Positions 1 through 64,000 of a stretch of DNA of 64,000 bases are shown in pieces. The first letter of the stretch is position 1. Every line of letters begins with the position of its first letter. The DNA is taken from NCBI GenBank assembly GCA_031082155.1, contig JAVHLL010000009.1, positions 2,052-66,051 of the forward strand. The letters run 5' to 3'. Source of the stretch: Thermodesulfovibrionales bacterium. Lineage in GTDB: Bacteria; Nitrospirota; Thermodesulfovibrionia; Thermodesulfovibrionales; SM23-35. The position numbers and the translations under genes were made by a program. The notes beneath the pieces were generated by a model. That model did not search any database. It saw only the letters and a list, made by a program, of their open reading frames with translations, and was not told the DNA's origin.

Positions 1-936
1 CTCTGCATACCGGCCCGAAAACTGTTCGAGATCGTGAGAGAAACGGACGGCGACCTGTCTTTTGAAACAATAGATGAGTCTTCATCAGGAGGATGGCTCA
101 GGGTAAAATCAGGCGCAAGCGAATTCAAGCTCGCTTGTCTTTCTCCTGATGATTTCCCTGCATGGCCTGCATTGGGAGATGTTGAAGAGTTGACGGTTGA
201 TGCTTCGTCCCTCCTCGAAATGATAGAAAAAACGATCTACGCCGCCGGAGAAAGTGATACAAGGTATACCCTGAACGGACTCCTGTTCCACACAAAGTCC
301 GGCGATAAGGCCCTCACCGTAGTGGGTACAGACGGACACAGACTGGCTTTTATCACAAAGGATATGGAAGGAGAGGGGAAAGAGGAAAAAAGGATCATCA
401 TACCCAGAAAGGGCGTTTCTGAACTGAGACGCTTCCTGCCTGCGGACAAGGATACCGGAGGAGAAAGAAAAACGGTCAAAATTTCTGTAGGGGAAAAGCA
501 CCTCCTGTTCAGCATTGATACCATAGAATTTTTAACAAGACTTATTGAAGGCTCATATCCGAATTATGAGAACGTTATCCCCCAGGCAAACGAGAAACAG
601 ATATTGATAGATAAGGACCCGTTTGTAAGGGTTCTCCGCAGGGTTTCGGTCATGTCGAGGGAACGGGCAAGTGCGATCAGGTTCGATCTTGACAACGACC
701 TGCTTACCGTGTTTTCATCGAGTCCCGACCTTGGTGAGGCAAAGGAAGAAGTTGTGATAGACTATAAGGGTGAGAAGATTTCCCTCGGTTTCAATGCCCG
801 GTATCTGCTCGATATTCTCGGAGCCATGACATCAGAAAAGGTTGTCCTTGAACTGCAGGACCCGCTCAGCCCGGTTCTTGTGAGAGAGGACGGGAACGAA
901 AAGTATAAGAGTGTCATTATGCCAATGCGGATATAA
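1..936 (+). CDS. dnaN: DNA polymerase III beta sliding clamp (5'-partial)
   Basis: Frame open from base 1; motifs GTDGHRLA, RLIEGSYPNY, GFNARYLLD and C-terminal IMPMRI; lies upstream of gyrB. Confidence 0.97.
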   Translation, partial: LCIPARKLFEIVRETDGDLSFETIDESSSGGWLRVKSGASEFKLACLSPDDFPAWPALGDVEELTVDASSLLEMIEKTIYAAGESDTRYTLNGLLFHTKSGDKALTVVGTDGHRLAFITKDMEGEGKEEKRIIIPRKGVSELRRFLPADKDTGGERKTVKISVGEKHLLFSIDTIEFLTRLIEGSYPNYENVIPQANEKQILIDKDPFVRVLRRVSVMSRERASAIRFDLDNDLLTVFSSSPDLGEAKEEVVIDYKGEKISLGFNARYLLDILGAMTSEKVVLELQDPLSPVLVREDGNEKYKSVIMPMRI

Positions 937-1028
937 CTTTGTTGTCGTTAACGCAAAAAAAAGATATCTGAGTATATGCGATATGACCTGTGACTACAGG
1001 GAATCACGCGAAGACCGGAGGGCATTGA

Positions 1029-3867
<2,839 letters not shown>

Positions 3868-3876
3868 GAAAAAGAT

Positions 3877-3906
3877 TTGACAAATTCTCGGTGAATACTT
3901 TATCGT
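3877..3906 (+). promoter_or_regulatory. sigma70-like promoter of the metal-uptake island
   Basis: TTGACA (3877-3882), 18 nt, TATCGT (3901-3906); inverted repeat TGAATA-N14-TATTCA (3892-3917) overlaps the -10. Confidence 0.55.
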
Positions 3907-3960
3907 AAATATATTCAAGCACGAAGTTTGAGTATTTACACACGGATTTTAGACAGTATT

Positions 3961-4013
3961 GAGCCATGAAGGTTGTCACCAGAAGGTGACGGGACGCATG
4001 GCTTTTTTGTTTT
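3961..4013 (+). terminator. intrinsic terminator-like hairpin 1 in leader
   Basis: GAGCCATG (3961-68) pairs with CATGGCTT (3997-4004), then TTTTGTTTT; inner stem GTCACC-AGAA-GGTGAC. Confidence 0.6.
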
Positions 4014-4062
4014 GATTCCATACATGCACTAAGAACAATTTAATTTCTCATTAAAAGACAAT

Positions 4063-4113
4063 AAGCCACGAAGGCACACACCGTGAAGGTGTCCTTTTGT
4101 GGCTTTTTTATTT
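4063..4113 (+). terminator. intrinsic terminator-like hairpin 2 in leader
   Basis: AAGCCACGAAGG (4063-74) pairs with CCTTTTGTGGCTT (4093-4105), then TTTTATTT immediately before the GGAGG RBS. Confidence 0.7.
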
Positions 4114-4122
4114 GGAGGAATC

Positions 4123-4836
4123 ATGGGAGATGCTTTCTGTACACTTGCGGGTGATGTTGCATACTGGGACGGCTATTCCCAATGGTACAAGTTGTGGTTC
4201 GAACATAACAATTATCACGATGAGGTGTTGGAAACCCTCATGGAAATGGTAAAGCCGGGATGGAAGGTTCTTGACGTCGGAGCAGGGAATGGCGTTCTCT
4301 CTTTGCCGTTATGCGCGATTGGATGCGAGGTCAGCGCTCTCGAACCGTCCGCCGGTATGAGAAAACTCCTCTATAAGGAAGCATACAGACGGGGCATTGA
4401 TTGGATAAGGGTCGATAATCGCAGATGGGGAGAATTTCATGATTTCTCTGCCGAATTTAATCTTATCATAGCGTGCAACAGCCTTCATCTGATGCCTCTG
4501 GGGATAGAACATTCATTGAAAAAAATATTTTCTCTTAAGCCCATGAATGTCTTTGTCGTAAGCGAGATACCATTGGAGAATTCGAAAAAACAAATCCTTT
4601 TCGATGATTACGCCAGAGCATTTACAAAAAAGAAAGTGACAGAAAGCTCTTTTGCGTATCATTCCATTGCAGAAGCAATTGAACACTGGTCTTACAAGAA
4701 CAGGAGGGCGCCTGATCCCCGCGAGGAGAGGGAAATCAGATCAAAACTCATCCGGAAACATAACCATTTCTGGATGCAGGACATGGCTTCCGTGCACATG
4801 TACTGGTGGACTCGGCATGTTGAACATGCTGCATAA
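4123..4836 (+). CDS. class I SAM-dependent methyltransferase
   Basis: Motif I VLDVGAGNG, motif II ALEPSAGM; start placed at ATG 4123 after GGAGG. Confidence 0.85.
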   Translation: MGDAFCTLAGDVAYWDGYSQWYKLWFEHNNYHDEVLETLMEMVKPGWKVLDVGAGNGVLSLPLCAIGCEVSALEPSAGMRKLLYKEAYRRGIDWIRVDNRRWGEFHDFSAEFNLIIACNSLHLMPLGIEHSLKKIFSLKPMNVFVVSEIPLENSKKQILFDDYARAFTKKKVTESSFAYHSIAEAIEHWSYKNRRAPDPREEREIRSKLIRKHNHFWMQDMASVHMYWWTRHVEHAA

Positions 4837-4880
4837 AGGAGATTTTATTATTGAACCCCTGGCAATTAAAGAAAAAAAAG

Positions 4881-6266
4881 GGTTCATTCGTAGAAAAGTT
4901 GAAAATAGAGTTGAAGGGTAGAAAAGGTAGAACCGAAGCATAGAAAAAGGAAAGCATCGAATTTCAGCCGCAACTGGTATAGTTTTGTTGTCGAAGACAA
5001 AATAATACCGGAGGAGAAATTCGATGCAATTAGATAGTGTCACGGAACTGCTGGGAATTGCAAACTTTAAAGTAGCGTATATGGTACGTCACAGCGAAAA
5101 TAGGATAGATTTGGTATTAAGACGGGTAGAGGAAAAGCCCTGTGTCTGCTCAGGATGTGGAAAAGTTCACCATACACCTATTCACAGTATAGATACGGTT
5201 ATCATTGAGGATCTGCCCATTAGTGGAAAGCGTGTGTTCCTGCATGTTCCGAAACGGCGGTCGCTCTGTCATGAAGATGAGAAAATCAGAACCGAAGAAC
5301 TTGAGTGGTTGCGAGGGAGAGTTACCCGGAGATTTGCAGAGCAGATCTACCGGCTGACTTCTATCACGACAAATAAGGAAGCCGGCTGGTTTCTGGGGTT
5401 GGATGACGAGAAGGTGTATCGAATAGACAAAGGCATGCTTGAAGAATTATCGTTACAGCGGATTCAGAAGGTTACACCTCCCCGGCATATGAGTGTTGAT
5501 GAAGTAGCGTGGCAGAAGTGGCATAAGTACGTCACGAATGTTATTGATGTCGATAAACGGAAAGTCATTTGGAACCACGAAGGGCGCGGCAAAGCAGTCC
5601 TGGATAAGTTTTATCGGAAGATAGGCAAGAAGGGATGCGGCAAGATACAGGCTGTAGCCAGTGACGGTGCCCGAGGGTTTCTGTCATCCTCAAAAGAGCA
5701 TCTGAAAAAGGCCCTGATCGTACTGGACCATTTTCACGTAAAGAAGTATCTTAACGACGCGGTTGATACTGTCAGGAAAGAAGAACTGAGGAAGGCCAGA
5801 CAACAGGAGAATCAAGAGGTGTCTGCCATCCTGCATTGCAATAAGCGATTTATCCTGATGCAAAACACGGTGACGGATAAGAAAACAGATATACTGAAGA
5901 AGCTCGAATCATTGAACGAAAGAGTCTATCAGGCAATGCTCCTCAAAGAACAGTTTCTCTCGGTTTATTCCGCAGGTAACCGGAAGGATGCCTATACGAA
6001 TCTGAGGGCTTGGATCGTGGCGGCAATAAACTCCCGGATACCATCGTTTGTTGAGCTTGGATACAAGTTCTTCAGGAAACGGCATTATGTCCTGAATTAC
6101 TTCACCTGTAAAATAACGTCCGCCATATCGGAAGGAATCAATAATAAGATAAAGAGGTTAAAGCGCATGGCTTACGGCTACAGAGACGTCAAATACTTCT
6201 TGCTCAAGATACATCAGCATTGCGGACTGTTAAGCCCTAAGCTTTCAACTTAAACACGAAAGAGAG
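4881..6266 (+). mobile_element. ISL3-family insertion sequence
   Basis: Imperfect ~24-bp terminal IRs (GGTTCATTCGTAGAAAAGTTGAAA / TTTCAACTTAAACACGAAAGAGAG); 8-bp target duplication AAAAAAAG at 4873-4880 and 6267-6274. Confidence 0.9.
5024..6253 (+). CDS. ISL3-family transposase
   Basis: N-terminal Cys zinc-finger segment CSGC; SVDE, ASD, DHFHV and SEGINNKIKRLKRMAYGYR motifs. Confidence 0.95.
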   Translation: MQLDSVTELLGIANFKVAYMVRHSENRIDLVLRRVEEKPCVCSGCGKVHHTPIHSIDTVIIEDLPISGKRVFLHVPKRRSLCHEDEKIRTEELEWLRGRVTRRFAEQIYRLTSITTNKEAGWFLGLDDEKVYRIDKGMLEELSLQRIQKVTPPRHMSVDEVAWQKWHKYVTNVIDVDKRKVIWNHEGRGKAVLDKFYRKIGKKGCGKIQAVASDGARGFLSSSKEHLKKALIVLDHFHVKKYLNDAVDTVRKEELRKARQQENQEVSAILHCNKRFILMQNTVTDKKTDILKKLESLNERVYQAMLLKEQFLSVYSAGNRKDAYTNLRAWIVAAINSRIPSFVELGYKFFRKRHYVLNYFTCKITSAISEGINNKIKRLKRMAYGYRDVKYFLLKIHQHCGLLSPKLST

Positions 6267-6321
6267 AAAAAAAGTAGTTATTGTTTCCCCTCTGGAACAT
6301 GCTAACCCTCCGGAGGACATG

Positions 6322-6354
6322 GGGTGCGGGCACCGGACCCGCACCCGGATTTTT
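6322..6354 (+). terminator. GC-rich hairpin upstream of tonB (possible terminator or attenuator)
   Basis: GGGTGCGGG-CACCGGA-CCCGCACCC perfect 9-bp stem followed by GGATTTTT. Confidence 0.4.
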
Positions 6355-6378
6355 CATTCATCGCAGGTATTTTAATAA

Positions 6379-7140
6379 ATGATAATGAAAAGGAATACAA
6401 ACATAGAAATAAACACATACGGATTGGGATACGCGCATGAGCAGCATTACGGAATAATAACGTCGCTTTCCGTCCATTCGATTATCTTCATGCTTTTCTT
6501 TATGCTCTCTCTTGTGAAAAGCGGTAATGACGTAAAAACGTATTATATCCAGTTTACCCAAATGGGGGAAGAAACAGTCCAGGCGCCTCAGTCCGCCAGT
6601 AAGATGAAGAGACCTATAGCTACTGAACCGGAAAGGAAAGTGGTGAGAGAGGAAATCCCGGTGATAAAGGATACTCCTGTTGAAGCGCATGAAGCGGTCA
6701 TCAGGGACAATGCAATTGAAACTCCTGACGTGGTCAAAGTGGCAAGCGCTCCCGAACTTGCGCCACAGCCAGAGGCAATTCACCGGCAGAGCGGGGAGGG
6801 CACAGTCAGTAATGTCGCATTTGCCTCATCCGGCACTTCTGCAATTATCGAAACAGAATTCGGTTCTACCGGAGCTCCTGCTTTTGTAAACAGGCAGATT
6901 CCGGTATATCCCATGATGGCAAAGAAGCTCGGCAAGCAGGGCAGGGTTGTTTTAAGGCTTCATATAAACGAGAAAGGAAGGCTTCTGAATATTGAAGTTG
7001 TTGAACCGGCAGGCTACGGGTTTACGGAGTCTGCCATGGAGGCGGTGAAAATGTCGACCTTTTCCCCCGCGCATGAAAAGGGCGTGAGTGTTGCATCAAA
7101 GGCTTTACTCACCGTCCGTTTCGTGTTGAAAAAGAGCTGA
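6379..7140 (+). CDS. tonB: energy transducer TonB
   Basis: TM anchor with SxxxH (SLSVHS), Pro/Glu-rich linker, C-terminal YPMMAKKLGKQGRVVL domain; precedes exbBD. Confidence 0.92.
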   Translation: MIMKRNTNIEINTYGLGYAHEQHYGIITSLSVHSIIFMLFFMLSLVKSGNDVKTYYIQFTQMGEETVQAPQSASKMKRPIATEPERKVVREEIPVIKDTPVEAHEAVIRDNAIETPDVVKVASAPELAPQPEAIHRQSGEGTVSNVAFASSGTSAIIETEFGSTGAPAFVNRQIPVYPMMAKKLGKQGRVVLRLHINEKGRLLNIEVVEPAGYGFTESAMEAVKMSTFSPAHEKGVSVASKALLTVRFVLKKS

Positions 7141-7162
7141 CGCTAATAAAGGAGAAATATAA

Positions 7163-7597
7163 ATGGAATGGCTTAAGGCAGCTGTCGATTATGGGATTAT
7201 CGGACTCCTGGTTGTTATGAGTGTTATTGCAGTTTCAATCGCGGTCGAGAGGCTACTTGTTTACCGGAACATCAGGCTGGGAGACTTCGGAGACAAGAAG
7301 TCCCTTGAAATAGAGCTCACAAATAAACTGCATATCATCGCAACAATAGGAAGCAACGCGCCGTACATAGGCCTGCTCGGCACGGTGCTCGGCATAATGC
7401 TTACCTTTTACACAATAGGCAAGGAAGGTCTAATCGATACGAGCAAGATCATGACAGGTCTTGCCCTTGCGCTGAAGGCGACGGCTATCGGACTTGTTGT
7501 TGCCATCCCGTCGATTACTTTTTACAACTTTCTTTTGAGACAGGTGAAAGTGTTGATAGCCAAATGGGAGACGGACAATGGAAGAAAAAGAATTTAA
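7163..7597 (+). CDS. exbB: TonB-system energizer ExbB (short type)
   Basis: NAPYIGLLGTVLGIM and ALKATAIGLVVAIP motifs; 144 aa. Confidence 0.95.
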   Translation: MEWLKAAVDYGIIGLLVVMSVIAVSIAVERLLVYRNIRLGDFGDKKSLEIELTNKLHIIATIGSNAPYIGLLGTVLGIMLTFYTIGKEGLIDTSKIMTGLALALKATAIGLVVAIPSITFYNFLLRQVKVLIAKWETDNGRKRI

Positions 7598-7967
7598 CTA
7601 TATGAATGTTATTCCACTGGTGGATGTGATGCTCGTACTGCTTACGATCGTCCTAACCACATCGACATTTATCGCTTCAGGAATGATAAACGTATCATTG
7701 CCGAAGGCGTCTGCCGAGCATAAGGAGATACTGAAAAATCAGACCATATCCATACATAAAGACGGAACACTCTATTTGAATGCTTATTCAATGACGCTTG
7801 ATGAATTGAGAGGAAAAGTGACCATGCTGGACAGGGAGACGCCGATGGTTATCCGTGCGGACAGGGACATCAGGCTTCAGGTATTTGTGGATGTCCTTGA
7901 TATTATCAATAACCTCGGATTCAAAAAAGTTGCGATACAGACCGAAAAGGGAGGTGAGAAAAACTAA
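7578..7967 (+). CDS. exbD: biopolymer transporter ExbD
   Basis: NVIPLVDVMLVLL, VSLPKA, IRADR. Confidence 0.95.
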   Translation: MEEKEFNYMNVIPLVDVMLVLLTIVLTTSTFIASGMINVSLPKASAEHKEILKNQTISIHKDGTLYLNAYSMTLDELRGKVTMLDRETPMVIRADRDIRLQVFVDVLDIINNLGFKKVAIQTEKGGEKN

Positions 7968-8002
7968 AAATTTCAAATTTCAAATTAAAAATTTAAAAAA
8001 TC
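7961..8002. repeat. period-7 AT-rich tandem repeat
   Basis: AAACTAA AAATTTC AAATTTC AAATTAA AAATTTA AAAAATC. Confidence 0.6.
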
Positions 8003-8117
8003 AGGGGCAGGCGTAACCTTGGAGTGGACACTCTGCCCCCGAGGGAAGCGATGCAGTTACAACGCCCCCTTGCTTTATTTTAGCAAAGAAGGGGTAAGAC
8101 AAAAAGGAGGAGTAAAT

Positions 8118-9938
8118 ATGTTTTCCAGAATTTTGTTAGCACTGTTTTTATTAGCTTCTGTTTCAACAGCATTTGCTGAAGAAGCGAAGGAAGCAAAACT
8201 GGAAGAGATAGTGGTTACTGCAACAAAAACGCCGCACACATTGGAAGATGTACCTGTTGAGACTGTCCTGATAAATAGGGAAGATATTGAAGCCTCCAAT
8301 GCAAAAAATGTGTCAGAAGTTTTAAAAGATGTCCCCGGATTTTATATACGGGGAGAGAACGTGCCCGGGTCGTCGTCTTATCTTTCAAGATTAAGGGGAT
8401 TCGATTTTGATAAGGGTTATGGACTTGTCCTTATTAATGGTGAAAGGGTGCTGGGCGGTGGCATGGGCGAGTATGGAATAAGCATTAACCAGATACCGCT
8501 TGAGATGATAGAAAGGATAGAAATCATCAAAGGACCAAGCTCTGTCCTGTATGGGAGCGATGCAGTAGCAGGTGTTGTAAATATAATTACAAAACCGATA
8601 CCTGAAAAACCGTTGTTCACACTAAGCGGAGGATATGGTTCGGAGGAAACATCTTTAGCAAGTATCAGTTACGGTCAAAAAATTAAGGACTTCGGGGTGT
8701 TAATCAGCGCCCAGCATGAGAAATCTGAAAGGGGCCGTTACAGTGCATCGGAAGACGAGTTTGAAGCACGGCATATATTAACAAAACTGTCATATGATAT
8801 CTCAGAAAAAGTTAATGCTTCAGTTGGGATAAATTATGACAAATCAGAGTGGCAGTATCAGATCGATGAAAAACTCAGATTCAGCCCGTCTCTGGAATTG
8901 ACATTGCCCGACACATCTTTCCTGAAGGTTAAAGGATACTGGCACAGGCTCGATATGGACAGTTTCTCACCCGGATATACTCGGCGCTTTGGGGATATCA
9001 CGTATACACAGGCGGAACTGCAATATACCAGACCTTTCGGTCATACACACCTTGCAACTGCAGGGGCTGAATATCTGCTGCGGGATATTGATGCAAGCTT
9101 TGCGGATAAGGAAGATACGGTCTGGAGTTTTTATCTTCAGGATGAGATGACCCTGAAACCTTTTGGTATTGTCATGGGCGGCAGAATAGATAATCATTCA
9201 CTGTATGGGACCGAATTCAATCCAAAAGCAAGTATTATGTGGGAGATTTCCGAGAAAACACGTCTGAGGGCATCAGCAGGAAGGGCGTTCAAGTCGCCGA
9301 CGATTAGGCAGCTCTATGTATTTTTCAAGCACGGGAATTGGTGGAACAGACCTAATCCGGATATGAATCCCGAAGTTTCGTGGGGCTATTCTGCAGGGAT
9401 TGAGCAGGTTATTTCAGACAAGATATCCGCCGGTTTAAGTCTTTTCAGAAATGATGTAAAAGATATTATTGTCGCAGTCAGTACGTCAGAGAAAATAGAT
9501 AATGTGCCCGTCCGTACATGGAAGAACGTAAGAGAGGCATATACACAGGGTATTGAGTTCAGCATAAAGGCCACGGTTATTGAGAACCTTGCCATGAATT
9601 TGGGGTATGCATATCTTGATACCGAGAACAAAGAACTCAATAAGGACCTGCCCTACAGCCCGCACCATACAGTCAATACCGGATTGGATTATGAGATTAA
9701 GCGCTGGCCGGCCTCACTGCACTGGAGGACAACCTATTATTCAGAGGCTTTCAGCAATGAGACAAATACATCCGAAATAAAGGGGTATTCCGTCTCAAAT
9801 CTGAAGATAATCAAAGAAATTACAAAAAACATATCTGCTTCACTGGACATAGACAATATATTCGGCTCTGATTACGGAGAGCCGGATAAAGAATGGCTCG
9901 GACGGGTATATTTCGGCAAATTAACAATTAAAATCTAA
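8118..9938 (+). CDS. TonB-dependent outer-membrane receptor (BtuB/CirA-like; probable Ni/Co or metal-complex uptake)
   Basis: Signal peptide, TonB box EEIVVTAT, plug motif IERIEIIKGPSSVLYGSDAVAGVVNIITK; ATG 8118 after AGGAGG. Confidence 0.92.
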   Translation: MFSRILLALFLLASVSTAFAEEAKEAKLEEIVVTATKTPHTLEDVPVETVLINREDIEASNAKNVSEVLKDVPGFYIRGENVPGSSSYLSRLRGFDFDKGYGLVLINGERVLGGGMGEYGISINQIPLEMIERIEIIKGPSSVLYGSDAVAGVVNIITKPIPEKPLFTLSGGYGSEETSLASISYGQKIKDFGVLISAQHEKSERGRYSASEDEFEARHILTKLSYDISEKVNASVGINYDKSEWQYQIDEKLRFSPSLELTLPDTSFLKVKGYWHRLDMDSFSPGYTRRFGDITYTQAELQYTRPFGHTHLATAGAEYLLRDIDASFADKEDTVWSFYLQDEMTLKPFGIVMGGRIDNHSLYGTEFNPKASIMWEISEKTRLRASAGRAFKSPTIRQLYVFFKHGNWWNRPNPDMNPEVSWGYSAGIEQVISDKISAGLSLFRNDVKDIIVAVSTSEKIDNVPVRTWKNVREAYTQGIEFSIKATVIENLAMNLGYAYLDTENKELNKDLPYSPHHTVNTGLDYEIKRWPASLHWRTTYYSEAFSNETNTSEIKGYSVSNLKIIKEITKNISASLDIDNIFGSDYGEPDKEWLGRVYFGKLTIKI

Positions 9939-9953
9939 AAAGGAGCAGTCATT

Positions 9954-10706
9954 ATGAGAAAAAACAGACGTAAATTCTTTTTGAGCATCTTTTTGGTATT
10001 TGTTTGTTTCTTTGTAAATTCCAATCTGGCAATGGCTCATGATTTATGGCTAAATGTTGATAATCATTATCCGGAAGCAGGAGAAAAGACTACAGTTAAG
10101 GTAGTGTTTGGTCACAATTTTCCATACTACGATATTTTAATCACCAGAGACAAGCTGACCGGCTTCTCTTATCTTTGTCCCGACGGACAAATAAGGGAAG
10201 TTGAAAAGACCTGGGAAGATAAAAAGGAGGAATCCAAAGAAGGTTACGGTTACAGGGCAGGCGCATTGGCAGGTGTTATTACCCTCGATCAGAAAGGGAC
10301 TTATGTGGTTGCCGCTTCCAGAAAAGTAAAAGGGGACCGTGAACATGTGACATCAGAAAAATACGGCAAATCCATAATTATTGCAGGCAAAGGGAATGAA
10401 ATGGTCAGTAAACCATTCGGCCACAGAATCGAGATTGTACCTCTAAAAAATCCTTCGGAGATTAAGCCCGGAGATGAGTTCCCTGTAAGGGTTCTTTTTG
10501 AAGGAAAGCCTCTTTCTACATATGTGTATGCCACCTATGCAGGCTACTTCTCTGAAGATGAACCATTTCCGTTTTTCACAAAAAGCAATGAAGATGGAGT
10601 TGCCTATATGAAGATTCCTCAAGCCGGCACCTGGATGCTTGTATGCAATCATAAAGTCGATTTCTCCGCATCACTGACTTTTAAAATAGCTGAAGGGTAT
10701 AAATAA
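9954..10706 (+). CDS. DUF4198-like periplasmic protein (Ni/Co uptake associated)
   Basis: Signal peptide ending AMA|HDLWL; IEIVPLKNP, VLFEGKPL, GTWML motifs. Confidence 0.8.
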   Translation: MRKNRRKFFLSIFLVFVCFFVNSNLAMAHDLWLNVDNHYPEAGEKTTVKVVFGHNFPYYDILITRDKLTGFSYLCPDGQIREVEKTWEDKKEESKEGYGYRAGALAGVITLDQKGTYVVAASRKVKGDREHVTSEKYGKSIIIAGKGNEMVSKPFGHRIEIVPLKNPSEIKPGDEFPVRVLFEGKPLSTYVYATYAGYFSEDEPFPFFTKSNEDGVAYMKIPQAGTWMLVCNHKVDFSASLTFKIAEGYK

Positions 10707-10727
10707 AGAATATGGAGGAATTACACA

Positions 10728-11435
10728 ATGAAGAAAAAACTGTTTGCAATTATCGTTCTCGTTCTACTTTTGACACAGCCAGCATTTGCCCATCACCTCT
10801 GGATAGAAAAAGAAGGTGATATTTTTAAAGTATTGTGGGGTCATCCACCGGAGACAAACCCCTATGAGCCAGAAAAGTTGAAGGAGGCAAAGGCATTTGA
10901 CAGCAAGGGGAAAAAAGTCCCATTGGCAAGAAAAAATGAAAAGGATGCAATGTATTTGTCTTCAAAATCGGATGTTTCGATGATAGTCGTTTCATTTGAA
11001 GGCGGTTATCTTGTGACCACACCTGATGGAAAAAAGAGACTTGCAAAAAGAGAGGCTGAAAAGTCAGGTTTGCAGATAATAGATTCTGTTTACTCCACAC
11101 AATATGCAAAGGGTTTATTTGTCTGCAGTGAAAGTACAGCAAAGCCTTCAGGCTTACAATTCGAGATTGTGCCGCTCAAAAATCCTTGCAAGGCAAAACC
11201 GAATGAGATGCTTCCTCTCAGAATTTACTTTGATGGAAAACCCCTTGAAGGAGCGATCGTAGAAACAGGAAATCACGCTGAGGCCGGCAGAACTGACAAG
11301 GACGGTAATTTCAGTATAAAAGTGTCTGAAAAGAGCATGCAGATTATCCTAGCAAAATATAGGATTCCAACAAAAGATAACCCTGATGCTGATTTTCTGT
11401 CTTATACCACAGTCCTCTCATGGGTGATGAAGTGA
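10728..11435 (+). CDS. second DUF4198-like periplasmic protein
   Basis: AFA|HHLWIE, WGH, FEIVPLKNP, YFDGKPL, RTDKDG. Confidence 0.8.
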   Translation: MKKKLFAIIVLVLLLTQPAFAHHLWIEKEGDIFKVLWGHPPETNPYEPEKLKEAKAFDSKGKKVPLARKNEKDAMYLSSKSDVSMIVVSFEGGYLVTTPDGKKRLAKREAEKSGLQIIDSVYSTQYAKGLFVCSESTAKPSGLQFEIVPLKNPCKAKPNEMLPLRIYFDGKPLEGAIVETGNHAEAGRTDKDGNFSIKVSEKSMQIILAKYRIPTKDNPDADFLSYTTVLSWVMK

Positions 11436-11887
11436 AGATAATAGTTATCATCCTTGGGGTTATTATATTTACGGCCGGACTTAATTGTCCGGCCTTTTCC
11501 CATTCTGTCCATTATCAGGTCGCAAACAAAGGCATCAGCGTTCGTGTATTCTATGCGGAGGATGATCCCGCAAGTTACTCCTCATACGAGATATTCGGAC
11601 ACGGGGATACGATTCCGCATCAGAAAGGAAGAACAGATAAGAACGGTTTTGTATCCTTCCTTCCCGACAGGCAGGGGAAATGGGTCATCAAGGTATTCGG
11701 CGAATCCGAGCATGGGATGCACGGCGCCCAGATCGAAGTCAACGTCAACGAGAATCTTTTTATGGATTCCTTCAAAAAGCCTTTGGTTGCCAAGTATACA
11801 AAGGCATTTGTGGGGATCAGCTGCCTGCTGGCATTCTTCGGGTTTTTGTCTCTGCTGAAGTCATGGAAGAGAGGCAATACGGAATAG
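11432..11887 (+). CDS. NikL/CbiL-like accessory Ni/Co transport protein with C-terminal membrane anchor
   Basis: AFS|HSVH, GRTDKNGFVSFLPD..GKW..HGMHG, C-terminal TM helix; GTG start overlaps the upstream TGA. Confidence 0.65.
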   Translation: MKIIVIILGVIIFTAGLNCPAFSHSVHYQVANKGISVRVFYAEDDPASYSSYEIFGHGDTIPHQKGRTDKNGFVSFLPDRQGKWVIKVFGESEHGMHGAQIEVNVNENLFMDSFKKPLVAKYTKAFVGISCLLAFFGFLSLLKSWKRGNTE

Positions 11888-11972
11888 CAGGTTAAGAAGA
11901 ACTCATAGCATATCCACTGGAAGTGCCATTAATGTTATATTAATTATCTACTTAAGAGTACCGAGTTCTCGA

Positions 11973-12296
11973 TCATTTTAACAGATTGCGGTTAGCCAGG
12001 TGCATTTTGATTTTTGAGTGTTCGATAGAGAGATCGATCCACTTTTCAACGAGAGCTTTGAATTTTTTGTAAGTATCGACCTGCTTTTTCAGATCATCAA
12101 CATGGGGAACCCTGACATACTCGGTTTTACTTTTCATCTTATGGGTATAGCTGATCTGATAGAACTCCCATTTTTTATCTTTCGCATTGCGGTATTGTTT
12201 GGTCAGTGACCCTGGCCGCATCTCTCCGATATTCAGCAGGTCCTGCTTAATCTTTTCAATCTGCTTTTCGATTTTCAAAAGACTTTTGTCTGTCAT
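11973..12296 (-). CDS. small basic IS-associated protein (DUF6788-like)
   Basis: MRPGSLTKQY...YQISYTHKMKSKTEYVR pattern; lies inside the IS, divergent from the transposase. Confidence 0.7.
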   Translation of the reverse strand: MTDKSLLKIEKQIEKIKQDLLNIGEMRPGSLTKQYRNAKDKKWEFYQISYTHKMKSKTEYVRVPHVDDLKKQVDTYKKFKALVEKWIDLSIEHSKIKMHLANRNLLK

Positions 12297-12344
12297 ATTC
12301 CTCTGCGTTAATTTTACCAGAACTGTCTTTTTGAGGGTGTATTT

Positions 12345-12382
12345 TATTGCTATTATAGCATATATATGCTATAATAGCAATA
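12345..12382. promoter_or_regulatory. perfect 38-bp palindrome, putative bidirectional promoter/operator
   Basis: TATTGCTATTATAGCATAT|ATATGCTATAATAGCAATA carries TGCTATAAT (extended -10) on both strands. Confidence 0.7.
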
Positions 12383-12405
12383 TCTTGTTCCCTTGGAGGT
12401 TTGTC

Positions 12406-13806
12406 ATGGTTCTTTGGCGTCACTGGCTGTCTGTTGTCGAACAATTACGTCCTGCCTGTTCCCGGATGAGAACGTTTCTGTGGTTGTCTGTTTGTCTTGC
12501 CGGTATGTGCATACGACCGGATATCTTCGGCGTCACCAGTATCGTCAGAGCCTTTGGCCTTAAAGAAGCTTTTTATGACAGACTCCTTGATTTCTTCCAC
12601 TCCCCCGCATTAAACCTCGGGGAGCTTACACGTCGCTGGGTCAATTCAGTTGTGACGATCTTCCCTGGCGTTCTTACTAAAAACGGGCGGCTGCTGATTG
12701 TCGGCGACGGCCTGAAAATCCCAAAATCAGGCAAGAAGATGCCCGGCGTAAAACTTCTCCATCAGGAATCCGATTCCAATACGAAGCCGGAGTACATTAT
12801 GGGGCACTCCTGTCAGGCGGTTGCTATTCTGGTCGGAGCTCTGCAGAGTGTCTTTGCCGTCCCTGTTGCAAGCTGTATCCATGAGGGGCTTGTCTTTTCC
12901 AACAGGGATACGTCAACCCTTCTGGATAAGATGCTTTCTCTGGTTGACTCTCTCGGTCTTCCCTCGTTTTATTTTATCGCTGACGCGTATTATTGCGCTC
13001 GGAAGGTTATGGCTCCTCTGATTAACAAGGGTAATCACCTTGTCTCTCTGGTAAAAATGAATGCCGTTGCCTATATGCCCGCTGATGTTCCCTCAGGCAA
13101 AAGAAAGAAGGGCCGCCCCCCACTATATGGCGAAAAGGTTAAGCTCAGAACTCTGTTTGACAACCCCGACGCTATGCAGGAGGCTCAAAGCCCTGTATAT
13201 GGCGAAACAAATGTGCTCCTGAGGTATCGCTACGCCGCCCTCTTGATCAAAAGAATCGGCATCATGGTGCGCTTCGTGGCCGTTATCCATCCGACCAGGG
13301 GGCGGCGTATCCTGATGTCGACGGACTTGTCTTTATCCCCCCTCGATATTATTGCTCTGTACGGTCTTCGCTTTAAGATCGAGGTCTCTTTTAAACAGGC
13401 TGTCCGTACTATCGGCTCTTATGCATATCATTTCTGGATGAAGGCTATGACTCCTATTCGTAAGGCTTCAGGCGATCAGTACCTGCACAGGAAGTCTGAG
13501 CAATACCGCACGGCTGTCAGAAGAAAGCTTGCTGCGTATCACCGGTTTATTCAGGTCGGGCTTATCGCTCAGGGGCTCCTTCAGTATCTTTCCATTAGCT
13601 TTCCCGATCTCGTTTGGGCTAAGTTCGGCTCTTGGCTCCGTACTATCCGCCCCGGTATTCCCCCCTCGGAGTATGTTACTTCCCTTGCCCTCAGAAATTC
13701 CTTCCCCGATTTTCTGTCAGGTTCCCCTTCTGAGGCTACTTTCGCGAAATTCCTCATCGATAGGATCGATTTCCGTAAAAATAACCCCTTTAGGTTAGCC
13801 GCTTAG
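12406..13806 (+). CDS. DDE transposase (IS4 superfamily, IS701-like)
   Basis: IVGDG, FIADAYY and YGLRFKIE (Y-x2-R-x3-E) motifs; ATG 12406 after GGAGG. Confidence 0.9.
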   Translation: MVLWRHWLSVVEQLRPACSRMRTFLWLSVCLAGMCIRPDIFGVTSIVRAFGLKEAFYDRLLDFFHSPALNLGELTRRWVNSVVTIFPGVLTKNGRLLIVGDGLKIPKSGKKMPGVKLLHQESDSNTKPEYIMGHSCQAVAILVGALQSVFAVPVASCIHEGLVFSNRDTSTLLDKMLSLVDSLGLPSFYFIADAYYCARKVMAPLINKGNHLVSLVKMNAVAYMPADVPSGKRKKGRPPLYGEKVKLRTLFDNPDAMQEAQSPVYGETNVLLRYRYAALLIKRIGIMVRFVAVIHPTRGRRILMSTDLSLSPLDIIALYGLRFKIEVSFKQAVRTIGSYAYHFWMKAMTPIRKASGDQYLHRKSEQYRTAVRRKLAAYHRFIQVGLIAQGLLQYLSISFPDLVWAKFGSWLRTIRPGIPPSEYVTSLALRNSFPDFLSGSPSEATFAKFLIDRIDFRKNNPFRLAA

Positions 13807-13883
13807 TTGATTTTGAAGGATTGAATACGGTACTCTCAAGTTATCTATAACCGCGATTGAAATCACGAGGAGGAAATCTTATA

Positions 13884-14876
13884 TTGATCAAAGAAATCAT
13901 CAAGAAATCATTCGATGGAACACTCCTTACCCAATCAGAGATTGCTTCATTATTTGAAGTTCCTCTCTTTTCCAAGGAATCAGCGATGATTATCGCAGCT
14001 TCCCGGAAAAAAAGTGAAGCAGCGAGCAATGGCCTGGCAGAGGTTCATGCGCAGGTTGGGTTGAATATTGCGCCGTGTCCCAGGAACTGCGCCTTCTGTG
14101 CGTTTGCAGCCAGGAATAAGGTTTTTCAGGAAAAAAAGGAAATTCCGGTCGATGAAGCTATTGAGAAAGCAAGGCAGTTCGAAGCTGACGGGGCAAATGC
14201 CGTGTTTGTGATGAGCACCGCAGATTACCCCTTTGAAAAATTTACAGATATTGCCCTGGAGATCAGAAAGTCCCTTCGACCGGAAACGGTACTGGTTGTA
14301 AATGTCGGTGATTTTACAAAAAAACAGGCCCGAAAATTAAAAGAAACGGGTTTTTCAGGCATCTATCATGCAGTTCGGTTAGGAGAAGGAAAAGACACCT
14401 CTATTCAGGTGGAAACAAGGCTGAAAACATTCAGGAACGCAAGAGAAGCAGGCTTATCTCTGGGCACTTGTGTAGAGCCTGTCGGGAATGAACATAGTGT
14501 TGAGGAATTGGTGGAAAAAACCCTTATTACCCGCGATGCGAAACCTGTTTACAGCGGATCAGCACGACGGATACCCATCCCGAATACCAAAATGGCGAAA
14601 TACGGAATTGTGAGCGAAGCCAGAATGGCGCATATACTGGCTGTGGTGAGGTTAGCGCTTGGACATGATATTCCGGGAAATTGTACACATGAGCCGAATG
14701 TTATAGGAGCAGCAGCGGGAGCAAATCTATTATGGGCAGAGGCTGGATCCAATCCCCGCGATACAGAGAAAGAAACAGAAGGCAAACGGGGCATGACAGT
14801 AAAAGAATGTATGAAAGTGCTGGAAGAGGCCGAATGGAAGGTACTGCAAGGCCCGTCAAAATTCTATGGAGCATAA
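13884..14876 (+). CDS. radical SAM protein, BioB-like family, function unknown
   Basis: CPRNCAFC (CxxxCxxC); TTG start after GAGGAGG; length fits a full TIM barrel. Confidence 0.8.
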   Translation: MIKEIIKKSFDGTLLTQSEIASLFEVPLFSKESAMIIAASRKKSEAASNGLAEVHAQVGLNIAPCPRNCAFCAFAARNKVFQEKKEIPVDEAIEKARQFEADGANAVFVMSTADYPFEKFTDIALEIRKSLRPETVLVVNVGDFTKKQARKLKETGFSGIYHAVRLGEGKDTSIQVETRLKTFRNAREAGLSLGTCVEPVGNEHSVEELVEKTLITRDAKPVYSGSARRIPIPNTKMAKYGIVSEARMAHILAVVRLALGHDIPGNCTHEPNVIGAAAGANLLWAEAGSNPRDTEKETEGKRGMTVKECMKVLEEAEWKVLQGPSKFYGA

Positions 14877-15004
14877 ATTTTCTCTTTCAATCACGAATCA
14901 ATCGTATAACTATTCTCTAACCCCTTATTGCAGCAGGAATGATTCCACAGTTCTTGCTCTTAGATAATTACCTGTCTTAGAATAATACAATTGAGGACCA
15001 TACT

Positions 15005-15601
15005 ATGAAGAGACGAAACTCTAAAAACTCATTGAAAAAATCTGAAAACAACCGGAATAAGAATTCAGGCAGTAATACAGAACCAAAGCAGGAAAGGATC
15101 CTCGTTGTTGACGATGACGAAGCGTTGTTGGAGATTTTACAGAAAGGACTTTCATTGCACGGCTACTATTGTGAAGCAACGAGAAGCGCTGCATCAGCCC
15201 TTGAACTTATAGAAAAAGACTCTTTTGATATCATGATAACAGATATTATTATGCCTGATATGAACGGCCTTGAACTGACTGAAAGGGTAAAGAGAATCAG
15301 ACCTGAAATGACCATTGTGGTAATAACAGGACATATCGAAGATTTTCCCTACGATAGGGCAATTGAAGTGGGAGCTTCTGATTTTATAAAGAAGCCTTTT
15401 ACCATAAAAGAGCTTCTTGCAAGGATAAGATACGTGAAGATGCAGGATGAACTGCTTATGCGAGAGCGGGAACTCAAACGAAGAGTACAGGAACTTGAAG
15501 AGTTTTATGATATTGCAGTAGGCAGGGAAATGAGGATGATAGAGTTGAAAAAAGAGATAGAGAGTCTGAAGAAAGAATTGAGCGGAAATAAGACAGCGTA
15601 G
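15005..15601 (+). CDS. response regulator (REC domain plus coiled-coil tail, no DNA-binding domain)
   Basis: ILVVDDD, ITDIIMPDMNG, ITG, IKKPF; C-terminal AVGREMRMIELKKEI. Confidence 0.88.
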   Translation: MKRRNSKNSLKKSENNRNKNSGSNTEPKQERILVVDDDEALLEILQKGLSLHGYYCEATRSAASALELIEKDSFDIMITDIIMPDMNGLELTERVKRIRPEMTIVVITGHIEDFPYDRAIEVGASDFIKKPFTIKELLARIRYVKMQDELLMRERELKRRVQELEEFYDIAVGREMRMIELKKEIESLKKELSGNKTA

Positions 15602-15691
15602 GTTAACCTGAAAAGCGGAGAGCGAGCTCAGAGCTCAGATAATTCATACACTGAACATACAATACTGCATCCGCCCTATTCATCCGAATGG

Positions 15692-15910
15692 TTACCTGCA
15701 GGTACTGCAGGAGGTTTTACTGCAGGAGGTACAGGAGGCTGATGCAGCGGTTCCGGCCAGAGGTCTTTCAGTCCCGGCAGAACAAAACACCGAAAACTTC
15801 TTTTTCACATCCTTTGAGCTGCATTTCGGACAGATGATTTCCTGGTTGCCGAATACAAGTTTTTCAAAATTTTCTCTGCAAGAACAGCATTGATATTCAA
15901 AAATCGGCAT
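15692..15910 (-). CDS. FmdB-family zinc-ribbon protein
   Basis: MPIFEYQCCSC..FE..CPKCSS..KKFSVF with a Cys-rich tail. Confidence 0.88.
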   Translation of the reverse strand: MPIFEYQCCSCRENFEKLVFGNQEIICPKCSSKDVKKKFSVFCSAGTERPLAGTAASASCTSCSKTSCSTCR

Positions 15911-16011
15911 TGAGAACTCCTGTAATCATTAGATTGGAGGGGATAGGGAGACAATATTTTCACCTTCTCCTCAAATTCCCTCTCCCCAAAAGATAACAAT
16001 TCATAATTGAA

Positions 16012-16042
16012 ACTGACAACTAACCACTCATCACTGCTCACT
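16012..16042. repeat. period-7 tandem repeat
   Basis: ACTGACA ACTAACC ACTCATC ACTGCTC ACT. Confidence 0.5.
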
Positions 16043-16691
16043 ATTTTTTCGGTACCTTCTCCCAGTCTTTCAGGAATTTCTTGATTCCGATATCAGTGAG
16101 GGGATGCCGTGAGAGTTGTAGTATAACAGAATAGGGGATTGTAGCGATATGCGCCCCCATCTTTGCCGCTTCGACGACGTGGAGGGGATTCCGGATACTT
16201 GCTACAATTACCTCTGTTTCATACAGGTAATTTTCGAATATCATGAGAATATCTTCGACGAGGTCCATCCCTGTATGACTGATATCGTCAAGCCTCCCCA
16301 CGAAAGGGCTCACATATGTGGCACCCGCCTTTGCGGCAAGCAGAGCCTGGCTTGGAGAGAAGACAAGGGTCACATTTGTTTTGATTCCCATACCCGACAA
16401 TTTTTTGACTGCTTTGAGTCCTTCCGCGGTCATGGGAATCTTCACCACAATATTTTCATGTATCTTCGAGAGGGAAACAGCCTCCTGAATCATCTCTTCC
16501 GCTGTCATGCTTACGGCTTCGGCACTCACGGGGCCGTCAACGATGCTGCAGATTTCCTTGAGCAACGGCACAGGATCCTTTCCCTCTTTTGCGATGAGCG
16601 AGGGATTTGTTGTTACCCCGTCTATCACACCAAGATCATGTGCTTTCCGGATTTCTTCGCTATTGGCAGTGTCGATAAAGAATTTCATCAT
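16041..16691 (-). CDS. tal: transaldolase (short, FSA/TalC type)
   Basis: [30 protein letters not shown]; Glu in SAEAV and Phe in SPF favour transaldolase over FSA. Confidence 0.93.
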
Positions 16692-16852
16692 ACCTCCTCT
16701 TCCTCGATGATAAAGATATTCAGAAATTTATTATACTAGATAGTAAAATTTCCTGAGAAGAAAAAAGAAAAGGAAGAAACGAAACTATCAGCTTTCAATA
16801 ATTTCAGGTACAATTGGTATAACTATAAAACAAGTTCAGGGAAAAAAGGTTT

Positions 16853-17368
16853 ATGAATAAAATCTGGGAAAACATCTTTAAACTCCGCCAGAAGGCAGTT
16901 GATGAAATAGACGCGATTCTTCTCAAGATACCGGTGTTCCAGGATCTCAATAAGCGGGAACTGAAAAAAATCAAACGGATATTGCATCAGAGGGAGTACA
17001 GTAGCAACGAGATAATCTTCAAAGAGGGTGATATCGGGCTCGGCATGTATATCATTCTTGCGGGAGAGGTACAGATTGTCTGCGGACCGGACAACCATGT
17101 CCTGGCCGAACTCTGCAGAGGAGATTTTTTCGGAGAGTTGTCGCTCCTCGATGACGCGCCGAGAAGTGCGGCAGCTCTTGCGAAATTACCCTCTGTTACA
17201 CTCTGTTTTTTTAAACCAGAACTGATTGATCTCATCAGCCGCGACCCGCAGCTCGGCTGTAAAATATTATTCAGGCTTGCATGGGTTATAGGGGAGAGGT
17301 TAAAGAGTACCAATGAGCAACTGAAGAAAATAAGTTGCCTGAGGGAACAGGACCCGTTATCTGCATGA
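16853..17368 (+). CDS. cyclic-nucleotide-binding domain protein
   Basis: IFKEGD, GDFFGELSLLDDAPRSA phosphate-binding cassette; no HTH. Confidence 0.88.
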   Translation: MNKIWENIFKLRQKAVDEIDAILLKIPVFQDLNKRELKKIKRILHQREYSSNEIIFKEGDIGLGMYIILAGEVQIVCGPDNHVLAELCRGDFFGELSLLDDAPRSAAALAKLPSVTLCFFKPELIDLISRDPQLGCKILFRLAWVIGERLKSTNEQLKKISCLREQDPLSA

Positions 17369-18408
17369 GAATATCCGGGAACAGCACCAGCCATCTCCGG
17401 GTCGTTCTTATCCTGATCAGCATAGCGGGATTTATAGCGTTTCTCACTTATATACCTGATATCGTGAAACTGGTAATCATCTCGATCCTGCTCGCGTATA
17501 TATTGGACCCCTTTGCCAATTTCCTCGAATCCCGGGGCATGAGCCGCCCAACCGCAACCGTTCTGATATTTATTGCTATTGTTTTTGCAGTGATTCTTGC
17601 ATACATGAGCGTATTGCCTCTTTTTGCAGCACAGATAAGCGGTCTCCAGGCAGGCTTTAGTCCTGATCGCGCAGGTTTTGTGATTTCCCGGTTTGAAGAC
17701 TTTCTGATGCCGTATCTCTCGTTCCTCGGAATTAAAGAGCTGAATCTTATGGGGAGAACGCAGGGAGCCATGGCAGGCGCCGGAGACTGGGTATTGAACC
17801 ATGTCCTTGACGCAGCTTCCCTTGTCACCAGCATGATTCTTATACCCTTTATCGTTTTTTTTCTTCTCAAGGACGGGAGGGAATTTAAAAGGGCTTTTGT
17901 CAGTCTGGTTCCAAACCGCTATTTCGAGTTCACCCTCTATCTGTTCCATAAATTGAATGCCCAGGTTGGCAATTATCTTCGCGGCCAGTTGATTGACGCC
18001 ACGATAGTAGGCACTATGGCAGTATTTGGCTTGTGGGTCATTGGAGTGAAATACTTTTTCCTTATAGGAATCTTTGCCGGGCTGGCGAACCTGATCCCCT
18101 ATTTCGGTCCGATCGCCGGTGCGGTACTGGCTCTTCTTGTATCGATCCTGCAGACAGGCGGCCTCGATAAGGTATTGTATGTTATCCTCGCGTTTACCAT
18201 AATCAAGCTGCTTGACGATGCCATTATCCAACCGGTTGTTGTAGCCAGGAGTGTCCATATGCATCCGCTTACCGTTTTGCTCGCGGTGCTGATCGGCGGC
18301 AAATTGTTCGGAATCCTCGGAATGCTGTTGACCGTTCCCCTTGTCGGTTTTCTCAAGGTTGTGGTGCACGAAAGCATTCTCAACTACCGCAGGTACCGCA
18401 CCGCATAG
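17365..18408 (+). CDS. AI-2E family transporter
   Basis: Multiple TM helices, YLRGQ, NLIPYFGP, HPLTVLLAVLIGGKLFGILG; ATGA overlap with the upstream stop. Confidence 0.92.
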   Translation: MRISGNSTSHLRVVLILISIAGFIAFLTYIPDIVKLVIISILLAYILDPFANFLESRGMSRPTATVLIFIAIVFAVILAYMSVLPLFAAQISGLQAGFSPDRAGFVISRFEDFLMPYLSFLGIKELNLMGRTQGAMAGAGDWVLNHVLDAASLVTSMILIPFIVFFLLKDGREFKRAFVSLVPNRYFEFTLYLFHKLNAQVGNYLRGQLIDATIVGTMAVFGLWVIGVKYFFLIGIFAGLANLIPYFGPIAGAVLALLVSILQTGGLDKVLYVILAFTIIKLLDDAIIQPVVVARSVHMHPLTVLLAVLIGGKLFGILGMLLTVPLVGFLKVVVHESILNYRRYRTA

Positions 18409-18424
18409 ACAGGAGCCTCCCGGC

Positions 18425-19591
18425 TCACTGGATCAAGGCTTCCTCAATGACCTCGATGAGATGGAGCACCGGCTTGTTCCTGATATCCTTTGAAAGCTGC
18501 AGGATGCAACCGGGACAGGAAGTCACCAGCACTTCAGCGTGCGCATACTCGTGGGCACACTTAGTGAGAAGGTTCCGGGAAAGCTCCCTGTTCGAGAAAC
18601 AGAACATGCCCGCAAAACCGCAACAGAGTTCTTCTCTGGAATCCAGGAGATCGATGCCAAGGATACGGAGGATTTCTCTCGGTTCCCTTGTTATTCCCAG
18701 GCCATATTTCAGGTGACAGGGATCATGATATCCTGCCGGATTAGGGAATGAAGTGAGTTTGGAAAACTGTGAAGAGGCCAGCTTATCGACAAAAAAAGAT
18801 GAAATATCAGAAGCTTTTTCTATCCCTTCCCCGATCATTTTTGGATACTCCGATTTTAATGCATGGGTGCAGGTCGGACAGAGGCATACCACGGATTCGA
18901 CGTGCAGTCTGCTGAACGCATCAAGATTCTTTTTTGCAAGTCGTTTCGCCTCTTCTTCCAGGCCGAGCGTTCGGAGGGGGACTCCGCAGCATATCTCGCC
19001 TGCAGGAAGGATCACCTCATATCCGAGACCGTGCAATACATTGATGAGGGCTTCTCCCAAATGGGGATAGAGAAAATTCACGGTGCATCCGGTAAAGACC
19101 GCAACTCGCCCCCTTTTTTTTGCAACCGGGACTACCTGAACATTTTCCTTCAAATGGTGTTCAGGCAAATTGAACTGAAGCGGGAGGAGATTTTTTTTCC
19201 GCAGATAAGGGAGCATGAAGTTCTGGCCCATTTTCATTAGTTGAAAAGTTAATTTCGGATTCCGGATAAATGCAGAGAGAAAAAGCCGCAGATACTGCCG
19301 CTTTCTGTCTGTCTTCCTGAGAATATTTCTCCCCCGGTACATAACTTCATTGATGTCTACTCCGAGAGGGCAAAGGCCTGAGCAAGCACCACAGAGCGTA
19401 CAGCTGAAAATACGGTCATTCAGCAGAGAAGATGGCTGTAATATTCCTGTGGCAAGGCCCCGGAGGAGTGCAAGTCTTCCCCTCGCGCCCATTGATTCGG
19501 TAGCGTCTTCATCATAGGTAAAGCACGAGGCCTTACAGGTTCCGCAACGGACACATTTTGAGAGTTCCTGGATATAGCGCTCAGGTTCCAT
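18425..19591 (-). CDS. (Fe-S)-binding protein, GlcF/HdrD-like (two ferredoxin motifs and two CCG domains)
   Basis: CVRCGTC, CTLCGACSGLCP, CCG twice, HDPCH. Confidence 0.88.
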   Translation of the reverse strand: MEPERYIQELSKCVRCGTCKASCFTYDEDATESMGARGRLALLRGLATGILQPSSLLNDRIFSCTLCGACSGLCPLGVDINEVMYRGRNILRKTDRKRQYLRLFLSAFIRNPKLTFQLMKMGQNFMLPYLRKKNLLPLQFNLPEHHLKENVQVVPVAKKRGRVAVFTGCTVNFLYPHLGEALINVLHGLGYEVILPAGEICCGVPLRTLGLEEEAKRLAKKNLDAFSRLHVESVVCLCPTCTHALKSEYPKMIGEGIEKASDISSFFVDKLASSQFSKLTSFPNPAGYHDPCHLKYGLGITREPREILRILGIDLLDSREELCCGFAGMFCFSNRELSRNLLTKCAHEYAHAEVLVTSCPGCILQLSKDIRNKPVLHLIEVIEEALIQ

Positions 19592-20403
19592 TAATCTTTT
19601 TTCCTGTCTAATGCTCTATTCAAACTCCCGGTCCGGTAGCCGTCGAGGTCGAGGGAGACAAAGATATACCCAAGAGATTTCAGTGTTTCAGAAATGATCT
19701 TTCTCTTTTCTGTATTCAGCAGAAGATCCATTTCCTCCTCCCCGACCTCTATCCGGGCAGTCCCGTCGTGGTCTCTTACCCGTAACTGACGGAATCCTAA
19801 AGATCCAAGGAAGTCCTCTGCCTTTGCGACTCTCCGGAGGGCTTTTCTGGTAATTTTCTGACCGTAGGGAAACCGTGTGGCAAGGCATGAAGATGAAGGT
19901 TTGTCCCATGTGCTGAGGCCGAGCTGACGGGAACATTCCCTTATGTCGCGCTTCGAAAATTCAGCTTCCGCAAGGGGGCTTCTGACCCTGTGCTTGTGCG
20001 CGGCTTGTTTCCCAGGCCTGTAGTCCGAAGCATCATCACTGTTACTTCCATCAATGACGAACTTGTATCCCTCTGCATTCGCTACGTCCTTCAGTGTCCT
20101 GAATAAGGCGTCTTTACAAAGGAAGCACCTTGCAGGGGTGTTCTCGGCAAATTGATTTAGTGCCAGTTCGTCCGTCTCGATGAATCTGTGTTCCAGGCCG
20201 AGTTGCTTTGCCATTTCCTGTGCGGCAAGGATGTCTTTCCGGGGGAAAATATCCGATACCGCGGTTACCGCCAGGGATTTGATGCCGCACAGCTGAGCAG
20301 TTTTGAGGAGGAAGGTGCTGTCGGCCCCTCCGGAATACGCAAGCACGGCACTTTCCATATCCTTGAGAATTCGTGAGAGGCGGTCAAACTTTTTCATAGA
20401 CAT
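19591..20403 (-). CDS. larE: ATP-dependent sulfur transferase LarE
   Basis: PP-loop AYSGGADS, RCFLCK, DYRPG, CLATRFPYG, RVRDH, GYRTGSLN. Confidence 0.9.
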   Translation of the reverse strand: MSMKKFDRLSRILKDMESAVLAYSGGADSTFLLKTAQLCGIKSLAVTAVSDIFPRKDILAAQEMAKQLGLEHRFIETDELALNQFAENTPARCFLCKDALFRTLKDVANAEGYKFVIDGSNSDDASDYRPGKQAAHKHRVRSPLAEAEFSKRDIRECSRQLGLSTWDKPSSSCLATRFPYGQKITRKALRRVAKAEDFLGSLGFRQLRVRDHDGTARIEVGEEEMDLLLNTEKRKIISETLKSLGYIFVSLDLDGYRTGSLNRALDRKKD

Positions 20404-20447
20404 TGCGTGTAGTGCTTTCGAGGCAGACTCGCTACGGGGAAGACAGT

Positions 20448-21953
20448 TTATAATACAGTAACCTCATAATTTTCCTGGTGAAGGTTCCGGCTCTCTCTTA
20501 TGGTTACCTTGACATTATATTTATTTTCGATATCTTCGATCCCCGCACGTTCTTCATCCGAGAGAAGTTCTGCCACTGAAGGGTGGGCGGTTACAATGAT
20601 CCTGTCGCTCCCGTGTTTTGCAAGTCTCGTGACTTTCCGGAATATTTCATAACAGAGAGTCCGGGGTGATTTCACAAATCCTTTCCCTTCACAATACGGG
20701 CAGGTCTCGCAGAGGGTTCTCCCAAGGCTTTCCCTGACCCGTTTCCGGGTCATCTGGATGAGTCCGAGTTCGGAGATATGGGATATGGTATTCTTTGCAC
20801 GGTCCTTCTTCATCGCTTCAACAAACGCATTGAATACCCTGTCCCGGTTTTCGTACTTTTCCATATCAATAAAGTCGACGATAATGATGCCCCCAAGGTT
20901 CCTGAGACGAATCTGATACGCTATCTCCTTCACGGCTTCAAGGTTCGTCTTGAGTATGGTGTCCTCCAGCTCTTCTTTTCCTACGAATTTGCCGGTATTC
21001 ACATCAATAACGGTCATTGCTTCTGTCTGGTCAATCACGATATACCCTCCTGACTTTAACCAGACTTTTCTCCCGAGGGCCCTTGATATATCAAATTCGA
21101 TTCCATAGGCATCGAATACAGGCTCTGTCCCTTCGTACAGGTCAATATCTCCAAGGAGTTTCTCAAAATAGGTTCTGACAAAATCCTTAATCCTCTCATA
21201 TTCATCAGGTGAATCCACAACAAGACTCTTGACGTCCTGCACCATAAGGTCTCTCACGCTTCTGAAGACGAGATCAAGGTCGCTATATAAGAGTGAAGGG
21301 GCTGAAACCCTCTCCTTTTTCTTCTGGATGTTTTGCCAGAGGAGATAGAGGAATTCCAGATCTTTTTTCAGGTCCTCTTCGGCAGAGCCTTCACATGCTG
21401 TTCTGATGATTAATCCGTATCCTTTTGGTTTTATCTCCTCTACGATAGTCCTTAGTCTCGTTCTCTCAGTCTCGTCGGGTATTCTTCTTGAAATCCCTAT
21501 GTGCTCAACATTCGGCATCAGTACGAGATATCTTCCGGGAAGCGTCACATAGGAAGTGACCCTCGCGCCTTTGCTCCCGATCGGATCTTTGGAGACCTGC
21601 ACAAGGATCTCCTGTCCCTCCTGTATCAAGTCTTCGATGGTGAGGTCGGGCCTTCCCCTTTTCGAAACCAGCTCAATTGAGTTTACTTTCTCTTCTTCTT
21701 CAAGGAACGGTGCAAATTCTTCGAGGCCTGCATGAATATCGGTTACATAAAGAAACGCGGCCTTATCAAGTCCGATATCCACAAAGGCTGACTGCATTCC
21801 CGGAAGTATTTTTACCACTTTTCCCTTATAAATGTTCCCGACGAGGCTTGCGTCCCGTTTTCTCTCGACATAGAACTCAACCACCTGGCCGCCTTCAAGA
21901 AGACCGACCCTGATCTCGTCACGGGTTACATTAATGAGTATCTCGCTGTCCAT
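20448..21953 (-). CDS. rng: Rne/Rng family ribonuclease (RNase G-like)
   Basis: GNIYKGKV, AFVDIG, IDVNTG, RLRNLGGIIIVDFIDM. Confidence 0.95.
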   Translation of the reverse strand: MDSEILINVTRDEIRVGLLEGGQVVEFYVERKRDASLVGNIYKGKVVKILPGMQSAFVDIGLDKAAFLYVTDIHAGLEEFAPFLEEEEKVNSIELVSKRGRPDLTIEDLIQEGQEILVQVSKDPIGSKGARVTSYVTLPGRYLVLMPNVEHIGISRRIPDETERTRLRTIVEEIKPKGYGLIIRTACEGSAEEDLKKDLEFLYLLWQNIQKKKERVSAPSLLYSDLDLVFRSVRDLMVQDVKSLVVDSPDEYERIKDFVRTYFEKLLGDIDLYEGTEPVFDAYGIEFDISRALGRKVWLKSGGYIVIDQTEAMTVIDVNTGKFVGKEELEDTILKTNLEAVKEIAYQIRLRNLGGIIIVDFIDMEKYENRDRVFNAFVEAMKKDRAKNTISHISELGLIQMTRKRVRESLGRTLCETCPYCEGKGFVKSPRTLCYEIFRKVTRLAKHGSDRIIVTAHPSVAELLSDEERAGIEDIENKYNVKVTIRESRNLHQENYEVTVL

Positions 21954-21955
21954 GG

Positions 21956-24466
21956 TTACATTTTACATTGTACGAGCGGTATTTTGTATGTATTAAAAGG
22001 TTTTACCCAACTTCCCTTCCAGCCGAAGACGGCGGTCCTTGTAATATCAAGCCTTTCCATCGGTTCAGAGAAGATCAGAGGGAGAATCTCCCCGAGCCTT
22101 ACCTTGATGTCCCCCTGGTCAACAAGCATTAATTGTGCTGTATCACTATCGATGATCAAAGCGTCTTCGACCATACTCCTCACATTTATATCATATTTTA
22201 CTCTATTTATCAGTAGCTCTTTTTTGGAGAGGAAGGCATGAATCTGAGAGATATCTCCCCCTGTTACACGGTATTCGTACCGGGAGATGAAACTGTTCAG
22301 GGATTCCGTATTCCCCGATATGGCAGACATTGCGGTAATGGAAATTCCGTCAGGAAGCTTACTGTTCAAAGTTTCCCGGTTTTTCTCAAGATCGAAGGGC
22401 GGCAGAACTTCCATATCGAAATATTCTTGTAAACCCGCAACACCGACGCCAAGCGGAGGGCCGAACGCCATTTTCGGAGTCGGATGAAATCCCTGTGTAT
22501 ATTCCAGGGCAACCCCGGCCCTTCGCATTGCCCGATGAAGGGCCGTCATGAGTTCAAGATGGGAGAGGTGGCGCAATACACCGGTCTTGGAGAATTCAAC
22601 CCGTATCTTCACCGATTTGAACCGGGGAAGCAGGGAAGGAGAGAAGCTGAGAGAATGAGCGACGCCTGATTCATTGTCTCTGTTTGCCCTTTCATGACTT
22701 CTGAACTTTTCATCGCATTGTAACCCGCAGTTATGGCAGTGTTTTCTGCAGTCGCTCGTAAAGTCAGCGGACAAAGCCTTCTCAAATTCTTTCCAGAGAA
22801 ATTCTTTCGCAACCCCTGTGTCTATGTGATCCCAGGGCAATGTGTCATGCTGCCGGTAAGCCCTTTGAGCATATGACGCTGCGTCAATGCCGGTAGTTTC
22901 CATCGCTTTTTTCCATATGCCGGAATCGAACATCTCGGTCCACCCGTCGAGACGGCATCCGAGAGACCAGGCCTTCTCGACAAGCAGCGACAGGTTCTTG
23001 TCTCCCCGTGCAAAAGCTGCCTCCAGGAGGCTCATATCAACGTCATGCCCTTTGATATTTATTCCCCTGCGTTTCAGCCGTTCTCTCACAAAATCTTTTT
23101 TTCTCTGAAGTTCATCCGGCGGGTTTTGACCATACCATTGGAACGGGGTATGAGCCTTGGGGACAAAGGGGGAGACGCCGACTGTGATATGAACAAATTT
23201 TTTTACGTACTGTTTGGCAATTTTCAGCGCTTTTAACGCCATACCGGGTATTGCATTGATATCTTCATCTGTCTCGGTCGGAAGCCCGACCATAAAATAG
23301 AGCTTGAGGTTCTGCCAGCCTTCTTCGAAGAGTGTTCTCAGGGCTTGCTCATATTCCTCGTCTGAGAAATCTTTATTGATAACCCTTCTCAACCTGTCTG
23401 TCCCAGCCTCCGGCGCTATGGTGAAGCCGGTTTTCCTGACAGTTTTAATCTCCTTCAGGACCTCATGGTTGACAGCCGCTATGCGGAGAGAAGGCAGCGA
23501 AATGGCAATTTTCTGATTTCCGAACCTCCTGTTGCATTCTTTCAGTACCGCAAGGAGACAGCTATAGTCTCCTGCGCTGAGAGAAGTAAACGCGACTTCT
23601 TCATAGCCGGTATTTTTCAGGGCGCTTTCTGTGAGAGACATAACCTTTTCAGGGCTTCTTTCCCTTACAGGCCGGTAAATCATACCTGCCTGGCAGAACC
23701 TGCACCCCATGGAGCAGCCCCTGGAAACCTCAATATTTATCCTGTCATGGATTATTGGAGCATAGGGAACGATTGGCTGGTCGGGATAAGGCGCGTCGTC
23801 AAGTGATGCAAGCATGCGCCTTCTGATTTTCTTTATTCCTTTTTCCTCCTCAGCATCGTGAATGATGGGCACATAGATCCCCTCGATCAGAGACAATGCC
23901 TTGAGGAGCGATTCTTTCTTCATGTCACCATCTTTTTTCCATTCATGATAAGTATGCAAAATGTCCGCGATTGCTTCTTCACCGTCGCCTATCAGAAACG
24001 CGTCGATAAAAGGCAGCATGGGCAACGGGTTCACCGTGCATGGCCCGCCCGCAATAATCAGGGGAGAGGAACTGCCTGACGAATCGAGACGGTCGGCGGT
24101 CCTGAGGGGAATTTTCCCGAGAGAGAGCATATTGAGAACTGTCGTGTAGGAGAGCTCATACTGCAGACTGAACCCGATAATATCGAAATCCCTCAGGGGG
24201 CGGTTTGTCTCGAGTGAAGACAGGACCACGCCTTTTGATTTCATATATTCCTCAAGGTCAGTCCATGGAGAAAATACCCGCTCTGCCGAGGCGAAGGGTA
24301 TGTCATTGATTATCTTATAGAGAATACGGAGGCCGAGATGAGACATGCCGATCTCATAGACGTCAGGGAACGCGAGAGCGACCTTTACCGGTGTCGCTCC
24401 TTTATGAACAGCGTTTATCTCCCTGTTAATATATCTGCTTGGTTTTTGAAAAAAAGACAGGTTCAC
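21956..24466 (-). CDS. B12-binding-like radical SAM protein (TIGR03960-type) fused to a TIGR03936/DUF2344-type domain
   Basis: FPDVYEIGMSHLG, RGCSMGCRFCQAG, APEAGT; C-terminal SHLEL..YTQGFHPTP. Confidence 0.9.
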   Translation of the reverse strand: MNLSFFQKPSRYINREINAVHKGATPVKVALAFPDVYEIGMSHLGLRILYKIINDIPFASAERVFSPWTDLEEYMKSKGVVLSSLETNRPLRDFDIIGFSLQYELSYTTVLNMLSLGKIPLRTADRLDSSGSSSPLIIAGGPCTVNPLPMLPFIDAFLIGDGEEAIADILHTYHEWKKDGDMKKESLLKALSLIEGIYVPIIHDAEEEKGIKKIRRRMLASLDDAPYPDQPIVPYAPIIHDRINIEVSRGCSMGCRFCQAGMIYRPVRERSPEKVMSLTESALKNTGYEEVAFTSLSAGDYSCLLAVLKECNRRFGNQKIAISLPSLRIAAVNHEVLKEIKTVRKTGFTIAPEAGTDRLRRVINKDFSDEEYEQALRTLFEEGWQNLKLYFMVGLPTETDEDINAIPGMALKALKIAKQYVKKFVHITVGVSPFVPKAHTPFQWYGQNPPDELQRKKDFVRERLKRRGINIKGHDVDMSLLEAAFARGDKNLSLLVEKAWSLGCRLDGWTEMFDSGIWKKAMETTGIDAASYAQRAYRQHDTLPWDHIDTGVAKEFLWKEFEKALSADFTSDCRKHCHNCGLQCDEKFRSHERANRDNESGVAHSLSFSPSLLPRFKSVKIRVEFSKTGVLRHLSHLELMTALHRAMRRAGVALEYTQGFHPTPKMAFGPPLGVGVAGLQEYFDMEVLPPFDLEKNRETLNSKLPDGISITAMSAISGNTESLNSFISRYEYRVTGGDISQIHAFLSKKELLINRVKYDINVRSMVEDALIIDSDTAQLMLVDQGDIKVRLGEILPLIFSEPMERLDITRTAVFGWKGSWVKPFNTYKIPLVQCKM

Positions 24467-24657
24467 TGAATAAGCATACCATCAGGAAAGCCCAATTATC
24501 AAGGCTTTATCAACTGGCGGGTGCCTTAGCCGCCGTTCATCTGTCCGCGTCTGGAGCGTACGTTATTCTACAGCAGCGGGCTCGCCATCGTTCAAACAGT
24601 CTTTACATGACATAGCTTCTGGAGGGCGACTGCCAGGGATGTCCATCTGATAAATGT

Positions 24658-24685
24658 ATCACTCCCTACCCGGGTAGGGAGTGAT
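24658..24685. promoter_or_regulatory. perfect 28-bp palindrome between divergent genes
   Basis: ATCACTCCCTACCC|GGGTAGGGAGTGAT. Confidence 0.55.
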
Positions 24686-24794
24686 TCTCCGTTTAACAAG
24701 CTATAATGGATTATAAAAGATGCAGTGTGCCCGTGAATAAAAAAGGATTCACGCTTAAGAAAAAACCGGCTATGCAATAGACCTTAAGGCTACT

Positions 24795-26348
24795 ATGTCA
24801 CTTCATAAAAAAACACTGGCTATTACCGTATTGACCATCGGGAGCTTAATGCTTGTTTTGTTTTTGATCGCGCGATTTATTCTGCTGAACAGCGCTGCAG
24901 TGCTTGAAGAACAGGAAGTACGGAAAAATGTTGAGAGAGTCTTGTATGCATTCCGTGAGGATCTCGCAACTCTGAATAATACCGCTGATGACTGGGCAGC
25001 CTGGGATGATACCTATTCGTTTGTAAACGGTGAATATGATGATTATGTAAAAGTCAATCTTGTGGATTCAACATTCGTCAGTCAAAGGCTGAACCTTGTT
25101 CTGTTTCTCAACGTCAGGGGAAGGATGGTTTTTGGAAAAGCATTTAATTTACCGCAGGAAGAAGCGATGCCGGTGCCGGAGGATATACAACAACATCTCG
25201 TGCCCGATAGCCCGGTTCTCCGGCATACGGATCTCAACAGCAACGTTTCCGGAATCATTCTGCTGAAAGATGCTCCCATGCTTGTTTCTTCATGGCCGAT
25301 CAGGACAAGTGGAAAAAAGGGGCCGATTCGCGGGACGTTGATCTTCGGACGGTATTTTGATTCTCCTGAAGTTAAACGGCTTGCAGCAATAACCAATCTG
25401 TCGTTTACCCTGTCACGTTTGGATGATCAGCGCTTGCTATCAGCTTTTATGAGAGAACAGGCTTCGTTTTCCGGCAATCCTCCTGTGCTGATCAGACCGG
25501 TAAGCGCAGAAAAGATTACAGGGCATACATTTCTGAACAATATTTATGGAAAACCTGTTGTTTTATTAAACATAAAAATGCCGAGAACAATCTATCAGCA
25601 GGGCCGGAAGAGCCTCTTTTACTTTCTCCTTTCCCTTGCAGTGACCGGGCTGGTATTCATTGTGCTGACCGTATTCCTTTTCGAAAAACAGGTTTTGTCC
25701 CGTTTGCTGAGCGTTCACAAAAGCATACGCGCCATTCGGAAGAGCGGCGATCTTTCCCTGCGTGTGCCGGTGCAAGGCAGCGATGAGCTCTCAAGCCTTA
25801 AGAAGGAAATCAACAAGATGCTCGAAACACAGGAACAGACGCAGAAAGTGCTGAAAGCCTCTTCCCTGAGTGATGAATTAACCGGGTTGTATAACCGGAG
25901 AGGTTTCTTTTCTTTTGCCGAACAACAGTTGAAAGTGGCTGAACGGATGAAAAGAGGAATGCTCCTGTTGTACGGAGATGTGGACAACCTGAAAATCATT
26001 AACGATACACTGGGTCATCTGGAAGGAGACCGTACGTTAAGAGACACGGCAAAAATATTTAAAGAGACTTTTCGCGAGTCAGATATTGTTGCGCGAATTG
26101 GCGGGGATGAATTTGCAGTGCTTACCGAGATGAAGGAAGAGGTCAACGCGGAAGTGCTGACTTCCCGATTGGGAAAAAGTCTGAATTCTCGTAATACACA
26201 GGAAGGGCGGCTCTATAAAATAGCTTTAAGCATAGGTATTTCATACTATGATCCACAAAATCCCTGTGTCATCGAACAACTGCTTGCTGAAGCGGACAGA
26301 AATATGTACGAGCAGAAACGCGAAAAACAGGAAAACGGAATTACGTAA
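24795..26348 (+). CDS. membrane-bound diguanylate cyclase (CHASE4-HAMP-GGDEF)
   Basis: DWAAWDDTY (CHASE4), two TM helices, DEL (HAMP), DELTGLYNRRG, RESD I-site, GGDEF. Confidence 0.93.
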   Translation: MSLHKKTLAITVLTIGSLMLVLFLIARFILLNSAAVLEEQEVRKNVERVLYAFREDLATLNNTADDWAAWDDTYSFVNGEYDDYVKVNLVDSTFVSQRLNLVLFLNVRGRMVFGKAFNLPQEEAMPVPEDIQQHLVPDSPVLRHTDLNSNVSGIILLKDAPMLVSSWPIRTSGKKGPIRGTLIFGRYFDSPEVKRLAAITNLSFTLSRLDDQRLLSAFMREQASFSGNPPVLIRPVSAEKITGHTFLNNIYGKPVVLLNIKMPRTIYQQGRKSLFYFLLSLAVTGLVFIVLTVFLFEKQVLSRLLSVHKSIRAIRKSGDLSLRVPVQGSDELSSLKKEINKMLETQEQTQKVLKASSLSDELTGLYNRRGFFSFAEQQLKVAERMKRGMLLLYGDVDNLKIINDTLGHLEGDRTLRDTAKIFKETFRESDIVARIGGDEFAVLTEMKEEVNAEVLTSRLGKSLNSRNTQEGRLYKIALSIGISYYDPQNPCVIEQLLAEADRNMYEQKREKQENGIT

Positions 26349-26478
26349 AACAGCTTCAGAGAGTCGGACAAGTCCTTATTGCGGGTCTTTCCCTTAAGGC
26401 GTGCTTTCATAACGGGAGTGTATAATCTATTGGTAGGCTGCGTTTCGGTACACATTTCTTCACACTGCAGAGAAATTA

Positions 26479-26943
26479 TTACTGTGTCGGGATTCTCCTG
26501 AATCCGCAGATTTTACGACGCCAGTATGGGTCAAACGATGAGAGGTTCGTGCCTTTGCTGACCTGAGCATGATAAAAAGATTTCTGGTCTTTCACCATAC
26601 CGACATGTTTCAGGTTATCAAAAAATACAAGTGACCCGAAGTCATAAGAACTGTCCTGTGGAACACGGGGAAGGCTCATATAGAGTTTTCGTGCTGTTGT
26701 CCTCTTCATGATAATCCCATTGTCAGCCATAATGCGCCAGATAAAACCCGAACAGTCAAAACTCTTCAGACCAACAGCACCCCATACATACGGTTTCCCC
26801 AGATATTTTTCGAACGTTCTTTGAATTGTATCCCACATAGAATTCGATTGGTAAGCATTTTGCAAGGGTTCGGCAATTCCTGAAGTGAAGAGGAACCCCC
26901 AAATCAGGAGAGCTGAAAAGATGATGGAAACACGACGCATCAT
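26479..26943 (-). CDS. secreted NlpC/P60 (C40) cell-wall peptidase
   Basis: Signal peptide; LGKPYVWG, FDCSGF, HVGM. Confidence 0.9.
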   Translation of the reverse strand: MMRRVSIIFSALLIWGFLFTSGIAEPLQNAYQSNSMWDTIQRTFEKYLGKPYVWGAVGLKSFDCSGFIWRIMADNGIIMKRTTARKLYMSLPRVPQDSSYDFGSLVFFDNLKHVGMVKDQKSFYHAQVSKGTNLSSFDPYWRRKICGFRRIPTQ

Positions 26944-27146
26944 TTGATCGCGTTGCCAAGGAGAAGGCCTAATCCGATGAATAAACCGGCAAGAAAGATA
27001 GCCACTGATTTATTGTCTGCTTTCAACTGGTCGGAGAAATGAACACCGGGGGTCATCCAGTCAAATATCTTGTAGGCAATAAGAAAACCGGCAAGCCCTA
27101 TGACTAATGAGATCAAAATAGTGAGTGAATAATTGAGAAGATCCAT
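26940..27146 (-). CDS. DUF350-like small membrane protein
   Basis: Two TM helices, IFDWMTP..DQL..DN.SVAIFLAG. Confidence 0.75.
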   Translation of the reverse strand: MDLLNYSLTILISLVIGLAGFLIAYKIFDWMTPGVHFSDQLKADNKSVAIFLAGLFIGLGLLLGNAIK

Positions 27147-27329
27147 GATACAACCTCCTGTTGTAAAAATTGGAGACCGGAAGCTGCTTTCATTATATCA
27201 GATTTATTAACCTCAACTTAACCTGAAAAACGCAATTGAATAATGTCATACAAAGCTGCGTGTCAAGAAGTGGAAAACATTGAGGAAGGAACACTCTGAC
27301 AGATTTTTACCATCGGTTTCTTTCTTTTT

Positions 27330-27358
27330 TTGACAAAATATTTATTGTTTGATATAAG
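27330..27358 (+). promoter_or_regulatory. sigma70-like promoter
   Basis: TTGACA-N17-TATAAG with a TG extension, upstream of the 1176-aa gene. Confidence 0.6.
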
Positions 27359-27437
27359 TATGGCAAGTCATTGCAGTATGGTATTTGGGGTTTTGGGGGG
27401 AAGTTTGTAATTGGGGAAGGTCTTATAGGGGGATGAG

Positions 27438-30400
27438 ATGAAAAAAAGATTATGCTTACTCTCTTGTTTTGTCATTATGTTTCTCTTCGCTGGTCTGAAC
27501 TTTTCTTATGCCCTGGATTCTGATGGCGATGATGATGATATTGACGATTTATATGACAACTGTCCTTCTATGCCGAATCCAGATCAATTTGATTCTGATA
27601 AGATACCTTGTACGGACCCCGTCTGTGACATAGCCTGGATATCAGATGGTTTCGGAGATGCGTGTGACAACTGTCCTTATATTTATAATCCTGACCAGCT
27701 TGATACAGACGGCGACGGTATAGGTGATGTCTGTGAGATTGCAATAACCCCGATTACTCTTATGCTTACACCGGAAAACCCTGGACCCGGTGACAGTATC
27801 CGTCTTGATGTTTGGTATTTCGGTATTGACGTGCCTGAACCTGATATTAAGATCTTTATTAACCGCAGGCTGGAGAATGAATGCAGTGCGGTAACGTGTT
27901 CTTATGAGGGAGGTCCATTCCCGGACGGCCTTGCCTATTATGTTGAATATAAGGGAACAGACGGACTCGATTATAAGACACCCGAAGAGTTTAAAGTTCT
28001 TGAAAATGACGACTGGGACAATGACGGAGTGGTAAATAAGGACGATAACTGTCTCTTTGAGCCGAACAGCGACCAGAAAGATGAGGATATACTTGATTGT
28101 TCGACATTCCCGTGCTCATATAAAGGCGATGGTGTTGGAGATGTGTGTGACAATTGTCCAGGAATAATCAACAGCGATCAGACAGATGCCGACAAGGATA
28201 GCGTTGGTGATATCTGTGACAACTGCAAGCCGATATATACAAATTCAGAACAGTGCATTGCTGCCAGACAAACGCGTGACTGTCTGACAACCTGCTGGCA
28301 GGAGATAGTGCCTCCCGGCTCTCCTGCCTGTTACACAGAAGACTGGTTCTGCAAGTACTGCTGTGATTCTTCAGCAACAAACTGTACTGCAAACGGAATC
28401 GCTCAATTTGACAATGATCATGATGGGGTCGGCAATGCCTGTGATGCCTGTCCTGAAACGCCGGCGTATTTAGGGCCGAATATATTCGGCTGTCCCTCAT
28501 GCTATGACACCTCTACCGGGATTTTTTTAGATAAGACCGGAAGCGTTTATCCTGATGGAGTACCATTGAATGCCTTGCATGACCACTGTATTGATAAAAC
28601 ACATCTGGAACTATACTATTGTGACATCGACTTGCAGGTGCAGTCGATAAATCTTGATTGCACTCAACAGTTCGGCTCGAAAAGCATTTGTTACAATAAC
28701 GCCTGCAGAATGGACAAGGACGGTGACGGCATTCCTGATGAAACAGACAACTGTCCTGAATTATCCAATGTTTCCCAAGCAGACACTGACAAAGATTGGA
28801 TCGGTGATGCCTGCGATAATTGTCTCTCGGTTTATAACCAAGACCAGGAGGATTCAGATAATGACGGATCCGGTAATGCATGTGACAACTGTCCGTATAA
28901 CGCTAACGGAGATCAGGATGACAATGACGGTGATGGTATCGGCAATGCTTGCGATAACTGTCCGGAAAAAGCAAGTAAAGATCAGGAAGACAGCGACGGC
29001 GACAGTATTGGCAATCCCTGCGATAACTGTATCTACTATTCCAACGCCGGCCAGAAGGACTGGGACGTCGACGGTATCGGCGATGACTGCGACTGCAATG
29101 ACGATTTTATGGGAGCAAATGAAACCGGCGCCGACTGCGGAGGCATATGCAGTGTACAATGCCCGGACTGCATCCCTGTCATATTAAATGGAAACCCCAA
29201 TGACAAGATAGACGTGGTTTTTGTGCCTGATAAGGATTATAGTGGAAACATAACACAATTCAAAAAAGATGTGATGTTCCTCATTGAGAACGGTTATTTG
29301 AACCAGAGCGCCTTTCTCGATTCACGGTGCAAATTCAATTTTTACTATTATCCACAAGAAGGCGACTATGTATCGGCTTGTCAGAAATGGGAATTGCCGA
29401 TTGATCCGAGCGATCCTATATTCATTATTCCATTCCACGTGAAATTCTGGAAATCCTGCGGGTTTAGAGATTCAACGGCAATAGTATTTACCTCAGGCGG
29501 CAGGGCATGCGCTGAGGGTGGTTCATCGACGTTTTCTACCTCACTGGAGCCCAGAGTACCTGTCCACGAATCAGGTCACGCCATATTCGGCCTGCCTGAT
29601 GAATATTGTTGTGACGGCGGGTACTTCAAGCCAGCGGGCCATGCGAATATCTTTCCGTCCCTTGAAGACTGTCAGAGTTCATCTGTTAATCCTGGCTACT
29701 GTTTTGAGTTCTGTCCGACATTCAAATGCTGGCCGGGCAATGCGACAGAAATCCAGAACTGTAAAAATTGGTACAAGCAGTCAGCATGGCCGAGCTTTGA
29801 GTATGAATGCGATTGCAAGGAATATGCAACGAAGATGAACCTTGACCCGAACCAGTGCAAACCGGTGGATGGATCGGTAAACTGTTCGACAGCATGGTGG
29901 CCTTACTGGCAAGAAAGGGGGGTGTCCAACATTTATTCGCTCTCAGTACAGACACCGAACTGGTGCAACTGGAGAGGCAATGGAATGCAGGAATGCTGCG
30001 ATAACGGCTGGTGGAAATCCGATGCAAACAGTTGCTATATGGTGAACGGAAATATATTCCAGCCGGATTGCGACATAAAGATTACCGATAAACTTAACAG
30101 CCTGCCTGCCTGTACGAACCCGGGAACTTCATCTCTGAAGACCCTTTCGCTTGCCGGTCAGTCTGCGGCTGCAGATAAGTTCATCGCCCTTGGATACAAT
30201 ATAAAAGAAGGTGTTATAACATTACTCGGTGTTGCGCTTGATTATGGTTCAACCCCGAATTATTTCAATGAATACGGACGTTTTACCGTCAGAGAACTTT
30301 CATCTTCCGGTGAAGAACTGTTCAGTATCCTGCTCTCGGATCCCCGGGAATTCAGATTCGGCAGTCAAGAAAATTTTGAACAGGGCATGATGATGGGCGA

Positions 30401-30968
30401 CGACGTAAACTTCTTTGTACTGGTGCCTTTTCTTGGAGGCCTGAGGACAATAGAGATAATTGATACAGAGACGGGGGAAAAAGTCCATGAGGAGGATGTA
30501 ACTGAACTGATTGAAGATTTCTGCCAGAAAACAAATTATCAGGAATCCGAGTGTCAGACATACACGATGGGGGTTCCTGTGGATATCAAGCCGCAAGGGT
30601 GCCCCAATCCTTTAAACATGAAAGCGAAAGGAGTCTTGCCTGTAGCAGTTCTTGGAACAGCTTCTATCGATATATCCATGATTGATCCTGTATCGATCAA
30701 GCTGGAAGGAGTTGCTCCTGTAAAATATGCAAGGGAGGATGTGGCAACGCCATATTTGCCGTTTACCGGAAAGACCCAGTCTGCCGACTGTACATCTGCC
30801 GGCCCCGACGGAATTACTGATTTGATTCTTAAATTCGATATAAAGTCTCTTGTCTCTGCATTAGGACCAACGAATGACAAAGAGGTCAAGGTACTGCACC
30901 TCACAGGAAAACTGAACGACGGGACATCCATTCTGGGTGAAGATGTGGTAATCATTTTGAAAAAGTAA
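27438..30968 (+). CDS. large secreted Cys-rich protein with thrombospondin type-3 repeats and an M64-like zinc metallopeptidase domain
   Basis: Signal peptide; about 13 DxDxDGxGDxCDNC repeats; KIDVVFVPD and [14 protein letters not shown]; C-terminal VDIKP...GVLPVAVLG domain. Confidence 0.85.
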
Positions 30969-30995
30969 TTCACCTTGAAGAAGTGAATAAATGTC

Positions 30996-31811
30996 TCATC
31001 TCAAAATTCTGTTTTCTGAAATTATCCGGTACATTTCCGGCCTTCTGTCTTCGAAGAGATTATTCAGGGAAGTAACGGCTTTGTTGCGAGCCACCGCAGG
31101 GTCGATGTCCAAGGTCAGGAGAGCCTCGTTATCCGCTAGAGCCCGGACAAGGATAGTGCCGTCAGGTGCGGTGATCTGGCTCTGCCCTATGAACCTGAGC
31201 GGTGGTCCCTCCTTGCGCGTTTCCTGGCCGATGCGGTTTGCGGTGACCGCATACACCCTGTTTTCACGGCACAGTACCGGCATGGAGTTGGGACAGTGGG
31301 GGAGCACGAGGTTCGAAGGGTGCGCCACGACGTCTGCTCCCATAAGGGCAAGGGTTCTCATGGATTCAGGGAAATACCAGTCGAAACAGATCATGATTCC
31401 GATACGGCCAATAACGGTATCCCACACCTGAAAACCGGTATCGCCCGGACTGAAAAAGAGCTTCTCTTCAAAGAACAGATGGGTTTTTCTGTAGACACCG
31501 ATGAAACCGTCGGGCCCGGTCAGGACCGCACTGTTATAAAATTGTTCGCCGGCCTTTTCCGGGAGTCCGGCAACGATATGGAGGTTCTTCTTTTGGGATA
31601 ACGCAGACAATGCCTGGGTTGTCTGTCCATCGGGTATTTTTTCTGAAAGCCCAGCGACTTCTTCCCGGGAGACGAACTGGTATCCTGTCGCAAAAAACTC
31701 AGGAAGGACAAGGAGGTCTGCATCGGTGTCCCTGACTGCCGAGAGAACCCTTCTGAGATTCTCTTCTGTTTTTCCGAAAACCGGACAGTATTGATAAAAA
31801 CCTGCTTTCAT
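30996..31811 (-). CDS. carbon-nitrogen hydrolase (nitrilase superfamily)
   Basis: E-K-C triad: VLPEF, YRKTHL, ICFDWYFPE. Confidence 0.92.
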   Translation of the reverse strand: MKAGFYQYCPVFGKTEENLRRVLSAVRDTDADLLVLPEFFATGYQFVSREEVAGLSEKIPDGQTTQALSALSQKKNLHIVAGLPEKAGEQFYNSAVLTGPDGFIGVYRKTHLFFEEKLFFSPGDTGFQVWDTVIGRIGIMICFDWYFPESMRTLALMGADVVAHPSNLVLPHCPNSMPVLCRENRVYAVTANRIGQETRKEGPPLRFIGQSQITAPDGTILVRALADNEALLTLDIDPAVARNKAVTSLNNLFEDRRPEMYRIISENRILR

Positions 31812-31821
31812 AATATAGGTT

Positions 31822-32139
31822 TCAACCAGTGACGTCTTTCAGCCATCTAAGATAATCTTCATATCCTTCAACAACCGGCATCGCAATTATCTCCGGTACC
31901 TTATAGCTATGGAGTTCTCTGACCCTTTGAGAGAGTTTCGGAAACAGTGATTTTTGGGTCTTTGCAATCATGAGGACCTCGTTCTCATCCTCAGTTTTTC
32001 CTTCCCACCTATAGATGGAACGGATATCTTTCACAATATTCACACACCCTGCAAGACGCTCCTCGACCAGAGCTTTTGCTATGTTCGCCCCTTCGTCTTC
32101 ATTTGATGCGGTGATAAAAACGATAAGAGCATCCATCAT
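31822..32139 (-). CDS. cutA: divalent-cation tolerance protein CutA
   Basis: LAGCVNI, SIYRWEG, HSYKVPEI. Confidence 0.95.
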   Translation of the reverse strand: MMDALIVFITASNEDEGANIAKALVEERLAGCVNIVKDIRSIYRWEGKTEDENEVLMIAKTQKSLFPKLSQRVRELHSYKVPEIIAMPVVEGYEDYLRWLKDVTG

Positions 32140-32172
32140 ATTTCTCTCCTTCAGACTGAATGATACATATAG

Positions 32173-32673
32173 TTACTGCCTTTTCCCCAGGGTCTTATAG
32201 TATTCGATATCGAGGAGCCGTCTCTTGATATTTTTGCCTGCGGAATATCCCCCAAGGGAACCGTCGGATTCTATGACCCGATGGCAGGGCAGGATGATAG
32301 GAAGGGGGTTTTTGCTGAGGGCCTGTCCAACTGCCCTGGAAGCCGCGGGATTGCCGATCTTTTCGGACAGCCATTTATATGTCTTTGTCTCACCGTAGGG
32401 GATTTTTTTCAGGGCAAGCCATACGGTTTTTTCAAATTCAGTGCCCTTTATGAGGAGAATCGGCTGAGTGAATTCCTCTATTCCATTGTCAAAATATTCC
32501 CGGAGTTCTTTTTTTATCAGAGAGGAAGCACAGCCCCTGCGGATTATTTCAGAAGGCTTTCTGAAACAGATTCCCCGAAGTTTATTCTCCTGGAAGAAAA
32601 GATGGAGGAAACCTATAGGGCTTTCGAAGATATCATAGAAAGAATCAGTACTGCTCGACCTCTTCTCTCTCAT
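32173..32673 (-). CDS. ogt: methylated-DNA--protein-cysteine methyltransferase
   Basis: IPYGET, RAVG, NPLPIILPCHRV; start ATG 32673 after GGAG. Confidence 0.93.
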   Translation of the reverse strand: MREKRSSSTDSFYDIFESPIGFLHLFFQENKLRGICFRKPSEIIRRGCASSLIKKELREYFDNGIEEFTQPILLIKGTEFEKTVWLALKKIPYGETKTYKWLSEKIGNPAASRAVGQALSKNPLPIILPCHRVIESDGSLGGYSAGKNIKRRLLDIEYYKTLGKRQ

Positions 32674-35600
32674 ACTGCTCCTTTGAGTAGACTTCAACCC
32701 TGTCCCCCCCTTTACTGAACGCGCGTGCAAGGGCCTTTTCAGCGCATAAGATAAATTCTTCGGTCGGCTGGCCGTCGAGGAAGGTGAGGCCGATGCTCGC
32801 AGTGACATGGCCTTTTGGCTGAGAGTCCTCATAAATGAAGGGATAGTTTTTGATGATCGCATTGAACCGGTTCCCCATGGAAAGGGCAGCTGCAATGACG
32901 GTATTCGGTAGCAATATGGCGAAGGAGTCCCCTCCGTAGCGTACAACAACGTCTGACCCTCTGATATTTTTCGTAAGGAGTTCAGCGACTTTCTTCAGCG
33001 TCATGTTCCCGTAGAATTCTCCATGGCTTTTTGCATATTGATCGAAATAATCGAGATCGAGAAGGAGAAGGTTCAGCGGTATTTTGTACCGTGTCGCCCT
33101 TTCTACCTCCTGGGCAAGCCGGATCTGGAAGTAACGGTGGCTGAAGACACCGGTTAGGTCGTCTATAAGACCGGCCCTCCGGGGATAAAGGATCTCCAGT
33201 TCCTTGATATGATTGATGAGTTCTTTGGTATCGAAGGCATATTTTTGCACGATCCTCTCGATCTTTCCGACGAGGGCGAGCCTGTCTTCCACAGAGAGAT
33301 CTCTTTCGGTGATGATGAAGATCGGGATGTCTTTTGTCGACGGATTTTCTTTGATTTTGTTGATTACATCAAAACCGAGCATGTCAGGCATTGAGAAGTC
33401 GAGCAGGATAACAGCGGGCCGCAGTGCCATTGAGAGTTCAATCCCTCTCTGCCCTGTCGCTGCGGTATATGTGAGAAAACCCTGTGGCTCGAAGATGTTC
33501 TTGAAATAGTTGGTGATCTCATCCTCTGCTTCTATGATCAAGAGAGAGGACGGCAATACTTTTTTCCCTTGTGTAACGGTAAGTTCCTCGAGTTTTGCAA
33601 AAAGGGCTTCTTTATCGAGCGGCTTCAGGAGATAATCGGTTGCACCGAGTGCAAAAGCCAGGTCTTTGTTGTCAACAATTGAATGGATAATAACCGGAAT
33701 CGCAGAGGTTAAAGGATCACTTTTCAGTTCCTGGAGAACCTCCCAGCCGTCTTTTTTCGGGATGAGAATATCGAGAGTTATGGCAAAGGGCAGGAGTTTT
33801 TTTGCTTTCTCGATCGCCTCTTCGCCATTGAATGCATGAGCCACTTTATATCCTGCCTGAGTGAGATGGAGCGTCAGGAGTTCTGCAGTGGAGAGATCGT
33901 CCTCAACGACAAGAAGAAGAGGGGCCTCTGCTTTCATCCAGGGGAAATTCAGGCTTACCGCTTCTATGTGCTCTGCAGGGACTGCCTCGGCAACCGGCGT
34001 CGAAACCGGTATCCAGAACGTGAACGTGCTCCCTTCACCGAGATTGCTCTCGACAAGGATAGAGCCTCCATGCAGTTCGACGAGTTTTTTGGTGAGGGCG
34101 AGGCCGAGGCCTGCTCCACCGTATTTCTTTGAGAAGACTGCACTGGCCTGCTCGAATTCGTCAAAAATCCTCTCCTTATCTTCGGGGCCTATCCCTATCC
34201 CGGTGTCCTGAACAGAAACCTGAACACATGCGATGTCGGGAGTTCCGCCGGGAAAACATCTGCCCGGAGTCTTGTCCTCGGATACAGTTAACCTTACCAC
34301 CCCGCCATCGGGGGTGAATTTTATCGCATTCGAGAGGAGATTATACAGGATCTGTTTCATTTTGACTTTATCAGCGGTGACGGTTATTACCCCTTCTCCC
34401 ATCGAGACAAAAATCTCGATAAACTTATTTTCGGCGAGCGGTTTCATGACGCCCATAACTTCACTGATTATATCGTCGACAAAAAAGGTCTCATAGACCA
34501 TTTCATATTTGCCTGCCTCAATCTTGGCTATGTCCAGAACATTGTTGATGAGTTCAAGAAGATGTTTCCCAGAGGAATAGATGTTCCTGATATACCGGTC
34601 CTGGTTTTCGGAAAGATCACCAAAAGTTCTGTCGAGAAGAATATCGGAAAAGCCGAGGATGGAGTTCAGAGGCGTTCTCAATTCATGGCTCATATTCGAA
34701 ATAAATCTGCCTTTCAGCTGGTTTGCGTATTCAAGTTCCCGATTGATTTTTTCGAGTTCTCCAGTCCGAGCGATGACCTTTTTCTCAAGATTTTTTCTCA
34801 GATCTTCGATTACCCGGTTTTTCTCATCGATAACCTTTTCAAGGCTCTTCTCTCCTTCCAGGTTTCGGAACATGAAGACCAGACCGAGCGGAGCGCCTTC
34901 AGAGTCATTCATAACGAGTGCGTTGAGTATTGCAGCGATCGTTTGCCCGCTTTTGCCCTGCAGGGTAGCCTGAGCCTCCTTGAGGAGAGCGTTGTTATCG
35001 AGTTCTTTCTGAATCGATGTCCAGAGATTGTCGGTCATGAGAGATTGTATTGACCTTGCAGTCAACTCATCCGCTGGGTATCCGAGCAATTCAACTGCCT
35101 GGTTATTGCAGAGACTGATCTGGCCGAAAGTATCGGTTATGAAGACCAGATCTGTCGTGGTTTCTATTAACTTGAGTGTTTCGAGATTCAGGTCCCCGAT
35201 TTTTTTGATCAGGCTAAATCTGTCAATGCAAATACCTGCCAAAGTGGTAAGGAGACTGAGAGAGGCCTGTTGTCTCGCGGAGAACTGGCGCGGTTTAAAG
35301 TCATCTATATAGAGGATACCGACAACTTTTTCCCTGAGCACAACAGGACAGGCAAGCAGCGACCGTATTTTTTCACTGATTAAGGCCGGATTGTTTCTCG
35401 TAATATCAACTTTCAGGGTGTCCGGGATTGCTAGGATATCTGTACTTCGGAGAATTGTATCAGTAAGTCCGCCGGATATAATGTTCCATGTTTTATTCTC
35501 GGTGAAGCGCCGGCTCAGGCCCTTGGAGGCAATGAGTTTCATTTCGTCATTTTCGCGGATGACCAGACTGCCTGCAGGGGCGTCGGCTATTTCAAGGGCT

Positions 35601-36034
35601 TTTTCAAGAACGAGCTGCATGAGGTCATTGAGAATTTCGTGTTTGCCCAGTTCTGACATGACCCCCAGAACCGTTTTCTGGTTCTCTATCGTCTTGGCAG
35701 CTTCAATCCTCGCCCGTTTCTGTTTTTCGATAATCTCCCAGAGGAACCGGGCGCCCACGCCTTCAATGACTTCTATTTTATATGCCGAGGCAGAACGTAT
35801 CTCCTCGCTTAGTTTGGGATTGCCTGCGACATTGATAACCATTTCCGGACCGGAACCGATGAGCGACTGAATATCCTCAAAAACAGGGATGTTCCACTTT
35901 CGTGCAAGAATGACTCCGGGAGAGTCCAGCTTCTTTTCGTAGAGTCCGGTCAGTTCTGTATTCGCATCCCCCCTAAGGAGGGAGATGAGGGCACTGGCGC
36001 CTATGTTGCCCCCTGCGATTGCTAATCTAAGCAT
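32645..36034 (-). CDS. hybrid sensor histidine kinase (Rossmann-like N-terminus, GAF, PAS, HisKA, HATPase, 2xREC, degenerate GGDEF)
   Basis: MSHELRTPL, NLLSNAIKFT, DTGIG, GAGLGL; REC LDILIP; RGSD..YGGDSF. Confidence 0.92.
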   Translation of the reverse strand: MLRLAIAGGNIGASALISLLRGDANTELTGLYEKKLDSPGVILARKWNIPVFEDIQSLIGSGPEMVINVAGNPKLSEEIRSASAYKIEVIEGVGARFLWEIIEKQKRARIEAAKTIENQKTVLGVMSELGKHEILNDLMQLVLEKALEIADAPAGSLVIRENDEMKLIASKGLSRRFTENKTWNIISGGLTDTILRSTDILAIPDTLKVDITRNNPALISEKIRSLLACPVVLREKVVGILYIDDFKPRQFSARQQASLSLLTTLAGICIDRFSLIKKIGDLNLETLKLIETTTDLVFITDTFGQISLCNNQAVELLGYPADELTARSIQSLMTDNLWTSIQKELDNNALLKEAQATLQGKSGQTIAAILNALVMNDSEGAPLGLVFMFRNLEGEKSLEKVIDEKNRVIEDLRKNLEKKVIARTGELEKINRELEYANQLKGRFISNMSHELRTPLNSILGFSDILLDRTFGDLSENQDRYIRNIYSSGKHLLELINNVLDIAKIEAGKYEMVYETFFVDDIISEVMGVMKPLAENKFIEIFVSMGEGVITVTADKVKMKQILYNLLSNAIKFTPDGGVVRLTVSEDKTPGRCFPGGTPDIACVQVSVQDTGIGIGPEDKERIFDEFEQASAVFSKKYGGAGLGLALTKKLVELHGGSILVESNLGEGSTFTFWIPVSTPVAEAVPAEHIEAVSLNFPWMKAEAPLLLVVEDDLSTAELLTLHLTQAGYKVAHAFNGEEAIEKAKKLLPFAITLDILIPKKDGWEVLQELKSDPLTSAIPVIIHSIVDNKDLAFALGATDYLLKPLDKEALFAKLEELTVTQGKKVLPSSLLIIEAEDEITNYFKNIFEPQGFLTYTAATGQRGIELSMALRPAVILLDFSMPDMLGFDVINKIKENPSTKDIPIFIITERDLSVEDRLALVGKIERIVQKYAFDTKELINHIKELEILYPRRAGLIDDLTGVFSHRYFQIRLAQEVERATRYKIPLNLLLLDLDYFDQYAKSHGEFYGNMTLKKVAELLTKNIRGSDVVVRYGGDSFAILLPNTVIAAALSMGNRFNAIIKNYPFIYEDSQPKGHVTASIGLTFLDGQPTEEFILCAEKALARAFSKGGDRVEVYSKEQYEREEVEQY

Positions 36035-37031
36035 CTACCCTATAACCCTTTGCGGTAAGCGGGGTCATCATGTCGAAGAAATATCCAATCAATTCAGAAT
36101 CCCACTGGCCGTAATACCTTTCCTCCTTCATCGTTTCTATGGTAGTTTGTACGGACCTGCGGTCGCGGTAAGGACGCACCGACACCATAGCATCAAAAGA
36201 GTCGACGATCGCGAGAATCCGTGCCATTATAGGAATGTCGTCTCCGAAGAGCCCGTCAGGGAACCCGCTCCCGTCCCACCGTTCGTGATGATGCCGTATC
36301 GCAGGCAGGATTTTCTTCATAGAAACGAGAGGCCTGCACAATTCCTCCCCGAGTATTGCATGGGTTTTGATCATTTCAATTTCTTCTGTTGTGAGAGGGC
36401 CCGGCTTCCTGAGCAGGGTTTCGCTCAGACAGATTTTGCCTATATCATGGAGAATACCGGCTTTTTTCATCTCTTCCTTGTCCTTTTCATGAAGGCCGAG
36501 GAAGTTGACAAAATCCAGCGCCAGTTTACTGACGCGGGTTGAATGTCCTTTCGTGTAAGGGTCACGCGCTTCCATGGCTACTGCAAGGGTAAGAATGATA
36601 TTTTCCGAGTGGTCGAGTTCTTCCTGAAGAGATTTCAATTTCAGGAGAGATTTAGCCTTCAATATCAATTCCGAAGTGTCGAAGGGCTTGCTGATAAAAT
36701 CATCAGCGCCCGATTCGATCCCTTTGAGCTTGCTTGAACGGTCATTCAGTGCAGTGAGAAGGATTACCGGGAAGAAAAATTTTTCGGATTGTTTTTTAAG
36801 CCTTCTGCACAATTCAAAGCCGTCCATCCCGGGCATCATAACATCGAGGACAGCCAGATCAACTCGGTTTTCTGCAATAAATTCAAGTGCAGCATGTGCG
36901 CCGAGGGCTGTAGACACCTGCAACCCTTCTCTCATAAACACAGCTTCCAGGAGTTCGAGGTTGGCCCGTACATCATCAACGACAAGAATCATCGGCGTCT
37001 CTTTTTCGACAAGACTTGTAAAGAGAGTCAT
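36027..37031 (-). CDS. REC-HD-GYP c-di-GMP phosphodiesterase
   Basis: ILVVDD..LDVMMP; DPYTKGHS, LHDIGK, HHERWDGSGFP. Confidence 0.93.
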   Translation of the reverse strand: MTLFTSLVEKETPMILVVDDVRANLELLEAVFMREGLQVSTALGAHAALEFIAENRVDLAVLDVMMPGMDGFELCRRLKKQSEKFFFPVILLTALNDRSSKLKGIESGADDFISKPFDTSELILKAKSLLKLKSLQEELDHSENIILTLAVAMEARDPYTKGHSTRVSKLALDFVNFLGLHEKDKEEMKKAGILHDIGKICLSETLLRKPGPLTTEEIEMIKTHAILGEELCRPLVSMKKILPAIRHHHERWDGSGFPDGLFGDDIPIMARILAIVDSFDAMVSVRPYRDRRSVQTTIETMKEERYYGQWDSELIGYFFDMMTPLTAKGYRVDA

Positions 37032-37204
37032 ATGGAAAATTTAACCATCATAAGGATAATTTGTCAATAAAATTATTATAAAATGGACTGTTACAAAATA
37101 AACTTAACCTTGTTCTTAAATGATTGTCTTTCTGCCGGCATAATAGCAGCAGCATTCACTGAGCAGTATTCCTATCCCTGAATATTTTGGACAGCAATAA
37201 GGCT

Positions 37205-38005
37205 TTATCGGACATAGACTCCATAAAGGGTATACACGAAGTGTCCCTGTATGGTATATGCTTCCATTCCCCAGTTGTCGGGAATGGGCCAATATGGTTC
37301 TCCCTCTTTCAGTGCTTTCATCGCTGCATCGTCAAGGCTTTTATGTCCTGAAGTTCTGACCAGTTCGACCGCACCAAGCCGCCCGCTTTTCTTTATGGTG
37401 AACCGTATTACCAGGTCCCCGTATATTCCTTGAGCCGCTGCATCAGGAGGGTAAACCCAGATGCTCTCGATCTTTTCCTTCAATCTTTTGTTATAGATAA
37501 GGAATTTATACTCACTGGTATTGAGTGTAAAGGTTTTATCTGTTTTTTCAGTTTCCTCTTGGTCTTTCTTTGCGAAGTCGTTAATGACTCCCCTGTCAAA
37601 TAATTTTTCTCTGAGAGAATAACCAGGCAAGGTTTCCGGTCTCTGTACACCTCTCCTGCCTGGCTGGGCAGCTCCTTGCTCTCCAGAAGGAGGAATCAGC
37701 GGTTGCGGAGGCGGTAATAGTGACTGCTTCTCTGCTTTGTCAGGGCTCTCTCCGGTGCTTTTTTCAGGTAGTGCGGGGGGAGCGACGGACGAAGGTCTTT
37801 GCAGTAAGGGTTTGGCGCTGGGAGCAGAAGGAGCAGCAGGAACCGAAGGAGTTGACCGGGGCAGGAATTCATCAGGTGAGACGAGACGCGCAAAGAATTC
37901 ATCCCCCGGCGTTGTTTCTTTTAAGGTGTGCAGAAAGAAAACGGCAAGGAGAAAAACAAGGATATGAATTGTAAACGAATAGACGAGAAATCTTCTCAGA
38001 TTCAA
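37205..38005 (-). CDS. TonB-family protein
   Basis: TM with SFTIH, Pro-rich linker, WVYPPDAAAQGIYG..TSG..LDDAA. Confidence 0.85.
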   Translation of the reverse strand: MNLRRFLVYSFTIHILVFLLAVFFLHTLKETTPGDEFFARLVSPDEFLPRSTPSVPAAPSAPSAKPLLQRPSSVAPPALPEKSTGESPDKAEKQSLLPPPQPLIPPSGEQGAAQPGRRGVQRPETLPGYSLREKLFDRGVINDFAKKDQEETEKTDKTFTLNTSEYKFLIYNKRLKEKIESIWVYPPDAAAQGIYGDLVIRFTIKKSGRLGAVELVRTSGHKSLDDAAMKALKEGEPYWPIPDNWGMEAYTIQGHFVYTLYGVYVR

Positions 38006-39093
38006 TGCAAAAACTTCCTGATTAACCCTGAATAGCTGAGGAAGGACTTTTTATGGCTGTCTTTCATGAGCCAGAGGCTCCGGGAGGCCAGCTGAATTTC
38101 TGGCCTTTTATGCAGGGCAACAAGCCTCTCGGCAGTGGTGTCATCTTTCAGGAAATAAGATCGCAGCTTTTCCATCAGGACGAACCGCTTCTGAAACCTG
38201 TATTTCCACATTTTCTTATAATTGTTCATCTCTCCCAGAAGAATTGCCTGTGCTGCAAGTGCTCCTGACGTCATTGCGTAATATATCCCTTCGTACGTGA
38301 GAGGCAGGACTTGTCCCGCAGAGTCCCCTGCAAAAAGAACTCTGCCACTCTGATAAAGCCCGCCATCCCAAAGTGGAATCCTGTATATTTTCCTTAAACC
38401 TTCTGCTTTGATCCCTTTTCTTATCTTAAACTTTTCGAAGAGGTTTTGTAATTCTCCGGGGGAGAAATGTCCTGTGCCCAGAGAAATTCCTTCATGCGCC
38501 GGAAATACCCAGGAATAAGAACCGGGAGCGTGGGAAGAGCCGAACCAGAATTCACAGGTCTCATTCTGCACACCCCGGATATATTCGGACAACGCAAAAA
38601 GTGACGCCGGCGGACTAATTCCGAGCGCTTTCCTCACCTTCGAGTTCACTCCGTCTGCAGCAATGACATACTCTGCCGTTATCTCGATTTTTTTATCACC
38701 GGTCCATGCTTCTATCCGATAAAGTGTATTGCCGGTAATCGCGCTAAACTCACCCTCAAGAACGCAGCTTCCTGCAGCCCAGGCTTGTTCCCGCAATACG
38801 GAATCAAACTCTTTTCTCTGCACAATTGCAATGCCGCTCTCTCCAAGTTCGACCGTGACATGCTCTCCTGCCGGTGAGATGAGCTTGATGTTCCGGATTT
38901 CTTTTTTGATTGTTGTTCTGGGGATAGAGAATTCATGGAAGGCGCTCAGAATCAGACCGCCGCCGCATGGCTTGGCGAAGGACAAATTCCGTTCGAGCAG
39001 AATAACCTCTGTTCCCTGTGCAGCAAGCACCTTCGCAGCGGTTGCACCGGCAGGTCCCCCGCCGACAACAAGGACTTTAGCCTGCAGTCGCAT
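38002..39093 (-). CDS. geranylgeranyl reductase family flavoprotein (BchP/ChlP-like)
   Basis: VVGGGPAG, KPCGGG, AADGVNS, YSWVFP, GDSAG..EGIYYA. Confidence 0.88.
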   Translation of the reverse strand: MRLQAKVLVVGGGPAGATAAKVLAAQGTEVILLERNLSFAKPCGGGLILSAFHEFSIPRTTIKKEIRNIKLISPAGEHVTVELGESGIAIVQRKEFDSVLREQAWAAGSCVLEGEFSAITGNTLYRIEAWTGDKKIEITAEYVIAADGVNSKVRKALGISPPASLFALSEYIRGVQNETCEFWFGSSHAPGSYSWVFPAHEGISLGTGHFSPGELQNLFEKFKIRKGIKAEGLRKIYRIPLWDGGLYQSGRVLFAGDSAGQVLPLTYEGIYYAMTSGALAAQAILLGEMNNYKKMWKYRFQKRFVLMEKLRSYFLKDDTTAERLVALHKRPEIQLASRSLWLMKDSHKKSFLSYSGLIRKFLH

Positions 39094-39183
39094 GGACGAA
39101 AGGCGCGTGAAAATAGCCAGCTATTATACAAGAGGGGTCTTTCAGAATGGCTCCCTCCACTTTATGCATAGATATCCCAACGG

Positions 39184-39230
39184 AAAAGGGAACGGATTGG
39201 CCTGTTGTGCACGGCCGGTTAACCGTTCTC
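39184..39230 (-). terminator. putative intrinsic terminator after the JAB gene
   Basis: On the minus strand GAGAACGG..CCGGCC..GGCCAAT CCGTTCCC followed by TTTT. Confidence 0.45.
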
Positions 39231-39244
39231 TTACATGTTCGTTC

Positions 39245-39751
39245 TCAAAAACCCGGTGGAAACGGGCAGTGTATTTTTGCCTTTCTCACCGACGTACTGC
39301 TCTTCAGATAATGGGCGGATATTTTAAAGAAAAAATCACTTACCGAGCCCGAGATTGTGCCGTCCCTGTTTTCTCCCCAAGACATGGTTTTTTCGTTGTT
39401 ATTGATAGCGATGATAACATAAATATTATTCGCAACCATGCTTTGAATATCTTCCTCACTCGGGATTGAAAGCCCCTTTGCTGAACCAAACTGTGTGTGA
39501 GAATGAAAGTCGCCTATTTTCTGAAGCTTGTCAAATTTGGCAAGAATCGGCTCAATCTTCCTGTGGTTTTTCCGGTTGTACGTTACCGTCCGGTGTTTCC
39601 TGTTCGCAGTTTGAATGCTGAATGCGTGCTCGACAATGAAACGGTCTTCGAGCCTGTACCCGAGAAGAAAGCCGAAACATTCTTTCTTGTATACCTCTGC
39701 TGAGCTGAGGAGAAGATCGATAAAAGCATTCTCAGCGAGGTATAAGCGCAT
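39245..39751 (-). CDS. JAB/MPN (JAMM) domain metalloprotease-like protein
   Basis: ECFGFLLG ... IGDFHSH ... PSEED (E..HxH..S..D). Confidence 0.85.
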   Translation of the reverse strand: MRLYLAENAFIDLLLSSAEVYKKECFGFLLGYRLEDRFIVEHAFSIQTANRKHRTVTYNRKNHRKIEPILAKFDKLQKIGDFHSHTQFGSAKGLSIPSEEDIQSMVANNIYVIIAINNNEKTMSWGENRDGTISGSVSDFFFKISAHYLKSSTSVRKAKIHCPFPPGF

Positions 39752-39762
39752 GCTGCAAGGTC

Positions 39763-40212
39763 CTAATACTGAGGGAGCCTTACCGTCAATACCGGACATG
39801 GGGCATAACGGACAACCTGCGCCGCCGTGCTCCCAAAAAGGATCCTGTCCAGACCTTTTTTCCCGTGAGTGCCCATGATAATCATGTCAACTTTTTTCTC
39901 TGCCGCCAGTTTCATGATTTCCTCATGCGGTACACCGGTGATCACAGAGCGTTCGATGTCCTTGAACCCGCTCAGTTCCTGAACCCCAAACCGCTCCAGT
40001 TCCTTTTTTGCCCCCTCCTGGATATCTTTATACATCTGGTCGACTGAAACGTGGGGAACGTACCAGCCTGAAGCCTTTGCAACGTCGTAAATAATATGGA
40101 CAACATACAGCTTTGATCCAAACCGCTTTGCCATTTCAACAGCGTACTTCAGCGCCTGAGCTGACCCATCAGAAAAGTCTGTCGGGAAAAGAATACTTTT
40201 GATTTCCATCAT
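39763..40212 (-). CDS. universal stress protein
   Basis: ILFPTDFS, MGTHG, FGSTAAQVVRYAPCPVL. Confidence 0.93.
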   Translation of the reverse strand: MMEIKSILFPTDFSDGSAQALKYAVEMAKRFGSKLYVVHIIYDVAKASGWYVPHVSVDQMYKDIQEGAKKELERFGVQELSGFKDIERSVITGVPHEEIMKLAAEKKVDMIIMGTHGKKGLDRILFGSTAAQVVRYAPCPVLTVRLPQY

Positions 40213-41210
40213 CCAACCTCCCTTAGATATTTTGCTGCGTTTTCCGGTGATGTGGGCAGGATAAAGAATCCTGAACCCCATTCAAACCCGCTTGTTCTTG
40301 TGAGCCGCGGCATTATTTCTATATGCCAGTGAAAATCCTCACCGAGTGTATGCCAGTGGTTTCTCCTGGGCACCATGTTCGGAGCAGTATGAATAAAATA
40401 ATTAAACGGAGGATTATCCAGTGTTTTCCGTAATTTTTTCAGTATCATCATAAATATAAACCCAAGGTCCTCAATCTCTTCTCCGAGTATTTCCTGGAAG
40501 GCGCATGAATGCCTTTTGGGGATTATCCAGCATTCGAACGGGAATTGCGCTGCATAGGGACAAAACGCTGCAAAATATTTCGATTCAAAAATTACCCGTT
40601 CACCAAGCCTGAGCTCTTCACTGATAATATCACAAAAGACGCACCGTTCCTTATATGCGAAATACTGCTTCGCATTATCAAGTTCATCCTTTACAAGTTT
40701 CGGGATGACCGGAGTAGCCATCAGCAGTGAGTGAGGATGCGAAAAAGTTTCCCCGGCTTCCTTGCCTGAATTTTTGTATATTAGAATATAGCGCAGTCGC
40801 GAATCCTTTTCAAGATCAGAAATTCGGTTCCTGTACAGGGTAATGATACGAATCATCTGTTCAAGACCCATGTCCTCGGGTCTCACCGAATGATCAGGCG
40901 ATTCTACAAGGATTTCATTTGCGCCAACGCTGTTCATTTTATCATAGATCCCCAGTCCCCGCCTTCCTAAATCTCCCTCTACCCGAAAAACCGGATTAAA
41001 ACTCGGAAGGGCGCGTACCCACCACTTCTTTGATCCCGGTTTTTTGATTGAGGTAATTTCATGAGGAGTTTCATCTTCCCTTCCGGGGCAGAGAATGCAG
41101 GCTGTCTCGTCAGTCTGGGCATATGAGCGGGGATATTCAGACGGACCTATTGAATCCGAGAGGACGGCAATCCATCCCCCAAGAAGAATATCCTTTCGCA
41201 GTTCATGCAT
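40209..41210 (-). CDS. GalT-like HIT-superfamily nucleotidyltransferase
   Basis: ELRKD, CILCPG, HPH motif, CVFCDI, HWHIEIMPR..GFEWGSG. Confidence 0.85.
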   Translation of the reverse strand: MHELRKDILLGGWIAVLSDSIGPSEYPRSYAQTDETACILCPGREDETPHEITSIKKPGSKKWWVRALPSFNPVFRVEGDLGRRGLGIYDKMNSVGANEILVESPDHSVRPEDMGLEQMIRIITLYRNRISDLEKDSRLRYILIYKNSGKEAGETFSHPHSLLMATPVIPKLVKDELDNAKQYFAYKERCVFCDIISEELRLGERVIFESKYFAAFCPYAAQFPFECWIIPKRHSCAFQEILGEEIEDLGFIFMMILKKLRKTLDNPPFNYFIHTAPNMVPRRNHWHTLGEDFHWHIEIMPRLTRTSGFEWGSGFFILPTSPENAAKYLREVG

Positions 41211-41964
41211 GAGTGTTCCTCATATAGAGTATCTTTAACCCGTTGAGGGTAAGATAAGGATGCAGAGTGTGTTTTTTCTTTAAAAACGATGAAATAAGGC
41301 TCCCGTATCCACCTGTTACAATAACCCTGAAAGGTAAACCGGTCTCCTGTTCGATTTCACTGACAATTCTTTCTACCCCGCCGGCTGTTCCGAACAGGAG
41401 TCCGGATTGAATGCAGTGCGTGGTATTCGTTCCCAGTGCAGACCGCAGAGGGGTAAGCGGAACCTTTGGCAGTTGAGCGGTTTGCCGGGCCAGCGACTCG
41501 TTCATCAACCTGATACCGGGGATGATTGCACCTCCAATAAAATGGGAATCATTCATTATACTGATTGTAGTGGCTGTGCCAAAATCTGCAATAACAACAG
41601 GCCCGCTTTGCAGCTCATGGGCTGCAACGGCATTGGCAATTCTGTCGGAACCGAGCTTTTCCGGTTCCGGTATATCGAAGATAAGGCCTGTATCTATTGT
41701 GCAGTTTACGACTAAAGGGTCAGCGGCTATGAGCTGTTTCAGGGTTTCCCTGAAGACTCTGGTATGGCCCGGTACGACTGAAGATAGTATAACCCCTGCA
41801 GAGGTTTTTTCTACATCATTTTCTGACAGAAATGTATCGAAAAGAGACGTGTATTCGGCGACCGTGAGTAAGGGCAAGGTGTCGAGCCTCTGGACGGAGA
41901 GTCCTGAATCGGTAAAAAAACCTATGTTTATTGATGAGTTGCCAATATCTATCGCGATGAGCAT
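41203..41964 (-). CDS. coaX: type III pantothenate kinase
   Basis: IDIGNS, SSVVP, LGSDR, DFGTATT, GGAIIPG, TGG. Confidence 0.95.
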   Translation of the reverse strand: MLIAIDIGNSSINIGFFTDSGLSVQRLDTLPLLTVAEYTSLFDTFLSENDVEKTSAGVILSSVVPGHTRVFRETLKQLIAADPLVVNCTIDTGLIFDIPEPEKLGSDRIANAVAAHELQSGPVVIADFGTATTISIMNDSHFIGGAIIPGIRLMNESLARQTAQLPKVPLTPLRSALGTNTTHCIQSGLLFGTAGGVERIVSEIEQETGLPFRVIVTGGYGSLISSFLKKKHTLHPYLTLNGLKILYMRNTHA

Positions 41965-42741
41965 CTATCGTAAAACCGTTAAATCACCTGAATGAATCTT
42001 TTCCACTTTTCCTGATGCAAGCCTGAGAATCAGCCTGCCCTCCCCGTCGACGGACTCCGCGGCGCCGAAAAGTGTTCTGTTTCCGATGACGACAGTGACC
42101 TTTTTCCCAAGAGTGGAAGAAAGACCTTGCCATTCTTCAAGAAGTATGTGTTTTCCCCCGTTCTTGAGGATCGCATACCACCGGTCAATTTCATTTAGTG
42201 TTGCCGAGATTAACCTTTCCCTCGAAACGGCTGAACCTTTCTCAATTTTGATTGATGTTGCTGTTTCTCTGATATCCTCGGGCAACTGAGTACGTCCGCT
42301 GTTTACATTGATTCCTATTCCAACGACCGCATGGGTTATTCTCTTATCCTTCAATTTCAATTCTGTAAGAATTCCGCCGATTTTTTTGTCAGAAACAATA
42401 AGGTCATTTGGCCATTTAATAGTCGCATTGAGGCCTGTTGTCTTTCTGATCGCAGTGGTGCAGGCGACCGCACTCATTAAAGTTATCAGCGTCACCTCTG
42501 AATGCTCTATATGGGGTTTGAGGAGAATGCTCATGTAAATGTTTTTTTCAGGAGGTGACCACCAAGTTCTGCCGAGCCTCCCTTTTCCCTTGTTCTGGCT
42601 GTCGGCAATAATTACCAAACCTTCGGCAGATGAGTCAGCAAGGCCTAAAACAAGGGTGTTGGTTGAGCCGGTATTCTGGTAAAATAATATTTTTTTTCCG
42701 ATCTCCCCACGGACCTTCTTTTTAATCGTTTCACAGTTCAC
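41965..42741 (-). CDS. birA: biotin--protein ligase (no HTH)
   Basis: STNT, QNKGKGRLGRTW, KWPND, KIGGIL, GIGINV. Confidence 0.93.
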   Translation of the reverse strand: MNCETIKKKVRGEIGKKILFYQNTGSTNTLVLGLADSSAEGLVIIADSQNKGKGRLGRTWWSPPEKNIYMSILLKPHIEHSEVTLITLMSAVACTTAIRKTTGLNATIKWPNDLIVSDKKIGGILTELKLKDKRITHAVVGIGINVNSGRTQLPEDIRETATSIKIEKGSAVSRERLISATLNEIDRWYAILKNGGKHILLEEWQGLSSTLGKKVTVVIGNRTLFGAAESVDGEGRLILRLASGKVEKIHSGDLTVLR

Positions 42742-42743
42742 CC

Positions 42744-43442
42744 CTATTCTTCTTTCAATATTACAACCTCGATCTTGTTTTTCAACCCCTTGGCGAATTT
42801 CTTCGCATCATCGAGAGAGCCCACAATGGAGGCATAATGCATGGGAATTGCGATCTTTGGTTTTATGTCGAGGGCGGCCTGGATCGCTTCCTCAGCCGTC
42901 ATTACATAAGTGCCGGATACAGGAAGAAGCGCGATGTCTGCGTGAAAGGTCTTCATTTCCGGGATATAATCGGTGTCCCCTGCGAGGTAAACCCGCTGAC
43001 CTTTCACTGTGAAGATATAGCCAACCCACCCTCTGTCTTTCGTATGGAACTGTTTGTTGGTGTTATAAGAAGGCACAACCTCGATTGCTATGCCTTCAAC
43101 CGTAATCTTATCCCCTGGTTTTACGATTTTTATTTTGCCGGTCAGTTTCTTTGCGCAATCGGCGGTTGCCACAATTACTGTTTCCGGACCCTGTATCATC
43201 TTTACATCATCCGGTGAGCAGTGATCAGAATGCTCATGGGTGATCAAAATAATATCAGCGGTATCCCTCTTTTTAATCTTGAAAGGATCAGTATAAATTA
43301 CCTTTTCCCCGACTATTTTGAAGGTATCATGTCCAAGCCAGTGAATGTCTTTTACCATAGTTTTAGCCCCCTTTCCCTCTGCCATGACTGATCCGGGCAG
43401 GAGTATAATAAGAAATGAAAACAGCACGAGAAAACTCCGCAT
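42744..43442 (-). CDS. MBL-fold metallo-hydrolase with signal peptide
   Basis: WLGH, THEHSDH, AGDT, IPMHY. Confidence 0.9.
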   Translation of the reverse strand: MRSFLVLFSFLIILLPGSVMAEGKGAKTMVKDIHWLGHDTFKIVGEKVIYTDPFKIKKRDTADIILITHEHSDHCSPDDVKMIQGPETVIVATADCAKKLTGKIKIVKPGDKITVEGIAIEVVPSYNTNKQFHTKDRGWVGYIFTVKGQRVYLAGDTDYIPEMKTFHADIALLPVSGTYVMTAEEAIQAALDIKPKIAIPMHYASIVGSLDDAKKFAKGLKNKIEVVILKEE

Positions 43443-43614
43443 TTTTACCCCTTTACAAGGAATTATATCACAAATAACTGGTATAATAATGAGGATTTGC
43501 TCCGTAGGAATACCCGATGGCTCGCCATGAGACGAAGCAGTGAAAGACGCTTCGGCGTTTACACAGGATTCAATTTCTCATGTGCAATTCCCGCGGGGTT
43601 ATCACTGTGACGCG

Positions 43615-44385
43615 ATGGGAAAAATCATAACCATAGTTAATCAAAAAGGGGGGGTCGGGAAGACAACGACCACGATCAACCTTGCTGCATCGCTTGCCCT
43701 TGCTGAAAAAGACATTCTCGTTATCGATACCGACCCGCAGGGAAATTCTACATCGGGACTTGGAATACCGAGGGAGACTCTCGAAAAAAGCCTCTACGAT
43801 GTCTATTCAGGCAACTGTGATATCAATGAAGCCATAATGATGACTGCAGTAGACCATCTCACAGTGATACCATCCACAATAGACCTGCTCGGCGTTGAGG
43901 TCGAGCTTGTAAGTAAAGAGGGGCGGGAATATCTCCTCTCAAGGGCTTTAGGTGCCGTCAAAGACCGGTATCGGTACATCTTCATTGATTGTCCGCCCTC
44001 TCTGGGGTTGCTTACGTTAAACGCACTTGTCGCTGCTGACTCGGTCATCGTACCCGTGCAGTGTGAATATTATTCCCTTGAGGGGCTCGGTCTTCTGACG
44101 AAGACCTTGCGTCTGGTAAGAGGCTCTTTTAATCCTGGGCTCGAAATTGAAGGAATTCTCCTCACCATGTATGATGCAAGAAACAACCTCGCACATGAAG
44201 TGGCAGGCGAGGTGAGGAAACATTTCGGTGACAAGGTTTATAATACAGTCATCCCGAGAAATGTGTCCCTTGGAGAGGCTCCCAGCTATGGGAAACCGGT
44301 GATTTTTTATGATATCCGCTCGAAAGGCGCGCAGAGCTACCTTGCCCTTGCAAAGGAGATACTGAATGAAAACGGCGCTCGGTAA
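43615..44385 (+). CDS. parA: chromosome partitioning ATPase ParA/Soj
   Basis: NQKGGVGKTT, DPQGN, DCPPSLG, IPRNVSLGEAPS. Confidence 0.96.
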   Translation: MGKIITIVNQKGGVGKTTTTINLAASLALAEKDILVIDTDPQGNSTSGLGIPRETLEKSLYDVYSGNCDINEAIMMTAVDHLTVIPSTIDLLGVEVELVSKEGREYLLSRALGAVKDRYRYIFIDCPPSLGLLTLNALVAADSVIVPVQCEYYSLEGLGLLTKTLRLVRGSFNPGLEIEGILLTMYDARNNLAHEVAGEVRKHFGDKVYNTVIPRNVSLGEAPSYGKPVIFYDIRSKGAQSYLALAKEILNENGAR

Positions 44386-45184
44386 AGGGCTCGATGCCCT
44401 TATTCCTGCAAAAGGGGAAGAGGTCATTCATCTCGATCTGACCAGGATATTTCCAGGAGAACAACAGCCGAGAAAAACCTTCAGGGACGATTCCCTGAAT
44501 GACCTGGCTGTCTCTATCAGAGAAAAAGGAGTACTTCAGCCGATTATTGTCTCCAGGATTGGTGACGGGACTTTCAGACTTATCACCGGCGAGCGCAGAT
44601 GGAGGGCCGCAGGGATTGCCGGACTGAAAAAGATACCGGCATTAGTAAAAAATGTGGCGTCAAAAGAGTCTCTTGAGATAGCACTCATAGAAAACATTCA
44701 AAGGGAAGATCTCAATCCAATTGAGGCTGCCGATGCATTCAACAGGCTTATCACCGAATTTAATCTGAAGCAGGAAGAAGTCTCTGACAGGGTAGGAAAA
44801 GACAGAACCACGATCGCCAATTATCTGAGGCTTCTGAAACTGCCTGAAGAGGTAAAATCTCTTCTCTATAACGGTTCTCTCACTATGGGTCATGCAAAGG
44901 CCATTCTTGCCATAGAAGGCAAGGCTAAACAGATAGATGCTGCAAGAAACATAGTCAAGCGGGGGCTCAGTGTGAGAGAAGCCGAATCGCTCTCGAAAAC
45001 AGTTCCCAGGCCCCCAAAATCCCGCATTGCTCAAGACCCCCAGATTTCGTCTCTTGAGGAGAAATTGAAAAGGGGCCTCGGCACAAAGGTGAGGATACTC
45101 AATCATGGCAAGAAAGGAAAGATAGAAATAGAGTACTATTCCCTTGAGGAACTCGACAGGTTGCTGGAGATTCTGCTCGGATAA
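44366..45184 (+). CDS. parB: chromosome partitioning protein ParB/Spo0J
   Basis: LGKGLDAL, QPR, GERRWRA, ENIQREDLNPIE, HTH. Confidence 0.96.
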   Translation: MKTALGKGLDALIPAKGEEVIHLDLTRIFPGEQQPRKTFRDDSLNDLAVSIREKGVLQPIIVSRIGDGTFRLITGERRWRAAGIAGLKKIPALVKNVASKESLEIALIENIQREDLNPIEAADAFNRLITEFNLKQEEVSDRVGKDRTTIANYLRLLKLPEEVKSLLYNGSLTMGHAKAILAIEGKAKQIDAARNIVKRGLSVREAESLSKTVPRPPKSRIAQDPQISSLEEKLKRGLGTKVRILNHGKKGKIEIEYYSLEELDRLLEILLG

Positions 45185-45236
45185 ATGAGTTCAATCACGC
45201 TTCTGTTGTGCACACAAGAAAACGAAGGAGGAGTAC

Positions 45237-46181
45237 ATGCAGGAAACCCCTGAACTATATGATGTTCTTATCATAGGCGGAGGCCCTGCGGGCCTTACTG
45301 CCGGTCAGTATGCATCGAGGGCCAAATTGAAGACAATTATCCTCGATAAATCACCAACAGCAGGCGCGCTTGCCTATTCCAGCAAGATAGAAAACTATCC
45401 GGGGCTTACCCATCCCCTACCCGGGAAAGAATTACTTGATATCATGAGAAATCAGGCCACAGGATTCGGAGCTGAGTATGTAGAAACTCAGGTAGTGGGA
45501 GTGAATGTCGCCGAGGATAGAAAGGAAGTTATTACCATGGACAGAGCATACAGCGGAAAAACATTGATAATAGCTACCGGTTCCATGGGCAGAAAACCGA
45601 CGATTCAAGGTGAAGGAGAGTTCCTCGGAAAGGGAGTAAGCTATTGTGCTATTTGCGATGCAGCTTTTTATCGGGGATTGAAAGTATGTGTAATTGGAAA
45701 TTCTGAAGAAGCGGTAAAAGAAGCAAAGGTACTTACACGCTTTGCCGAGACAGTGTATCTTATTTCCCCTACCCCCAAAATTCATGGTGACGAGGCTTCA
45801 CTGGACGAGCCGGGATTGAAAGTATTGTTGGGATATACCGTGACTTCCATTGAAGGGAGCGGGCTTGTTGAAAGGATAAGAATGCGCGATCCTGAAAATA
45901 AAGAGACCGAGCTTGAGCTTGCCGGGGTCTTCGTATATCTGCACGGGAATAAACCTGTAGTGGATTTCCTTTTTGGAGCAGTTGAGACGCAAGAGGATGG
46001 ATGCATTCCCGTACATTCTATGATGGAGACGTCAATGCCCGGAGTTTTCGCAGCAGGCGACGTCACTTGTACAGAAGTGAGACAGGTGGTGGTGGCTGCG
46101 TCGCAGGGTTGTCTCGCTGCACTCTCGGCAGAGAAGTATATTTTCAAGAGAAAGAAATTGAAGAGCGACTGGGCAAAATAA
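45237..46181 (+). CDS. trxB: thioredoxin reductase-family flavoprotein (probably NADPH-independent)
   Basis: GGGPAG, GVSYCAICD, AAGD; NADPH motifs replaced by GNSEEA and ISPT; C-terminal DW. Confidence 0.85.
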   Translation: MQETPELYDVLIIGGGPAGLTAGQYASRAKLKTIILDKSPTAGALAYSSKIENYPGLTHPLPGKELLDIMRNQATGFGAEYVETQVVGVNVAEDRKEVITMDRAYSGKTLIIATGSMGRKPTIQGEGEFLGKGVSYCAICDAAFYRGLKVCVIGNSEEAVKEAKVLTRFAETVYLISPTPKIHGDEASLDEPGLKVLLGYTVTSIEGSGLVERIRMRDPENKETELELAGVFVYLHGNKPVVDFLFGAVETQEDGCIPVHSMMETSMPGVFAAGDVTCTEVRQVVVAASQGCLAALSAEKYIFKRKKLKSDWAK

Positions 46182-46184
46182 TTG

Positions 46185-46919
46185 CTACTTTGCTTTGCTC
46201 AGAAGGGCAATTAATTCCGCTGCGTTTTTCGGGGCGTACCCGAGGACATCGTTATTGAAATACACAAAGACATCCCGCTTTTTTTTCAGATGGGTCCTTA
46301 TGAATTTCACATCTTCCCTGAGGGATTCGGGAGGATAGTCTGTTGCATAACTCCCTTCCTGGCCGTGTTTCCTCATATAAATGAAATCAGACGTTACGGG
46401 AAGTTTCTTGAGAAACTCCGGATGGTCTGCAATGCAGAGCCCTGCGTTTTCCTTTTCGAGCACAGTATAAACTTTTTTATTCATCCATGTCTTGCTCCTG
46501 AATTCAAAGGCGTTCCTCGTGTTGTACGGTTTCAGTATCTCGAGAAATTCTTGCATACGATTCAGGTCGGCATTGAAGGTCGGCGGGAGTTGCCAGAGGA
46601 TAATTCCCAGCTTTTCTTTCAGAACAGCAGCCCTTGAAAAAAATGCCTCAATAGGCTCTGCACAATCTTTTAGTTTCTTTACATGGGTGATGAACCTGCT
46701 TGCCTTCAGGGAGAAGACGAAATCATCAGGTGTTGCGGCATACCACTTGGCGAAAGTTTCCCTTTCCGGAAGACGATAAAAGGTAACGTTCAGCTCAACT
46801 GTGGAAAAGCGTCTGCAGTAATATTCAATCCAATGGTTTTTTGGGAGGTCGTCGGGATAGAAACTCCCCCTCCAATGATCATAGAGAAAACCGCTGCACC
46901 CAATCCTTAAGTAGGCCAC
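46185..46919 (-). CDS. DUF72 domain protein
   Basis: IGCSGF.Y.HW.G.FYP, VELNVTFY, QLPP, YFNND. Confidence 0.93.
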   Translation of the reverse strand: MAYLRIGCSGFLYDHWRGSFYPDDLPKNHWIEYYCRRFSTVELNVTFYRLPERETFAKWYAATPDDFVFSLKASRFITHVKKLKDCAEPIEAFFSRAAVLKEKLGIILWQLPPTFNADLNRMQEFLEILKPYNTRNAFEFRSKTWMNKKVYTVLEKENAGLCIADHPEFLKKLPVTSDFIYMRKHGQEGSYATDYPPESLREDVKFIRTHLKKKRDVFVYFNNDVLGYAPKNAAELIALLSKAK

Positions 46920-46959
46920 TGTATACTATTATATCATAAGGAAGAGGCAAGCGGGTGTG

Positions 46960-49086
46960 TTACCTCATAATCCTGAGAACCCCTTCAAGTTGGGCAATTT
47001 TTTGTGTGAGCGCAGCAAGCTGCTTCTTATCCCTGACATCGAGGATGAAGGTGATATGAGCTTTTTTATCTTCTGTAGTGCTTGCTTTCAGCTGGCTGAT
47101 ATTCACTTCTACCGACGATATGAGAGCGCTGAGGCTCGCAATCATGCCGGGCTTGTCAATAGTTTCAAGGAATAACTTTACCGGTGTGGTAATATCGCCC
47201 TCTACTTTCCATTCAACATCAACAATCCGGGCGTCATCGACTGCTGTTTTATCCAGATTCGGACAGTCCTTTCGATGGATCGTCACGCCCCTCCCCCGTG
47301 TTACAAATCCGATCAGCGGATCTCCCGGTATCGGAAAGCAGCATTTGGCGGTATGGTACAACACGTTGTCCACTCCTTTTATGGTGATTCCCTTATGCTC
47401 TTTCGGCGGTTTTACCGTCTTCGGGACAGGGACCTCATCAACCGGTTTTTCCGGCAATAATTTATTGACAAATTGATGTGCAGACAATTTGCCATGACCA
47501 ATAAATGCATGGAGATCTTCCAGTGTCTGGATATTGAAAAATTTCAGGACCTTTTCCATCTCCTCCGATTTCAGCACTGACTGACTGAGATCATGTCTTC
47601 TCAGTTCACTCTCGAGCAGTTTCTGCCCGAGTTCGATGCTCTGTTTCCGTTCCTCTGCTTTAATCCATTGTTTTATCCTGTTTTTTGCCCGCTGGGTTAC
47701 GACGAATTTCAGCCAGTCCCTGCTTGGGCTCTGCGCAGGTGATGTCATAATCTCTACGGTATCGCCATTCCTCAAAGTGTACCTCAGGGGCATGATTTTC
47801 CCATTGACCTTCGCACCGACACAACGATTGCCTACCTGGGTATGCACGCTGTACGCAAAATCTACAGGGGTTGATCCCACGGGCATTTCCTTTATCTCAC
47901 CCATTGGGGTAAAAATATAGATAACATCGGGGACAACCTCGCCTTTGACCGCATCGAGAAAATCTTTTGCATCCTTCAGTTCTTTCTGGGCCTGCATCAA
48001 CTCCCTGAACCATGAAATATAGCGGTCGCTTTTTTCATCTATCCTGCTTTTTTCCTTGTATTTCCAGTGAGAGGCAATACCATGCTCTGCAATCATATGC
48101 ATTTCCAGGGTCCTTATCTGAAATTCTACCCGTTCGCCCTTTGGCCCTATGACAGTGGTATGGAGGGACTGGTACATATTCGATTTTGGAACGCCGATAT
48201 AGTCTTTAAACCTGCCGGGCACAGGGGACCAGAGGGAATGGATAAGACCGAGGATTGCGTAACAGTTTGCTTTTGTATCCGTGATTATCCTCAAGCCGAG
48301 AACGTCGTGGACCTGTTCGAAGGTAATTCTCTGCGCCAGCATTTTCTGATAGATTCCATAGTAATGTTTTATCCTCCATGAAACATCCCCGGGAATATGC
48401 TCTTCTTCCAGTTTGCGTTTGAATATTCCTGTCACATCCCGCAGGTATGCTTCCTGTTCTTCTTTTCTTGTGGCGACCTTTCTTTCGAGGTCATTATAAA
48501 GATCGGGCATGAGGGCCTTGAAACTGAGATCCTCAAATTCGGTCCGCAACCAGCCGATACCGAGCCTGTTGGCTATCGGCGCATAAATCTCGAGGGTTTC
48601 TGTCGCGATCCGCAGTCTCTTGTTTTCCGAAAGATGATGCAGCGTGCGCATATTATGAAGCCTGTCAGCGAATTTTATCAAAACGACCCGGATATCCTCT
48701 GCCATGGCGAGGATCATCTTTCGGAAGTTCTCGGCCTGAGCCTCCTCCCGTGTAGTGAATTCCATACGGGAGATCTTGGTCAGAGATTCGACGAGAAATG
48801 CGATTTCCTGTCCGAACATATTCCGAATATTTTCAACGGAAGCTTCTGTATCTTCTATTGTGTCATGGAGAAGACCGGCGGCAATAGTTGTTATGTCCAT
48901 TTTCATATCGGCAAGGATAGATGCAACAGCCAGGGGATGTTCTATATACGGCGAGCCTTCTGCCCTTTGCTGGGTACCATGTGCTTCTCTTGAAAAGGCA
49001 TATGCGCGTTTTAATACAGAAACCTCAGCGTCAGGGGTATAGGCCAGGATTTTCTCGATTAGGGATTCAATGGTGTAGTCGGTCAT
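46960..49086 (-). CDS. rel: bifunctional (p)ppGpp synthetase/hydrolase (long RSH)
   Basis: LLHDTIED, ADRLHNMRTL, RFKDYI, YQSLHT, TGS and ACT domains. Confidence 0.96.
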   Translation of the reverse strand: MTDYTIESLIEKILAYTPDAEVSVLKRAYAFSREAHGTQQRAEGSPYIEHPLAVASILADMKMDITTIAAGLLHDTIEDTEASVENIRNMFGQEIAFLVESLTKISRMEFTTREEAQAENFRKMILAMAEDIRVVLIKFADRLHNMRTLHHLSENKRLRIATETLEIYAPIANRLGIGWLRTEFEDLSFKALMPDLYNDLERKVATRKEEQEAYLRDVTGIFKRKLEEEHIPGDVSWRIKHYYGIYQKMLAQRITFEQVHDVLGLRIITDTKANCYAILGLIHSLWSPVPGRFKDYIGVPKSNMYQSLHTTVIGPKGERVEFQIRTLEMHMIAEHGIASHWKYKEKSRIDEKSDRYISWFRELMQAQKELKDAKDFLDAVKGEVVPDVIYIFTPMGEIKEMPVGSTPVDFAYSVHTQVGNRCVGAKVNGKIMPLRYTLRNGDTVEIMTSPAQSPSRDWLKFVVTQRAKNRIKQWIKAEERKQSIELGQKLLESELRRHDLSQSVLKSEEMEKVLKFFNIQTLEDLHAFIGHGKLSAHQFVNKLLPEKPVDEVPVPKTVKPPKEHKGITIKGVDNVLYHTAKCCFPIPGDPLIGFVTRGRGVTIHRKDCPNLDKTAVDDARIVDVEWKVEGDITTPVKLFLETIDKPGMIASLSALISSVEVNISQLKASTTEDKKAHITFILDVRDKKQLAALTQKIAQLEGVLRIMR

Positions 49087-49149
49087 ATTTGTTTATTATA
49101 CAACGGCAAGGTTTGATAGATGATATGAATTGGGAAGAGGTGCGGTGAA

Positions 49150-50922
49150 TCAGGTGCTCGGTCGCACTGCCTTGAGATGAAGCTGGAGGTTTGTATTTCC
49201 TTCCCATACATTGACACACGGGGTAAAAACGATATCAACCGCGGGTGAGGTTCCAATCTTCTGATAAATCGGGGCCATATGAAACCCTATCGCGTCAAGA
49301 GAGCGGTTTTTCTGTCTGAGCTTCATCTTGAGATGCAGATCCTTCACAACCTTTGGATATAGAACTTCGAGTTTTTTTGAGCCCAGAAGAGGTTCGGGGT
49401 TCCCGCATCCAAAGGGTTCAATCATATCAAATTCTCTGGCGAGGTCGAACGTTATATCAGCAAGATCTACCGTGGCGTCTATCTCGAGTACAGGAACTAA
49501 ATCTTCAGGAGAGAGCCTTTCTTCTGCTATACTGTTCATACACTCCTCAAAAGAGTGAATGTCACTGACATTCACTTCCAGCCCCGCAGCCTGCCGATGA
49601 CCGCCAAAATCCCTTAAGTATTTCGTACATTGCGTGAGAGCCCGATAAATATTAAAAGGAGGAATGCTCCGCGCTGAACCCCGCGCAACAGTTCCCTCTC
49701 TCGAAAGAATAAACGTCGGACGATACAATGCTTCTGCAATCCTCGATGCGACTATGCCGATGACACCCTTATGCCATCCTTCAGAAGAAAGGACGATTAC
49801 AGAACGTACCCCTTTGTCTGCGAGCTGACGCATTGCTTCCTGGTAGACCACCTCCTCGATCTGCTGCCTCTCGGTATTGCATCTGTCCAGCCAGGAAGAG
49901 AGATCAACGGCTTCATCTTCTGAATCGGTGAGCAATAACCTGACGACATTCTCTGCGTTCGAAATCCTTCCGGCTGCGTTTATCCGCGGGATCAGAGTGA
50001 AAAGGAGATGACCTGTCTTCAATGTTTTCCCCTCAATCCCTGCAACTTGTTTCAATGCCCGTATCCCGGGACGGCAATTATTTTGCAGTAACTTTAGACC
50101 TTCTTTCACAAGAAGTCTGTTTTCACCCCATAGCGGTACAATGTCTCCCATTGTGCCGAGGGTCGCGAGATCCAGCAAGTCGTGAACCCGGTTCTTGTCT
50201 GCTGCTGATAGAGCCTGAGCAAGTTTAAACGCAATCCCGGCGCCTGACAGCGTAGAAAGTTCAGAGTTAGGGTCTGAGATTTTCGGATTGATTATAACGT
50301 CTGCATCAGGAAGCAGCAGAGAGCTTTGAGCAGAGAGAAAAGAGACAGAGTGCTGTTCTTTGATCTGTGATATTGGTTGCTCTATGCTCTTTGCTCCGGA
50401 CTTCCCTCTTTTCATGGGTTCATGGTGGTCAGTGATGATAAGGTCTATCCCTTTTTCTCTGCAAAGGGCCGCTGCATCGAACGAAGTGATGCCGCAATCA
50501 ACGGTCACGATAAGGGATGCACCGACTTTCCTTGCAAACTCAACCGCATGGGGTTTGAATCCATAGCCGTGTTCCATCCTGTCAGGTATGAAATAGCGGC
50601 AATCTACGCCGGACTGTTGAAGTACCTTGAGGGTTATTGCCGTTGCAGATATCCCGTCAACATCGTAATCACCATGAATAAGGACCCGTTCACCCCTGTG
50701 CGCAGCCGTCCGGATCCTCTCCACAGCACCTTCCATTCCTTTGATGAGAAAAGGGTCGGACAGGCACGAAACTTGGGGATTGAGGAACGAGTGTATCGCT
50801 TCAGGCGTCTTAATGCCACGGTTTACCAGTATCTGAGCAAGAACCGGAGATATGGAGGAGACGCTTGACAGGTAGGCTATGTATTCCTGGTTCGTTTTAT
50901 TTACAACCCAGCGACGGTGCAT
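49150..50922 (-). CDS. recJ: single-stranded-DNA exonuclease RecJ (with a ~35-aa insertion after DHH)
   Basis: GDYDVDG, TVDCGI, TDHH, PRINAAGR, GSARS, GGH..AAG, EPFGCGNP. Confidence 0.95.
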   Translation of the reverse strand: MHRRWVVNKTNQEYIAYLSSVSSISPVLAQILVNRGIKTPEAIHSFLNPQVSCLSDPFLIKGMEGAVERIRTAAHRGERVLIHGDYDVDGISATAITLKVLQQSGVDCRYFIPDRMEHGYGFKPHAVEFARKVGASLIVTVDCGITSFDAAALCREKGIDLIITDHHEPMKRGKSGAKSIEQPISQIKEQHSVSFLSAQSSLLLPDADVIINPKISDPNSELSTLSGAGIAFKLAQALSAADKNRVHDLLDLATLGTMGDIVPLWGENRLLVKEGLKLLQNNCRPGIRALKQVAGIEGKTLKTGHLLFTLIPRINAAGRISNAENVVRLLLTDSEDEAVDLSSWLDRCNTERQQIEEVVYQEAMRQLADKGVRSVIVLSSEGWHKGVIGIVASRIAEALYRPTFILSREGTVARGSARSIPPFNIYRALTQCTKYLRDFGGHRQAAGLEVNVSDIHSFEECMNSIAEERLSPEDLVPVLEIDATVDLADITFDLAREFDMIEPFGCGNPEPLLGSKKLEVLYPKVVKDLHLKMKLRQKNRSLDAIGFHMAPIYQKIGTSPAVDIVFTPCVNVWEGNTNLQLHLKAVRPST

Positions 50923-51044
50923 CTAAAGACCGTAAAGGGGAAAGCGTAAGTCATGGAAAAAGAATGGGTGACGGCGCATGGGCAGGAAGATGAATGTCTT
51001 TCCCGGGTACGTTATGCCGGACACGTTACGCCTTGCGCATTTTG

Positions 51045-51956
51045 TTATTTTTTCGCAAAAGGTCTTGCCCCTCCCCACAGGAGAACGACCGGGCTTGCAA
51101 CGAATATGGAAGAATATGTTCCGATAATAACCCCAATGATCATGGCAAGGGAAAAATCGTGGAGGACTTCTCCGCCGAAGAAGAAAAGCGCAAGTGAAGA
51201 AAGAAGGACCGTCAGCGAGGTAACGATCGTCCGGGACAGCACCTCGTTTATGCTGCTGTTCATGACTGTTTCGACACGGTCCTTTTGTCTCATTTTCAGA
51301 TTCTCCCGTATTCTGTCAAACACAACAACAGTGTCGGTCAGAGAATATCCGGCGATGGTGAGAAGGGCTGTGATGAGGATAAGATTGATTTCCTTCCCCA
51401 TAAGGAAAAACAGGCCGAGAACTGCAAGGACGTCATGAAATGTCGCAACAGTGGCCCCAACGCCGAATTTAAACTGAAATCTGAAGGCCACATAGATAAG
51501 AATCCCGATAACTGCCATTGCAACAGCCTGTGCTGCATCCATCCTTAATCTGCTGCCGACTTTCGGCCCGATAACCGTCGTTGAATCTACCACATAGCGG
51601 TTGTCCGGAAATTTCTGGCTGAGAATGGTAGTAATGGTGTCTGACACCTGGCCGAGTTCCTGTTCAGTCTGTTTCACCCGGATCAGGATTTTGTTGACAG
51701 TCGGAAGATCCTGGAGGTCAAAGTCCCTGAGGCCGCTACTTTCAAGTGCTCCCCTCACATCATGGAGCGCAACAGGTTTTTCAAATTTGAATTGGATCGC
51801 TGTCCCTCCGGCGAAATCTATCCCAAGATTTGCACGTCCGGCTGCTATCTGGACAATTGCAATAATACCAATAACCGAGAAAATGCCGGAAACGACAAAC
51901 GCTATATATTTCTTGCCCAGGAAATTTATATTCGGGTTTTTAATCAGCTCAATCAT
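51045..51956 (-). CDS. secF: protein translocase subunit SecF
   Basis: GIDFAGG, HDV, GYSLTDTVVVFDRIRE, GTYSS. Confidence 0.97.
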   Translation of the reverse strand: MIELIKNPNINFLGKKYIAFVVSGIFSVIGIIAIVQIAAGRANLGIDFAGGTAIQFKFEKPVALHDVRGALESSGLRDFDLQDLPTVNKILIRVKQTEQELGQVSDTITTILSQKFPDNRYVVDSTTVIGPKVGSRLRMDAAQAVAMAVIGILIYVAFRFQFKFGVGATVATFHDVLAVLGLFFLMGKEINLILITALLTIAGYSLTDTVVVFDRIRENLKMRQKDRVETVMNSSINEVLSRTIVTSLTVLLSSLALFFFGGEVLHDFSLAMIIGVIIGTYSSIFVASPVVLLWGGARPFAKK

Positions 51957-51978
51957 GCGTTCTCCTTACAGGTATTGA

Positions 51979-53601
51979 TCAAATACTCAGCTTTTTGATT
52001 TCACGCCTGCTGTTTATTATGTCAAAAATTGATTTTGTCCCCACAAGTGCGGTGAAAAGATTAATCGCAACGCCGAGACTGAGTGTTACGGCAAACCCTT
52101 TTATTGGACCCGTTCCGAACTGGAAGAGTACGGCAGCCGTTATCAGTGTGGTGACATGAGAGTCAAAGATGGTCCAGAAGGCCTTGTCATATCCGGAATC
52201 AATTGCTGCCCTGGGTGTTTTGCCAGCCCGTAACTCATCCCTCATCCTCTCGAACATCAGCACATTGGAATCAACCGCCATGCCGATTGCGAGAATGATG
52301 CCGGCAATACCGGGGAGGGTGAGGGTTGCATTTAAGGATGCCATGGCGCCGAGCAGGAGGACGATGTTCAGGAACAGGGCAAAATCGGCAATGACACCGG
52401 AAAGCCTGTAATAAAGGACCATAAAAATAACAACCGCGATGGTGCCTATAATGCCTGCCAGCTTGCCCGCCTCTATAGAGTCCCTTCCGAGAGAAGGGCC
52501 GACGGTAACATTCTGAAGCATCTTCATGGGTGCGGGCAGGGCGCCTGCCCTGAGCACGATGCTCAGGTCTTTTGCCTCATCCATTGTGAAATTCCCGGTT
52601 ATCTGTGCGTTCCCTCCGGCGATTTTTTCCTGGATAACAGGTGCAGAGTATACTGTGTTATCGAGAATGATCGCAAGCCTCTTTTTCACGTTTGCACCGG
52701 TGACTTCCTCAAAAAGTTTTGCCCCTGCGGTGTTAAATGCGATAGAGACATAGGGTTCGCTGAACTGTGTGTCGATATTCACCTTGGCATCGCTCAGAAG
52801 GTCGCCGGTAATGACTGCCTGTTTCTTGAGCAGGATCGGCAGCTTGTGCACCGCGCCAGTTTCCTTGTTGACCTTCTTCTCAAAGAGAATCTCGCCTCCT
52901 TCAGGGATCCTGTCGGCAACCTGTCTTATAAGCGCCTCTTCTTCTCCGGGTAATACTGAGGCAGGCAGTTCCGCAGCAATATTCGCCTCGTCATCCACGA
53001 GTTTAAACTCAAGCTGTGCAGTTCTCCCTATCAGGTCTATGGCGCGTTTAGGGTCCTTTACTCCGGGCAGCTGAACAACAATCTCATTTTCACCCTGTCT
53101 GTGAATGGTGGGTTCCGAGACCCCGAACTGGTCGATCCTGTTGCGGATCGTTTCCAGGGCCTGGTCAGCAGAACTGTCTTTAATGAGGGTTGCTTCTTTC
53201 TCAGAGATCCGGTATGCCAGTTTACTGCCGGTTTCGGCTATTACGAGGTTCGGATAATTGTCCTCCACCACCTTGCGAACCTCATTGGTTGCAGGGCTTA
53301 CCGTAATATCCAGACCGTTTACTGCAACTTGACCTGCCACTTTTTTCTTTTCGAGGAGTTCTCTCAGTCTCGATGCGTATCTCTCGGTGGTTATAGTGAC
53401 AGCTTTATCCCCTTCGACCTCAAAAACAAGATGGAGGCCTCCTTGGAGGTCAAGTCCCAATACGATGCCCTTGTTCGGCATGCTTTTCTGCCACCATTCT
53501 GGCATATACTCGAAAACAGGGGTATTGGGAAGAAAGAAGACGACTGCAAGAACTACGGTTATGCTGATGAGGATTAATTTCCAGAGAACCTTTTTCTTCA
53601 T
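51979..53601 (-). CDS. secD: protein translocase subunit SecD
   Basis: [34 protein letters not shown]. Confidence 0.97.
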
Positions 53602-53613
53602 TCGTCCCCCGTC

Positions 53614-53967
53614 TTATTCCTCGTCAGAGGTGGCTCTCAATGCTGCAATGTATGCTTTGCCAAATTTCACCTTTACGTTTTCGGCAATCTTCACGGTGAT
53701 GGTATTGGTACCGACCGCCTCGATCATTCCGTACACGCCGCCTGAGGTGATAATCTTGTCGCCTTTTTTGAGGTTGTCTATCATCAGTTTGTGTTCTTTT
53801 GCTTTCTTCTGCTGGGGCCTTATAAGAAGGAAATAGAAGACTACGAAAATGAGGATAAGAGGGAGAAGGCTCGTTAACAGTCCTGCAGGACCTCCCTGCT
53901 GCGTGCCTCCGCCTTGCGGGGGGGCCATGGCATATGCTACATCTATAATATTCAAGAGAAACATCAT
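53614..53967 (-). CDS. yajC: preprotein translocase subunit YajC
   Basis: FYFLLIRPQQKK, LKKGDKIITSGG. Confidence 0.96.
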   Translation of the reverse strand: MMFLLNIIDVAYAMAPPQGGGTQQGGPAGLLTSLLPLILIFVVFYFLLIRPQQKKAKEHKLMIDNLKKGDKIITSGGVYGMIEAVGTNTITVKIAENVKVKFGKAYIAALRATSDEE

Positions 53968-54050
53968 ACACCTCCCGGAAAAGTTTTAAATGATACTATA
54001 CCTTCTTGAACGGTTTTTTATCAAGCCAAATAGATTCCAGACCGGGCGCG

Positions 54051-54138
54051 CCCTCCTTATCAAGGAAAGGTGTGGGGAGGTTCTGGCAAAGAATTTCCCC
54101 AACACCCTCTCTCGCTTCCCCTTGTAAGGGAGGGGAAT
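54051..54138. repeat. REP-like palindromic intergenic element
   Basis: CCCTCCTT..AAGG, central hairpin GGTGTGGGGAGGTTCT-GGCAA-AGAATTTCCCCAACACC, then CCCCTT-GT-AAGGG. Confidence 0.5.
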
Positions 54139-54194
54139 TCTTTCATCAATGACCGCAAATCATCCTACTGTTTGAGTTAGAATAAAGATTACGT

Positions 54195-55538
54195 ATGGCA
54201 AAGATATTCTTTTCGGGCATCGGCGGGAGCGGCATGTCGGCCATAGCATGTTTTATGGCAGACAAGGGGAATGTTATTGTGGGCTCTGACCGCTCCTTTG
54301 ACCGTGACCCTGACAATTATCTCTGCAAGGTTTTAAAAGAAAAAGGCGTAACGATTGTCCCCCAGGACGGCTCTGGTATCGACACGTCTTTTGATTTTGC
54401 CGTATTCAGCACCGCGGTCGAGGACGATCAGCCTGAGGCGAGGAAAGCCGGAAAGGCGGGCATTCCGGTGAAGACGCGTCCTGAATATCTCCGGGAGATC
54501 ATCGGAACCTATGAGACCATCGCAGTGGGGGGCACCAGCGGAAAATCCACTACCGCAGGGATGCTGGCTTTTCTTATGAAACAACTGAATATGGAGCCGA
54601 ATTTCATCGGGGGTGGAAGGGTGAAGCAATTCAGGGAAGCAGGTGCCCCTGGAAACTCTCTGGTCGGGAAGTCAGACCTTCTCATTGTAGAAGCCTGTGA
54701 ATCGGACGGTTCGCTCATTCATTATCAGCCTTCTTTTTCCCTTATCGGCAATCTCAGCCTTGATCATAATCCGGTTGACGAGACTGCAGCAATGTTCGAG
54801 GCCCTTGGCAGGAATACGAATAAACAGGTCATCATAAATGCAGATGACCGGCACTTAAGCCGGTGTAATTTTGCCAAACCGGTCCGGTTCTCGGTCGATT
54901 CCGAATCGGAATACCGTGCGACAGGCATAGACTATAAGTCATTCGACACGACCTTTACCCTGCGGGGTGCAGAGTTTCAACTCTCCCTTCCCGGTAAATA
55001 CAATCTCTATAATGCCGTTGCATGTATTGCCCTGCTCTCTGAACAGGGAGTTGATCTGAAAAGGATTGCGGACATCATTCCTGATTTTTCGGGAATCGAA
55101 CGGCGATTCGATGTTCACCTGAACGATGGCACGCATCTTGTCATTGATGATTATGCCCATAATCCGCACAAAATAGAATCGTTGATGGGTTGTACCGGGA
55201 GAATCCGCACTAAGATCTGTTATATCTTCCAGCCCCATGGCTATGGGCCGACTCGGCTCATGAAAGCAGGATATGTTGAAACATTCATACGAAATCTCCG
55301 CGAAGGAGACCATCTCTTTCTCCTGCCGATTTTTTATGCCGGCGGCACATCGGTAAAAGACATTGCAAGTGAAGATCTGGTGCAAGAGATACGCTCAGCA
55401 GGGAAATCTGCCGAGGTTCTCCCTGAACGTTCCGCGCTGTTTTCTCGTCTCGGAGAGTGGAATACCTGCATCGTTTTTGGTGCCCGTGATGAATCTCTTT
55501 CGGATTTTGCACGGGAGATTGCCGGAAGACTCATATGA
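54195..55538 (+). CDS. Mur ligase family protein (MurC/Mpl-like), outside the dcw cluster
   Basis: GIGGSGMS, GTSGKSTT, EACESDGS, DDYAHNP, FQPHG. Confidence 0.85.
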   Translation: MAKIFFSGIGGSGMSAIACFMADKGNVIVGSDRSFDRDPDNYLCKVLKEKGVTIVPQDGSGIDTSFDFAVFSTAVEDDQPEARKAGKAGIPVKTRPEYLREIIGTYETIAVGGTSGKSTTAGMLAFLMKQLNMEPNFIGGGRVKQFREAGAPGNSLVGKSDLLIVEACESDGSLIHYQPSFSLIGNLSLDHNPVDETAAMFEALGRNTNKQVIINADDRHLSRCNFAKPVRFSVDSESEYRATGIDYKSFDTTFTLRGAEFQLSLPGKYNLYNAVACIALLSEQGVDLKRIADIIPDFSGIERRFDVHLNDGTHLVIDDYAHNPHKIESLMGCTGRIRTKICYIFQPHGYGPTRLMKAGYVETFIRNLREGDHLFLLPIFYAGGTSVKDIASEDLVQEIRSAGKSAEVLPERSALFSRLGEWNTCIVFGARDESLSDFAREIAGRLI

Positions 55539-57514
55539 AAAAATATCGTCTCCATCGGGAGTCCGCGGATCTCAGGATAGACTACAAACAGGAACTGAAT
55601 CCTGAACAGTATGCGGTTGTGTTCCATCAGAACGGCCCGGTTCTTGTTCTCGCAGGCGCCGGGACAGGAAAAACACGTACAGTCACCTACCGGGTTGCCC
55701 GGCTTATAGAGACGGACGTCAGACCGGAGAGCATCCTCCTTTTAACATTCACAAACAAGGCCGCGAAGGAAATGATGCGGCGAGCGGAGTTTCTGATCGG
55801 CAGGAATATTCAGGGTCTCCGGGGAGGCACATTTCATCATGTCGGGAATATGATTCTGCGGCGCCATTGTCTCCTTCTCGGGTATAAAGAGGGTTTTTCC
55901 ATCCTGGACAGGGAAGACGCAAAGGAACTTTTTGATATCTGTGCTCCGGAACGAAAGCAGAAAGAGACCATTATCCCAAAAGGCTCTGTGCTTTGTGAGA
56001 TGCATAGTCTCATGGTAAATTCTGAACGCAGTATCGAAGAGATCGTACACCAGCGCTTTCCGCATTTCACCGATGTGACGGACGAGCTTCAGCGGATTAT
56101 GGCGCTTTATGAAAGCAAGAAAATTGCGCTTAACCTTATGGATTTCGATGACCTGCTCAGCAACTGGAAAAAATTACTCATCGAACACGAGAAGATACGG
56201 GAGCTTTATGCTTCGAAGTTCCTCCATATTCTTGTCGATGAATATCAGGACACCAACAGGCTTCAGGCTGACATCGTCGATCTGCTCGCATCCCGAAACA
56301 GGAACCTGATGGTAGTCGGGGACGACGCCCAGTCAATCTATTCTTTCAGAGGAGCTGATTTCGAGAATATCCTGAAATTCCCTGAACGATATCCGGATGC
56401 GACAACCTACACGCTCACCGTGAATTACCGGTCAACTCCTGAAATACTGACCCTTGCCAATAAAAGTATCATCAATAACATAAGACAGTTTCAGAAGGAA
56501 CTTCATTCAATAAAGAGTCCCGGGAGCATCCCGTATATCGTACCGCTCAGGGATGCCTTTCAGCAGGCTGATTTTGTGGCACAAAGGATCATTGAAATGA
56601 ATGCAGAGGGGCTGTCCCTGAGCGAGATCGCAGTCCTCTACCGCTCTCACTACCAGTCGATGGAACTGCAGATGGAACTCCAGCGGAGGGGAATTCCCTT
56701 TGAAGTACGGTCAGGTCTCAAATTTTTTGAACTCGCACATATTAAGGATATCCTCTCTTTTCTCCGGGTTCTTGTGAATGCCTATGACGAACTGAGCTGG
56801 AAACGTATTCTGAAATTAATCCCTGGTATCGGAAATATCACCGCGGCAAAACTCTGGGATATGATGAACCGTTCGGAGTTTCCTTTTGATACGGTTTTCG
56901 ATCTGGGCAAGTTTGTGCCCCGCAAAGCTCTGGATGCGTTTCATCTCTTTCTGCACCTCTTGAAAACCCTCAGGGAAGGAGAGTACGGGCATGCTATTTT
57001 ACCCCCTGCAACCGCCATTGAACATATTCTGAGAACCGGCTATGAAGATTATCTCTACCGCTATTATCCGAATGCGCAGGAGCGGATAGAAGATATCGAG
57101 CAGATGACACGCTTCGCCCTGCAATATACTTCTCTGGAACTCTTTGTCAGTGAATTAAGCCTCCAGAGCGTGTCCGGGGGGGAGGAAGACGAAGAGGAGG
57201 CGGAGGGGGAATGTGTTATACTCTCTACAGTACACCAGGCTAAAGGCCTTGAATGGAAGGCGGTTTTTGTGGTTGGTCTGATCGACGGAAGGTTCCCCTC
57301 GGCCAAGTCCCTGAGAACTGATGATGAAGAAGAGGAGAGAAGGCTTTTTTATGTTGCGGTTACAAGGGCGAAGGAAGAACTCTTTCTCTGTTATCCCCTT
57401 GCCTCGGAAGACTGGTACGGCCTTGGATTTCTGAGGCCGTCACGATTTATTAAAGAATTACCCGAGGATGTATATGAAGAGGTTGTTGTAGAGGACAGCA
57501 ATGAAATATATTGA
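55535..57514 (+). CDS. UvrD/PcrA-family ATP-dependent DNA helicase
   Basis: AGAGTGKT, VDEYQD, GDDAQSIY, NYRS, HQAKGLEW, EERRLFYVAVTRA. Confidence 0.95.
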   Translation: MKKYRLHRESADLRIDYKQELNPEQYAVVFHQNGPVLVLAGAGTGKTRTVTYRVARLIETDVRPESILLLTFTNKAAKEMMRRAEFLIGRNIQGLRGGTFHHVGNMILRRHCLLLGYKEGFSILDREDAKELFDICAPERKQKETIIPKGSVLCEMHSLMVNSERSIEEIVHQRFPHFTDVTDELQRIMALYESKKIALNLMDFDDLLSNWKKLLIEHEKIRELYASKFLHILVDEYQDTNRLQADIVDLLASRNRNLMVVGDDAQSIYSFRGADFENILKFPERYPDATTYTLTVNYRSTPEILTLANKSIINNIRQFQKELHSIKSPGSIPYIVPLRDAFQQADFVAQRIIEMNAEGLSLSEIAVLYRSHYQSMELQMELQRRGIPFEVRSGLKFFELAHIKDILSFLRVLVNAYDELSWKRILKLIPGIGNITAAKLWDMMNRSEFPFDTVFDLGKFVPRKALDAFHLFLHLLKTLREGEYGHAILPPATAIEHILRTGYEDYLYRYYPNAQERIEDIEQMTRFALQYTSLELFVSELSLQSVSGGEEDEEEAEGECVILSTVHQAKGLEWKAVFVVGLIDGRFPSAKSLRTDDEEEERRLFYVAVTRAKEELFLCYPLASEDWYGLGFLRPSRFIKELPEDVYEEVVVEDSNEIY

Positions 57515-58505
57515 AGCCATTAAGGATGGATTCAGTCTCATCAACAGGAACTGGCAGCTCGTTCTGATCCAGGTCGGCATGATATTCACGATTGTCCTTG
57601 CGTTTTTCATTATAGTCGGAATACCCCTTGCCATAGCATTCATAATGTTCGGCATAGATCTTACCACTATGACATCTGTCGAGAATATCCTTCAAATGTT
57701 CCGGGGTACCTCAGACCTCCTGTCCAGATACCTGGGACTTATTTTCATGGTCCTTGCAAGTTTTGTTGTGTATTTTCTTGCTGTTGCCATGCTCGAAATT
57801 TATGTTTTTGGCGGTTCTGTCGGCGTTATTGGGAGGTCAGTACTCGAGGAGAACCTGAAATTTTCCGTCCGTATTTTCATGGAGGAAGCGAAACGCCTTT
57901 TCCTTCGGCTCATCGGGTTCACCTCTGTCATGGGCATCATTTTTATCATCGCTTCCTTTTTTCTTGGCCTTCTGGTCGGCGGAATAGCAGCGATAATCTC
58001 TTTTGCGCAGAGCCAGGATTCAACCCTCGCGCTCTTCTTCGGCATTTTCTTTTCCCTCATCCTGATAATCCTTCTCTTCGCAATGATCCTCGGAATCCTT
58101 TCGATAACCCTTTATGGGATAGCAGCCTTATTCTTTCAAGGGACAGGTGTTTTTAAGTCTGTCAGGGGGGCAATAAAGTTCCTTAAAACATACCCGAACG
58201 GCTTCTGGCTTTACAGCGTGCTTTTTGTCGGCCATCTTCTCGCGAGTTTTCTCCTCAGTCTTCTTGTGTATCCCTTTACCTTCATCCCTCTGGTGGGACC
58301 GATTTTTTCTTTTCCGTATCAGCTTGTCTCCATAGGTTTCCAGACCTACCTTGGCCTTGTCATCATCGCCATAGTTCTGAGCTACTACTATAGGAAGGAA
58401 TTCCCAACCGAGCCTGCCGTAGGGATGAACGAAAAACCTGACCGGGAATTATCTTCTGAAAAGGGGAATGCAACGTCAGAAACTGAAGCACAGGAGAATG
58501 CATAG
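57501..58505 (+). CDS. hypothetical polytopic membrane protein
   Basis: About 6 hydrophobic helices; overlaps the helicase stop codon. Confidence 0.75.
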   Translation: MKYIEAIKDGFSLINRNWQLVLIQVGMIFTIVLAFFIIVGIPLAIAFIMFGIDLTTMTSVENILQMFRGTSDLLSRYLGLIFMVLASFVVYFLAVAMLEIYVFGGSVGVIGRSVLEENLKFSVRIFMEEAKRLFLRLIGFTSVMGIIFIIASFFLGLLVGGIAAIISFAQSQDSTLALFFGIFFSLILIILLFAMILGILSITLYGIAALFFQGTGVFKSVRGAIKFLKTYPNGFWLYSVLFVGHLLASFLLSLLVYPFTFIPLVGPIFSFPYQLVSIGFQTYLGLVIIAIVLSYYYRKEFPTEPAVGMNEKPDRELSSEKGNATSETEAQENA

Positions 58506-58562
58506 CGAACCCTTTTTCAGATATTTGAGGATTAACCTACATTATTCATAATCTGCTTATGC

Positions 58563-58666
58563 AATACGGCGGATACGGTATTTGAGCGGCTTTATCCCGA
58601 TTCTTATCGGGATACCTCGGAGGGCGATAGCACGAGAATGAGCGAAAATACTGTATCTGCCGTATT
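58563..58666. repeat. long inverted-repeat element between convergent genes
   Basis: 21-bp arms AATACGGCGGATACGGTATTT / AAATACTGTATCTGCCGTATT (2 G-U pairs); inner TATCCCGAT-TCTT-ATCGGGATA. Confidence 0.65.
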
Positions 58667-59460
58667 CATCCGATGGAAAGTTTTTGGAGCAGCTTCAATG
58701 CCTTCTCATGCAGTTTTTCGTTTCCGGAGACGAGGAGAGGCGTAGATTTTTTCAGGCCTAACCCGACCTGTTCAATTGAGTTCCCCTTCATATCGGTAAA
58801 TACCCCGCCCGCCTCCCTGACGAGGAGCCAGCCTGCACCGAAGTCTATAGTTCTCGATGAAGACGGATTTGCAAATATGCTGATTGCGCCAGACGCCAGA
58901 TAGGAAAGGTCAAGGGCGGTAGAGCCCAGGCAACGCGTTTTTCTCGCCTCTGTAAGAAGGGGCAGGATACAGGCGATATCTTTTCCTGGTGATTGCGCTT
59001 CATAGGCGACCAGATACAGTATGTCTTCTCTTTGTCCTTTTACCGCCGTATTATTGAAAAAAGCCCCTTTCCCTTTCTCTGACCAGAATTCATCGCCATT
59101 AATCAGGTTCAGCACGTATGCGGATTCGATGTCTCCAACCGTATCTCCATCGGCAACTGCTATCGATGTGCAATAGAAAGGAATCCCGGAGACCGCGTTC
59201 CTGCTGCCGTCCACTGGATCTATGATAACGTGTCTCCCGCCTCCCCGCAACATATTGATCCCGGATTCCTCAGCAATAAGAGTCAACGAATCGCCTGATT
59301 TTTCGAGTCCGGAGATGATAATATCCTCAGCGCGCTTATCAATATCGTATGTCTTGTCGCCTGAGGCGCCGGTCCCCAGTGCTGTTTTCAGCACCTTGCT
59401 TCCTCTGGGGAGTTCCGCCAGGAGTCTCTTGCCGATTTCTCTGAGTATCTTGATATTCAT
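58666..59460 (-). CDS. inositol monophosphatase / FBPase family protein
   Basis: DKRAE, AEE, IIDPVDGSRN, GSTALD, D.GAG..LVREAGG. Confidence 0.88.
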   Translation of the reverse strand: MNIKILREIGKRLLAELPRGSKVLKTALGTGASGDKTYDIDKRAEDIIISGLEKSGDSLTLIAEESGINMLRGGGRHVIIDPVDGSRNAVSGIPFYCTSIAVADGDTVGDIESAYVLNLINGDEFWSEKGKGAFFNNTAVKGQREDILYLVAYEAQSPGKDIACILPLLTEARKTRCLGSTALDLSYLASGAISIFANPSSSRTIDFGAGWLLVREAGGVFTDMKGNSIEQVGLGLKKSTPLLVSGNEKLHEKALKLLQKLSIG

Positions 59461-59524
59461 ATGGCATTATTGAGGAATTCAGGACTGCCTTTATATCTGT
59501 TCATGGTTCCTCCCTTCCTGCTCT

Positions 59525-60229
59525 TCACTGTATTTTACCTAAATATGAAGTCCTTTTCTCTTGCTCAAACCGTTCGATGGCGTATCTGAGCATGGTCCTC
59601 GGCATTGTTTGAGAATGTTCCCGCAGAAACCGTTCTTCGCTCTCCTGATCTCTTTTGCCGATTTCCCGGAGCATCCAGCCGACTGCCTTGTGAATGAGAT
59701 CATGGGGGTCCCTGAGGAGCATTTCCGCAAGGCGAAAGGTGTCTTCAAATTGATTTTGTCTTATGAATGCAAAGGTGGATATGACCGCTATCCTTCTTTC
59801 CCATAGATTGGGAGATTCGGCAAGTCGCCAGAGAATTGCCCGTTCATTTGCCAATAAAAAGGTGCCTAATATTTTTTCTGCGGACAGGTCGACGAGGTCC
59901 CAATTGTTGATATATCGTGTGTTTTCAAGATAAAATTTCACAATATCCCCTCTGTCCTGTTCATGCGCATGCGCATACTGAAGAATGAGGATAAGAAGGG
60001 CAACCAGTCTGTACTCGTGGATTTTACTCGAAATCAACTCCTGCAGATCTTGCAAAGGCAGCGCTTTGTATTTTTTTGCAATTCGCCGTTGTTCTGGAAC
60101 TGGTATCCCGAGGAACCAGTCCCCCTCTCCATATTCACCTTTCCCTGTTTTGAAAAAACGTAAAAGAATATTTGCCCTATCCGGATCGGCTTGTTTCTGT
60201 AAATCTTTTTTTATATGATTCAGTAACAA
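59525..60229 (-). CDS. DNA alkylation repair protein (AlkD-like)
   Basis: [40 protein letters not shown]. Confidence 0.9.
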
Positions 60230-60408
60230 TGAAATCTCTCTTCCGTGTCACTATTAAAGATACTCTACAAGCCGGAATACTCCCTGTCAATAACCGTGCA
60301 TACCATAACCTCATCAAGGGGCTCAACTTATACAACTTATTGACCCGCACAAGATATCATGCTATGCTTTTTGTAAAAAAGAGTTCACTGCAGGGAAGGA
60401 GGAGAACT

Positions 60409-60864
60409 ATGCTGAAAGAATTCAGAGAATTTGCCATGAAGGGAAATGTCGTTGATATGGCGGTAGGAATCATAATCGGTGCAGCCTTTGGGGGAATCGT
60501 AAGTTCTTTTGTTGCTGATGTAATCATGCCCCCTATCGGGCTTCTTTTTGGGAATGTTGATTTTGCGAATCTTTTCCTTGTTCTGAAAGAAGGCGCTGTA
60601 TCACAGCCCTATGCCTTGCTGGCCGACGCAAAAAAAGCCGGTGCAGTAACAATAAACTACGGATTGTTTCTGAACACCGTTGTCAGTTTTCTCATTGTTG
60701 CGCTGTCGGTATTTTTCGTTGTCCGGTCCGTCAATGCTATGAAAAGAGAAAAGGAAGTTCCCCCTCCGGCTCCAACGACAAAGGAATGTCCCTATTGCCT
60801 CTCGGTCATTCCCCTGAAAGCGGTGCGGTGCGCCCATTGTACCTCAGAGCTGAAAAACGTGTAA
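60409..60864 (+). CDS. mscL: large-conductance mechanosensitive channel with C-terminal zinc ribbon
   Basis: [27 protein letters not shown]; tail CPYC..CAHC; ATG 60409 after AGGAGG. Confidence 0.95.
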
Positions 60865-60908
60865 GGGCCTCTTGCAATTTGTATTAGGCAATATTAAAAT
60901 GCAGGGCA

Positions 60909-61283
60909 ATGCATGCCACGAACGAAGAGAAGATCCCACACATGAACTGCCCTTTCTGCGGGCAGGAAGCGTCCGCCGGAGAAATATGTAACCACTGCGG
61001 CAGAAAGATCAATAAACCTGCAGATGATCTCGAGATTGAGTACAAAGAGTTCACTCTGTCGGAATTCCTCGAAATCCGAAAAAAAAAGGAACAACCGGGA
61101 GAACAGGGCTTTAGGGGAAAAGGGGTTTCTTTGTCCGATCAGAGGGGCGCGAGTCTTCGCCGGAAGCAAAGTACGTATGAAAAGACAGGAAAGACCAGGA
61201 AATGTCTCATTCTCATAGCAGTCATTGGATTTGTAGCTGTCATACTCGGCGGCTTTTTCCTCCTGAAGCTGCTCATGCCATAA
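60909..61283 (+). CDS. zinc-ribbon protein with C-terminal membrane anchor
   Basis: CPFCG..CNHCG at the N-terminus; C-terminal hydrophobic helix. Confidence 0.6.
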   Translation: MHATNEEKIPHMNCPFCGQEASAGEICNHCGRKINKPADDLEIEYKEFTLSEFLEIRKKKEQPGEQGFRGKGVSLSDQRGASLRRKQSTYEKTGKTRKCLILIAVIGFVAVILGGFFLLKLLMP

Positions 61284-61345
61284 CATGGCATCTTCGACGT
61301 TAACCACTATGAAGACAGACTATCTCGATCTGTGGCAGGATGTAT

Positions 61346-61756
61346 TCAGAGTTCTTTGAAGACTTTTGCGAGGCTCTCACCCCCGACATGAATAAGAAAT
61401 TCATTGAAATAACCGAACGGAGTAGAGAGCACAGTGTATCCTGAATGCTGCAATTTCTCTGCAGCCTTGTTAATAAAGCTCTCCGCATATTCCGCAGATG
61501 CCTTGCTTGAAGAAAGGTGATTGAAGGTGTGAATGACGACGTTCCTGGTGTCGAATTTCCCGGCAAGCCATTTGATATTTTTCAGAAATTTATCGAGAAG
61601 GCTTTTCCCTTTCTCTTCATCCTCTTGTTCCACATGATAGAATACCACGACCGCATTTTCCATGCAGTCCTCCCTGTCGATCTCAGGCACATGGGGCAGA
61701 CTTTTCGATGCAGTTTTAAACCACCACTTATGGGCATAGAAGAGGAGCAGCTTCAT
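61346..61756 (-). CDS. free-standing archaeal-type threonyl-tRNA synthetase editing domain protein
   Basis: MKLLL.., VVF..VE..D, F.HLS, PFGY..F....G..LA pattern; 136 aa. Confidence 0.8.
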   Translation of the reverse strand: MKLLLFYAHKWWFKTASKSLPHVPEIDREDCMENAVVVFYHVEQEDEEKGKSLLDKFLKNIKWLAGKFDTRNVVIHTFNHLSSSKASAEYAESFINKAAEKLQHSGYTVLSTPFGYFNEFLIHVGGESLAKVFKEL

Positions 61757-62604
61757 GTACTTCGTATCTGCATATTTTTGACGGCATCTGCTACCTTGGC
61801 GACTTTAACCATCTCCTTCACATCATGCACACGAATGATGTTCGCGCCGTTGAAAATTGCTATCGCAACTGCTGCAGCAGTTCCCTCGAGTCTTTCTTCC
61901 GGCGGTGCGTCACCAAGGATTTTGCCGATAAATGCTTTTCGGGACGGCCCTATGAGAACCGGTTTTCTCAATGCGGAGAACATAGGGAGGTTGTGTATTA
62001 TTTCAAGATTATGTTCGAATGTTTTGCCAAAACCGATACCCGGGTCTATGAGTATCTTATCCTGAGAAATTCCTGCTTCGGCTGCAATTGCTATGCTTTC
62101 TTCGAGATAGGCGAGGATTTCAGGAATAAGAGATGTGTATACTGGATTCTGCTGCATGTCTTTCGGTTTTCCCCTCATATGCATAGCCACAACGGGCACT
62201 TTATACTGTGAGACGACCGACGGCATTTCCGGGTCGAATCGCAATCCACCGATATCGTTTACCATTGCTGCTCCTGCATCGAGCGCTCTTTTCGCGACTG
62301 CGGCCTTATGGGTATCTATCGAAATGGGGACCGGGATATCCCTGGCAAGGGTCTCGATAAGGGGGATTGTGCGTTTCAGTTCCTCTTCAACCGGAAGAGG
62401 TTCAGCGCCGGGCCTTGCGGATTCACCGCCTATGTCTATGATGTCGGCGCCCTCATCGACCATTTGGAGGGCCCTTTTGACCGCTGAAGATGCATCGAAA
62501 TACAGACCGCCGTCGGAAAAGGAATCCGGGGTGACATTAAGGATTCCCATGATACAGGTCTTTTTTGAGAAGTCCAGCGAGAAGTTTCGCCAGGTGAGGT
62601 TCAC
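61753..62604 (-). CDS. folP: dihydropteroate synthase
   Basis: [37 protein letters not shown]. Confidence 0.97.
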
Positions 62605-64000
62605 ACCGGTACGGTCCTTTGTGACTCCACTTCCTGTATCAGAATATCTATCTCTGAACCGTCCATTGTCTCTTTCTCCAGGAGGGTTTTCGCCAGGGTA
62701 TCGAGAAGGTCCTTGTTCGCTATGAGAAGATTTTTTGCGGCGTTATATGATTCAATGACTATCCTTTTGACCTCTTCGTCTATGTCAATTGCTGTCTTTT
62801 CACTGTAGTCCTTGTGCTGCGTTATTTCCCTTCCGAGGAATATCTGTTCTTCTTTCTTCCCGAAGGTAATCGGACCAAGCTTTTCAGACATGCCCCACTC
62901 GGTGACCATTTTTCGTGCGAGGTCGCTTGCCCTTTCGAGGTCATTTCCCGCGCCGGTCGTCAGATGGTGCAGTGCAATCTCTTCTGCAGCCCTTCCGCCC
63001 ATAAGAACGGCAAGGGCATTCATCAGGTATCCGCTCGGATAGGTATATCGGTCGTCCAGGGGAAGCTGCTGTGTGATACCGAGCGCACGTCCTCTCGGAA
63101 TGATGCTGACCTTATGGAGTGGATCAGTGTCGGGCGTTAACTTGGCAACAAGGGCATGGCCTGCCTCGTGGTATGCCGTATTCTTTTTCTCGGTATCGCT
63201 TATGATCATGCTCTTTCTCTCGACGCCCATCAAAACTTTGTCCTTGGCTGTCTCGAAGTCCGTTTTTTCGACTTTGGTCTTTGTTTTCCGCGCAGCGATC
63301 AGGGCGGCTTCATTCACAAGATTCTCGAGATCTGCGCCAGAAAACCCGGGAGTTCCACGGGCTATTTCATCAAGCTTGACCTGTTCATCTACAGGGATGT
63401 TCCTTGTATGGACTTTGAGTATATCGAGCCTCCCCTTTACGTCAGGCTGAGGGACAATGACCTGTCTGTCAAACCTTCCCGGTCTGAGCAGGGCAGGATC
63501 AAGGACATCTGGCCTGTTTGTTGCGGCAATGATAATCACTCCCTGATTTGCCTCGAATCCGTCCATTTCGACAAGAAGCTGATTTAATGTCTGCTCGCGC
63601 TCATCATGGCCCCCACCGAGACCGGCTCCCCTGTGGCGCCCAACCGCATCTATCTCATCGATGAAAATGATACACGGTGCGCTCTTCTTCGCCTGATCAA
63701 AAAGGTCTCTTACCCTTGACGCGCCGACTCCGACAAACATTTCGACAAAATCCGAACCGGATATCGAGAAAAAGGGAACGCTGGCTTCGCCAGCGATAGC
63801 ACGTGCAAGGAGTGTTTTGCCTGTCCCCGGTGCGCCAATGAGCAGTACACCCTTGGGGATTTTGCCGCCAAGTTTCTGGAATTTCTGAGGGTCTTTCAGG
63901 AAATCGATAATCTCCTGAACCTCTGTTTTTGCCTCGTCTATTCCGGCAACGTCGGCGAATGTTATCTTCACGGATTTTTCCGAGACCAGCTTTGCCTTGG
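62601..64000 (-). CDS. ftsH: ATP-dependent zinc metalloprotease FtsH (5'-partial)
   Basis: [25 protein letters not shown]; frame runs off the window end. Confidence 0.98.

Follow-up and report, generated by a model that had tools for sequence, protein, structure and literature searches.

The window analysed here, a 64,000-nucleotide (64-kb) stretch from a Thermodesulfovibrionales bacterium, contains a leader with five GAA-loop hairpins between a sigma-70-like promoter and the gene for a SAM-dependent methyltransferase (Table 1). The methyltransferase gene is followed by an ISL3-family transposase gene and by a cluster encoding TonB, ExbB, ExbD, a TonB-dependent receptor and DUF4198 proteins. 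These downstream genes are of the Ni/Co uptake type, in line with the metal-uptake operon proposed in a first-pass annotation of the same DNA. The ISL3 element, lodged between the methyltransferase gene and tonB, is no part of the system and, in this strain, may uncouple the uptake genes from the leader.

Table 1. Features of the leader, of the genes behind it and of the candidate reader locus (window positions unless a contig of G000, the window's own genome, is named)
Feature	Position	Strand	Basis or detail
Sigma-70-like promoter	3877-3906	+	TTGACA, 18 nt, TATCGT; 10/12 in consensus scan, consensus match only
Hairpin 1, 5'-proximal	3911-3935	+	10 bp, ACGAA loop closed by C-G
Unit 1 of motif	3957-4008	+	Covariance model R1, 47.8 bits, E = 1e-11; fold
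Unit 1 P1	3963-3973	+	GCC-ATGAA-GGT
Unit 1 P2	3975-3990	+	GTCACC-AGAA-GGTGAC
Unit 1 terminator outer stem	3963-3968 with 3997-4002	+	U-tract 4003-4008
Unit 2 of motif	4059-4109	+	R1, 63.6 bits, E = 1.3e-16; fold; terminator scan
Unit 2 P1	4065-4075	+	GCC-ACGAA-GGC
Unit 2 P2	4078-4092	+	ACACC-GTGAA-GGTGT
Unit 2 terminator outer stem	4065-4074 with 4093-4103	+	U-tract 4104-4109
Ribosome-binding site and start of first regulated gene	4114-4125	+	GGAGG 4114-4118, ATG 4123; sequence
SAM-dependent methyltransferase, first gene after leader	4123-4836	+	Pfam Methyltransf_25/23
ISL3-family transposase	5024-6253	+	Pfam DDE_Tnp_ISL3, 7e-56
Uptake cluster, whole	6379-11887	+	Pfam
TonB	6379-7140	+	Pfam
ExbB	7163-7597	+	Pfam
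ExbD	7578-7967	+	Pfam
TonB-dependent receptor	8019-9938	+	Pfam
DUF4198 genes	9954-10706 and 10728-11435	+	Pfam
DUF4198-like ORF, weak	11420-11887	+	Pfam
DUF3842 (PF12953)	G000:C55:29053-29439		Pfam, 2.6e-52
CooT	G000:C55:29472-29651		2.2e-21; beside DUF3842

All five hairpins listed in the first-pass annotation lie where it placed them, its second hairpin (3962-3974) corresponding to P1 of unit 1 extended by one A-T pair, and the promoter it named is retained as a consensus match. The computed fold extends the stem of hairpin 1 to 3905-3939. In another genus (L030) a similar hairpin with an identical loop precedes a unit, single NGAA hairpins occur as extra loops at other loci, and hairpin 1 is possibly an extra copy of the loop module. 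Hairpins 2 and 3 and hairpins 4 and 5 form two similar units, as had been claimed, both of which match covariance model R1. In each unit the 5' arm of P1 is also the 5' arm of a long stem that ends in a U-tract, which makes the first small hairpin and the terminator mutually exclusive, as likewise proposed. Both units present a G+C-rich stem-loop directly before a U-tract and are predicted intrinsic terminators. The minimum-energy fold of the leader is dominated by these two long terminator hairpins, the small first hairpins being absent from it, and region 3905-4130 folds at -74.4 kcal/mol against a mean of -46.3 for dinucleotide shuffles (z = -7.2), none of the 200 shuffles being as stable. 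The word GCCAYGAAGG is found three times in the 64-kb window, where 0.36 copies are expected; the third copy, at 60433, falls within an ORF and was taken as chance. The order U-tract, GGAGG, ATG is also present at related loci. The assembled contigs of four public RNA runs supply a single contig here, of 175 nt, over 3740-3901, and none on the leader.

The leader contains two copies of a conserved RNA motif of about 50 nt, putatively cis-regulatory and apparently undescribed. The motif comprises P1 (GCC-AYGAA-GGY) and a covarying P2 with an A(N)GAA loop, both contained within the long terminator stem, which is followed by the U-tract. The strongest evidence that the leader hairpins are not due to chance is their conservation in relatives: by BLAST each unit matches the leaders of 20 of 60 relatives, the motif is carried by 53 of the 57 genomes of the window's family, and the covariance model gives 47.8-72.5 bits on the given strand against at most 34 bits on the opposite one. 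At least 120 stretches contain the motif, with Nitrospirota, Desulfobacterota, Bacillota and Spirochaetia in their record titles. GCCAYGAAGG, GAAGG and TGGCTTTT were fixed in the pattern used to assemble the cross-phylum collection, so that the invariance of those letters within it is by construction. In related leaders a promoter stands 10-25 nt ahead of the motif, too near for an upstream antiterminator to fit in between, and the unit is autonomous. A repeat element was considered and rejected, as BLAST against the window's own genome returns the leader alone. The model search of that genome returned four places, namely the two window units, a variant before a porin-like ORF followed by CbiM/NikM, and one plain hairpin, and the motif is thus not a repeat family. 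A leader peptide starting from the AUG in P1 was also discarded, ACG being found instead in about half of the units.

Rfam 15 gave no match at the gathering threshold in the 64-kb window, with Cobalamin, NiCo, mini-ykkC, thiS and Moco included, and the best sub-threshold match over 3800-4200 was TEG147 (21.3 bits against a threshold of 56.1). The first-pass reading that no known cobalamin or NiCo core is present, and that the RNA family may be undescribed, is supported by this search of the leader and by the conservation and covariation found in homologous leaders. Two Cobalamin matches and one tRNA match were obtained among 18 other motif loci and L038, none of them on the motif. The 3' part of a cobalamin riboswitch was rejected as an identity for the leader, the window holding no such riboswitch and the two present among the 18 other loci not being adjacent to the motif. 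No description of the motif, or of a nickel-uptake riboswitch or attenuator, was found in full texts, and motif lists published only as supplements may hold it.

The claim that the stems vary while they keep pairing and that the loops are conserved holds across phyla, with covariation in the terminator and P2 stems. In a 76-sequence alignment 93.8% of the cells of the terminator and P2 pairs are standard pairs and five pairs change on both sides; these values were reached by 0 of 500 shuffles and collapse in the slid controls. At the Y5:R pair the 110 units divide into C-G (64), U-A (27), U-G (16) and mismatches (3), while pairs three and four of P2 each show at least four pair types. At least seven ungapped terminator pairs are formed in 91 of the 110 units. 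The P2 loops, in the 91 units in which P2 was found, include AGAA (30), ATGAA (11), ACGAA (6), AGGAA (6) and TGAA (6). P1 displays almost no covariation of its own, and since its pairs never vary in standard units, covariation neither supports nor refutes it. The constraint on the 5' arm goes further than pairing. The search pattern set no letter at position 11, yet 105 of 110 units have a pyrimidine there, and G9 and G10 stand opposite non-pairing bases in 30 and 33 of the 110 units, respectively. In a variant class A4 faces G or C, while each of the 13 distinct leaders listed (from 14 rows, two of which coincide) keeps the exact 11-mer. In L231, position 1, position 11 and the terminator partner change jointly.

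Four intercistronic variants are devoid of the terminator and retain P1 and P2, the ribosome-binding site being hidden instead. The 5' arm and loop of P2 are complementary to the Shine-Dalgarno (SD) region in these variants, exactly so in two of the four, and the letters of the two segments change together. Their minimum-energy folds contain P1 in four of four cases and the anti-SD:SD helix in three. P1 and P2 constitute the sole structure common to both platform types, which points to them as the state that is read and that gives ON; the two-hairpin state is thus probably the bound, ON state. We infer that termination is regulated and that the switch works in this direction.

The genes behind the motif include CbiM/NikM, NikA-like, TonB-receptor, DUF4198, CooT and methyltransferase genes, and the families of the window's uptake cluster are also found after the motif in other phyla. 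Among 99 first ORFs the methyltransferase is the commonest (13), followed by DUF4198 (11), SBP_bac_5, CbiM and DUF3842 (6 each) and Plug (5). The 127 second and third ORFs include CbiM (8), BPD_transp_1 (7), CbiQ (4), CooT (4) and ExbB/ExbD (4/5). Homologues of the methyltransferase were located at 18 of the 120 motif loci searched by tblastn. These gene families point to control of nickel, possibly nickel/cobalt, acquisition genes by the motif. Counting against the nickel reading, a Neisseria DUF4198 protein is described, in an excerpt of the source, as a periplasmic zinc capture protein (PMC12663993). CobN, tetrapyrrole methylase and FecCD genes were also seen among those behind the motif.

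Hydrogenases, CO dehydrogenase/acetyl-CoA synthase and further key enzymes of anaerobic carbon and hydrogen metabolism are supplied by nickel import, and control of nickel uptake is thought to rest on NikR, a protein that binds DNA operators. In one sample of the window's order, comprising 151 genomes, the motif is found in 64 and NikR (NikR_C) in 37, and no genome has both. This strict mutual exclusion suggests the same cellular role. Four families include motif genomes as well as NikR genomes, always different ones, and homologues of one regulon gene lie 3-4 kb from nikR in 15 NikR genomes. Five NikR genomes were checked for the motif and only matches of 33-38 nt were obtained, in two of them. 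NikR_C (PF08753) gave no match in G000, the control search being positive in 5 of 14 genomes. Thus, the motif system seems to replace NikR in the control of nickel uptake. NikR and the motif share the kinds of target (nik/cbi transporters and TonB systems) and the presumed signal; in contrast, NikR is a protein acting on DNA operators and the motif would exert its control on the transcript, by terminating it or by masking its SD. NikR is presented as the regulator of nickel uptake in the available part of a 2024 metallostasis review (PMC11672702), which names for uptake only NikR and for efflux the NiCo riboswitch.

Of the 151 genomes, 105 encode DUF3842, none of them together with NikR. Among the 64 motif genomes 63 encode it, the sole exception being a fragmented one. 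Weaker true variants of the motif were recognised in all five DUF3842-positive, motif-negative genomes checked, and DUF3842 is present in five of five motif genomes of other phyla. Eubacterium limosum and E. callanderi encode DUF3842 and have the motif ahead of a nikBCA-like operon (L100/L224). A sample of one Bacillota order holds 15 genomes with model matches, every one of them among the 44 that are DUF3842-positive, and no match occurs in any of the 17 DUF3842-negative ones; as the sample genomes are related, Fisher values for this and for the NikR and DUF3842 associations overstate the evidence. Some of the Bacillota matches resemble plain terminators (L226). The DUF3842 and CooT ORFs are adjacent in L188 as well as in G000. 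The motif lies directly upstream of DUF3842 at 6 of 99 loci, CooT being among the next two ORFs at four, an arrangement that looks like autoregulation. CooT is present in 146 of the 151 genomes whatever the regulator, and was therefore ruled out as the discriminating factor. DUF3842 is the sole family named by the Pfam scan of this candidate reader. The family is modelled as a Rossmann-like alpha/beta domain with generic structural neighbours (TM ≤0.53, E ≥1e-3), and its invariant motifs DGQGGGIG, LGTN, KGAxGENAI and EPLPH would be in keeping with an enzyme or with binding of a small molecule, too. A sequence search against solved structures gave no match below E = 0.01, a search of the Atlas returned DUF3842 clusters alone, and no described function was found in the full-text literature.

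A reading to which we assign about an even chance is that the leader is a nickel-responsive dual-hairpin attenuator with a reader acting in trans, most likely DUF3842 with CooT. A trans-acting antiterminator or a ligand that reads paired GAA loops was also the first-pass proposal, which the analysis supports in the parts it covered. By default each copy would fold into the long intrinsic terminator, the OFF state. The alternative fold would be formed by P1 (GCC-AYGAA-GGY) and by P2, whose stem is variable and whose A(N)GAA loop has a closing C-G pair, and in it P1 would hold the 5' arm of the terminator. When nickel is scarce, the trans-acting factor would bind both like loops and lock P1 and P2, allowing RNA polymerase to read through into the methyltransferase and TonB/receptor/DUF4198 genes. 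When nickel is present, the factor would release the RNA and both terminators would act in series. The likeliest factor would be the DUF3842 protein, whose gene stands beside that of nickel-binding CooT (G000:C55:29053-29651), and the system would do the job done by NikR elsewhere. Nickel as the signal is suggested by the gene families and the NikR exclusion, and DUF3842/CooT as reader of the loops by the co-occurrence and adjacency of the genes. One comparable system is HutP, an antiterminator activated by a small ligand and a divalent metal, with two binding sites in a terminator region of the operon to which it belongs (excerpts of PMC12591593). HutP acts as a hexamer on single-stranded NAG triplets, with histidine as the signal.

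Somewhat more tentatively, and at a likelihood a little below even, many anaerobes, at least among Nitrospirota, Desulfobacterota, Bacillota and Spirochaetota, may sense nickel through such an RNA-level system without NikR, DUF3842 with CooT being a nickel-responsive antiterminator that grips pairs of A(N)GAA loops in uptake leaders. If this is true, many sulfate reducers, syntrophs, acetogens and Thermodesulfovibrionales control nickel uptake at the RNA level, genomes without NikR are explained and the more than 3,400 uncharacterised DUF3842 proteins gain a testable role. DUF3842 would thereby gain its first function and protein-RNA antitermination its first metal-responsive example, and the compact 50-nt switch might serve as a nickel-responsive part when anaerobes are engineered. 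The available excerpts of a 2025 review of RNA-binding antiterminators contain no mention of nickel (PMC12591593).

An unlikely but still substantial alternative is a true riboswitch, in which P1 and P2 form a small aptamer for a ligand or metal ion and no protein takes part; DUF3842 may then be a regulon member or ligand maker, a role for which its invariant motifs are suitably enzyme-like. The motif travels with different operons in at least four phyla, is self-contained behind its own promoter, and combines one conserved core with interchangeable platforms of the terminator and SD-sequestering types (the latter at four loci), which is the usual mark of a riboswitch. In addition, none of the candidate factors has its gene at all motif loci (of the 120 searched by tblastn, 12 hold DUF3842 and 15 CooT). 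In guanidine-II (mini-ykkC) RNAs a variable linker joins two small hairpins whose conserved loops are alike, and the HMP-PP (thiS) aptamer hides its sensor inside a terminator. The motif is like the former in its paired small like-loop hairpins and like the latter in having its sensor within the terminator, but differs from them in loops (ACGR there), closing pairs and gene sets, and neither guanidine-II nor thiS matched the leader (3800-4200) in Rfam at E up to 10. The purine runs (GAAGG) could provide N7 ligands for Ni/Co as in the NiCo (czcD) riboswitch, which is common in anaerobes according to part of the metallostasis review (PMC11672702). The NiCo riboswitch is likewise an RNA-level element linked to Ni/Co homeostasis, but it is a metal-binding four-way junction that turns efflux genes on, whereas the motif, two hairpins within 50 nt, precedes uptake genes. 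Against a riboswitch, the shared structure is the ON state, so that Ni2+ as ligand would turn uptake on, the opposite of what is expected from a substitute for NikR; a ligand would have to signal want of nickel. Moreover, the 3-bp P1 is far weaker than the terminator and would require strong stabilisation, the two like loops and the arrays of extra loops (hairpin 1 and the NGAA hairpins elsewhere) resemble multi-site protein binding, and the motif without DUF3842 is confined to the single fragmented genome among the 64.

It is improbable that the promoter and unit 1 constitute a small RNA gene, its product acting in trans, for example as a decoy for the loop-binding factor, with unit 2 as the sole attenuator. 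The product would be about 95 nt long (~3912-4008; length and start read off the coordinates). Unit 1 does combine a promoter, a 5' hairpin and a strong terminator without a ribosome-binding site, and the strict pattern finds 10 of 135 loci with two tandem units of which the second alone stands before a ribosome-binding site. However, the two units face the same way 50 nt apart, no second promoter was found between them in the consensus scan, single units straight before the ribosome-binding site are the rule at other loci, and any attenuator yields a terminated leader transcript as a by-product.

The units lie 90-240 nt past the stop of orf154 (3867), and same-strand genes (ABC/ECF transporter types, from N-termini inspected by eye) end shortly before a unit at several related loci, as would be the case for ordinary, non-regulatory intrinsic terminators of the gyrB-orf154 transcript whose likeness elsewhere reflects a common terminator shape. 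The model also matches plain hairpins weakly (L226 and, in the window's own genome, the leader of a gene read as a cold-shock protein gene). This reading is already disfavoured, and very improbable, because a promoter separates orf154 from the units, the 11-mer and loops are conserved across phyla in unrelated surroundings, the association is with downstream genes, the motif excludes NikR and co-occurs with DUF3842, and terminator-less variants exist. Equally remote is the reading of GCCAYGAAGG and CCNGAAGG as DNA half-sites for a repressor (DUF3842 or other) just past the promoter, which is suggested by the distance of ~10-25 nt between the motif and the -10 box in many loci and by the exclusion between DUF3842 and NikR, itself a DNA binder. 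The two words are spaced variably, over a range of more than 10 nt, and the stem between them covaries to stay paired, strand specificity and the U-tract are RNA features, and the SD-type variants are intercistronic, covary with the Shine-Dalgarno region and have no evident promoter in the stretches inspected. Least credible is an ANTAR (AmiR/NasR/EutV-type) target of unusual loop size: in ANTAR systems, as described in part of one source (PMC8934654), a protein on the loops of two tandem like hairpins, one overlapping an intrinsic terminator, blocks termination, several units per operon being possible, but the loops there are hexaloops with A1 and G4 and the second hairpin overlaps the terminator, while the motif has C-G-closed A(N)GAA loops of 4-5 nt whose second or third base is G, the first hairpin overlapping, and the candidate reader DUF3842 is unrelated to ANTAR; ANTAR (PF03861) gave no match in the 100% complete G000, the same search being positive in five of five other genomes, which bears out its dismissal in the first-pass annotation.

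Besides DUF3842 with CooT, other proteins were considered as the factor. A 66-aa protein with an EHNNEH motif, common in these operons and without a Pfam family, was rejected because it occurs in 117 of the 151 genomes, NikR families included, and in none of the 15 genomes of family f11, where the motif is carried by 13 of 15; it was not found in G000. The N-terminal EHNNYH of the methyltransferase resembles its EHNNEH by eye. Lastly, orf154 (3403-3867), considered as a regulator, has no Pfam family, and its N-terminus resembles by eye a lipoprotein signal.

Two copies (3957-4008 and 4059-4109) of an RNA element of ~50 nt occupy the leader upstream of the methyltransferase gene, each with a small hairpin P1 (GCC-AYGAA-GGY) and a second one, P2, carrying an A(N)GAA-type loop, both inside a long terminator stem. 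The five hairpins that a first-pass annotation had placed in this leader are all present where it located them on inspection of the sequence. The fold of 3905-4130 reaches -74.4 kcal/mol vs -46.3 for shuffles (z = -7.2; 0/200 as stable), and the minimum-energy structure displays the two long terminators, with the small P1 hairpins absent. In the window's copy the ISL3 insertion now parts the first regulated gene, the methyltransferase, from the uptake cluster. An RNA-library contig (two runs of one sample) stops at 3901 and continues with letters matching the loop and 3' arm of hairpin 1, which may be an assembly effect of the 9-nt inverted repeat.

Features of the leader and its surroundings in the window
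Feature	Position	Strand	Remarks
Promoter-like site	3877-3906	+	TTGACA-18-TATCGT; sequence match
Hairpin 1	3911-3935	+	ACGAA loop; sequence
Unit 1 P1	3963-3973	+	GCC-ATGAA-GGT; sequence
Unit 1 P2	3975-3990	+	AGAA loop; sequence
Unit 1 long stem	3963-3968 with 3997-4002	+	T6 at 4003-4008 directly after
Unit 2 P1	4065-4075	+	GCC-ACGAA-GGC; sequence
Unit 2 P2	4078-4092	+	GTGAA loop; sequence
Unit 2 long stem	4065-4074 with 4093-4103	+	T6 at 4104-4109 directly after
GGAGG	4114-4118	+	3' of unit 2; then ATG at 4123
Upstream genes			dnaN, gyrB, 154-aa ORF without family
Downstream genes			SAM methyltransferase, ISL3 transposase, TonB, ExbB, ExbD, TonB-dependent receptor, two DUF4198 proteins
Perfect 9-nt inverted repeat	3817-3825 / 3924-3932		links end of the 154-aa ORF with 3' arm of hairpin 1
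ISL3-family transposase	5024-6253		between methyltransferase and tonB, within the presumed regulated operon
Second DDE transposase	12187-13806		3' of the DUF4198 genes

BLAST finds the leader only once in its own genome (G000), so it is no repeat element; among 60 relatives, leaders of the same genus aside, only the two units are matched, in 20 genomes from 17 genera. The matched leaders share an A-rich lead, GCCAYGAAGGY and a short linker in the 5' part, followed by a variable stem, a C-G-closed (N)NGAA loop, a 3' arm ending in RTGGC and a U-tract, after which GGAGG and ATG often come next. A covariance model with the terminator structure, R1, was trained on 26 units; its scores for units run from 47.8 to 72.5 bits on the given strand, and the opposite strand yields 34 bits at most. 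R1 matches occur in 53/57 genomes and 26/26 genera of the family and, in samples that are phylogenetically structured, in 64/151 genomes of the order and 24/151 of the phylum, the latter nearly all of the same order. Scanning one genome per species with the exact pattern yielded at least 120 stretches, a cross-phylum set skewed by the pattern used to collect it; going by their record titles, the matches listed come from Nitrospirota/Thermodesulfovibrionales, many Desulfobacterota, Spirochaetia and Bacillota (Eubacterium limosum and callanderi, Syntrophomonadaceae, Peptococcaceae, Desulfovirgula). Pattern matches in Rothia, Segatella, Hymenobacter and one Proteobacteria record lie inside coding sequence and were discarded as chance. 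A third window copy of GCCATGAAGG is also a chance match, inside ORF 60172-60864, whose product presumably resembles the mechanosensitive channel MscL. Elsewhere in the genome R1 weakly matches G000:C34:28654-28691 (locus L037) at 31.9 bits, where a simple hairpin and U-tract lie in the 5' leader of a gene for a putative cold-shock protein (N-terminus MAKGTVKWFN); this match marks the score level where R1 starts taking in ordinary terminators.

The pairing was followed in a 76-unit alignment fitted with R1, hence leaning towards that model, and in separate ungapped counts over 110 distinct pattern-derived units, which agree with it. Standard pairs fill 93.8% of terminator and P2 cells in the alignment, both sides change at five pairs (0/500 shuffles reach the observed values), and pairing falls to 33-55% once the partners are slid. 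Within the 110 units the Y5 pair is C-G in 64, U-A in 27, U-G in 16 and mismatched in 3, while the third and fourth P2 pairs freely use A-U, C-G, G-C, U-A and wobbles. The P2 loops comprise AGAA (30), ATGAA (11), ACGAA (6), AGGAA (6), TGAA (6), CGAA (4), GGAA (4) and rarer forms; P2 is missed by the counting rule in 19/110. The P1 pairs never vary in standard units, thus placing P1 beyond the reach of a covariation test, and its support is indirect. A pyrimidine (C or U) occupies position 11 in 105/110 units, though free in the search pattern, and the exact 11-mer recurs in all 13 distinct variant-class leaders listed (14 rows, one place twice), a class found with R1 through a filter tolerating two changes in the 11-mer and in which A4 faces G or C. 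Many units carry as P2 a P1-like module with G-C swapped for A-U (ACC-AYGAA-GGU), positions 1 and 11 of locus L231 change in concert with the terminator partner, and the same loop caps unrelated stems in the window's hairpin 1 and in single NGAA hairpins of other leaders. Retention of G9 and G10, which face non-pairing bases in 30 and 33 of the 110 units respectively, is a weak point because the search pattern fixed both letters. The motif is very probably a real cis-regulatory RNA.

The Rfam search proposed by the first-pass annotation found no known family on the leader: Rfam 15 gave no match at gathering score over the whole 64-kb window and chance-level matches only over 3800-4200 (best 21.3 bits vs a threshold of 56.1). 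By Rfam the motif is none of NiCo, cobalamin, guanidine-II or thiS, which bears out the earlier remark that a cobalamin or NiCo core is lacking. Searches of the main text of papers turned up neither a riboswitch or attenuator for nickel uptake nor any function for DUF3842 (PF12953), a protein family considered below, and passages of two reviews (PMC11672702, PMC12591593) contain neither. The motif may already be listed, unnamed, in some motif catalogue. It is judged to be a new RNA family using known attenuation logic.

Pfam families of the ORFs 3' of the motif at the cross-phylum loci point to a metal-acquisition regulon, in keeping with the metal-uptake operon initially proposed under this leader. 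The 99 first ORFs include methyltransferases (13), DUF4198 (11), NikA-like SBP_bac_5 (6), CbiM (6), DUF3842 (6), Plug receptors (5), Phenol_MetA_deg (5), Peripla_BP_2 (4), FmdE (3) and CobN (2); the 127 second and third ORFs include CbiM (8), BPD_transp_1 (7), ExbD (5), Plug (5), FecCD, FmdE, CbiQ, ExbB and CooT (4 each) and PDGLE (3). Loci of the window's own family also have genes for His-rich proteins and for an EHNNEH protein of 66 aa 3' of the motif. G000 carries a third, variant copy (G000:C51:28621-28680; L038 1507-1560) in which the P2 loop reads AGCA. A separate TTGACT/TAATCT promoter precedes it, and the genes after it are a porin-like ORF of 376 aa followed by CbiM/NikM. CbiM/NikM, NikA-like binding proteins, CooT and the His-rich proteins point to nickel as the likely metal. 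It is possible that the metal is cobalt or zinc instead; one DUF4198 protein is described as a zinc capture protein in the abstract of PMC12663993.

The 66-aa helical protein, with a WxEHNNEH motif (e.g. L015:1285-1485 (-), L018:1304-1504 (-)), is common in motif operons and belongs to no Pfam family found. Its homologues occur in 117/151 order genomes, often within open frames of ~320-390 aa, where it may be fused. By eye a similar EHNNYH opens the N-terminus of the window's methyltransferase (4123-4836), and the segment is possibly a metal-binding module. In the Nitrospirota record L080 (2068-2277) the motif lies 5' of CbiM and a separate cobalamin riboswitch 5' of the TonB-dependent receptor further along the same row of genes, so that one cluster combines a pair of RNA regulators, each for a different metal or cofactor.

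The nickel regulator NikR is absent from G000 (control positive). In the order sample (n=151) the motif is present in 64 genomes (E up to 1e-7), NikR_C in 37 and both in 0, an exclusion with Fisher p = 4e-11 when genomes are counted as unrelated though kin. Families f2, f4, f6 and f8 of this sample hold both motif genomes and NikR genomes, never the same genome, which implies repeated origins of the pattern. In 15 NikR genomes a homologue of the 66-aa gene shares a contig with nikR at a distance of 3-4 kb, so that the same genes adjoin nikR in certain lineages and follow the RNA motif in others. The motif is likely to govern nickel (or Ni/Co) acquisition in NikR's stead.

At four loci from different genera P1 and P2 occur without a terminator arm, directly 5' of the start codon of a TonB-dependent receptor. 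The P2 5' arm and loop are there complementary to the Shine-Dalgarno region, with co-changing letters and exact complementarity in L025 and L029. Minimum-energy folds show P1 as a hairpin of 5 to 7 pairs in 4/4, the anti-SD:SD helix in 3/4 and P2 in the remaining one; the argument rests on the complementarity because z-scores of such short folds are not significant. The OFF state would disrupt P1 in the terminator type and P2 in the Shine-Dalgarno type. P1 plus P2 is the only structure common to both and is therefore taken as the recognised state, giving expression. Promoters lie 10-25 nt 5' of the motif in the variant class and five further genomes, so that no upstream antiterminator is possible and the weak P1 must be stabilised by something. 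In the variant class (L038, L195-L206) the U-tract is followed by GCCCC or GCCGC, then GGGAAAGG, also the ribosome-binding site; these bases are complementary to the terminator 3' arm and co-change with it (GGGGC with GCCCC, GCGGC with GCCGC), possibly a further alternative pairing that ties read-through to translation.

Factor-dependent antitermination is the best of the mechanisms weighed, held at about even chances. When nickel is short, a factor would bind the two like loops and lock P1 and P2; with nickel present it would let go and the leader's two terminators would act in series. The main rival, a protein-free riboswitch, is rather unlikely; with the recognised state being ON, it would need a ligand that reports nickel shortage. 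Minor readings take unit 1 as an sRNA or decoy, or the units as plain terminators or DNA operators; an ANTAR target, which works alike but has two defining features that the motif lacks, is excluded for the window's genome, where loop size is wrong and no ANTAR protein occurs (search positive in others), as the first-pass annotation had argued from the loops.

The protein reading the motif under antitermination is probably a new RNA-binding regulator, and DUF3842, perhaps nickel-sensitive through CooT, is tentatively the best candidate. CooT was rejected as the discriminating factor, being near-universal in the order (146/151 genomes), and so was the 66-aa protein, which does not track the motif in the order sample. 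DUF3842 is present in 105/151 order genomes, in 63/64 motif genomes and in 0/37 NikR genomes; the one motif genome without it is split into 210 contigs and has no CooT match either, and 9 genomes have neither DUF3842 nor NikR. The sole DUF3842 genome of f6, and likewise of f8, is the sole motif genome. All five examined DUF3842-positive genomes that scored negative at 1e-7 carry weaker true variants behind promoters, two preceding a CbiM-type start and the others other ORFs in the stretches shown, and five NikR genomes gave R1 matches of 33-38 nt only, at most 31 bits, in 2/5. Outside the phylum DUF3842 accompanies the motif in 5/5 genomes, with NikR absent from 4/5 and marginal (21.9 bits) in the fifth. 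In a likewise phylogenetically structured sample around Eubacterium callanderi (61 genomes) DUF3842 is found in 44 and NikR in 2, both DUF3842-negative; R1 matches, some resembling plain terminators, occur in 15 genomes, all DUF3842-positive, and in 0/17 DUF3842-negative ones (Fisher p = 0.006). DUF3842 matches none of 14 control genomes.

The 3,457 DUF3842 relatives (E up to 1e-10) include no solved one by sequence, and DGQGGGIG, LGTN, KGAxGENAI and EPLPH are invariant. The AlphaFold model is confident (pLDDT 85.9) with generic Rossmann-like neighbours only, a predicted fold that speaks neither for nor against RNA binding. The motif lies directly 5' of DUF3842 in 6/99 loci, with CooT in the next two ORFs in 4, and the DUF3842 gene of Acidaminobacter directly precedes the motif. 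R1 with filters off gave no match at the DUF3842 locus of G000 (L188), where the gene is directly 5' of CooT (1076-1498, 1501-1689), an adjacency recurring in many genomes by listed coordinates. The same-strand run there (G000:C55:29053-30417; L188 1076-2446) continues into a 216-aa cysteine-rich ORF with CxxCxxCC near its N-terminus.
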